Assembly: GCA_963806535.1 (NCBI GenBank)
Contig: CAWDYC010000003.1
Coordinates: 32,001 to 96,000, forward strand
DNA length: 64,000 nucleotides
Origin: Candidatus Bathyarchaeota archaeon
Lineage (GTDB): Archaea; Thermoproteota; Bathyarchaeia; Bathyarchaeales; Bathycorpusculaceae
Direction of reading: 5' to 3'
The notes beneath the pieces are model-generated. The model was not told where the DNA came from. It did no database searches and saw only the letters and a program-made list of their open reading frames with translations. Position 1 is the stretch's first letter. The number at the start of each line of letters is the position of its first letter. Positions 1 to 64,000 of the stretch are shown piece after piece. The translations under genes and the position numbers were made by a program.

Positions 1-876
1 AACTATCTTCTCGCCTACCAATACTACAGGCTTGCCCGTTTCCCCACAATTAATTCGGAAGGAAAAAAGCAAGCGTACAAAAAATCACAAAATATGCTAC
101 TGAAAGCAGCCCGATACTTTGACGTTCCAATAGAGCGGGTAGAAATACCCTTCAAGCCCGAAGGCAACGAAGGAAACTGCATAATTGCCTATTTGCGAGT
201 TCCCAAAACGGGAGATGAGCCTTTTCCACTACTTTTCAGTTGGGGCGGAATAGACGGCTTTAAGGAAGAACAGTTAAATGACGAGGTTTTGGCGCATGGC
301 TTAGCGACGCTGGCAATTGATGGTCCCGGGGTAGGTGATTCTCCCCTTAAGGGTTCTGAGAACGCCGAAAGACTTTTTGAAGCAGTGCTTAACTGGATTA
401 ATACACGCAAAGAATTGGACACGAAGAAAGTGGCAATCTGGGGTTATAGCACAGGTGGCTACTGGGCGGTAAAAGTGGCTCACGTCTACAAAGACAGGAT
501 AGCTTGTGCAGTGAGTCAAGGCGGACCTGTCCATTTCGGTTTTGAACCTGAATGGATTAGCCGGCAAGAACGGGGAGAATATGCGTTTGAAGTTTTTGAT
601 ACTCTTGCTTTTGCTTTTGGCAAGTCAGGCTACGAAGAATGGGCCGAATATGCGCCTAAGCTGTCTCTTCTAAAACAGGGAATCTTGGATAAGCCATGCG
701 CCCCCCTGCTGCTTATTAACGGAGTGCACGATTCGCTTTTCCCGATCAAAGACTATTATTTGTTATTTGAACATGGCAGTCCAAAAAGCGCTAGATTCTT
801 TGAAGCTGGACACATGGGATTCACCAAAGATACCAACAAAATAATCACCGACTGGATTTACGAAAAATTGATTTAA
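1..876 (+). CDS. FrsA/DUF1100-like alpha/beta hydrolase (5'-truncated by window)
   Basis: Frame open from base 1; GGIDGFKEE motif, nucleophile elbow GYSTGG, C-terminal GHMG. Confidence 0.8.
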   Translation, partial: NYLLAYQYYRLARFPTINSEGKKQAYKKSQNMLLKAARYFDVPIERVEIPFKPEGNEGNCIIAYLRVPKTGDEPFPLLFSWGGIDGFKEEQLNDEVLAHGLATLAIDGPGVGDSPLKGSENAERLFEAVLNWINTRKELDTKKVAIWGYSTGGYWAVKVAHVYKDRIACAVSQGGPVHFGFEPEWISRQERGEYAFEVFDTLAFAFGKSGYEEWAEYAPKLSLLKQGILDKPCAPLLLINGVHDSLFPIKDYYLLFEHGSPKSARFFEAGHMGFTKDTNKIITDWIYEKLI

Positions 877-1110
877 CGATTCAAATATTATCGGCCTGAT
901 TTGCCCGATTTTAAACAAATTAATCGGCGTCGGGGGATTTTATTGATTAGCCCTCCTTGTGAAAAGAAGAGTTGCATAAACTTGAACGACATTGTTCAAT
1001 TGAAGAACCAGAGAAAACTGAAGAGTCTTGTTTTGATTTTTAGGATGCAATGGATTCTCTGAGACTCAAAGTAGTTGCTATTAGAGGAACCCTCGGCTAA
1101 AAATAAGCGC

Positions 1111-1560
1111 TCAGTTTTCTGTTATGCCTCTTTCTTTCAACCATGCTTTTGTCTTTTCGTTGATTTTGTCTCGAACTTCTCTGAATTTAGCTAACTTTTC
1201 TTCTTCTGTTCCTTGATATGCTGCTGGGTCTTCAAAGGGCCAAAATAATCTTGTGCCAACTCCAGGTATAGTGGGACAGGACTCTTCTGCTTTTACACAT
1301 ACTGTTATGACTATTCCGAAATGTATCTTTCCAAGATAGTCAGACAAATTCTTCGAATGTTGACCAGTTAGATCATAGCCCAACTCTTTCATCACCTGAA
1401 TAGTGTAGGGGTGAATGGGTCGAGACTCGAAGCCTGCACTGTAAACCTCAAAATAATCACCAGCATATTTCCTCAGAAAAGCTTCAGCCATTTGACTTCG
1501 CGCCGAATTGCCTGTACATAGAAAAATAACTTTGGTCTTTTTCAGCTCACGCTTACTCAA
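1111..1560 (-). CDS. arsC: Arsenate reductase, LMW-PTP fold
   Basis: CTGNSARSQMAEA P-loop, C..C resolving pair, FEDP motif; ars context. Confidence 0.9.
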   Translation of the reverse strand: MSKRELKKTKVIFLCTGNSARSQMAEAFLRKYAGDYFEVYSAGFESRPIHPYTIQVMKELGYDLTGQHSKNLSDYLGKIHFGIVITVCVKAEESCPTIPGVGTRLFWPFEDPAAYQGTEEEKLAKFREVRDKINEKTKAWLKERGITEN

Positions 1561-2021
1561 TTAACAAACCTCTCCATAATCCATTTTTTCATTTCATCCC
1601 TTGTACGACGAAAAGCCTCAAGTTTTTCTTCTTCAGTTCCCTGTGCTTCAGACGGATCCTCGAAAGGATGGTCCAAATAATCTTTAGCCTTAGGCAGTCT
1701 TTGGCGGATCAACTCAGGCCTACCCATGACTATCGGCGAAGCACAAATGGCACAATTTATCTTTGAACCGCTACGACAAACTGACACAACCAAGTCGATA
1801 TCGACATCTTTGAAAACATCGAGACTTTTAGAATATTGCTTAGAAATATCTATCCCGATTTCATCCATGACCTTAATAGCTAAAGGATTGACCTGCGTGG
1901 GATTTGTTCCGGCACTGAAAACATCGTACTCATCTCCATACAAGTGTCTAAGCAATCCTTCAGCAATCTGAGACCGAGCTGAATTATGAGTACACAAAAA
2001 CAAAACCTTAGTTTTAACCAT
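1557..2021 (-). CDS. arsC: Arsenate reductase paralog with Cys-containing insertion
   Basis: CTHNSARSQIAEG P-loop, FEDP motif; extra CxxC segment. Confidence 0.85.
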   Translation of the reverse strand: MVKTKVLFLCTHNSARSQIAEGLLRHLYGDEYDVFSAGTNPTQVNPLAIKVMDEIGIDISKQYSKSLDVFKDVDIDLVVSVCRSGSKINCAICASPIVMGRPELIRQRLPKAKDYLDHPFEDPSEAQGTEEEKLEAFRRTRDEMKKWIMERFVN

Positions 2022-2102
2022 TAAGACTCATCCTTATACGTTGCTTTTTGAACCATAAAAACATAGTCAATATATTCTTTATAGAAATAATTGTTTCATC
2101 TT

Positions 2103-2441
2103 TCAAATAGTCCAAAAAGAAAACACCTCAACGTTCTCCTTTTCAAATTCCTTCTTCAAGATACTTTTCACTTCATCCTCATCTAGATTCCAAAATCCTA
2201 GTTTGTCTTTGCGCAAAGGAATTTTTGTTTCTCTAAGGGATTGGCCTTTAGGAAAATCAAGAAAGATGTAGTAACGCGCCTCATGCATCAATATTATTCT
2301 TAAAGTTGTAAGTTCTTTGTTTGGCGAAAGAGCATTTTGCTCAAGAATGAAAACAATCGACTTTGGCTTCTTTTCGCTAACTAAACGCTTGAATTCTTCC
2401 CAATCCCTAATTCTAACGTGACCATCACTCATTTTCTTCAA
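2103..2441 (-). CDS. Hypothetical protein inside ars operon
   Basis: 112-aa ORF overlapping the stop of the upstream arsC; no motif recognised. Confidence 0.65.
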   Translation of the reverse strand: MKKMSDGHVRIRDWEEFKRLVSEKKPKSIVFILEQNALSPNKELTTLRIILMHEARYYIFLDFPKGQSLRETKIPLRKDKLGFWNLDEDEVKSILKKEFEKENVEVFSFWTI

Positions 2442-2820
2442 TTAACCTCTTGACCCTGTTTTCAATGTCATCTCTGATTTCTCGGACTTTTTCTATTGGC
2501 TTTCCTTTCGGATCTTCAAGTTTCCAATCGATTGTTGGTTTAAAGAAGGGTCCAGGGCATATTCCTTGATCGTTGCAGCCCATTGTGACAATTAGGTCTG
2601 AATCCTGAGCCATCTGGAAAGTAAGCAATTTCGGCTTATTTGCAGAAATATCAATGCCTTTTTCTTTCATGACTTCCACAACCACAGGGTTAACTGTTTC
2701 CGCAGGCTTGTTGCCAGCACTAAAAATAACAAACTTATCTTTTCCGTACTTGTTGGCGAAAGCCTCTGCCATTTGGCTTCTGCCCGCATTCTCTACACAG
2801 ACAAACAGTATTTTTTTCAT
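2425..2820 (-). CDS. arsC: Arsenate reductase/LMW-PTP family protein
   Basis: [17 protein letters not shown]...CP, WKLEDP. Confidence 0.9.
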
Positions 2821-3903
2821 GCTTCATCCTCCTTATCTTTATAGTATTTCTTTCTTATCCAGAGGGCCACATTCACTAAACTTATCATGACTGGTACTTC
2901 TATTAATGGTCCTATAACTGCTGCGAAGGCTTCCTGTGAAGCTAAACCGAAAACCGCGACGGCTACGGCTATGGCTAATTCAAAGTTATTGCTGGCTGCG
3001 GTAAAAGAGAGCGAGGTTGTTCTTTTGTAACCCAGTTTAGAATAGTACCCTATGGCGAATGCCACCGAGAACATTATTATGAAGTAGACTAAAAGCGGAA
3101 TGGCAACTCTGACAACATCCAACGGCAAACTTACAATGTACTGTCCTTTGAGCGAAAACATAACAACAATAGTGAATAGCAATGCTATGAGTGACACGTG
3201 GCTTAGTTTATGCATTAGTTTGTGTTCGTACCATTCCTTGCCTTTGGTTTTTAGGAAGTAGTATCTGGTTATGATTCCGGCGAAGAATGGGATGCCTAAG
3301 TAAATCGCCACTGATTGTGCAACTTGTATTATGGAAATGTTTACGATTTGTCCTGAGCCTGAAATCCAACGAGCTGGCTATGGTTATGTAAAAGTATGCA
3401 AGAACCGAGTACATTACTATCTGAAAGATGGAGTTAACTGCAACTAGTATGGCTGTCCATTCGTTGTCGCCTTCTGCAAGGTTATTCCATACGATAACCA
3501 TAGCGATACATCGTGCTATGCCGATGAGTATTATGCCGTTTCTGAGGTCAGGATAGGCACCAAGGAATACCCAAGCTAAAACAAACATCAACAAAGGTCC
3601 AATTACCCAGTTAAGAGTAAGCGACTCCGTGAGCATTGTCTTTGAACCTTTGGAAGTTACCACTTTTTTTAGATCTTCGTATCGTACTCTTGCAAGCGGA
3701 GGATACATCATCAAAATCAAGCCTACAGCTATAGGAATTGAGGTGGTTCCAATACTCAAAGAGCCTATGTCACTGGATATCTTAGGATAGATGTAGCCTA
3801 TTGCAACCCCAATGGCCATTGCTAAGAATATCCAGACTGTGAGAAACTTGCTCAACAACGAGAGATGAGGCTTAGGCTTATCAGGTTTAGAAGGGATACA
3901 CAT
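2817..3903 (-). CDS. acr3: ACR3 arsenite efflux transporter (one frameshift near 3310-3370)
   Basis: [17 protein letters not shown] and [11 protein letters not shown]...GPLIEVP motifs spread over two overlapping ORFs. Confidence 0.9.
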
Positions 3904-3904
3904 T

Positions 3905-4207
3905 TTAACTGCCTGATGGTGTTTCTCGAAGTTTTCTGATTAATTTTCGTGTCTCTATTTTGGAAGGGTGTTTGATTGCTTTGGCTGGGCATATTGCATC
4001 GCAGCCATTGCATAGTATAACGCAATTGTTTGGATTTTTCACAATTGGCATCTTTTTGCCTTTGATTTCTTCAAATTCGTAGGTTCCGAGTTTGCAGTAT
4101 TCTACGCATTTTCCGCAGCTTACACATTTTTTATAATCTATTGTTGGGTACCAAGGTATCTTGCTTCGGGGAATTCCATGCCAAGTTTCTTCAGACATAT
4201 CTGTCAC
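3905..4207 (-). CDS. 2x[4Fe-4S] ferredoxin-family protein
   Basis: CVSCGKCVEYC and CVILCNGCDAICP motifs. Confidence 0.85.
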   Translation of the reverse strand: MTDMSEETWHGIPRSKIPWYPTIDYKKCVSCGKCVEYCKLGTYEFEEIKGKKMPIVKNPNNCVILCNGCDAICPAKAIKHPSKIETRKLIRKLRETPSGS

Positions 4208-4269
4208 CTTATTTCATCTGAAATATTCATAGCAACTTTTAAATATTGTTATCTACACTTAAACAAACC

Positions 4270-4599
4270 ATGTTTGCAAAAGTGGAAAACCAGAATCGCT
4301 TCAAATCAACAGTTTTCTACGCTCTCTCCGATCCAATCCGACTCGAAATAATAGCATATTTGCGAGACGGAGAAAAATGCGTCTGCGAAATCGTTCCACA
4401 TTTAAACCTAATTCAACCACTCGTTTCACGCCACTTAAGAATCCTCAAAGAAACCGGAATAGTCAGATGCCGAAAAGAAGGAACAAAACGAATGTATTCA
4501 ATTGTCGACCCCAGAATACACATTATTGTTGACGATTTAACACCAGAGTTTGTTAATGCCTTAACAAAAGAGATTCTGGACCAAATGACTTGCAGATAA
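4270..4599 (+). CDS. arsR: ArsR/SmtB metalloregulator
   Basis: ALSDPIRL, EKCVCEI, VSRHL; ATG at 4270 preferred over TTG at 4246. Confidence 0.9.
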   Translation: MFAKVENQNRFKSTVFYALSDPIRLEIIAYLRDGEKCVCEIVPHLNLIQPLVSRHLRILKETGIVRCRKEGTKRMYSIVDPRIHIIVDDLTPEFVNALTKEILDQMTCR

Positions 4600-4613
4600 A
4601 AAGGTGAAACAAA

Positions 4614-5441
4614 TTGAAAGAAGAAAAAATCAAGAAACTTGTAAGAAATCGATACGCCAAAGTTGCCAAAACCAACGGCTCTTGCTGCGCCTCAAATATT
4701 AGCTGTTGCTCAGCCCCGACAAACGAGCAAGTAAGCAAAATGATCGGTTACAGTGAAGAAGAGATGAGTGCAGTTCCAGAAGGTGCCAATCTTGGTTTAG
4801 GCTGTGGAAATCCAACCGCTTTAGCGTCTTTGAAAGAGGGCGAAAGAGTTCTGGATTTAGGGTCAGGCGCAGGTTTTGACTGCTTTTTGGCTGCAAAGAA
4901 AGTCGGCAAGCAAGGCAAGGTGATAGGCGTAGACATGACTCCTGAAATGCTCGACAAAGCTAGAGCAAACGCAAAAAAAGGCAAATACACAAATGTCGAG
5001 TTTAGATTGGGAGAAATTGAAAATCTGCCTGTCGCAGACAATTCAGTCGACGTTATAATATCAAACTGTGTAATCAACCTCGCCCCAAACAAGAAGCGAG
5101 TATTTGAAGAAGCATTCAGAGTTCTTGCTCCAAACGGTCGATTGATGGTGTCGGACATTGTTCTCTTAAAAGAGCTGCCTGAATCCATTCAAGAAAATGT
5201 TGAAGCCTATGCCGGATGCATTTCTGGGGCAGAGCTTAAAGAAAAATATCTTGAACTAATGCGAAAAGCTGGATTCCAAGAGGTAAAAGTCATAGAAGAA
5301 AAGACTTACCCGCTTGAATATATCATAAGTGAATCCACATTGAAAGAAGCAATCAAAATGTCAAACATGACAGAGGAAGAGGTAAAAGAAGCAGCCAACA
5401 TTGTAGTAAGCATAAAGGTATCCGCAGTGAAAACAAAATAG
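4614..5441 (+). CDS. arsM: Arsenite S-adenosylmethionine methyltransferase
   Basis: N-terminal [32 protein letters not shown]. Confidence 0.95.
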
Positions 5442-5478
5442 CTCAAGCTAAAGACAAAACGTTAAGGAGATTCGTACT

Positions 5479-6045
5479 ATGAAAAAATCTTTAGGCGCAA
5501 ACACCATCGTTCCCACGACACCTGTTTGGGTTGTTGGAACTTATGATCGAGAGGGAAAACCAAATGTTATGACTGCTGCTTGGGGAGGAGTTTGTTGTTC
5601 TCAACCGCCATGTATCTATGTGTCTCTGAGAAAAGCCACGTATACCTACAAAAATATTGTGGACCGCAAAGCGTTTACGGTAAGTATTCCATCCGAAGAC
5701 TATGTCAAGGAAGCTGATTATTTTGGCATGGTTTCGGGGAAAACGGTGGATAAATTCGCGGCAACAGGGCTTACTCCAGTGAAAAGCGACCTTGTAGACG
5801 CACCCTCCGTGAAAGAATTTCCTCTCATTATTGAATGCAAACTTCTAAAAACAGTTGAAATTGGGCTTCACACGGAGTTCATAGGTGAAATCATGGACGT
5901 CAAAGCTGATTCTATTGTGCTTAATGAAAAGAAACTTCCAGACATTGAAAAAATGAAACCTATAATCTGGAATATGGCGGGAATGACATATCATAAAGTT
6001 GGGCAACCCGTGGGACAGGCATTTGCAATTGGAAAAGAGAAATAA
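5479..6045 (+). CDS. Flavin reductase-like (flavoredoxin) protein
   Basis: [24 protein letters not shown]. Confidence 0.85.
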
Positions 6046-6460
6046 CCTGTAAAATGTAACGTCTCTTCCTTTTTTAGAGCAGCTTTGATATAGGCTACAA
6101 AGATGGGTGTCTAAGTGCGATATCGCTGAGTAAAAATGAATCGAAGATCAAATAGTTATTTTCAGATTCTTTCTTTTTGAAAATATACGTGACATAGCAC
6201 GAAAAAGTTGGTTGGGCAATACGAAAATTATTGCCAATTAGAATGTTATGGTGTAATTTTGGTGCTAAATGATTCCAGCGAAGATAGCGTTTCTCCAAGC
6301 CCATATTTCTGACAAAACGGTCATTAAGAAAATAAAGCGTTGGAAGCGACCTGACCCTCACAGCTCACGTTTTCTACAATAGAAAGAAACTGCTATTTTC
6401 TGCTTCCAAGATTAAGACTACTTTTTCGTGACCAAACTCGAAGAAAATGAGCTGCATTTG

Positions 6461-6928
6461 TTATGTTTGTGGCGACTTCGTTTTAACGTTATCTGCGCTG
6501 GTATTTGCAGCTGCGTCGATAACTCCCTTTAAAGCAATTCCTGCTACGAAAGGTGCTGAAAGAAGTTTCGGATCAAATGTGGTAGAAACTACACCAGAAG
6601 AGTAAGCGATGAAACCCGCAGCGCCACCCAAAATAATCCCTAAGATCCATCCTAAGTAGACACCTTCACCAGTTGTGCTAGGATAAAGTATGACTGCTTT
6701 GTTCTGTATAAGATCGTGTATGAGTCCACCAACGGAACCGACAACAATACTCAACAAAAGAAATGACGTCGTTAGAGAACCAGCAATGCCAAGAATGAAA
6801 AGAAATGCTATGACCAGAGTTGCCATGACTGCTTGAGATAATTTTCCAAAAGCCTTCTTTTCTTTATCTGCAGAAGCCACAGTTGCCTCAGGTTTATTTA
6901 CAGCCCCTAAATCTACGGTCCCTGACAT
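6461..6928 (-). CDS. Membrane protein (DUF4257-like)
   Basis: Four hydrophobic segments; GSVGGLIHDL...YLGW..GIILGG. Confidence 0.6.
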   Translation of the reverse strand: MSGTVDLGAVNKPEATVASADKEKKAFGKLSQAVMATLVIAFLFILGIAGSLTTSFLLLSIVVGSVGGLIHDLIQNKAVILYPSTTGEGVYLGWILGIILGGAAGFIAYSSGVVSTTFDPKLLSAPFVAGIALKGVIDAAANTSADNVKTKSPQT

Positions 6929-7816
6929 GAATATTGTATAGGAAGAGTTGCCTTTTAAGTTTTTAGCGCGCTTAAAAACAAGACCCTCTATAGCAAACAG
7001 AAAGGCTAAATACAGGTCATTTTGCGGAATAAGGACAAAACTTACCTTTTGAAAAAGAGTTGTGAAGGGGACTCGCTCTATTATCGAAAAAGGTTGTGCA
7101 AATTGCTAAAAGTGGCCCCCATTATGCTGAACAATTGAGTAGTCCTGCGACAAATATGCACTTGCAACTGCCTGTTTCAGACTAACTGTGATAGTTGTGC
7201 TACAACACATAAATCTTAAATTCTGTTCTTGACTATTATATTTTAGAAGGAAAGAGCAAAAACAAGAAAGAAAAAGCACTTTCCAAAACAAAAAACAAAA
7301 AGTATCTAATGAAATTGGTAAGAAAATAGCACCGAATACTTTGCTATTAAAGAAAGAGTAAAGATATGCTCTTTCCTTCTTCCCATTTTTTATACTTAAC
7401 TCAACCACAGTCATTAAAGTGCTTTGCATTTCATCTGCAATTTTTGATTAACCTAGTCTACTGAAAGAACTAAAACAATAAGTACTTAATTTTAAGTTAG
7501 AAAACTGCGGTTTCGCCATTTGCGAATTAGAGTTGACAAGAGGCAAAGGCTGCTTCGCAGATTCAGCGAATTAGCGTTCTTAAAAAGTGTTATTTAACCG
7601 TTAAAGATAAAATGCCAACCTAACGGAAGCCAAACTATGAGCAAACGCAAAACTCCTCTTGAAAACAAAAGTTACTATGGCGGCATCTATTATTTTTTGC
7701 TTCATCGCAAAGAAGACAAAAGTTCCAACAAATAGGAAAGTTATAAGTGGGCAGGTTCGAGCTAGGAACGGAAATGATATAAACGCTCTGAGCAGTGGTC
7801 ACTCTGGGGCATTGCT

Positions 7817-8795
7817 TTGGAGAAATGGCAGAACCTTCTAAGGTACGACCCGTTACCTATTTTGCTCTCGTCAAAGAATCCAGCTATTATGTTCTTCACA
7901 AAGCGTGACCTGCAAAACGAAAATGTCAATCAAATAGAAACTCTCTGGGAACAGCCTTCTAGTCAAAAAGATTGTGAGCAACCAGCAGCCTGATGGTTCA
8001 TGGAGATATCCTGGAGCAAAGCTGAACATCCGTTCCCAGCAGAACTACAATCAGATTGAAACTTACCGAATCGTCGGAGAACTCGTCGAAAAATACGGCT
8101 TCAACAAACCGCAATAATGCTATACGAAATGCAGCTGATTTCCTGTTTAGTTTCCAAACACAAGAAGGAGATTTTAGAGGAATATATGGAAACCAGTATT
8201 CTCCAAACTACACCGCTGCGATTATGGAGCTTTTGATAAAATCAGGCTACCAAAACGATCTCCGAGTTGAGAAAGGTTTTCGTTGGCTTCTTTCTATCCG
8301 ACAGAATGATGGAGGATGGGCAATAGCAAGCCGAACAAGAAACGTGAAAATTAACTGATTTTCTGTTTCAGGCAGAAACGATGCAGCCTGACAGGACAAA
8401 GCCGTTCTCGCACCTAGTGACCGGCGTCGTGTTACGCGCATTTGCAGCTCACCCCAAGTATCGCCAATTAGACGAGGCAAAAGCCGCTGGAAACCTCTTA
8501 GCGTCAAGGTTCTTCAAAAAAGACGCTTATCCAGACCGAGGAACAGCTGCTTTCTGGACAAAATTCTCCTTTCCATTCTGGTTCACAGACATTCTTGTCA
8601 TCACTGGATTCTTTGTCGCTTCTGGGTTTCAAAATGCAAGAACCACAAATCAAAAAGGCAATTGATTGGCTCATCAACGCACAAGATGAAAACGGTTTAT
8701 GGAATGTGCATCTGGTTAGGGGTAAAGACAAGGATTTGAATCTCTGGATAGCCTTGGCAATCTGCCGCGTTCTCAAAAGATTCTGCCTAAATTAA
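7817..8795 (+). pseudogene. Prenyltransferase/squalene-cyclase (QW-repeat) family protein, several frameshifts
   Basis: QQPDGSW, QTQEGDF, RQNDGGW and QDENGLW repeats across 4-5 frames; TTG start inferred; breaks may be sequencing errors. Confidence 0.7.
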
Positions 8796-8885
8796 CCGAA
8801 GAAGCAGTTCTCATTAATTCTTTTAAAGAATAAAAAGAAGGGAAAATTCCAAGATTTTCCATTTTTCTCGCAGTTTAGTATGTTA

Positions 8886-9998
8886 CTATCTGAGGGATTT
8901 TCTTGTTCTGACTTTTAATGTAACTGCGGAAACGGTCAATACGATCATGGCTACAACAACTGAAAGGAGAACTGCACTACTGAACTCTGGAACTGTTGGA
9001 GTTGAAGTAGATGAGGCAGAACTGGTTGGACTGGCAGTTGAAGGAGTACCTGAGGAAACTGGCGTCACAGTTACTGTGCCTGGATCGTTACTATTAGTTA
9101 CATAGATTGTGGCTGTGCCTGAATCGTAAGCTATGCCAGCGGGGCTGGTTCCAACATTAAGGGTTGCTGTAACGGTGTTTGTGCTGTCAGATATGACTTG
9201 GCCGCTGCTGGCGATTATTTTGCCATCGTTATTATCATAAACTAAGTTACCTGCAGATCCCACATTTTTGATTTCTTTATAGATTGAATTGTCGCTTTCT
9301 GAGATGACCGTAACGTCGGTGTAGTTTGTCACGTATATCCTGCCTTTGGCAGAATCATAGGCTAAGCTTCCCGGAGGATGGTAAGGATTCGAAGCCACCT
9401 TTATGGTTTTAGTGACCTGGTTGTTTTTGTCGGATATGATAGAAACGTCGACTCCTATTGTTACGGAAACGTAGATTGTGCTCTTAGCTGAATCATAGAT
9501 TAACTGTCCTGGGTAAGAGTCTATGGTGATGTTTGCGACGATGGTGTTGGATGTGTCTGAAATAACTGAGACATTCATGGTGTAGGAATCGCAAACGAAT
9601 ATCTCACCCTTTCCTGAATCATAGGCTATGCCTGTGCAACCCCGAGCGACGGGTATAGTAGTAGTAACCGTGTTGGAGTTGTCCGGTACAACGTATATTC
9701 CGCCACTTGAGGAAACGTACATCTCGTGTTGACCTGAATCATAAGCCATTGCAAAGGGAGTGGATGTCAACCCGCTTACAGTTCGAACGACGGTGTTTGT
9801 GCTGTCTTGAATAACCGATAGGGTGCCAGCGTCGGGATTAACCACGTACAACTCATTCGTGCTTGGATCGTATGCTACCCCAGTTGGGTAGACTCCTATT
9901 CCAACTGTAATTGGTGTTTGGGCATGAACTGAGTTGGCTGACAAAACAATGACCATGATTGTCAACAACCCCATTAGTTTCCAAATTTTGGTTTTCAT
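8886..9998 (-). CDS. Secreted YncE/YVTN beta-propeller surface protein with PEF-CTERM-like tail
   Basis: Signal peptide, repeated P.GIAYDS...IYV blades, S/T/P linker, VPEF + TM + basic tail. Confidence 0.85.
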   Translation of the reverse strand: MKTKIWKLMGLLTIMVIVLSANSVHAQTPITVGIGVYPTGVAYDPSTNELYVVNPDAGTLSVIQDSTNTVVRTVSGLTSTPFAMAYDSGQHEMYVSSSGGIYVVPDNSNTVTTTIPVARGCTGIAYDSGKGEIFVCDSYTMNVSVISDTSNTIVANITIDSYPGQLIYDSAKSTIYVSVTIGVDVSIISDKNNQVTKTIKVASNPYHPPGSLAYDSAKGRIYVTNYTDVTVISESDNSIYKEIKNVGSAGNLVYDNNDGKIIASSGQVISDSTNTVTATLNVGTSPAGIAYDSGTATIYVTNSNDPGTVTVTPVSSGTPSTASPTSSASSTSTPTVPEFSSAVLLSVVVAMIVLTVSAVTLKVRTRKSLR

Positions 9999-10224
9999 AT
10001 GTATTCATTAACCTTTCGTTTTATAGAGTGCACTTGATGCATACAAGTTACTTCTAAGTCTGTTAGCTACGAAATGCTATAAAAAACTTACCAGAATTTT
10101 CAAAATGTTTTCACCGCTAACATTCTCAATGAACAAACGAAGATGAACATTTTCTCAAGGATCCTAACATTACACAATAAAAATAAACTAAAAATCTTAT
10201 TTTTCTTTAAAAAATTCTTTTTTT

Positions 10225-10689
10225 TTACGTTAGGGTTGCTCCACAGTTAACGCATTTAGAAGCATCTGGCGTATTTTTAGTTCCACAATATGAACAAATT
10301 ATCATTGCTGGAGTTGTTTCTTCTGTTAAAGCCTGTGTTTGAGCTTTGCTGATGTTTTCTCTGATTATTCTGTAAGCATTTTCTGCGTCAGCTTTGGGTA
10401 TGTCAATTAGTATGAGGGGTGGTCCCTTGAGCTTAAATGTGCATTTAATTGTTGAACGTAGTATGCCTTTGTCAATGATTACGTCTTCGAAGTCTAAGTA
10501 GTTGTAGTCGGTGTAGTCTTTTTTTAGCCCGAGGGCATGGGGATGGCGTAAAATTACTCTCTGGTTGGTTATGACAACCGAGTCAATGTCAATCGCGAGA
10601 TGATAAAACTTCTGTTTAATGTAGAGTTCAACGGTTTCGTTTGGATCGAGGATATCTTTTAAATCGTCAGGAGCCGCCATAAAAATCAC
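10225..10689 (-). CDS. Bacterial-type PH domain protein with C-terminal zinc ribbon
   Basis: VVITNQRVI PH signature; CSYC...CVNC. Confidence 0.75.
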   Translation of the reverse strand: MIFMAAPDDLKDILDPNETVELYIKQKFYHLAIDIDSVVITNQRVILRHPHALGLKKDYTDYNYLDFEDVIIDKGILRSTIKCTFKLKGPPLILIDIPKADAENAYRIIRENISKAQTQALTEETTPAMIICSYCGTKNTPDASKCVNCGATLT

Positions 10690-10822
10690 TATTGATAAGA
10701 AGCTTGCACAATTATTTATTCCTTAAACAAAGTACACAAGCACCCGCGTATCCTAACAATCAAACTGCAAACAGAATCTTTATAATTACTACTCTTTTTA
10801 AAAGATGCCAAAGTGAAATCAA

Positions 10823-11056
10823 ATGACTGAATCGATAGAAATGAAAGTACAAAAAGCGCTTAACGAAATAAGACCTCAAATCCAAGCTGATGGTGGAGAC
10901 GTCGAACTTGTTGCAGTTGACAAAAAGACTGTGAAGGTTCGCTTGACTGGTGCTTGTGCCGGTTGCCCAATGTCGGCGATGACACTTAAGCAGGGTGTTG
11001 AGGCTCTTGTCAAACAGAGAGTTCCAGAAATACTAAAAGTGGAAGCGGTACAGTAG
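10823..11056 (+). CDS. NifU/Nfu-type Fe-S cluster carrier
   Basis: IRPQIQADGGDVELV...GACAGCPMS. Confidence 0.9.
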   Translation: MTESIEMKVQKALNEIRPQIQADGGDVELVAVDKKTVKVRLTGACAGCPMSAMTLKQGVEALVKQRVPEILKVEAVQ

Positions 11057-11123
11057 CAAGCGTGTTTCTGAAAATATCAATTTTTTTGATATAGGTGACT
11101 TAACATGAGTGGAGATTTGGTAA

Positions 11124-12098
11124 TTGAGACAAAAGGGCTTCGAAAAACTTTCATTTCTAAAGAGAGGGGTGGAAAGAGACGGAAAAAAAGAGGTAGAGGC
11201 AGTTAAGGGTATAGATCTCACCGTTAGGAAAGGGGAAATCTTCGGTTTTCTCGGTCCAAATGGTGCTGGCAAGTCTACCACACAAAAAATGCTTTCCACA
11301 TTGCTATGTCCAACTGGTGGAGAAGCCAAGGTTCTTGGATATGACTTAGCAAAACAGCAGGAACAGATTAGACAAAACGTTGGATGCGTGAGTCAAGCAG
11401 GCGGAGCAGACCTGGGTTCAACAGGTATTGAGAACCTAGTCCTTCAAGCTCAACTATATGGCGTGGATACTGTGACTGCAAAGAAATACGCAGCCGAATT
11501 CGCGGAGCGTTTCCAGATGACCTCATTCATAGCGAGACCAGCCCAGTCCTATTCTGGTGGTCAAAAACGCCGTTTAGATATTGCGCTTGGAATGATTCAC
11601 CATCCACAACTGCTTCTTCTCGATGAGCCGACAACAGGCCTTGATCCACAAAGTAGAGCATATTTGTGGGGAGAAATAAAAAAACTGAAAGCTGAGGGCG
11701 TTACCATCTTTTTAACCACTCAATACATGGATGAAGCTGACAAACTCTGTGACACAATAGCGATTATAGATAACGGAAAAATTATTGTAACTGGAACTCC
11801 GGCGGAATTAAAAAGCTCCGTTGGCGGCGACACGATTGTTTTTAGTTTTCTATCGGAGGAAACCGCTCGCAATGCTGAAACTTTGTTAACCGAGAAGGTT
11901 AAGGTAGAGAAAATTCAAACTATCAACAATTCAGTCCATCTAACCATTAAAGATGGAGAGAGAATGATGCCTGATCTTTTGCGCTCGCTTGACGCAAAAA
12001 ACTTGGAGGCGCAAAGCGTAACGTTGTCTAGGCCAAGTTTAGATGATGTTTTCCTAAAGTACACAGGCCGTTCACTAAGGGAGGATATAATAAAATGA
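11124..12098 (+). CDS. ABC-2/DrrA-type exporter ATP-binding subunit
   Basis: GPNGAGKST, YSGGQ, LLLDEPT; start codon uncertain. Confidence 0.9.
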   Translation: MRQKGFEKLSFLKRGVERDGKKEVEAVKGIDLTVRKGEIFGFLGPNGAGKSTTQKMLSTLLCPTGGEAKVLGYDLAKQQEQIRQNVGCVSQAGGADLGSTGIENLVLQAQLYGVDTVTAKKYAAEFAERFQMTSFIARPAQSYSGGQKRRLDIALGMIHHPQLLLLDEPTTGLDPQSRAYLWGEIKKLKAEGVTIFLTTQYMDEADKLCDTIAIIDNGKIIVTGTPAELKSSVGGDTIVFSFLSEETARNAETLLTEKVKVEKIQTINNSVHLTIKDGERMMPDLLRSLDAKNLEAQSVTLSRPSLDDVFLKYTGRSLREDIIK

Positions 12099-12857
12099 AA
12101 ATTCTACATGACACAAAATTGATGTTTATTCGCAATATGCAGCATACGCTTCGGAGCCCCGTTTTTGTTTTCGTGAGCATGTTCCAGCCCCTTATGTATT
12201 TGCTCTTGTTTATGCCGCTTCTCAACGGTCTTGGCGGTGTTCCTGGATTGCCATCTGGAAAAACAGTAGATGTTTTCATTCCCGGACTTTTGGTTCTGCA
12301 AGCGCTCTTCGGCACAGCGTTTGTTGGATTCTCACTTATTGATGATATTAGATCTGGAGTTATAGAGCGATTTTTGGTATCTCCAGTGAATCGCTCAGCA
12401 ATTCTTTTAGGCAGGGTTTTGAGGGATGCGTTTGTTCTTCTTGTTCAATGTGTTTTGATTACGTTAGTTGCTATTCCATTTGGACTGAGTGTAAATGTCG
12501 TCGGATTTTTGCTGTCTCTATTGCTATATGCTTTGATCGGAATTACTATGGCATCTATTTCATACGGTTTCGCTCTTATTTACAAAATTGAGGATGCCCT
12601 CGCTCCTACGTTAAACACGATAACTCTTGCCTGTTTCTCTGCTTTCAGGCATTATTCTTCCTCTCGCGCTTGCGCCTATTTGGCTTCAGGATCTAGCAAA
12701 GATTAACCCATTCTCATACGCAGTTGACGCTACTCGCGCATTATTCGCTGGGAATTTTCAAAACTTCGGAATCCTTGAAGGCTTCGTCGTCATCGGCGTG
12801 CTTGCAGTTCTTGTTTTCCTGTGGGGGTTGAGGTCACTTAAGAAAATGGCATCATAA
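12095..12857 (+). CDS. ABC-2 type permease (frameshift near 12630)
   Basis: Six TM segments, INPFSYAVDA motif; two overlapping ORFs. Confidence 0.85.
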
Positions 12858-13004
12858 CTATTGTTTAGTCTGCAAATATTGACGAAAAAATTAGAACTTA
12901 GTCCAGAAACCCAGCACAAAAACACGAAATAGACAAGCCGCTGGAGATCATTTTGTTGTCACATTCATGCAACAACACAGCCTTAACTATCTTGTCGAGA
13001 GTAA

Positions 13005-13274
13005 ATGCGAAACAAAGAGGATCAATATATGATATCTGCAGTATTATTTGTAAATACAGAATTAGGGTCATCTCAAGACGAAATCATTGAAAGTCTAAAA
13101 CTTATTGAGGGAGTAGAAGAGGCACACGCATTATACGGTGTGTATGACTTAATGGTCAAAATCAAAGCTCTAACCCTTGACAAGTTAAAAGATATAATTA
13201 AATTGCATATAAGACAGTTAGCCGGCGTAACCAGCTCACTGACACTTATGATAGTTGACCTCCAAAACAAATAG
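13005..13274 (+). CDS. Stand-alone Lrp/AsnC ligand-binding (RAM) domain protein
   Basis: GVEEAHALYGVYDLMVK...GVTSSLTL; no HTH. Confidence 0.85.
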   Translation: MRNKEDQYMISAVLFVNTELGSSQDEIIESLKLIEGVEEAHALYGVYDLMVKIKALTLDKLKDIIKLHIRQLAGVTSSLTLMIVDLQNK

Positions 13275-13305
13275 GTCCTTTCTTTTTTTAAATTTACTCA
13301 GTTTT

Positions 13306-14019
13306 TTACTGGTGCCCTTTTGTTTCATGATGTGTTGTGTCTCTGTGTCTCTCCATTTCCGAGTGACTTTGGAAGGTTCTTCCGCAGTCTGGACATTGGA
13401 CCTGATTAGGTTCTAAACCTCTCAATGGTGTCTCTTGAGATGAAATACCTGACATTGGTTCCGCGGCTTCTTCAACTACGAGCATTGGCTCAGCTGGCGA
13501 CATAGGTTCTGTTTCCTTCTCAGCGACATGACCCATTTTAGTGTGAGCGTTCAAAGCGTCCATTGTCATGAAACCAATCCCGCATACAGGGCAAGTTAGC
13601 TCCATATTTGGCATAAGCACTTTATCTAAAACATGAATCATGCCGTTGTCTGTAATGAGGTTGTAATTTGTAATGTTTGCATCATTAATTTTCGGGTTCA
13701 CATGAAGATGCCATTTATGGGCGTCAATTTTGAATTCTTGGCCTTGAATTGTTTTGGCCGTATTCATCTTACTGATTTCGTTAATTTCATGTTTTCCAGC
13801 AACTATATGATACATTAGAACTGCCTTTAACTTTGGAACGTCTTTTAGAAGATCGTCAAAAGCTCCTTTTGGGAGTTTGGAAAATGCTTCATCGTTTGGG
13901 GCAAAAACAGTGAATGGCCCAGTACTTCTTATTGTATCAACCAGCTCGGCTGCTTGAATTGCTGAGACTAACATCTTGAAAGTTCCAGCCTCAAGAAAAA
14001 TGCTCATAATATCTTTCAT
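13306..14019 (-). CDS. Fasciclin (FAS1) domain protein with two C2H2 zinc fingers
   Basis: FTVFAPNDEAF, YHIV, NGMIHVLDKVL; CPVC..H..H and CPDC..H..H. Confidence 0.85.
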   Translation of the reverse strand: MKDIMSIFLEAGTFKMLVSAIQAAELVDTIRSTGPFTVFAPNDEAFSKLPKGAFDDLLKDVPKLKAVLMYHIVAGKHEINEISKMNTAKTIQGQEFKIDAHKWHLHVNPKINDANITNYNLITDNGMIHVLDKVLMPNMELTCPVCGIGFMTMDALNAHTKMGHVAEKETEPMSPAEPMLVVEEAAEPMSGISSQETPLRGLEPNQVQCPDCGRTFQSHSEMERHRDTTHHETKGHQ

Positions 14020-14328
14020 TCATTTTTTCCTCCTAACTTAACCATTTCTTATATTCTTCGTCCTGAAAGTAATTGGACGAATATTGTGATGAGGGCTATG
14101 ACAAGCAAAGCCTCACTTAGCCTTAACTTGGCTGAGGCTATTTTAAGATGTGTGACTGTCAATAAACAACTACAACTTCATCAATCTTTTTAATTCCAAA
14201 TCTTAACATAGACGTGATTGTCAAAAAGGCAGTTTTTCTTTTTCGAACCGCGCCTATGATTGAATAGACTTTTATTTATCTTGACATTCATTTTTAATAT
14301 ACTTCTAAGAAGCTGAGGAACAAAAATT

Positions 14329-16470
14329 TTGGTGTCTACCGCTAAACCGGCTGAAAAAAATACATCACCGAATGAACAAGAAGGCAAACTAAAACAATTC
14401 TACTTGCAAACTGACGTTAACCGGGCTAAACTCGGATTAATAATACTAATAGCTCCAATACTTGCCTTGCTTTTGAATGATTTTGAGCTATTTGGAATAT
14501 CCACCCAATTTTACGGTCTTTTGGCTTTAAGGCTGGGGCTTCTGGCTTACACTATAATTCAACTTTGGTATCTAAGTCGCATCAATAATTATCGAGCTTA
14601 CGAAAGATCCATCACTGCATGGGGTTTCGTTTCAGTCGCATCTATCATAGCCGTAAATTTAACTAGACCCGCGAGTTTCATTCCAACACAAATAATTACA
14701 GTAATATTGTATATTTTCATTATTTTGCTGGTTATTCCCAACCGCTTTCGCAACCAACTCTTCTTATCCTTAATTGTAACCCTCGGTGAAGCATCAATAA
14801 TTATTTTCTCCGTAAATTCGCTCACACTGGCCACACTAGTAACTAACCTCTTTAGTCTAACTCTCACATTCGTTATAGGCGCATTAAGTTCTTGGCAATT
14901 GAACAGTGACCGCCACAGAGGATTCCTAGAAATTAATGAACGTAAAAATGCGGAGAATTCACTACAGACTTCATTGAGTCGCCTATACAATATTCTTTCA
15001 AGCATGCATGGAAGCATTTTACTTGTATCAGCTGAAGGTCGAGTGGAATTTGCCAACCAATCATTCTGTGACCAGTTCAGCTTAAAAGAATCTCCAACCG
15101 AACTAAAAAACCTCCCTTCAGAAGAAATGATCGAAAAAATAAAAAACGGCTACATGCATCCTGATCAAGAAGTCAGTCGAATAAGAGAATTAGTGGCGAC
15201 TGGAAAAATTGTAACAGGCGAAGAAGTTGCAATGCAAAGCAACAGAACATTCATTCGAGATTTCATTCCCTTCTCTGCAGATGGATCAGCATTTAGTCGA
15301 TTATGGCATCACTTGGAAATAACTGAACGCAAGAAAGCCGAAGAAGCAGTTAGAGAAAGTGAACAACGTTTGAAGTTCCATGCTGAAAATATTCCTCTTG
15401 CGGTGGTTGAGTGGGACAGCAATTTTGTGGTTACTCGTTGGGCTGGCGATGCCCAGAAAATGTTTGGTTGGAAAGCGGATGAGACAGTTGGTAAGCCAAT
15501 AATGGATCTGCATTTGATTTACGAACCAGACATTCCAATAGTTGAAAAAACAATGGCAAAGCTAACTAGCGGTGAAACTAAAGTTGTTTCTGCAAACCGC
15601 AATGTAACAAAAGATGGCGATGTGATTCATTGTACATGGATTAACTCAGTTTTGCTTGATCCGAGTGGGAAAATGGTTTCAGTTCTTTCATTTGTTGAAG
15701 ATAATACTGCAACGAAAAACGCAGAAAAGGCACTTGAAGAAAATAACCGAAACTTGGAGAAGATTGTTGAAGAACGTACGAAGCAACTTAAAGATACTGA
15801 ACGATTAGCGGCTATCGGCGCCACCGCAGGCATGGTTGGACACGATATTCGTAATCCGCTGCAAGCTATCATCGGCGATATCTATTTAGTTAAATCAGAA
15901 TTAGCTTCAACACCTGAGAGCGATGAGAAAATAAGTGCGTTAGAGAGCCTGCAAGAGATTGAAAAGAACATTGATTATATTAACAAGATTGTGGCTGACT
16001 TGCAAGATTTTGCTAAACCACTTAGGCCTCACGAAGATATAGCAGACTTAAAACTTCTTATTGACAGGTTGCTGGAAAAAAATGGTTTATCCCAGAACAT
16101 AGCGATAAAGGTGGCTGTGGAACCTGACGCTCAAAAGGTTGTGGCTGACGCCGATTTCATAAATCGGATCTTATACAATTTGGTTATTAATGCTTCTCAA
16201 GCTATGCCTGAAGGCGGAAAACTAACCATAAAAACATACAATGAAGCCAGCGACGTTGTTATTTCGGTTAAAGACACAGGTGTAGGTATCCCAGAAAAAG
16301 TTAAAGATAAGTTGTTTACCCCGATGTTTACAACTAAATCCAAGGGGCAAGGCTTCGGCTTAGCCGTTGTAAAACGTATGACGGAAGCGTTAGGCGGGAC
16401 CGTAAACTTTGAGAGCCAAGAGGGGAAAGGAACAACATTCATTATACGTTTACCCCAAAAAAACAATTAA
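14329..16470 (+). CDS. Membrane-bound PAS-domain sensor histidine kinase
   Basis: About 6 TM segments, two PAS domains, GHDIRNPL H-box, N/G1/F/G2 boxes. Confidence 0.92.
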   Translation: MVSTAKPAEKNTSPNEQEGKLKQFYLQTDVNRAKLGLIILIAPILALLLNDFELFGISTQFYGLLALRLGLLAYTIIQLWYLSRINNYRAYERSITAWGFVSVASIIAVNLTRPASFIPTQIITVILYIFIILLVIPNRFRNQLFLSLIVTLGEASIIIFSVNSLTLATLVTNLFSLTLTFVIGALSSWQLNSDRHRGFLEINERKNAENSLQTSLSRLYNILSSMHGSILLVSAEGRVEFANQSFCDQFSLKESPTELKNLPSEEMIEKIKNGYMHPDQEVSRIRELVATGKIVTGEEVAMQSNRTFIRDFIPFSADGSAFSRLWHHLEITERKKAEEAVRESEQRLKFHAENIPLAVVEWDSNFVVTRWAGDAQKMFGWKADETVGKPIMDLHLIYEPDIPIVEKTMAKLTSGETKVVSANRNVTKDGDVIHCTWINSVLLDPSGKMVSVLSFVEDNTATKNAEKALEENNRNLEKIVEERTKQLKDTERLAAIGATAGMVGHDIRNPLQAIIGDIYLVKSELASTPESDEKISALESLQEIEKNIDYINKIVADLQDFAKPLRPHEDIADLKLLIDRLLEKNGLSQNIAIKVAVEPDAQKVVADADFINRILYNLVINASQAMPEGGKLTIKTYNEASDVVISVKDTGVGIPEKVKDKLFTPMFTTKSKGQGFGLAVVKRMTEALGGTVNFESQEGKGTTFIIRLPQKNN

Positions 16471-16579
16471 CAATGCAACAGCGAGACAACTCTTTTTCGA
16501 AATGTCTACCTGCGCAAAGTTCCTGGATAAGCAAACATTAAATTCCTGAAGAAAATAAGGATATTATAGGCGAATTTTT

Positions 16580-17143
16580 ATGAGTGAAAAGAAAAAACCA
16601 GCCGAAGGAGAAGCCGCTTCTAAAAAAACCGAATTATCAGTCACAAAGAAGAAGCCAATTGCTATAAGTAAACCCCAAAAGAAACCAGTCACCTTAGCTA
16701 CACCTACCCCCCAAGACCTCTACGAAGCCTTTGACGACACCTTTGAAAAGTTCAGAAACGATTTTGAAGACCTCCTGTTTCCTTCAACTTGGGCTAACAC
16801 CTTTTCAATAATGCCCGAAACCCGAGTTCCAACCATGGATCTAGAAGACAATGAAAAAGAATATCTCTTAAAGGCGGAGATGCCTGGCTTCAAAAAAGAA
16901 AACATCGAAATCGATGTGCAAGACAACTATGTAGTAATATCTGGTGAGGTAGGTTGGAAATATGACAAGAAGGAACATGAATATCTCTGTAAGGAACGCG
17001 CGTGCAAAACATTCTACAGAACAGTTGACCTGCCTGAGGAAGTAGATGTCAACGGAGTCACCGCCAACCTAAATGATGGTGTACTGGAAATCTGTCTTCC
17101 CAAAAAAACACCAAAACAAAAAAGAAAAATCAAACCAAAATAA
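16580..17143 (+). CDS. Hsp20/alpha-crystallin small heat-shock protein
   Basis: AEMPG..KE.I, F.RTVDLP, A.LNDGVLEI.LPK. Confidence 0.92.
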   Translation: MSEKKKPAEGEAASKKTELSVTKKKPIAISKPQKKPVTLATPTPQDLYEAFDDTFEKFRNDFEDLLFPSTWANTFSIMPETRVPTMDLEDNEKEYLLKAEMPGFKKENIEIDVQDNYVVISGEVGWKYDKKEHEYLCKERACKTFYRTVDLPEEVDVNGVTANLNDGVLEICLPKKTPKQKRKIKPK

Positions 17144-17246
17144 AATAATCATCCTTTTTTCTTTTTATTTGCTAAATCCGTTTTGTTTTGGTTTCTTTAA
17201 TCTTATAAACTTCCAAATGTCTCAAATAGAACACAAGTATAGTTAT

Positions 17247-17274
17247 TTGTGACATAAAAGTCACAATATTTAAG
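17247..17274 (+). promoter_or_regulatory. Palindromic operator TTGTGAC-N6-GTCACAA abutting TATA box TATTTAAG
   Basis: Perfect 7-bp inverted repeat 17247-17266; TATA 17267-17274 is about 27 nt upstream of the structured region. Confidence 0.6.
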
Positions 17275-17300
17275 AGTGTGCCTCCACAATAACATATTTA

Positions 17301-17521
17301 CAGGCTGGGGAGCACGCTTTAAGATGTGCGTTGAGGCACGGAGTGTATCAGTTAAAACAGCTGAAAATTGATATGCGACTAAGACCTTACCTCCACGGGC
17401 TGGCCATAACAAGCGTTTCAGAGAGGCTTTGAGCTGTGTGGTCAAAACGGTGAAAGACCATGCGGCGATAAAGACATTGCCTCATTGGACCGTGGACGCA
17501 TTAAGGCTTAGACTCAGCCTG
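17301..17521 (+). ncRNA. Putative structured ncRNA (~220 nt, pseudoknotted), family not recognised
   Basis: Terminal helix 17301-09/17513-21 plus at least five further helices; G-U pairs work only on +; upstream TATA; no credible ORF. Confidence 0.65.
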
Positions 17522-17684
17522 CTCTCGCTAATTTTATGACGGATTCCCGTAGTCACAATATTAAAATAAGATTTCAATGTAAACTAATTAATTTAAGCAT
17601 GAAATACTCCTATTCCGTCAAAGTATGTGTGAATGATGCAGTTTTGAGGATCAATCGAGTGTTTTTTGAAAGAGGCATAAGTAG

Positions 17685-18044
17685 ATGTCAGAAAAAATAT
17701 CAATAAGAGAAATATTAAAAGCAATTCTAAACGAGATCAAAGGCGTTATTAAAGAATATATGAATGAGGCGGAAACTGCCGTTAAGAAGCGCCTAAAAAA
17801 ACTGATCATTTTCAGCGTAGTTACAACTGTTTTGATCTCGCTGGGGATTTCATTTGCGGGTACTGCTTCGCTGTTCGTACTTGTTGGTTCGTTCTTCTAT
17901 CTTCATCAAACAATGCCCACGTGGGAAGCCTTGTACATTATGGCTATCACCTCAGCCATTATAGCAGCTGCATTGTTCTTTGGGCTCTATATCATAATAA
18001 GAAACCAATTGAGGTCTTCCCAAAAGCCTGGTAACCAAAAATAA
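17685..18044 (+). CDS. Two-TM membrane protein (phage-holin-like/DUF1469-like architecture)
   Basis: Amphipathic N-terminal helix, two TM segments, basic tail. Confidence 0.55.
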   Translation: MSEKISIREILKAILNEIKGVIKEYMNEAETAVKKRLKKLIIFSVVTTVLISLGISFAGTASLFVLVGSFFYLHQTMPTWEALYIMAITSAIIAAALFFGLYIIIRNQLRSSQKPGNQK

Positions 18045-18192
18045 GAGGTCTATTCTGAGATTTTTTGAGAATTAAAATTTGCTAATTTTGAAGAGTAACG
18101 AGGCTAACAAGAACAGATCCTTTCTATTAAAGAAAGGACTAATTTTTTCAAAATTCGTGATTCGGTTACCATTCAAAAAAACAATTCCAGTA

Positions 18193-18456
18193 TTAAGTCC
18201 CGCATTTTGGACCTTTGGGAGCGCTCAATACAATTGAAGTTACTGTGCTCTTAACGCCATTGATCTTCATTATTCTATTTTTCAAGACATCTCTAAACGA
18301 CTCAATATCCGAGGCTGAAACAAGCGTTACGATGTCAAATTCTCCTGTTACTTCGTAGAGTTCTTCCACTGCATCTATCTTGGAGAGGGCTTCAACCACT
18401 TCATCGAAGAGCGATGTCTCCACGAAAACGTTTACAAAAGCGTGTAATTCATGCAT
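18193..18456 (-). CDS. Stand-alone Lrp/AsnC ligand-binding domain protein
   Basis: ELYEVTGEFDIV...GVKSTVTSIVL. Confidence 0.85.
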   Translation of the reverse strand: MHELHAFVNVFVETSLFDEVVEALSKIDAVEELYEVTGEFDIVTLVSASDIESFRDVLKNRIMKINGVKSTVTSIVLSAPKGPKCGT

Positions 18457-18595
18457 CTAATTCACCAGTAATCTGTATTGGTCTCCTTAAATTCTAATGG
18501 CCAATGTGAGTTTTGTATTTTTCTATGCGATTCACAGCCGCGAATTGCAATTTTTACAAAACTCTTATACGGTTGTTTCCAATTCTTTTAAATTG

Positions 18596-19030
18596 ATGCC
18601 AAAAGTAAAAGATTTTATGACAACCAACGTTATCACAATTAATGTTGATAGGAATGTGCTTGAAGCTGCAAAGCTAATGCATCAACAAGATGTAGGAGAC
18701 CTTGTAGTAATGGACGGCGTTGAGGCTAAGGGCATTATAACTGAAAGAGACTTGGTTAGAAGGGTAATGGCGATGAAAAAACCGCTCGATACCAAGGTCT
18801 CTGAAGTGATGTCAAAACCACTAATAACAATCGAGGAAGACACCCCGCTCAGGAATGCCGCAAGACTAATGGTGAAGTACAAAATTAGGCGTCTTCCAGT
18901 TACGAAGGATAGCGTGTTGGTGGGTATAATTGCTACTAATGATTTTGCTAGGCACGTTGGCAAAAAAACCTTTAGTGAAGTAATGCTTGCTGCAATGACA
19001 AGGTATCCATTAGCTGACAACAGCCGATAA
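18596..19030 (+). CDS. CBS-pair domain protein
   Basis: VKDFMT, GIITERDL, IRRLPV; ATG at 18596. Confidence 0.9.
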   Translation: MPKVKDFMTTNVITINVDRNVLEAAKLMHQQDVGDLVVMDGVEAKGIITERDLVRRVMAMKKPLDTKVSEVMSKPLITIEEDTPLRNAARLMVKYKIRRLPVTKDSVLVGIIATNDFARHVGKKTFSEVMLAAMTRYPLADNSR

Positions 19031-19032
19031 AC

Positions 19033-19720
19033 ATTAAATTTAACTCAAGAAAGAGCTCAAATGCGCCTGCTTAACCCTTGACTTATCTTTAGTTTTCTTC
19101 TGATTCTCCGATAACAAACCAAGTTTCTTAAGAAGGGGTACAGACAGTTTTCTGGAGCGTAACCGTGAAAGTGATTATTAAAAAAACCATAAACCACCCT
19201 GACTTTGATAATGGTATCCTGAACTTTAGGTACCCACTTATCTAATTCTTCTTTAGAATAGCGGTAATCAAACCAAAACGTTCTCGCCTCTGCCATACCA
19301 CCGGAAATGAGCAAAATCAGCTGTCAAATGCACCTCAGGAGGAAGCAACGGCTCATCAACGGTCGTGAAGGCAACCTCGTATTTCTTGAGTAAATCCCAA
19401 GTCTCTTGCTTCAACCAAGAAACGTTGCGGAACTCGATCGCATATTTGATCTCGGGGTCAAGCATTCCAAAGAAAGATTCAAGATTCTCCAAATTACAAT
19501 CGCATTTTGGCGGTAAACACGAAGTCGGTTGGCGAATATTTTAGCCAGTCCATAACTGTGCCTTTGGAGGGATTACGGTAGAATGTTGAATCTATCTCGA
19601 CGATTTTGAAGACATGGAAGTAAGCACGAAGCTTGAGTTTCTCTCCTTTTTTGTAGAACGGGCCTTCCCACTCCTAGTAGCTCCAGCGGATGTACCCAAA
19701 TGAATGTTAGAGTCGCTCAT
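19033..19720 (-). pseudogene. DUF72 family protein, decayed
   Basis: VEIDSTFY, YAIEFRNVSW, YGFFNNHFHGYAPEN fragments; in-frame stop, frameshifts and an internal deletion. Confidence 0.75.
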
Positions 19721-20294
19721 TCTTGAACCGGGCAGAGGTCTTTATTTCTTGATCTTTTCCTATGTCCCAAGCTTTGGCAACTTTCTTTCCCAAACTCCAG
19801 TAACTCCGGTCATTCATAACAAACAAGAGCGGTTGTACCTTACCAAAATCTACAGACCCTTCACTCAAAACCTCTTGATCACAGAAAGTAGCAACTATCT
19901 TGCCTACGAAGACGTCATGGTTTGGAAAATCAACTGTTTTTATCAATTCGCATTCCATGTTTACAGTGCACTCTTCGATCATTGGAGCTGTTTTCAGTTT
20001 TCCGTAAAAAGTCTTAAACTGTAGAGCTTTGTCTTCGATTTCTCCTGAAACCAAACCGCAATAGTCAGTTTTCTTGACCATTTTTACTGAGGGAATGTTA
20101 ATGCTGAATGTTCCGTTTTCTTTTATTCCCGCATTTGTGTAATGGTTTTTGTTCATTCCAAGAGAAACCGAGCCTAAATCCATTATGCCCACATGCGCGA
20201 TAGTGATGTAGTTTGGTTTGCCGCTTACTAATGCCCCAACCAAGGTTGTTGGGAGTGGATAGAGACAGTTTTTTGGTCCTATTTCAATTTTCAT
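19707..20294 (-). CDS. Flavin reductase-like (flavoredoxin) protein
   Basis: YPLPTTLVG, DYCGLVSG, MEC, HDVFVG. Confidence 0.85.
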   Translation of the reverse strand: MKIEIGPKNCLYPLPTTLVGALVSGKPNYITIAHVGIMDLGSVSLGMNKNHYTNAGIKENGTFSINIPSVKMVKKTDYCGLVSGEIEDKALQFKTFYGKLKTAPMIEECTVNMECELIKTVDFPNHDVFVGKIVATFCDQEVLSEGSVDFGKVQPLLFVMNDRSYWSLGKKVAKAWDIGKDQEIKTSARFKNERL

Positions 20295-20344
20295 TTTTAG
20301 AACCCGACCTTCAAGGAACTAGTAATATTTGCCATCAATTAAGG

Positions 20345-21279
20345 TTTTAAATGACTTACCTTACAGCGCGGACTTTATCAAACCGATGACTCCGTCCAGT
20401 GAAGAATAAGTTTTGTTAGGAATTTTAGGCAATAATTCAGATAGGTGAACTCGTTTTTCAGCCGATAAGTTCACAACTTTCCACCCATAATCAGTCATCA
20501 GGGACTTGCTTTGTAGCGGGAAAAACTGCGTCCTCAGAAAGAACAGCCTTGGCAGAATCCAACCCGGTGTAAGCTGTTACTGGAAGAAAGTTGCCGGTTA
20601 GCTTGTAACTGTTTAAAACGGAGTGCATCAGTGCTCATTCTTGCTCCATGATAAGACATTGCAACGACTTTTGTTTTGGTTTCTGAGGCGTTATTATCGA
20701 TTTCTTGAAGTTCTTGGTCGGTGAATTGGTATATGTTGTGTTTGCCTTTGCCAAAGAGCCTTGTGTAACCGATGTCTGACCAGTCAGTTGGCTTTTCTTT
20801 AGAAATGTCTACACAGTGGATTATGTTGAAATCCCTCATCAAATCAACAGCTGTACTCTGTTACGGGTGCTCTTATTTCCCAAACAAGCCTAACTCCATG
20901 CAAATTTACAGAAGCAAAAAAATCCCTAGCAGAGCTAACTGCACTTTGATTAAGAACGTAGCTTGGTGGTGTTTCTAAAACAAGAAAAGGCGAATCAAGC
21001 AATCTGCAGTAAGTCACCATCTGACCAAGCACCCGATAAGCTTCATCGACGGGTTTAAAGCCGATTCTATGGGTTAAGATCTTGGTGGCAACGAACTGAA
21101 AAAGTGAAATCTCGGGGTACGGTTTTTCGCCTTCCCTCTAATAGCCGAGTGTTAGGGTACTGGTAGAATGTGTAGTTGACTTCCACAAAATTGAAAACTT
21201 CAGAATATGCCCCAAGTGAAGGCTTGTTTGGAACTTTGAAGTAAGCCCAGCCGCCAGTGCCAACCAAATAATCAGGCAA
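20345..21279 (-). pseudogene. Second DUF72 family protein, frameshifted
   Basis: VGTGGWAYF, FVEVNYTFY, FSVRCHQD, WEIR fragments in successive frames; 3' end approximate. Confidence 0.65.
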
Positions 21280-21292
21280 ACAAATACCTAAA

Positions 21293-21739
21293 TTATCCTT
21301 CTATGTTTTGATTAATTAGAGTATCTTTTGCTTTGAGATCGATATTTATAGCATTAAGATTCAGGAACATCCCCGTAGACCACCACGAAATGTGCATTAA
21401 TACAAAAACAAATTGTGCATTAGTAATGACAATTTTTGAATTATATCGTATGAACGATCCTCGAGTTATCCTACGTGTTTTTTTGGCTTGTTTCTCAAGT
21501 CTTGAAATCCGATGGGCTTCTAAGATTTCTCGGTCAGAAATCTCCTTTCCCTTATTTTGTTTATCAATTTCAGTAGAAAGACTTTTTAATTCTTCTTTTA
21601 AAGGCGGTACAGTAAGTTTGGTTAATACAATTTTATCCCTTTTCTGTAAACGATGTTTTGTTTTGAAGTAATTTTTAATTCTTTTCTGAGATATTGAGGG
21701 ATAACAATTTGACCTTTTTTCCGACAATTGCGATCTCAA
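21293..21739 (-). CDS. Hypothetical protein, possibly a fragment
   Basis: 148-aa ORF, no motif recognised. Confidence 0.3.
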   Translation of the reverse strand: MRSQLSEKRSNCYPSISQKRIKNYFKTKHRLQKRDKIVLTKLTVPPLKEELKSLSTEIDKQNKGKEISDREILEAHRISRLEKQAKKTRRITRGSFIRYNSKIVITNAQFVFVLMHISWWSTGMFLNLNAINIDLKAKDTLINQNIEG

Positions 21740-21810
21740 GTTCTTCTTGTTCCTATTTCGTTACCCAAAAGTATAGTTTTCATAGTACATTGTTATTCAA
21801 CCTTAAGAAC

Positions 21811-21843
21811 AAAAAAAGAAATGGAGAGTCTATTCAAGACTCA
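21811..21843 (-). terminator. Hairpin plus U-tract terminator-like element
   Basis: GAGTCT-N5-AGACTC followed on - by TCCATTTCTTTTTTT, directly after the stop at 21845. Confidence 0.5.
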
Positions 21844-21844
21844 T

Positions 21845-22054
21845 TTATGGCTTCTTATAAAAGAACCTTAAAGCAGCAATCACCAGCAACAGGAAACCTA
21901 ACACGCTAAAAATGGTACCGAATCCTGAGCCTCTCAGGGGAGCGCCATGAATAGTTATTATTGCTAATCCAACGATCAGCAAGATTATTCCTAGAACTCC
22001 CAGAATGATCGCATGCATGTTTCGGTTGCTATTAGGTTTTGTATTTTCTCCCAT
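21845..22054 (-). CDS. Small two-TM membrane protein
   Basis: 69 aa, two hydrophobic helices; paralog at 24276-24486. Confidence 0.75.
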   Translation of the reverse strand: MGENTKPNSNRNMHAIILGVLGIILLIVGLAIITIHGAPLRGSGFGTIFSVLGFLLLVIAALRFFYKKP

Positions 22055-22227
22055 TTCAATGCCTTCTTAATCCACATCGTTTCTTTACGTATATAAGCTT
22101 ATAATCAAAAAGAATAGCCATTTGAACACATTCACTAGTGCCACCTATACGGTTGTAGTAGTGGGGCTTATTATGGTTGATAAATCAAAAGGAAAGGGGC
22201 TCTTGAATTTCAGCGTAAACAGATCCA

Positions 22228-24178
22228 TTATATAAACAGTAGCCAGGCGACGAAGATAGCTAAGGTAGCGATGAAGAGACCTGCCCAAAGACTTTTGCTA
22301 TGCTTGAAAATGTCTTTTCCACTCATCGGCGAAACGGGGAATGTGCCGAAGAAGGAACCGATTACGCACATTGATAATCCTGCATCTCCAACAGCGGTAT
22401 ATCCTCCTTTTAACAGTAGGAAGAATAGTCCTGCGAAAGCTAAGCTGATAAGGATTTCAGATGTTGCTACTATAGCTCCTAATCGTTCAGTGAATTTTTT
22501 GGAGTGTGTGCTTCGTGTTGGTGAGGAAAATGGAACTCTGAAGGCAAAGGTGGTGAAGAGGAAAAGGATAAGTCCCAAAGGCCAAATCGAGTGTTCACTC
22601 CACACGCCTTTGCTTCGCAAGTAAGCTATGGATACGAACTTTTGTATGAACCCAACGATCACGCTTGTTAGAATGAACACGGGTAGCAGAGCCCAAATTT
22701 GGCTAAGAGTGATAACTTTAACGTAGGCGAAGGAAATTCCAAGAACAACTATTGCAACGATGTAAGCTAGAACTTCTGTCCCTGTTGGCTTAAAAAGCGA
22801 GCCTACTTTTTCGGCAGCTTCAGCTTCGCGTCTGGATGAGATTACTTCTTCAAGCCACTCCTTTAAATTATCCGGGATTAGACCTTTTGCTTTTTCCTCA
22901 GGTGCTCCACCCTCTTTTGCTAAGGGGTTACTTATTGCAGAAAGAATTGCAGCGAATACTGCTATTACAGCAGCTGATACACCAACGGCTACAGCTGTAT
23001 TTGTCTGGTTTAGGAACCCAGACCTGTTGAAGAAGATCTGACCCAGATGATGGAGTTGATGATCGAGTCGGACTTGTTGATGGGGATGCAGATGATGACG
23101 GGGACGAGGAAGCCCCAGGATTTGGAGAAGCAGAAGTGCTTGGGCTTGGCGATGCAGACGAGCTAGAAGAATCCGGTATAACAGAGACTGTGTTGTCACC
23201 CATGTTGGTTACTAATATTTCTCCTTTAACAGAATCATAAGCGACGCCTGCTGGGGTGGTTCCTACAGGTATAGTTGCAACAACGGTATTGTTGGTATCT
23301 GAAATTACTGAGACAGAGTTGGACCCGTGATTTGATACGAATATCTCGCCGGTACCTGAATCATAAGCTACGCCGTAGGGAGTGGTTCCAACAGCTATGG
23401 TAGCTACAACGGTATTATTGTTGTCTGATATCACCGAGACTGAATTGAACCCAGAACCATAATTAGCCACGAAGAGCTCACCTTTACTGGAATCATAAGC
23501 TGCACCAGCAGGGGAAGTTCCTACAGTTATGATTGCAGTCACCAGATTGGTTCTGTCATTTATTACCGAAACTGTGTTGTAACCAGAATTGGACACGAAG
23601 ACTTCATTCATTGTTGCATCATAGATTACTTTATTGGGATTTGTTCCGACAGATATGTTTGCGACAACGGTGTTAGAGATGTCTGATATTACTGAGACAT
23701 TGTTGTCTCCGGAATTAACTACGAATATTTCATTTGCGCCAGGATCATAAGCTAGGTTATTTGGGGTTGTTCCGACGGGTATTGTAGTTAGCACACGTCG
23801 GGTGCTGTCGGATATTACTGAGACTGAGTTGGAACCGTGGTTGGTCACGAATATCTCTCCTTTAACAGAATCATAGGCTATACCTGTTGGAGAGGTTCCC
23901 ACAGTTACGGTTGCCAACACAAGTTTAGTGCTGTCTGAAATAACCGTGACTGTATTGTAACCAGAATTAGCTACATATATCTCGCCTTTGCCTTGATCAT
24001 AAGCTACGCCTGTGGGAGAGGTTCCTACGGTTATTGTGTTGGTGACACCGATAGCTCTAACCAAGTTAGCTGCTGAAAAGGCAAAAATTAAAATTAGAAA
24101 TAATCCCAAAAGCTTCCAGACTTTAACATTCATCAACCTTCGCCTTCCTTTCTCCCCAAGCGCTCGCTTTAGTTTCAA
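22228..24178 (-). CDS. YVTN beta-propeller surface protein fused to a degenerate peptidase M50-like membrane domain (frameshift near 23030)
   Basis: Signal peptide, 7 blade repeats and S/P linker in ORF 22928-24178; polytopic domain in ORF 22228-23199; real start possibly 24133. Confidence 0.75.
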
Positions 24179-24239
24179 ACATTTCCTAACTTATAATGTT
24201 AGTGTGATTTGGGACTCATAAGGTTCAATTATAAGCAGC

Positions 24240-24278
24240 AAAAAAAGAAAGATGGATGAGTCTACAAAAAAAGACTCA
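24240..24278 (-). terminator. Hairpin plus U-tract terminator-like element
   Basis: TGAGTCT-N8-AGACTCA then TCCATCTTTCTTTTTTT on -; homologous to 21811-21843. Confidence 0.5.
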
Positions 24279-24486
24279 ATGCACCTTCATACTAAATCTA
24301 ATAGAGAAATAACCAGCAATACAGCGCCAATTACAAGTGAGATTGTGCCAAACCCTGAACCTCGAGACTGCTATGAATAGTTATTATTCCTACCCCAGCA
24401 ATCATTAGGATTACTCCAATCACGAGCAAAATAATTGCGTGCATTTTGTTGTTGCCAGTAGATTTTGCATTTTCCGTTTCAGCCAT
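24276..24486 (-). pseudogene. Paralog of the 21845-22054 small membrane protein, frameshifted
   Basis: MAETENAKSTGNNKMHAIIL.VIG.IL...IITIH...GSGFGTI matches the paralog; absent from ORF track. Confidence 0.7.
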
Positions 24487-24519
24487 TTTCAAATTCTTCT
24501 TTACTCGACATTATTGATT

Positions 24520-24897
24520 CAGACAGAATTACGCGAGTTTTCATTAATCTTATTCGAAATGGAATTGAAGCAATCTCACAAGAAGGGGCAAATTCAATAA
24601 CTGCAAAAACACACTAAACAGCATAGAAATCGCATTCAACGACACAGGCACGGGAATTTCTGGCGACGTTCTACCCAAAATTTTCTCACCAGTCGCCCCT
24701 AACAAAGCTCAAGGCGGAGGTTTCGGTTAAGCCATATCCAAGCGCATAATCTATGATCATGCTGGAACAATTACCATTGAAACGACTAAAACAAAAGGCA
24801 CAACCTTCACTATCACTTTGCCAATTAAAGCCACTTCTAAGATTGAGCGCGAAGTGGAAAGGCAAAATCGAACTGATATTGGAGAAATCAATTCATG
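24520..24897 (+). pseudogene. Histidine kinase HATPase domain remnant
   Basis: RVFINLIRNGIEAI...AFNDTGTGIS...KIFSP...KAQGGGFG*AISKRII...GTTFTITLPI with stops. Confidence 0.7.
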
Positions 24898-25013
24898 ATT
24901 GCTTGGGATTATTCAATTGTTCAGAATCAGGCAAATGCAGTGAATATAAAAAATGCTTAAAAAAGTATTTGCTCGCTGAAACAAGGAACGAGAACTTGAA
25001 ATTGTAATTTTTT

Positions 25014-26004
25014 TTATATCCATCCTCTATGTTTAAAAATCAACGCGAGGCTTGAAGCTATGGTAATCATTATTGCAATCATAATGTAGAAGCCGAAAGG
25101 ACTGGTCACTTCTGGAATCTGTCCTGGTTTGAAGTTTGTGCCGTAAATTCCAGCGATCAAAGTCAACGGTAGAAAGATGGCTGAGATTATCGTTAGTACT
25201 CTGATTATGTTGTTTGTGTTTATATTTTGAACGTTAACCAGGATATCTCTGATGTTACTCATTTCCTCACGATGAGCGTCAACCACATCTACCAACTGGA
25301 TTGTTCTATCGTATAGATTTCCGAAACGAGGAAGATTTATGCCAGATATTAGCGCAAATTCACCCCTTGTTATTCTCCCCATAATTTCGCGAAGAGGACT
25401 CAAACTCTGTCTAAGAGTCACTAATTTCTCTCTAATCTTCAGAACCTTAACCGTGAACGTGCTGTCAATCTTTCTTGTCCCTTGCCTAAAAAAGCCTAAG
25501 GCTTCTTGGCTCAGCAGTTCTATCCGTTCAAACACCGAGTCTGAAACTGGATAATACTCACTGGTGACCAAATCCAACAGAATGTACAATATTATATCAG
25601 TTGAAGGAACAAGAGACAAAGAAAAATATCCGTGAGTGCCTATTTTCTTGTAAACAGAGCACGTCAACTCAGAGTAGCCTTTATGAACGGTTATTATCCA
25701 TCTCGAACAAACAAGCATCGCTAAGCGTTCCATCTTCCCATCAGAAATAAAGCCTTCTCTATGAGGAAAATTTAGAAGACAAAACACTGCGATCTTCATG
25801 TTCATCTATTCGTGAATGTTCTCCTTCTTCAGTAAGTTCTTGTAGGTTGTGTTCATCCAAGCTAAAATAATCTTTCAGCTCATTCATTTCAGCATCAGTG
25901 GGGTCTTGGGCATCTACCCAGAGAACCTGCTCTTTACTGATGTCTGCAGGTAACGCTTCCAGATTTTCGGATTGCCATCTACCTTCTTCATGCTGCTTAA
26001 GCAA
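25014..26004 (-). CDS. corA: CorA-family Mg2+/Co2+ transporter (frameshift near 25780)
   Basis: LWVDAQDPT N-terminus; LTIISAIFLPLTLIAGIYGTNF (GMN variant GTN). Confidence 0.85.
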
Positions 26005-26124
26005 AGTAACAGTTAGCAGGTACTATCTCCGAGTTACTAAATGAGAATCCTATTTGTAAACCTAACCATAATTTTACTGATCTCTCAGCATAAATGGAGG
26101 CCGTAGGTAAGGGAAGGAGAAAGA

Positions 26125-26536
26125 TTAGATTGCCCGCATGCGATTGTTTCTCGGGTTGTGTTCAACTTCCGCTTTTCCCATAGCTTCTAAGATTGGCGGA
26201 ATATAGTTTGCAAAGCGACCCCGCAAACCTTTTTTCATCCCGTACCATCCCCCTACAGGGTTTTCAGGTGACCTGCCCCAAGCCTCAACTGTTCCTTCTT
26301 CAGCGGGCTTCTGCTCGTCTACACTGCCCAGCGGCATCCAATCTCTTTTCGCCTTCAACATTTTATACAAATCGTCCAAGCATCTAAGCTGGTATTTGAG
26401 TTCTGTTTTGCCTACCCACACAACGACTGCTGGCGGATTTGCGGTCTTCATCGCGGTAAGCTTTGAATTCAGAAGTGCCTGGTGGAGTTTTAAGAATCCA
26501 AGGATCAGTTTTTGTTCCTTTTTCTTTTGCTGTCAA
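26125..26536 (-). CDS. Conserved hypothetical protein (frameshift near 26445)
   Basis: GTKTDPWILKTPPGTSEF upstream in another frame; WGRSPENPVGGWYG..KGLRGRF...EHNPRNNRMRAI. Confidence 0.7.
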
Positions 26537-26614
26537 ATAATATCCTATTTAGTTAGCGGTAATTGCTGTTAATAACGATGTGTTACTGTTATACTACAGT
26601 CACAAAAATTGTAG

Positions 26615-27938
26615 TTATTTTTTGGAGAAGGTTCTTGCATTTCTTATTCGAACTTGTCCATGTTTGTATCTCAAAAGAGCGGCAAAGCCTCCTAAAGCTG
26701 TAAGCTTCGCTTTTTCCTCTGATTCTGGAGATATTACCTCAACTCTTGCATTTGTTTGTGAAGCACCATCTTCCAAGACATCTATTATATCCTTCTCGTC
26801 AACTTCATATTCAACTGCGCCGCACCTTTCACAGGGGATCGATATCATTTCCTGGATTGTTTGAACCTTTTGCCCCTTTATCACTATCTTCGTCTTGGAT
26901 AAAGAACATTTTTTGCACATTGCAACAATTTCAATCATATCAGTGGTATCTGTAACTAATGCAATTTCCACTTCACCGGTCTTAAGCGATTTCAAAACTG
27001 AATCTAATCCGTAGAGTAGCCAAACCATTTTGCTTGGCGATATCTGATAGAAGGCGCTGAACAACACTTTTCTGTTCTGGCAAACACATATTCTTCAGTG
27101 AATCAAATGATTTGTCAAGCACCTCTCTTACTCCTTCTCTGCCAGCGGATTGTGTATCCACTTTGCCCAGAAACACATTTTTTAGCTCATAGTGAAGAAA
27201 ATCGCCGTTTAAAAAATCCTCTTTTGTTGTACCTGGTCCTCCAACGAGCAACACGTTAACTTTATGGTTCTCGAGAAATGCTTTGGCTGCATGTTCTGCA
27301 ACTCTATGGAAATAGTGTGTGAGTTCCGTGTCGCGTTCTCTTTCATATCTTCTTTGGCTTGACCCACCTTTTCCAGATTTTCCATGAATTCCAGAGGTGA
27401 TATTTTCTATGAATTCGAATCGTTCACCATTAAGCAGACCAAAGCTAGCCTCCTTTGAATCTAAAGCGATTAGACCCACAACTTTTAGGTCTCTAAGCAT
27501 TTCTCTTAGTGGCTCTAACTGGAAATAGTTGTTAACCTCCAACAAAAATGAAGTAATCGGTTCTGGTGGAACTACTTCTTCGACATTTAAAGATGCGTTT
27601 TCCAATTCGTTCGCAACGAAAGTTCCGGCAAATATCGCAATTCCATTCTCTGGAATTTCCCTCAGCAACCTTAAACGCTGAATCACATTCCTGATTGCGT
27701 CTTGATGATGGTCCACACTTTTGGACCTCGTGGCAACAGAATCAGATTCCGCTTTAAGAATTGCGATTACCTCATCTATGGATTTTTCCCGAGGTACGTA
27801 TAGCGAGATAAATTCAATGCCGAGTCCCTCCCTTTCTGATAGCCATGCTATGAGCTTCTTCAGCTTATGCTGTTTCACAGAATTAGTTGTTGCTATTTGG
27901 CACCCGTGAAAATGGGCCGCTGCTTTTTCAGTTACCAA
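26615..27938 (-). CDS. Divergent aRF1/eRF1 release-factor paralog (frameshift near 27010)
   Basis: FISLYVP, PENGIAIF, GKSGKGGSSQRRYER, VGGPG.TK, CxxC..CxxC insert, LGGFAALLRY. Confidence 0.85.
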
Positions 27939-27947
27939 CTCTGCACC

Positions 27948-28262
27948 TTACTTTTCGGTTGTCAAAACTTCTGCAGCAATCGTTGTGACTGCATCGAGGT
28001 CAACTTCTTCGGTTTCTTTTACGCAACCACTCGGCCTATAAACTAAAATCAATTCCTCACAAGTTCTTCCTTCGGGCTTGCCTAATTCTGTGCATGCTCT
28101 ACTTTGCGCTTCATCTTCTGACATACTGCATGTTTTAACACTTGCCTTGTCTAGTTTTAACAAAGTGTTATCATTTTTCAAAATATACGTTTTAACTTTT
28201 ACTTCGCCAACTCTTTTTCCTTTTTCCTGACCCATAAACAAACCTCCAATCAACTTGCTCAT
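27948..28262 (-). CDS. Hypothetical protein upstream of the aRF1 paralog
   Basis: 104-aa ORF with 4 Cys, 9 nt from the aRF1 ORF; start may be 28235. Confidence 0.55.
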   Translation of the reverse strand: MSKLIGGLFMGQEKGKRVGEVKVKTYILKNDNTLLKLDKASVKTCSMSEDEAQSRACTELGKPEGRTCEELILVYRPSGCVKETEEVDLDAVTTIAAEVLTTEK

Positions 28263-28372
28263 CTACAATAATTATCTCGTCTATCTGGTTAAAAACCTAA
28301 ACTGTATAAAACTCTTTTTAACTCATAAAAGTAAGCCTTTGAATTTAGAAAAATCACAGATTCGAAACTTAA

Positions 28373-29063
28373 TCAGAACCCCAATTTTTCATTTACAAAA
28401 ATTAGAGTAATTTTCCTAAAGGGCAAGGTTTCTTTTTCAAATACCAGTATTTTGACTATTGTACTGCCTTTTAATCCAGCTTGTTTCATTCTCTGATCTT
28501 CAAGAGGAAAAACACAATCACGTTTTCGTTTCATGGCTTCCTCGAAGTTAGGAACGATTTTTTGTGCACCTTCAACCCAAATTACATTGTTTGTTGGGTA
28601 AACGTAGGAAGACAATTGACTGCCTGTTGCGCTAGCAATGATTAGTTGCCCCGACTGCGTAATGGCGTGAACACTTCTTAAAAATATTCAGCTGTAATAC
28701 TTTTTTTACACATTTCAGCTTGTTTTTTAGGATCTTTTCTGAGACTATCTTTTCTTTGAGGTTATTCCTTGAGTGTTTACCCGAACTCAAGAAGTCAACA
28801 AAACCAATTTCTTTAAGAGTTGTTGAACTGCCAGTCATAACTTCGGCTCCTAAAGGAACAAGATTTTTCAATCTTTCTAATGCTTCTTGTTTGTTATTTA
28901 GGAATTCAACGTGGAAACATCTTCCTTCAAGGGCTACGCCAGTACTGCTAACTACGGCTTGATCAGCTAATTCAACCCACATATTGACAATCACGATTGT
29001 TTTTTGCAAAACTCTACTAAAGAAGTTGCCGCTAAGTCCCGACACTAATTCTTTAGAAAGCAA
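28373..29063 (-). pseudogene. LUD-domain (lactate utilization protein C-like) protein, fragmented
   Basis: GAEVMTGSSTTLKEIG, VIWVEGAQKIVPN..EA, ITLIFVNEKLGF across frames. Confidence 0.7.
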
Positions 29064-29282
29064 ATAGCATTTTTAAGTCCTCGAACTAAATATTCAAAAA
29101 CATTAAAGTTTTGAATCAACAACCTCAAACGTTCTGTTATCAAACCTTCAACTTACTCAAAAGTGCCCCCTATAAATTTTTAGAGAAATGAAGAATCCTA
29201 GTCAAATCTTTTGCACAATTAAAATTAAAAAGAATCCAAGTTATCAACTACCTTAAATAGGCTTGAGTCAAAAACAAAGGGG

Positions 29283-30803
29283 ATGCTGCCTAAAGGGAAA
29301 CCTCAAGAAGAATTACAAATCTTCTCGTTAGCTGTTGAAATGTGTACTGATGGAATAGTAATTGGAGAGCTAACTGGAAAAATCACTTATGTAAACCAAT
29401 CTTTACTTAAAATGTACGGATCCACAGACAAAACTGAACTTATTGGAAAACATATTCTTGAATTAATTGCCAAAAAAGACCAAGCGAGGACGACTCAAAT
29501 TTCTAATGAATGTATCAAAACGGGCCAATGCGTCGCTACAGAATTTGCCGCATTATCTAAAGATGGAGTTGAAATTCCTGTTGAAGCTACCATTGCAGTC
29601 ATAAAAGCCGATGATGGAAGAGATATAGGATTCATAGATGTTGTAAGAGAAATTAAAGAACGCAAGAAAGCCGAAGAAACGCTAAAAAAACAAGCTCAAT
29701 TAATCAACCTAAGCCCCCTCGCCACAATTGTCAAAAAAATAGATGACACTATTGTTTTCTGGAGTCAAGGAGCACAAGACCTTTACGGATGGACCAAAGA
29801 GGAGGCTATCGGAAAAAAAAGTCGAGAACTCTTCAAAACAGAGTTCCCAGAGTCTTACGAAAAAATAATCGGTTATCTGGAAAAAGCCGGGTGCTGGTCA
29901 GGAGAGAAAAAACAGCAAACAAAATTCAATCAACAGGTTTCGGTTAGAAGTCGGTGGCTCGCCAGCTACAACAGTGAAGGCAAAGTTGAAGAAATACTTG
30001 AAACAAACGTTGACATAACTGAGCTAAAATTTATGCAAGAAAAACTTGAGGAATATTCCAAGGGACTTGAATTTACAGTTCAAGAACGAACAAAAGAATT
30101 AGTTGAAACACAAACACGCCTTGTGAAGTCAGAACGCTTGGCCACTATAGGTGAATTAGCAGGCATGGTTGGACATGATTTGCGTAATCCACTTGCGGGA
30201 ATTAAGAATGCAAATTATTTCCTCAAGAAAAAATACAGCTCGTCTTTGGATGACAAAGGCAAAGAGATGCTTGCCATAATTGACCGCTCAGTTGAGCATG
30301 CGGATAATATTGTTGGGGACCTGCTGGATTACAGTCGGGAAATAAAGCTAGAGCTTGAGGAATATTCGCCTAAGTCGCTAATTGATTATGTATTGCTTTC
30401 CATTAAACCGTCAAGCCGCATCAAAATAATAGATCGCACAGAAAGTTTCCCAGCTATTTGGGTAGATGCAAACAAAATCGAAAGAGTATTCATCAATCTT
30501 ATCAAGAATGCTATTGACGCTATGCCTGAAGGCGGTACAATTGAAATAACCAGCCGACAAAACGGGGAAAACATAGAATTAGCTTTTGCAGATACAGGCA
30601 TGGGCATGTCATCTGACGTGATAGCAAAAATCTTCACTCCACTTTTCACCACCAAAGCACAGGGAATGGGTTTAGGATTAGCAATTTGCAAACGAGTAGT
30701 TGAAGCACATCATGGAAAAATAACTGTGGAGAGCACACTAAACAAAGGAACAATCTTTACGATAGCTTTACCAATTAGCCAAGAATCAAACAAGAAAGAA
30801 TGA
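29283..30803 (+). CDS. Cytoplasmic PAS-PAS histidine kinase
   Basis: Two PAS domains, GHDLRNPL, N/G1/F/G2 boxes, no TM. Confidence 0.92.
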   Translation: MLPKGKPQEELQIFSLAVEMCTDGIVIGELTGKITYVNQSLLKMYGSTDKTELIGKHILELIAKKDQARTTQISNECIKTGQCVATEFAALSKDGVEIPVEATIAVIKADDGRDIGFIDVVREIKERKKAEETLKKQAQLINLSPLATIVKKIDDTIVFWSQGAQDLYGWTKEEAIGKKSRELFKTEFPESYEKIIGYLEKAGCWSGEKKQQTKFNQQVSVRSRWLASYNSEGKVEEILETNVDITELKFMQEKLEEYSKGLEFTVQERTKELVETQTRLVKSERLATIGELAGMVGHDLRNPLAGIKNANYFLKKKYSSSLDDKGKEMLAIIDRSVEHADNIVGDLLDYSREIKLELEEYSPKSLIDYVLLSIKPSSRIKIIDRTESFPAIWVDANKIERVFINLIKNAIDAMPEGGTIEITSRQNGENIELAFADTGMGMSSDVIAKIFTPLFTTKAQGMGLGLAICKRVVEAHHGKITVESTLNKGTIFTIALPISQESNKKE

Positions 30804-30943
30804 CTGAATCTCAATGATAGATGCCTCGAATTTTGTGGACATCTTTTAGAGAACTATTTCACCATTAATGTGGCTTAGAACCAACAAAAGAAATCTTGAA
30901 AAAAATCTATTACTAAAAGATGAGACTATTTGTTCTGATTATT

Positions 30944-31138
30944 TCAAGAAATTTTTCCAACTATTCTTTGAGTTGTACCTTCGCATACTTCGGGTTTCCA
31001 AGTGCAAATGCCGGCGATTATCTCATCAAGATAGTGGGCCAACTCTTCATTTGTTACACCTTTAGAACAATTAACATTGTATTCGATTTCTCCATTTACT
31101 CGTCTTACCGTTATATCAACCAAAGAATCATTATCCAT
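30944..31138 (-). CDS. Small hypothetical protein
   Basis: 64 aa with ATG, upstream GAGGCG SD-like element and TTTAAA. Confidence 0.45.
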   Translation of the reverse strand: MDNDSLVDITVRRVNGEIEYNVNCSKGVTNEELAHYLDEIIAGICTWKPEVCEGTTQRIVGKIS

Positions 31139-31375
31139 AACTCACGCCTCTTCCAGACAATCTTAAATAATAAAATTTAAACTTTCATGTTAGCCTTAGA
31201 CTCGCTAAAGTGTTAGCGTTAAGTCGTTATTCTTTATTTTGGTAACTTATTAAAAGTTAATTTTCCTCTCTTATCAGGAAGATCTATCGAATATGTAAAA
31301 ACTAAAGACATAAATTATTCCGTCCATAATTCTCATCAACTCATTAACGCCATTTAATGGGAAGTACTGGTTTGT

Positions 31376-33331
31376 ATGAAATTGAAGCTTTGGAAAGCCA
31401 GCAGCCTTCTTGTGTGCCTCGTTCTAGCAGTTTTTGTCATGTCAGTCGTTTCGGCTGCGAACTACGAAAAAACTTTTAGTATCCAGGCTCCATCTGGACT
31501 TATTAATCGTCAGTATAAGTTTATCAGCCATCAATCGGACCTCCTCAGTGGACTCTACAACCAAAAGTTGTACATTTCCATTACGCCTTCGCTCTACAAT
31601 TATTACAGTAACATGAGCCACACTGTAAATGAGGACAGTGATTACGCAAAATTCATAACACCACAATCCGTAGCACCCATCGCGGAGAGCATACAAAAAG
31701 TTACGGATAAACTGCCTCACAGCGACGAACAGTTTGCTGACGCTGTTTTAATGATGGTTCACCAAATCCCCTATGCTATTACTGAGCCAAAGTATCCTAT
31801 TGAAACTCTAAAAGACAATTATGGAGATTGTGTTGAACTTTCTTTTCTTGCAGCTTCTATCATGAAGGCTGGAGGTTTAGATGTTGTTCTGATTCATTAC
31901 ACAGGAATCAGATCCTGAGCATTTGAATGTTGGAGTTTACTTGACCGACAAACCCGTTTACCACACTCTAACGAGCCCGCTTACCGGCTTTGAATATAAC
32001 AACAAAACTTACTGGACAGCAGAAGCTACTCCCGCTGGTAATTGGAGAGTTGGAGACCAATCTGAAGCCTTAGCTGGCGCAAGTGCAATAATTATTCCAG
32101 TTGGAAACATTGAACAATCCCCGCCCGCACAGGTTTCATCAAGCCTAAATATTTCCCCCCTTCCGTCGAATATAACTGTAAATCTCTCTGAACAATCAAC
32201 AAACATCACTAATAATGATACTCGTTCTTTAACAATTTCGGGTTCAATTTTTCCGGCAAATTCAGGACAAAACGTAACAATCTATGTTAGCAACAATAAA
32301 AGCGCCCTCTATCACTTCACAACAGAAACTGACGATACAGGCTACTATACGTCCACTTGGAACTTTACCGCTACAGGCACATACTATATTACGGCTAGCT
32401 GGAGTGGCGATTCAAATTTTGCGGGGGCCGACAGCGAAACATTAACAGTTTTCGTTGGGCCACAATCATTCATTCAATTTCAGGGATTCGACTACAACTA
32501 TATAATTGGGCAACCTGTAACCGCAGGTTTTGTTACTCGCCCAATTCAAGGAGTAAATGATTTTCTCAGCATCCCAATAGGCAACAATGTTTCATTAAAC
32601 TACGATTTTATCATACTTCCAGCAGGTCATACGGTATCTAACGTGGAAACAGCAACAGTAAAAATTCCGGCAAGCCAGCAAACAATAAGGATTCGAAATC
32701 AAACAATAACATCAACGTTTCCTGGAGAAACACTTTACGGTACCTGTGAATGTGCCAGCGGATATGGCGCCTCTAAGATTACCTGACGGATTTAATCAGA
32801 CATTGAACAATCAGTTTTGTTTTATAGTCCAAAAAAATAATGTAAATAATTTTAGCTTAAATGTCAAAGCATTAAGTGACGACGATTTATCAAATTTGGC
32901 AGATGCGGGAAACGGTGCAGAGATTACCAATGCTTCTCAAGTTATAAGTGAAAACACGTGGTATCACACAACTACAACCGTTTCAGACAAAGGAATAATC
33001 TCTAATTTATTAACCGTAAATGGCACTCTAATGGAAAGTACGCCAGTTCAACAGCGCTGCAAACTCCAACAAAACTGTCACATTGATAACAAACAACCAA
33101 GACAATGCAATAGTTTTTAAAGATCTAAAAATTGAAAATCTAAACCAAACGTCGCAGTCACCAAGCCCGAAAGAAACAACTGTGAGCAGCCCAAGCATTG
33201 TTCCGTACGTTGCATTAACGGTCCTCTTGGTGGCAACCGTCACATCAGTATTCTATATTAATAGAAAAAAGCATCTACGAAGACGCGAATCAGAAAGATT
33301 TAGAATCAAGATACGAAGCTCCTTTTACTAA
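31376..33331 (+). CDS. Secreted, membrane-anchored transglutaminase-like protein with Ig-like domain (about 3 frameshifts)
   Basis: Signal peptide, GDCVELS.LAAS...H.NVGV, Ig-like GTYYITASWSG, C-terminal TM + basic tail; four ORF pieces. Confidence 0.75.
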
Positions 33332-33403
33332 TAGAATTGAAAATAACCCCAAACTTATTAAACTATATCAAGACATCAGATACTAGAAGAAAAGTGAATT
33401 AAT

Positions 33404-33877
33404 TTGACCCAAACAACTCCTTCTCCAACCTCAAACCAAAACACACTTCACCCCCCACCTGTAAAACCGACAACAGAAAGCGACGCAACGGACGGCTACG
33501 GATCAAGATTCTACATTGCTTTGGCGCTTATTGTTGGAATGCTAATCATACTTGTAATTTCAGTTGCCCAAGCACAATACACGCAGACAACACAGTTGGC
33601 TGCCATATTTAGCGGCTGGATCACCACAATTGTTGCTTTTTATTTCTACGGTCAAAGCAGTGCTCAAGCTCAAAACCAACTTAAAGCAGCAACGCAAACA
33701 GCAGCAAATTCTGAACAAAGAGCAATCCAGGCTGAAGGTAAAATAAGCAACATTAAAAGCATGGTGGCAGTTCATTCTGCAATCCAAAAATCTGCAGCAT
33801 CTGAAAAGGCAATGGTAACAACATCATTATCTGACGAAGTCATAAAAAACATAAATGATCTCCTTCAAAAAGACTAA
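33404..33877 (+). CDS. Two-TM membrane protein with C-terminal coiled coil
   Basis: Hydrophobic segments, WITTIVAFYF, Q/A-rich helix. Confidence 0.6.
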   Translation: MTQTTPSPTSNQNTLHPPPVKPTTESDATDGYGSRFYIALALIVGMLIILVISVAQAQYTQTTQLAAIFSGWITTIVAFYFYGQSSAQAQNQLKAATQTAANSEQRAIQAEGKISNIKSMVAVHSAIQKSAASEKAMVTTSLSDEVIKNINDLLQKD

Positions 33878-33997
33878 ACAAAAGCACAAGACAAAAAACA
33901 AGAAATCATGGCTTTGCCAAACATTGAGCCCCCTAAATGTCAGTCATATAAACGAATACTTAGTAATGGAAAAATTGAAATGTTATTCAACTACTTC

Positions 33998-35124
33998 TCA
34001 GTTTCCATTTTTGCTTTTATGTAATTCAGATAGTTTGAGAAGCGTTTCTTTGTAGACCTGAATTGCACTCAAATATTCGTTTATTTCAATGTGTTCGTCT
34101 AGTCTGTGGTCTAGGTGTGAATCGCCTGGGCCATAAGTGACTATTGGCAAATTCATGGCTTTGCCCAGAATATTCATGTCACCAGTTCCTGTCTTGTGCA
34201 GAAGCGTTGCTGGTTTGTTCAAGCACTTTTCTAACAGACGAAGACAGATACATGCACAAGCGGTGAAGCTTTGTTAACTTCAAACGGCTCAACAGTATCT
34301 TGAACAGTTGCTTTGACTGATACCTTTGGGTTGGCAGCGTGGTACTTTGTAATTATTTTTTCTATTTGCTCAAAAACCTGAGCTGTGCTAAACTGTATTG
34401 GCACTCGAACGTCAAGGTTCATTTCAACTTCAAAGGGAACAACCGAGGTTGCTCTGCCACCCACTACTTTTACCAAACAGGCTGTGACAGCGTTGTATGG
34501 GCTTGCAGAGGGATCCAGCGATGGATACGAAGAAGCGTTTTTGATTTGTTCCCAAAGCTCATACGCTTTCTCCAAAGCGTTATCATACATCCAAGGAGTA
34601 GAAGAATGCCCTGTCTCTGTTTTTAGCGACAATTTTAAGTTGTATTTGGCCTTTGTAGCCGATTGTTATGTTTTCGACGCCGCTGGGTTCGCGCGAAAAT
34701 GGCGTAGTCAGCTTTGATTCCCTGAGTGATGAGGTGTTTGACACCGCGGCTGGTCGCTTCTTCTTCCACAACGCTGGCAACCAAGATTTCGCCTTTAAAT
34801 CCTGGCTCTTTAGCTGCTGCAACTGCAGCCATAATCATTGCAGCAAGCGGACCTTTTGCATCGACTGCTCCTCGAGCATAGATTTTGCCTTCTTCAATCC
34901 GAAGAGGTAAGTGCCCAGCTACTGTATCCATGTGACCGCACAAGAAGGATGACAGGTTCGCCTTCGCCGACGACTCCTATGACGTTTCCGATGTCGTCTT
35001 TGCCAACTTCAAAACCCATCTTTTTCATTTCATATTCTAGGTAGTTGGCTGCGTCTTCTTCTTTTCCTGAAGGACTGTAAATGCCTAGAAGGTTAGTTAG
35101 GAACCGTACTGCTTGCTCGCTCAT
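33998..35124 (-). CDS. lysK: [LysW]-lysine/ornithine hydrolase, M20 family (several frameshifts)
   Basis: YSPSGKE, CGHMDTV, RGAVDAKG, VEEE, GTGDMN, YGPGDS.LDH. Confidence 0.85.
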
Positions 35125-36306
35125 TTTCCTCTTCTCCTAAAACTTCATCCAGAACGTTTATTGCACGATCGATTTGTTTTTTGTTAATCACAAGCGGAGG
35201 CAGTAGTCGAACTACGGTTCTTCCAGCATCCAAAACCAGCACGCCTCTGATCTGCAGCTTTTTGAATTACATTGTGAACGTCAAAGCGCAGTTCCATGCC
35301 AAGCATTAAGCCTAAACCACGGACTTCTTTGACGATTTTATGCTTAGCCATTAAAGCTTCCAGACCAGCCTTGAAGTATTTGCCCATCTCCGCTGCATGC
35401 TCAGTCAGGTTTTCTTCTATGAGCGCATCTAATGCGGCACATCCAGCGGCACAAACCAGTGGGCTTCCGCTGAAAGTGGTTGAGTGTTCACCAATTTTGA
35501 ATGATGCCATAATGTTTTCTTTGGCAACGGTTATTCCGATGGGTAAGCCACCTGCAAAAGGCTTCGCTAGGCACATGATATCAGGCGTAACATCCCAATT
35601 TTGGCAACCGAACAGTTTGCCTGTGCGTCCAAAACTTGTTTGCACCTCATCAAAGATTAGCAAGAACATTTTTTTCATCACAGATTTGCCGCACTGCCTG
35701 CAAGTAGCCGTCTGGTGGAACACGTATTCCGCCTTCGCCGCGGATTGGCTCCATCAGAACTGCGGCTGTCTTCTCAGTTATTGCTTCACGAATTTTGTCA
35801 GCGTTGTCGGGCGCGACATGTTTAATCTCCGGAACCAATGGCATGAAAGGCTCACGATATTTCTTGTCCCATGTTGCTGATAATGCACCCATGGTTTTGC
35901 CATGAAAAGCACCCATTAAAGCGATGATTTCTGGTTTGCCTGTGAATTTGCGGGCAAGTTTTATGGCGCATTCAACTGATTCGGCGCCGCTGTTTGAAAG
36001 AAATGCTTTGTCTAAGCCTTTCGGTGTTATCTTGACAAGTTTTTGTATGAATTCTGCTCGTTTATCATTGTAGTAGCAGCTGTGACAGGTTATTAGCTGC
36101 TCGGCTTGAGCTTGGACCGCGGCAACAACCTTTGGATGGCAGTGTCCCAGCAAAGCGACGCCGTAGCTGGTTGAGCAATCAACGTATTCTTTGCCGTTTA
36201 TGTCCCAAACAAGCGCACCTTTACCTTTTGTTAGTACGATTGGTTTTTTGCTGAAAACATTCGCTAAGTAGCGATTTTCAATATCCATTATGTCTTTGTC
36301 ATTCAC
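35093..36306 (-). CDS. lysJ: [LysW]-aminoadipate-semialdehyde/glutamate-semialdehyde transaminase (frameshifts)
   Basis: Class III aminotransferase: NSGAESVE, FHGKT, EPIRGEGG, DEVQT.FGRTG, LAK. Confidence 0.88.
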
Positions 36307-37110
36307 CAGTTATCACTGTACCAACCTTATGATTCAACGCTGAAGTAATAGGCTGATTTCCTGTACCCGCGGTAACTAAAACTTCCTTGACGCCCTGATT
36401 TAACGCTTCCAAGGCAGCATGAACTTTGGTGCTCATGCCCGACCCAATGCTTGAACATCACTTCTTTGACTTCTGTTGCACTAATTTTTGGAACACATTC
36501 GCCTTTAAGCATTAAGCCCGGCCACATCAGTAAGCAAGATTAGGCGGTCGGCTTTCAAGGCACCCGCGATTATGGCGGCTGTTCGGTCACCGTCTACGTT
36601 GAGCGGTTCATAATCTTGGCTTAGCGCAATAGGCGTCACAATCGGCACATAGCCCTTCTCAAGCAAAAGATTAAGCAACCCAGAGTTGACTTGCGTTATT
36701 TTTCCAGTGTAGCCGCCGTCAATAACTTTTTTTCTGCCGCGCTCATCAACATGGATGAGTTTGGTTTTTCGGTCTCCCTTCAAAGTCGCTGCATCTAAAC
36801 CCGTTATGCCAACAGCAGATATGCCTTGAGTTTGCAGTGCTAATACAATTTGCTTATTAATTTTGCCAGCCATTACCATAGTGTAAATTTCAATTGTTTC
36901 TTTGTCTGTGTAGCGGCTTCTGAAGCCTTCAGGCGAAATTATAAATTTTTGTTCCTTACCCAACTTTGATGCGATTTCGGTAACTTCAACGCCGCCGCCA
37001 TGGACAAGGATGATTTTGTTTGTTTTGGCTACTTCTTTTAGGTCGGCGACTAAATCGTGGGATGCGCCTTCTTTGAGTATGCTTCCGCCCATCTTTATTA
37101 CAAGCAGCAT
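36299..37110 (-). CDS. lysZ: [LysW]-aminoadipate/glutamate kinase (frameshifts near 3' end)
   Basis: VIKMGGS, VHGGG, SRYTD, NVDGDRTAA, LTDV. Confidence 0.88.
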
Positions 37111-37115
37111 AGCGG

Positions 37116-38168
37116 TCACATCGGATGGAAACCAGTGCTCTTCAAGCCTGTGGTTTCGTCTATGCCCATTTGTATGTTCATGCATTGCACGGCTTGGCCT
37201 GCTGCGCCTTTGGCCATGTTGTCAAGGGCTGAGAAAAGCAAAAGCCGATTTGCATGTTCATCAATCTCGAAGCCTATGTCACAGAAGTTGGTGCCCTGCG
37301 TGACTTTGGGGTCAGGCAATTGGTAAGGTCCTTTTTGATATTTCACTAAGCGTACGAATGGTTCATTGCCATACATTCCGCGGAGAGCTCTCCATATGTC
37401 CTTGTTTTCTATCTTTTGTTTGGGATAAGTGTGAATGGTTGCAAGGATTCCGCGGACCATGTTTACGGCGTGTGGAGTAAACGATATTTTTACTGGCTCA
37501 CTGGTTAATGCGTTTAGTTCTTGCTCTACTTCGGCTATGTGGCGGTGCCCAACAGGCTTGTAGGGTCGCACTCCACTGAAACGTTCAGGATGATGCGAAG
37601 ATAGTGAGGGTTTGGCTCCGCCGCCCGAAGACCCAACCTTTAGATCTACTACAATTTTGTTTTGATCAATCAATCCAGCTTTCACTATAGGCGCTAAGCC
37701 CAAAATTGCGGATGTTGCCATGCAGCCTGGGCAACCAACTATTTTTGCATTTTTTATTTCTTCTCGATGAAGCTCTGGCAAACCGTAAGCTGCTTCTTTT
37801 AACATTTCTGGATGGGCATGTTTCCAGCCATAGTAAGTTTCGTAGTCGACTGGGTTTTTGAGGCGATAATCAGCGCTCATGTCAATTACTTTTAAGCCTG
37901 CCTCTAAAAGTTTAGGAACCAAGTTAACTGAGCCACCGTGAGGTGTTGCTGTGAAGATTAAGTCGCAGTTTTTCTGCATTTCAGCCATGTCTTGGGGCAC
38001 GAATTTTAGCTGGGTTATGCTTCGCAGGTTCGGGTGTACATTGAAGACGTATTCGCCTACGCTTTGACGCGAAGTAACCATAGTTACTTCTGCCTGCGGA
38101 TGCAAAAGCAGCAAACGCAATAATTCGCTGCCGACGTACCCTGAACCACCAATTATTCCAATTCTCAT
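37116..38168 (-). CDS. lysY: [LysW]-aminoadipyl/glutamyl-phosphate reductase
   Basis: GGSGYVG, DMSADYRL, PGCMATS, HRH..E, DNMAKGAAGQA. Confidence 0.92.
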   Translation of the reverse strand: MRIGIIGGSGYVGSELLRLLLLHPQAEVTMVTSRQSVGEYVFNVHPNLRSITQLKFVPQDMAEMQKNCDLIFTATPHGGSVNLVPKLLEAGLKVIDMSADYRLKNPVDYETYYGWKHAHPEMLKEAAYGLPELHREEIKNAKIVGCPGCMATSAILGLAPIVKAGLIDQNKIVVDLKVGSSGGGAKPSLSSHHPERFSGVRPYKPVGHRHIAEVEQELNALTSEPVKISFTPHAVNMVRGILATIHTYPKQKIENKDIWRALRGMYGNEPFVRLVKYQKGPYQLPDPKVTQGTNFCDIGFEIDEHANRLLLFSALDNMAKGAAGQAVQCMNIQMGIDETTGLKSTGFHPM

Positions 38169-38191
38169 TTCTGTTATCCTTCTCTTCTTGA

Positions 38192-39377
38192 TTAATGGTC
38201 AATTAGGCTCTTCGCACCTTTCAAGAGTGGAATCGCCACATTATAGCCTGTTGCAAGCCGAGTGTTCTCCCAGAACTCGGGGCAGGAATTGGATTCATGA
38301 AACACCAATTCGCTCTTATTTTTTTCTACGCTTTCTTCAATTACCTTTTTAATATTTTCGTAATTTTCACTATCTGCGTAGCCCTTGAACGCTTTTTCTA
38401 GTCTGCTGTTCCAACCTTGAAAATCTGTTAAGCGAGTTTCATCCTGCTTAACCTTTTGAACAGGCACAAACGCTTTAGCTGCTTTATCAAGTTGAGCTTT
38501 AAGGTAAACGTCATCAACCTGTTTGTTTTCTTTAACGTTTACCATGGCGTCTAAAGCAAAAATCCATGCTTCACTGCCTTTGCCAAGGGTTCTGCCACAT
38601 TTCACCGCTAAATCCTGAATACTTTTAGGTAATTTGACACCGAAAACCAAGTTGCCCAAGAAAGTGTTGGTTCTAAAATCTTTAAAGCCGGCTCTCGCCA
38701 TTGAAATTGGATAGCAAAAGGGCTGTTTACCTTTCTCTTTGTGAACAATTATTCTTAAATCGTAAAACCATTTTTGAACAAGTTCTTGAGCGACAACTCC
38801 GACGGGATTGATTATTGAAGGTTTTGTTTCTTGAATGTTGGCGATGAGTTCTTCATTGTTTTTTGCAAGCATAATCATTTTGCCATGGGTTCCAGCATCA
38901 GCTTTAATCACTATGCCTTCTGAAATTGGGATTTCTTGTTGAAACAGTTCCGCTATGTCTTTTTCATTGTGGATTACTTGGCCATTTTTCAAAGTGTCAG
39001 TTGAATCGCATGGAACAAAAACTGTTTTGGGAATCGGTATGCCTTCCTTCCAAAGGTTAAGCAGTGTGCGTAGTTTGCTGTAGCAGACAAATTCACTTTG
39101 GGAGCTGTTTAAGGTTTTTTTGCCAAGTTGCTCCATGATGTATGAGGCTTGGAGACGACGGTTTTTGCTTTGAGCACGATTAAGCACAACAGCCATATCA
39201 TTGATTATGCCTGTGTAATCTTTGCCTTTGGTTTTAGCATTAAAACCGTCTTTAGAAATTGACTAAAGCAATTTTTCTGAAGGGCAGAAAAGTTAAGTCA
39301 ATGCCTAATTGCTGCGCGGTGAGTTTTATGCCGTTTTCGTCATTTTCAGACCGCTCATATAAGAGTGCAATGCTCAT
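38192..39377 (-). CDS. lysX: LysX/ArgX-like ATP-grasp LysW ligase, divergent (frameshift near 5' end)
   Basis: MSIALLYER start at 39377; GIPIPKT, IKADAGTHG, QE, DLRI, FRTN, E.N..PEF; lies between lysW and lysY. Confidence 0.75.
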
Positions 39378-39450
39378 CGCTTTTCGGCTCCACTAAAAAA
39401 ATTAGTTCAAAAAACTGGTTAAAATTATGAAGGCTGGTTAGGGATACTGT

Positions 39451-39657
39451 TTATTCGCCCCAGTCTTCGCCTTCAATGGTTAATTCTTGAAGGTCTACGC
39501 ATCCGCCTTTAACTTGTTTAACTTCAAGTTCTAGTCCGCATCCGGGGCAGCTTAGGATTTCTCCTTTTTCTGTGTCTGATGGAACATCAAGGTCTGCGTC
39601 ACAATCGGGGCATTTTGCCTTCACACTTTGTGGGTTTGAAATTGCTGGTTTAATCAT
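39451..39657 (-). CDS. lysW: Amino-group carrier protein LysW
   Basis: CPDC...CPGC zinc ribbon, C-terminal EDWGE. Confidence 0.95.
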   Translation of the reverse strand: MIKPAISNPQSVKAKCPDCDADLDVPSDTEKGEILSCPGCGLELEVKQVKGGCVDLQELTIEGEDWGE

Positions 39658-39715
39658 TTTTTATTCGTCACTTTATTATTTTAGGAAATGTCTTTTTGAT
39701 TATTTCCCAGCTTAA

Positions 39716-39743
39716 TTTAAACATTGTGACTTATTTGTTACAA
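39716..39743 (-). promoter_or_regulatory. Operator TTGTAAC-N6-GTCACAA abutting TATA (TGTTTAAA) of the lysW operon
   Basis: Same motif and geometry as 17247-17274. Confidence 0.55.
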
Positions 39744-39903
39744 CTTGGACTTCTAATGTTCCATTTGGTGCAGTAATTTAGGGCTTGCCAGAGTGGAAAA
39801 CGTAAAACAAGCAAGCAGCCACAACGAAAACCGTAATTCCGCTATAATGCTTATAAGGGAAACCGTTAAACGTTAATGACAACAAACAACTCGGCGATCA
39901 AAA

Positions 39904-40315
39904 ATGGATGAAGTAGATAAACAAATAATCAAACTTCTAAAAGACGATGCAAGAGCAGGCTACGGCGAAATAGGAACCAAAGTTAGGATTATCCGAAGGT
40001 GCAGTACGGAAAAGAATCAAAACCTTAAGCGACCAAGGTGTAATAAAAAAATTCACAGTTAAAGTTGCCGTTGCAGAAGGCGCTCAAGCCATAACTTTGC
40101 TTGCAACCAACCCGGCTCATCCAACACAGGAAGTTTCAAAAAAAATCCAAGCAATCCCCAACGTCGAAACAACGTATGAAGTTAGCGGCGAATACGACAT
40201 CGTGGCGGTGATTAGCGGAATGAACATGACAGAAGTTAATGAGTGTATAGAGAAAATCCGCATGGTTGAAGGAATAGTAAAAACCAACACAATGATTGTA
40301 CTGCGCAGCTCATAA
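39904..40315 (+). CDS. lysM: Lrp-family regulator (LysM-like), frameshift near 39985
   Basis: MDEVDKQII.LL..DAR HTH, SEGAVRKRI, YEVSGEYDI; divergent from lysW. Confidence 0.75.
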
Positions 40316-40496
40316 AAGGGAAAAGGGCTTGCTTTCTCTTGATGATAGTTGGCGCCTGGTTATTTTTGATGAAATCAATTAAGCGAAAGACTTCTTTTCA
40401 AGTGATCCGTAGTTGTGGTGAACAGAAAGCCATTGTGTAAGAAAACAAATAAGATTTATTAATACTCAATACACAAATCCAATGGGGCAAAGATAA

Positions 40497-41136
40497 ATGA
40501 ATGAAAAACTACAAGAAAGCGCCCAATACTTAAAATGTTGCAACCAACTAGAACTCGAAGCCTTTAACCTTTATGAAACATTCTCCAAGAAAATCAACCA
40601 ACCTGAAAACTGCTTTATCTTAGGCTTCGCATATGATAGCCTAAAATGCGCCAAAATTATTCAAGGAATACTCGATTACATAGAAGTACCTGAAACCGAA
40701 AAAACAAATCCAAAAAAGAATTTCTCAGAATTAACCAACAGCGTCTCAGCTTTTACCAAAAAAGTCTCAAAAATCAACAGCATAGACAATGAGGTTGCCT
40801 CCGAAATACTCAAAGAACTTGTTACACTCGAAGACCAACTTACAGAGGCTTACACAGATTATGCGCAATCAAGTGCAATTAGAGATAATGTCCGAGGAAT
40901 TCTCAAAACTGCAAGTAAACTTGGACAAATTCAAGAAACTCTTCGAGACTTTCGCAGAAGAAAAACAAAAACACAAAGAAACAATTATTGAAATCGCGTG
41001 TTACTTTGACACAAGAGAAAACGAAAGATTAAGACATGCAGCACCTGTTGTTAAATATCAAAATCCCGATTCATGGATTCTCACTTCTTCTCTTCATTCC
41101 TTCGCAACAACTTCAGCTGAGAATGTAACTCCGTAA
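40497..41136 (+). CDS. Ferritin-like four-helix hypothetical protein (frameshift near 40880)
   Basis: LE..A..LY and LE....AY...EE.KH repeats typical of diiron four-helix bundles. Confidence 0.55.
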
Positions 41137-41489
41137 ACTCCAGTTGGCGTCTTATCTCTATTTTTTTTGATTTTCAATTTTTTGAGAAAAATGATTTGGA
41201 TTTAACCTTTATTTTTACAACATATAGATTTACTCTTCAAATTCTTCTCAGAAGCAAGTTAGCTATCAAAGCCACAACCAAATCGCCGATAATCCAGACT
41301 ATAAAGGAAATTTTTCCAGCGATGGCCAAAACAGTGAATAGCAGAATGAAGAGTTATTGAAATTATACCGATTGTTCTTTTCTTTCGACGTGTTTCACGA
41401 GACAAATTATTAGCTATAGGCACATCAATCACGCTATAATCTCATATAAAACTATTAAAATATTAATCCACAAAACCTTGAAAACGCCG

Positions 41490-41826
41490 TCAAGAAAATA
41501 GTGAGCGCCCGTCAGCTACTTGAACATAGATTTTTCCATTTTCTATCTTACAGGGATAAGTTGTCAGGGTTATCAATTTGTTTTCGACAAACTCTCCATT
41601 TCTGTATGTCAAACTTCCATCCGTGACATGGGCACATTACTGAGTATTCGTTAAGTACGCCTTTGTCGAGTGAACAGCCTTCATGAGGGCAAATGTTTGA
41701 AACAGCAAAAATTTGGCCACCTTGCTTCACTAATAGAATGGATTTCCCAGAAACTTGCACGTGCTTCATGTGACCTTCTTTCAACTCTTTTTCCTTTAGA
41801 CACGCTTTAAAATTAACTGTAGACAC
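41490..41826 (-). CDS. Rieske [2Fe-2S] ferredoxin (frameshift near 3' end)
   Basis: CPHEGC and CPCHGWKFD. Confidence 0.85.
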
Positions 41827-41877
41827 ATTTCAACCTCCTTTGGCAATAATCAATGTTGCATCGTATATTATGTGCAT

Positions 41878-42263
41878 TCAGCTTGAAATAAGTTTTTGAA
41901 CCCTATCCTCAATTTCATCTCTGATTTCTCATACCTTATCAATTGATTTAGCCTTCGGATCTTCAAGCGCCCAATCAACATTTTCTTTAAAAAATGGACC
42001 AAGGCAAAAATCAGAAACCCCACAGCCCATGGTAACAATCAAGTCAGCTATGTTGGCCATTTCCTGAGGTAACATTTTGGGTTTGTAATTGGATATGTCG
42101 ATGCCTTTCTCTTTCATAGCGTGTACAACAACTGGATTTACGTGGTGATCTAATTTTAATCTGGCACTTTGCGCAGTTGGTTTTCCTCGCGCATATTTGT
42201 TGGCAAAAGCTTCAGCCATTTAGCTTCGCCCAGCATTTTCAACACAAATAAGGCTTTTTTCAT
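41878..42263 (-). pseudogene. arsC: arsC pseudogene, closest to the 2425-2820 copy
   Basis: [17 protein letters not shown]...EDPK...KV*EIRDEIE; in-frame TAA and TGA. Confidence 0.85.
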
Positions 42264-42269
42264 TTTCAA

Positions 42270-42420
42270 TTACCTTTGAATATTTCTTAGCCGGTAAGCT
42301 ATTATCTAGATTAATCATAACTGGTACCTTCTATTAAAGGACCTATAAGGTAGCGAAGGCTTCTTAAGAAGCTAAACCGAAAACGGCACCTGCCACAGCT
42401 ATTGCTAATTCGAAGTTGTT
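42270..42420 (-). pseudogene. acr3: acr3 C-terminal remnant
   Basis: [32 protein letters not shown]. Confidence 0.8.
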
Positions 42421-42564
42421 GATAATCATTCTAATTCAACCAATCTAAATTTGTTGATTACACAAGCATTTCACTTTTACCCAACCCTCCACTGCTTTGT
42501 CCAGCATTTTCAGGGTTCATCTTTTAAATCACTTTAAACAATAGCGCTGATCAAGTGACAAGTC

Positions 42565-42798
42565 ATGAAAAAGAAATCAATTGCCTTAGCTATTGAGGAA
42601 AACCTCGCACTTGATTTAACAATGCATGATGTGCCAGCATCGCTTATTACAGAGTTTGCGGAAAAAATTGTTAGACCTTACTACAACGGCAATTTGAATG
42701 CTGCCATTCAAGATTTAATTTTAAAGGCACTATCTGAACAGGATTATGTGCATTCTCATATTACACATGTCAGAAACTCATTCCAGGAAACAAGCTAA
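42565..42798 (+). CDS. Small hypothetical protein
   Basis: 77 aa, ATG with upstream TTTAAA. Confidence 0.6.
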   Translation: MKKKSIALAIEENLALDLTMHDVPASLITEFAEKIVRPYYNGNLNAAIQDLILKALSEQDYVHSHITHVRNSFQETS

Positions 42799-42970
42799 AT
42801 ACAAATATTCCATTTTCTTAATATTGACAACATTGTTTTCTTATGTTTCAAAAGGAATTTTAGGTTTAAGAGAAATTAGCGCCCCAAATTGTTTCACATG
42901 AAATCAGTCTTAAGAGGAAAGGCTTAATAGTTCTGAGGTTGAAATTTTCTTTAGCACAAGGGCGAACGTT

Positions 42971-43253
42971 GTGGCACTTTCGAGAATGGAGAAATACCTC
43001 GCCGTAATTAAGGTCTTAGAAAGCGGAGATTTAGTCACCCAAAAACAAATAATGCAAGAAGCTGACCTCAAATTAGAATCTCCAAAAGAAGCCCTTGACT
43101 TTTTAGTCAATGCTCAATTAATCGTAGAAAAAAAGGTTGGAAACAAGAAAGTTGTATGCTATCACCGAAAAAGGGGAAAGATTATACAATTATTTCCGAT
43201 TAAATGATGATAGCGAAATATTTGGCGGGACGAACATAAACAGAATTGATTAA
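42971..43253 (+). CDS. Winged-helix DNA-binding protein (frameshift near 3' end)
   Basis: TQKQIMQEADL...L.FLV...LI.E wHTH pattern. Confidence 0.55.
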
Positions 43254-43307
43254 GCATCAACCCTTAACATTTACAACTATTGCCAACTGACACTATCAAC
43301 TAGAAAT

Positions 43308-64000: not shown

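Follow-up and report, generated by a model that had tools for sequence, protein, structure and literature searches.

The conserved RNA described here, which lies on the plus strand of a 64,000-nucleotide stretch of DNA from Candidatus Bathyarchaeota archaeon (contig CAWDYC010000003.1; the whole stretch is called the window), is most probably a circular, modular non-coding RNA made from a stand-alone gene. To this identity and its biogenesis we assign a probability of about 0.8. In the proposed pathway, a short precursor would be transcribed from its own TATA promoter, roughly from 17298 to the T-run at 17532. The ends of this precursor would pair as helix P1, and a GAGC/GCUU helix together with the bulges ACG and AGA would complete a BHB motif. 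A tRNA-splicing endonuclease, as the presumed enzyme, would cut both bulges (positions in Table 1), and an RtcB-type ligase, likewise presumed, would close the excised piece to a circle of 196 nt. This circle would form a three-way junction composed of the P2 hairpin and two paralogous modules of ~80 nt. In each module, a bend at a 1x8 internal loop would let the 11-bp distal stem fold back, and the terminal loop would pair with the basal bulge.

Table 1. Features of the RNA gene and its product, in positions of the window.
Feature	Position	Strand	Pairing or basis
Promoter region	17249-17273	+	sequence; upstream consensus of 92 homologs
TATA-like ATATTTAA	17266-17273	+	GTCACAA just before
P1, 5' strand (outer BHB helix h, precursor only)	17301-17309	+	pairs with 17513-17521
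BHB central 4-bp helix H, 5' strand GAGC	17310-17313	+	pairs with GCUU 17506-17509
BHB bulge A, ACG	17314-17316	+	cut C17315/G17316; junction ...GGCTTAG/GCTTTAAG...
Excised, circularised RNA, 196 nt	17316-17511	+	G17511 joined to G17316; contigs of four runs
P2, 5' strand GCUUUAA	17316-17322	+	pairs with UUAAGGC 17501-17507
Module 1	17326-17407	+	helices 92-95% paired, most pairs with double changes
Module 1 P3'	17326-28/17405-07	+	
Module 1 stem a	17329-32/17394-97	+	
Module 1 stem b	17333-41/17385-93	+	
Module 1 internal loop	A17342 opposite 17377-84	+	single A opposite 8-nt strand
Module 1 stem c	17343-53/17366-76	+	
Module 1 terminal loop	17354-65	+	
Module 1 pseudoknot	17358-17361/17399-17402	+	loop CAGC with GCUG in basal bulge; 98.8% paired (82-RNA alignment)
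Module 2	17413-17499	+	covariation
Module 2 P3	17413-17/17495-99	+	5/5 pairs with double changes
Module 2 stem a	17419-22/17484-87	+	stems a and b: 11/13 pairs with double changes
Module 2 stem b	17423-31/17475-83	+	see stem a
Module 2 internal loop	A17432 opposite 17467-74	+	single A
Module 2 stem c	17433-43/17456-66	+	10/11 pairs with double changes
Module 2 terminal loop	17444-55	+	
Module 2 pseudoknot	17448-17451/17489-17492	+	loop CGGU with ACCG; 99.1% paired
BHB helix H, 3' strand GCUU	17506-17509	+	
BHB bulge B, AGA	17510-17512	+	cut G17511/A17512; junction letters
P1, 3' strand (precursor only)	17513-17521	+	alignment
T-run	17532-17535	+	likely archaeal termination signal; from sequence

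An earlier reading of this DNA from its letters alone (the sequence-only reading) had proposed a compact, structured non-coding RNA that is transcribed independently from the plus strand. This proposal is borne out by an own promoter, by homologs, by covariation and by evidence at the RNA level. Homologs do exist, and 93 distinct RNAs, nearly all from MAGs labelled Bathyarchaeia or Bathyarchaeota, were extracted from BLAST loci and from the loci of a pattern scan. BLAST gave matches in 20 of 61 related genomes as well as a second copy in the RNA's own genome (78% identity, ~166 kb away). For the scan, a degenerate pattern covering the last module and the 3' scaffold was searched in a collection of species-representative genomes, which returned 103 loci. 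Titles were available for 80 of these rows: 67 named Bathyarchaeia or Bathyarchaeota, two bore other archaeal labels and 11 were bacterial, ten of the last being chance matches without the 5' half. The eleventh, a contig titled as a Limnocylindrales bacterium MAG (L038), contains a complete two-module RNA at 4863-5094 and is probably mis-binned archaeal DNA.

The RNA is a tandem duplication of a module of ~80 nt, of which relatives have one, two or three: among the 93 RNAs, one module is present in six, two in 82 and three in five, with predicted circles of 106-108, 195-209 and 289 nt, respectively. Alignments were made of 18 and then of 82 two-module RNAs, and RNAalifold put the GAGGC strands inside each half. 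The whole-RNA model of the 82 sequences contains 80 pairs with 91.6% of cells paired, compared with 83.4% after column shuffles and 30-41% with slid partners. Double changes are present in 60 of these pairs, a count which, like all covariation counts given here, is inflated by the relatedness of the sequences, and none of 500 shuffles reached any of the five measures used. The module model, built on 135 non-redundant modules, has 27 pairs that are 91.1% paired (74.2% when shuffled), and 25 of them show double changes. On the level of aligned sequences, the fold can thus be regarded as established by covariation.

Viewed from the outside inwards, a module starts with a short enclosing helix (P3) and a 7-nt bulge on the 3' strand, followed by stem a of 4 bp, stem b of 9 bp with a weak middle, the 1x8 internal loop, in which one A stands opposite the eight bases G-N-N-N-A-A-G-A, stem c of 11 bp and a purine-rich terminal loop of 12-13 nt. 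The pairing of this loop with the bulge is 99.4% complete over the 135 modules. All four pairs of this pseudoknot are found in 133 of them, in ten letter combinations; the second pair is AU in 66, GC in 62 and GU in seven, and the fourth is CG in 90, UA in 29 and UG in 16. For module 2, the letters in homologs are CGGU/ACCG or CGGC/GCCG, the last pair being UA in 37, CG in 25 and UG in 20 of the 82 RNAs and unpaired in none, and distant members add UGGC/GCCA and UGGC/GCUA. Since stem c (11 bp) roughly matches the combined length of stems a and b (13 bp), the terminal loop would reach the bulge if the module were sharply bent at the 1x8 loop, and we infer a fold-back geometry of the module from this.

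K-turns follow a consensus of a 3-nt bulge and then tandem sheared G-A/A-G pairs, beside a stem closed by C-G. The 1x8 loop was considered as such a motif and rejected: the G that would have to form the G-A pair has a Watson-Crick C partner (GC in 122 of 135 modules), the next pair covaries in Watson-Crick register and the long strand holds eight unpaired bases, not 3+2. Also rejected was a pairing of the module 1 loop with the tail of module 2, as CAGC and ACCG are not complementary and an RNA with a single module has no tail other than its own. The same holds for an ACAU/AUGU hairpin between the modules, which the window's own sequence cannot form and instead of which P3 covaries.

The modules are autonomous and compact, contain many invariant unpaired bases and are present in one to three copies, which suggests a multivalent binding RNA. 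Tentatively, the circle may therefore serve as an exonuclease-resistant multivalent scaffold or decoy, where each module, as a guess, would hold a single copy of some conserved partner in the cell; if we were to guess further, a protein would be a more likely partner than a small ligand. An RNP scaffold, which had been put forward from the sequence, may be its role. A further-reaching and rather unlikely proposal is a new class of circular RNA, whose repeated pseudoknotted modules would be autonomous recognition or catalytic units. The product would then be an aptamer or ribozyme array, ring-closed by the tRNA-splicing machinery and acting in trans as a sensor, a buffer or an RNP core specific to Bathyarchaeia.

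Unlikely, in our opinion, is that the modules are catalytic or ligand-sensing units, for example a self-cleaving ribozyme or a trans-acting aptamer array, and not protein-binding sites. The compact pseudoknotted fold with its invariant unpaired bases would suit such units, and the tandem modules resemble tandem riboswitch aptamers. Nevertheless, no ribozyme or riboswitch of Rfam is matched and no gene association hints at a ligand. For the ribozyme that had been suggested from the sequence, nothing in the analysis points to one.

That the RNA resembles no familiar family was confirmed, as Rfam 15 gave no match at gathering score across the window. Between 17150 and 17700, only four matches were obtained at E<=10 (E 2.9 to 8.2), all of them in the flanks of the RNA, and nine homolog loci gave none at E<=0.1. 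The Rfam 15 covariance models for SRP, RNase P, riboswitches, ribozymes, HEARO and raiA do not match the RNA; since the modules are contiguous in the DNA, a permuted relative of an Rfam family would still match locally. The fold itself is far more stable than expected by chance: for the plus strand of 17301-17521, a minimum free energy of -81.2 kcal/mol was obtained, and none of 200 dinucleotide shuffles, at -62.05 +/- 4.11, was as good (z -4.66). On the minus strand, z is -2.18 and five of 200 shuffles are as good.

Several known kinds of RNA were tried and discarded. ARAGORN found no tRNA gene in 17000-17900, which speaks against a tRNA or a tRNA intron, as no tRNA gene surrounds the excised part. 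Box C/D sRNAs, some of which are circular in archaea, carry a C box with the consensus RUGAUGA plus a D box, and the C box RTGATGA is absent from the 3.2-kb locus L001. The replacement of a housekeeping RNA was dismissed, as the genome has a canonical SRP RNA (145.3 bits) and a 5S rRNA (69.8 bits) elsewhere. An endless reading frame on the circle would meet 11-19 stops in four turns, in every frame and on both strands. A search of the full text of papers found no prior description of the RNA. For the archaeal RNase P RNA model, the same genome gave a weak match only (22.1 bits, gathering score 84; G000:C9:153724-153912, 189 nt), and this lineage may possess a reduced or divergent RNase P RNA.

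The ends of the excised piece are set by the BHB motif, in the hBHBh' form a central 4-bp helix with 3-nt bulges on opposite strands, according to PMC7714728 and PMC3978253. The 4-bp GAGC/GCUU helix H with the bulges ACG and AGA corresponds to this definition, and P1 provides the outer helix h. Over the 82 sequences, the 10 pairs of P1 have 96.6% of cells paired and double changes in eight. Helix H is 100% paired, with GC in 43, GU in 25 and AU in 14 as its first pair, and the bulges read A-N-G and A-G-A in the homologs. Both bulges are cut at the same position, between the second and third base, and the cut position (G17511 to G17316) is unambiguous because only one G precedes CTTT in the DNA. 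The inner helix h' is short: in the canonical register, it has only the pairs C-G, U-A and U-A and then a U-U mismatch, and it is weaker still in L132-type relatives. Judged by its letters, the motif is near-canonical, with a strict outer half and centre, and it recurs in distant families despite wholly different P1 letters.

The letters of the internal loop between P1 and P2, which resemble Kt-7, had raised the possibility of a K-turn; this was dropped once the junction showed the loop to be the BHB motif. Helix P2 is nearly invariant (95.3% of cells paired), with rare compensatory changes in L019 (CG at 22-243) and in the L132-type RNAs. Within the circle, P2 can form a 7-bp hairpin with a UUAG cap (17508-17511), and the ligation junction lies at the 3' edge of this loop, between G17511 and the first stem base G17316. 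Since P2 and helix H use the same 3' bases, they cannot coexist.

The enzymes presumed for this pathway are encoded in the same genome. Two tRNA_int_endo paralogs were found over the cut-off (96.1 and 71.7 bits), and RtcB is present with a match over the cut-off in two adjacent pieces. The two-subunit splicing endonuclease of TACK archaea accepts relaxed motifs, as stated in PMC7714728, and the two paralogs are, by their sequence matches, consistent with such an enzyme. The RtcB pieces (G000:C3:346685-347996) cover profile positions 1-335 in a frame of 404 aa and 335-426 in a frame of 93 aa; this arrangement may reflect a frameshift or an assembly error, or the gene may indeed be split.

The circular junction is present in RNA. 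Metatranscriptome contigs of four runs (X1, X2, X3 and X6) from four studies were matched to 17100-17800 at 88% likeness; these runs are part of 24 RNA runs listed, the other 20 of which had shares of 0.04-0.06. In contigs of X1 (one), X2 (one) and X6 (two), 17502 is followed by TAAGGCTTAG and then by 17316, and X3 shows the same joint from 17499. The junction contigs are mostly from relatives rather than from this exact genome. Loose contig ends, too, run from TAAGGCTTAG into GCTTTAAG in several sequence variants, and what follows in each variant corresponds to a different homolog (L004 and L062, for instance). A 226-nt contig of X1 consists of 17448-17502, the ten letters and then 17316-17477, and so exceeds a full turn of the 196-nt ring.

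The RNA libraries could contain DNA; the 16-letter junction was found in none of 142 genome loci. Contig cover in the four runs is absent at 17148-17315 and beyond 17512, and no contig of these runs shows the ligated flanks (17315 joined to 17512). For X6, the summed contig word depth is 714,219 inside the RNA and 1,504.5 at the 3' end of hsp20, depths which cannot rank expression. A metagenome scan with the 16-letter junction returned at least 119 loci, which are chance matches except for one (L222) among the matches listed. This public contig of 1339 nt carries the circular junction in its last ~75 nt (minus strand), fused to unrelated coding-like sequence, and looks like an assembly or cDNA chimera.

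It is improbable that the circle is only a processing intermediate that is re-opened, with a linear and possibly permuted RNA as the working molecule. Circular pre-rRNA intermediates arising at BHB motifs are the textbook case for this (PMC7714728 and PMC12918454), and the data come from assembled contigs rather than raw reads; such contigs can give neither strand, ends, level nor the circular or linear fraction. Against this stand the junction-spanning contigs in all four runs examined as well as the retention of P2 as a hairpin whose loop borders the junction, and no conserved second cleavage signal was noticed.

Very improbable is a linear RNA of ~220 nt that keeps a closing helix and a pseudoknot across its domains, as had been drawn in the sequence-only reading. 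The closing helix 17301-09/17513-21 does covary strongly (97.6% of cells paired in the 82 homologs, double changes in seven of nine pairs), and the linear sequence folds well. However, the RNA contigs join 17511 to 17316, so the product is a 196-nt circle without the closing helix.

Only three of the seven helices folded by hand survive covariation in the 82 homologs. Apart from the closing helix, these are the hairpins 17343-53/17366-76 (94.7% paired) and 17433-43/17456-66 (87.7% paired), with double changes in 10 of 11 pairs in each. The other four fail, which also speaks against the linear molecule, and are replaced by helices within the modules and by two loop-to-bulge pseudoknots. The hairpin 17312-29 is 74.9% paired and its last pair is open in 73 of 82. 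The long-range helix 17379-89/17502-11 reaches 82.3%, with a double change in one pair only and two pairs open in 55 and 43 of 82, and its continuation 17392-98/17490-96 reaches 69.4%. The proposed pseudoknot 17332-38/17478-84 is 80.8% paired, with two positions open in 31 and 45 of 82; its complementarity is only apparent, because the two halves of the RNA are paralogs of each other and every strand has its partner inside its own copy.

At the locus, the conservation of the RNA's own promoter and the lack of gene linkage have been shown, as would fit a stand-alone gene. The TATA box noticed upstream is supported by its conservation: in 92 homologs, a purine-rich element and then a TATA-like box precede P1, and the consensus AAAAtATTTAT starts ~31 nt upstream of the first base that pairs in P1. 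Downstream, a run of at least four T within 40 nt is present in 55 of the 92 homologs, and one of at least five T within 100 nt in 59. The GC content, said to be higher than in the flanks, is 0.505 at 17300-17499 versus 0.255 upstream and 0.33 downstream. A palindrome, GTGAC-N6-GTCAC (17249-17264), lies directly 5' of the TATA box and is also found in the closest homologs (TTTGTGACAGAAATGTCGCAAT type); it could be a binding site for a regulator.

With respect to the neighbors, the hsp20 gene was correctly recognized (HSP20, 84.4 bits). The supposed holin-like gene does encode a membrane protein of 119 aa, but its holin similarity is sub-threshold (Phage_holin_3_6, 23.7 bits, cut-off 28.4). Neighboring genes vary between lineages, and no cluster of flanking genes is shared by more than 10 of the 93 loci. 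The orientation of the neighbors is random; upstream, it is the same in 42 cases and the opposite in 42. No conserved place before a functionally related gene, as would mark a cis-regulatory element or riboswitch, was found among the 93 loci and 91 downstream neighbors. The least credible explanation is an intron or a cis-regulatory leader, for which the flanks, once spliced, or the mRNA that follows would be the useful product. Examples would be a BHB intron in a 5' UTR, as known from Haloferax (PMC7714728), or a riboswitch or thermosensor that acts on hsp20 or on the gene of the membrane protein. This explanation can draw on a same-strand ORF that starts ~165 nt downstream in both copies of the own genome, but the two downstream genes are unrelated (the weak holin-like protein and NAC), downstream neighbors are in the opposite orientation in 47 of 91 loci and in the same in 44, the commonest Pfam family among them reaches only six of 91, and T-runs follow the RNA. 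Further upstream, an ORF of 713 aa (14329-16470 of the window), whose translation, judged by eye, resembles a membrane-anchored PAS sensor histidine kinase, lies ~110 nt before the hsp20 gene, which in turn precedes the RNA.

In riboswitches of the SAM-I type, a kink in a helix allows a loop to reach a distant strand and to form a pseudoknot with it. The Bathyarchaeia RNA would be similar in that a bend, here inferred, at an asymmetric internal loop returns the terminal loop to the base of the domain. In contrast to these folds, it is circular, has no conserved gene downstream and its internal loop is not a standard K-turn. CsrB and RsmZ are protein-sponge RNAs with multiple sites in short GGA hairpins, and, like the Bathyarchaeia RNA, they combine repeated units in variable number within a single stable molecule. 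Here, however, the units are folded domains of ~80 nt, and the molecule is a circle in an archaeal host.

The archaeal circles known to form at BHB motifs are intermediates of rRNA, introns of tRNAs, an intron in one 5' UTR and a rearranged SRP RNA. In Thermoproteus, a permuted SRP RNA becomes functional through BHB cleavage and circularisation (PMC4731332); like the Bathyarchaeia RNA, it has a dedicated gene that encodes neither rRNA nor tRNA, a BHB-cut transcript and a circle as the stable product. In contrast, it is a rearranged member of a universal family, whereas the Bathyarchaeia RNA matches no Rfam family, is built of one to three repeated modules and coexists with a canonical SRP RNA elsewhere in the genome. 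Circular pre-16S and pre-23S rRNAs and the circular 23S rRNA share the processing stem formed by the flanks, the BHB inside it and the excision and ligation (PMC7714728 and PMC12918454). The Bathyarchaeia circle, on the contrary, measures 196 nt, lacks similarity to rRNA and has its own promoter and scattered stand-alone loci. With circular tRNA introns (PMC7714728), it has the presumed enzymes and the junction chemistry in common. Unlike them, it is not surrounded by a tRNA, its "exons" are a leader and a trailer only, and the excised part is the conserved structured part. Its biogenesis, by BHB cleavage and ligation, is of a kind already known from pre-rRNAs, tRNA introns and the Thermoproteus SRP RNA; the RNA itself is of no known family.

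If this is true, a dedicated gene family would exist that serves no evident purpose other than to make a small circular RNA with its own fold. The architecture of one to three modules offers a natural handle on what each module binds. Furthermore, the precursor would be a compact natural substrate for studies on BHB recognition and RNA circularisation.

The RNA was found only in Bathyarchaeia. Within this uncultivated and globally abundant archaeal class, it is kept across several families, and most of the genomes sampled from the genus carry it. The module covariance model detected four modules at two loci in the own genome and matched 34 of 41 genomes of the genus and 26 of 30 of its high-quality genomes; seven of the 41 had no match under the strict filters, and these counts, like those for the class and the phylum below, are lower bounds. 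In a sample of the class, 25 of 151 genomes matched, distributed over 13 of 79 genera and very unevenly by family. A sample of the phylum gave seven matches in 151 genomes, all within the own order, and under the strict filters none in genomes outside the class; as these filters are strict and only part of the candidates was scored in the large searches, such absences are weak. Some genomes carry several RNA genes. One of them (G052) has five modules over four loci, and another (G015) has two RNA genes ~860 nt apart, at C18:56942-57125 and 57800-57984, plus a third one elsewhere.
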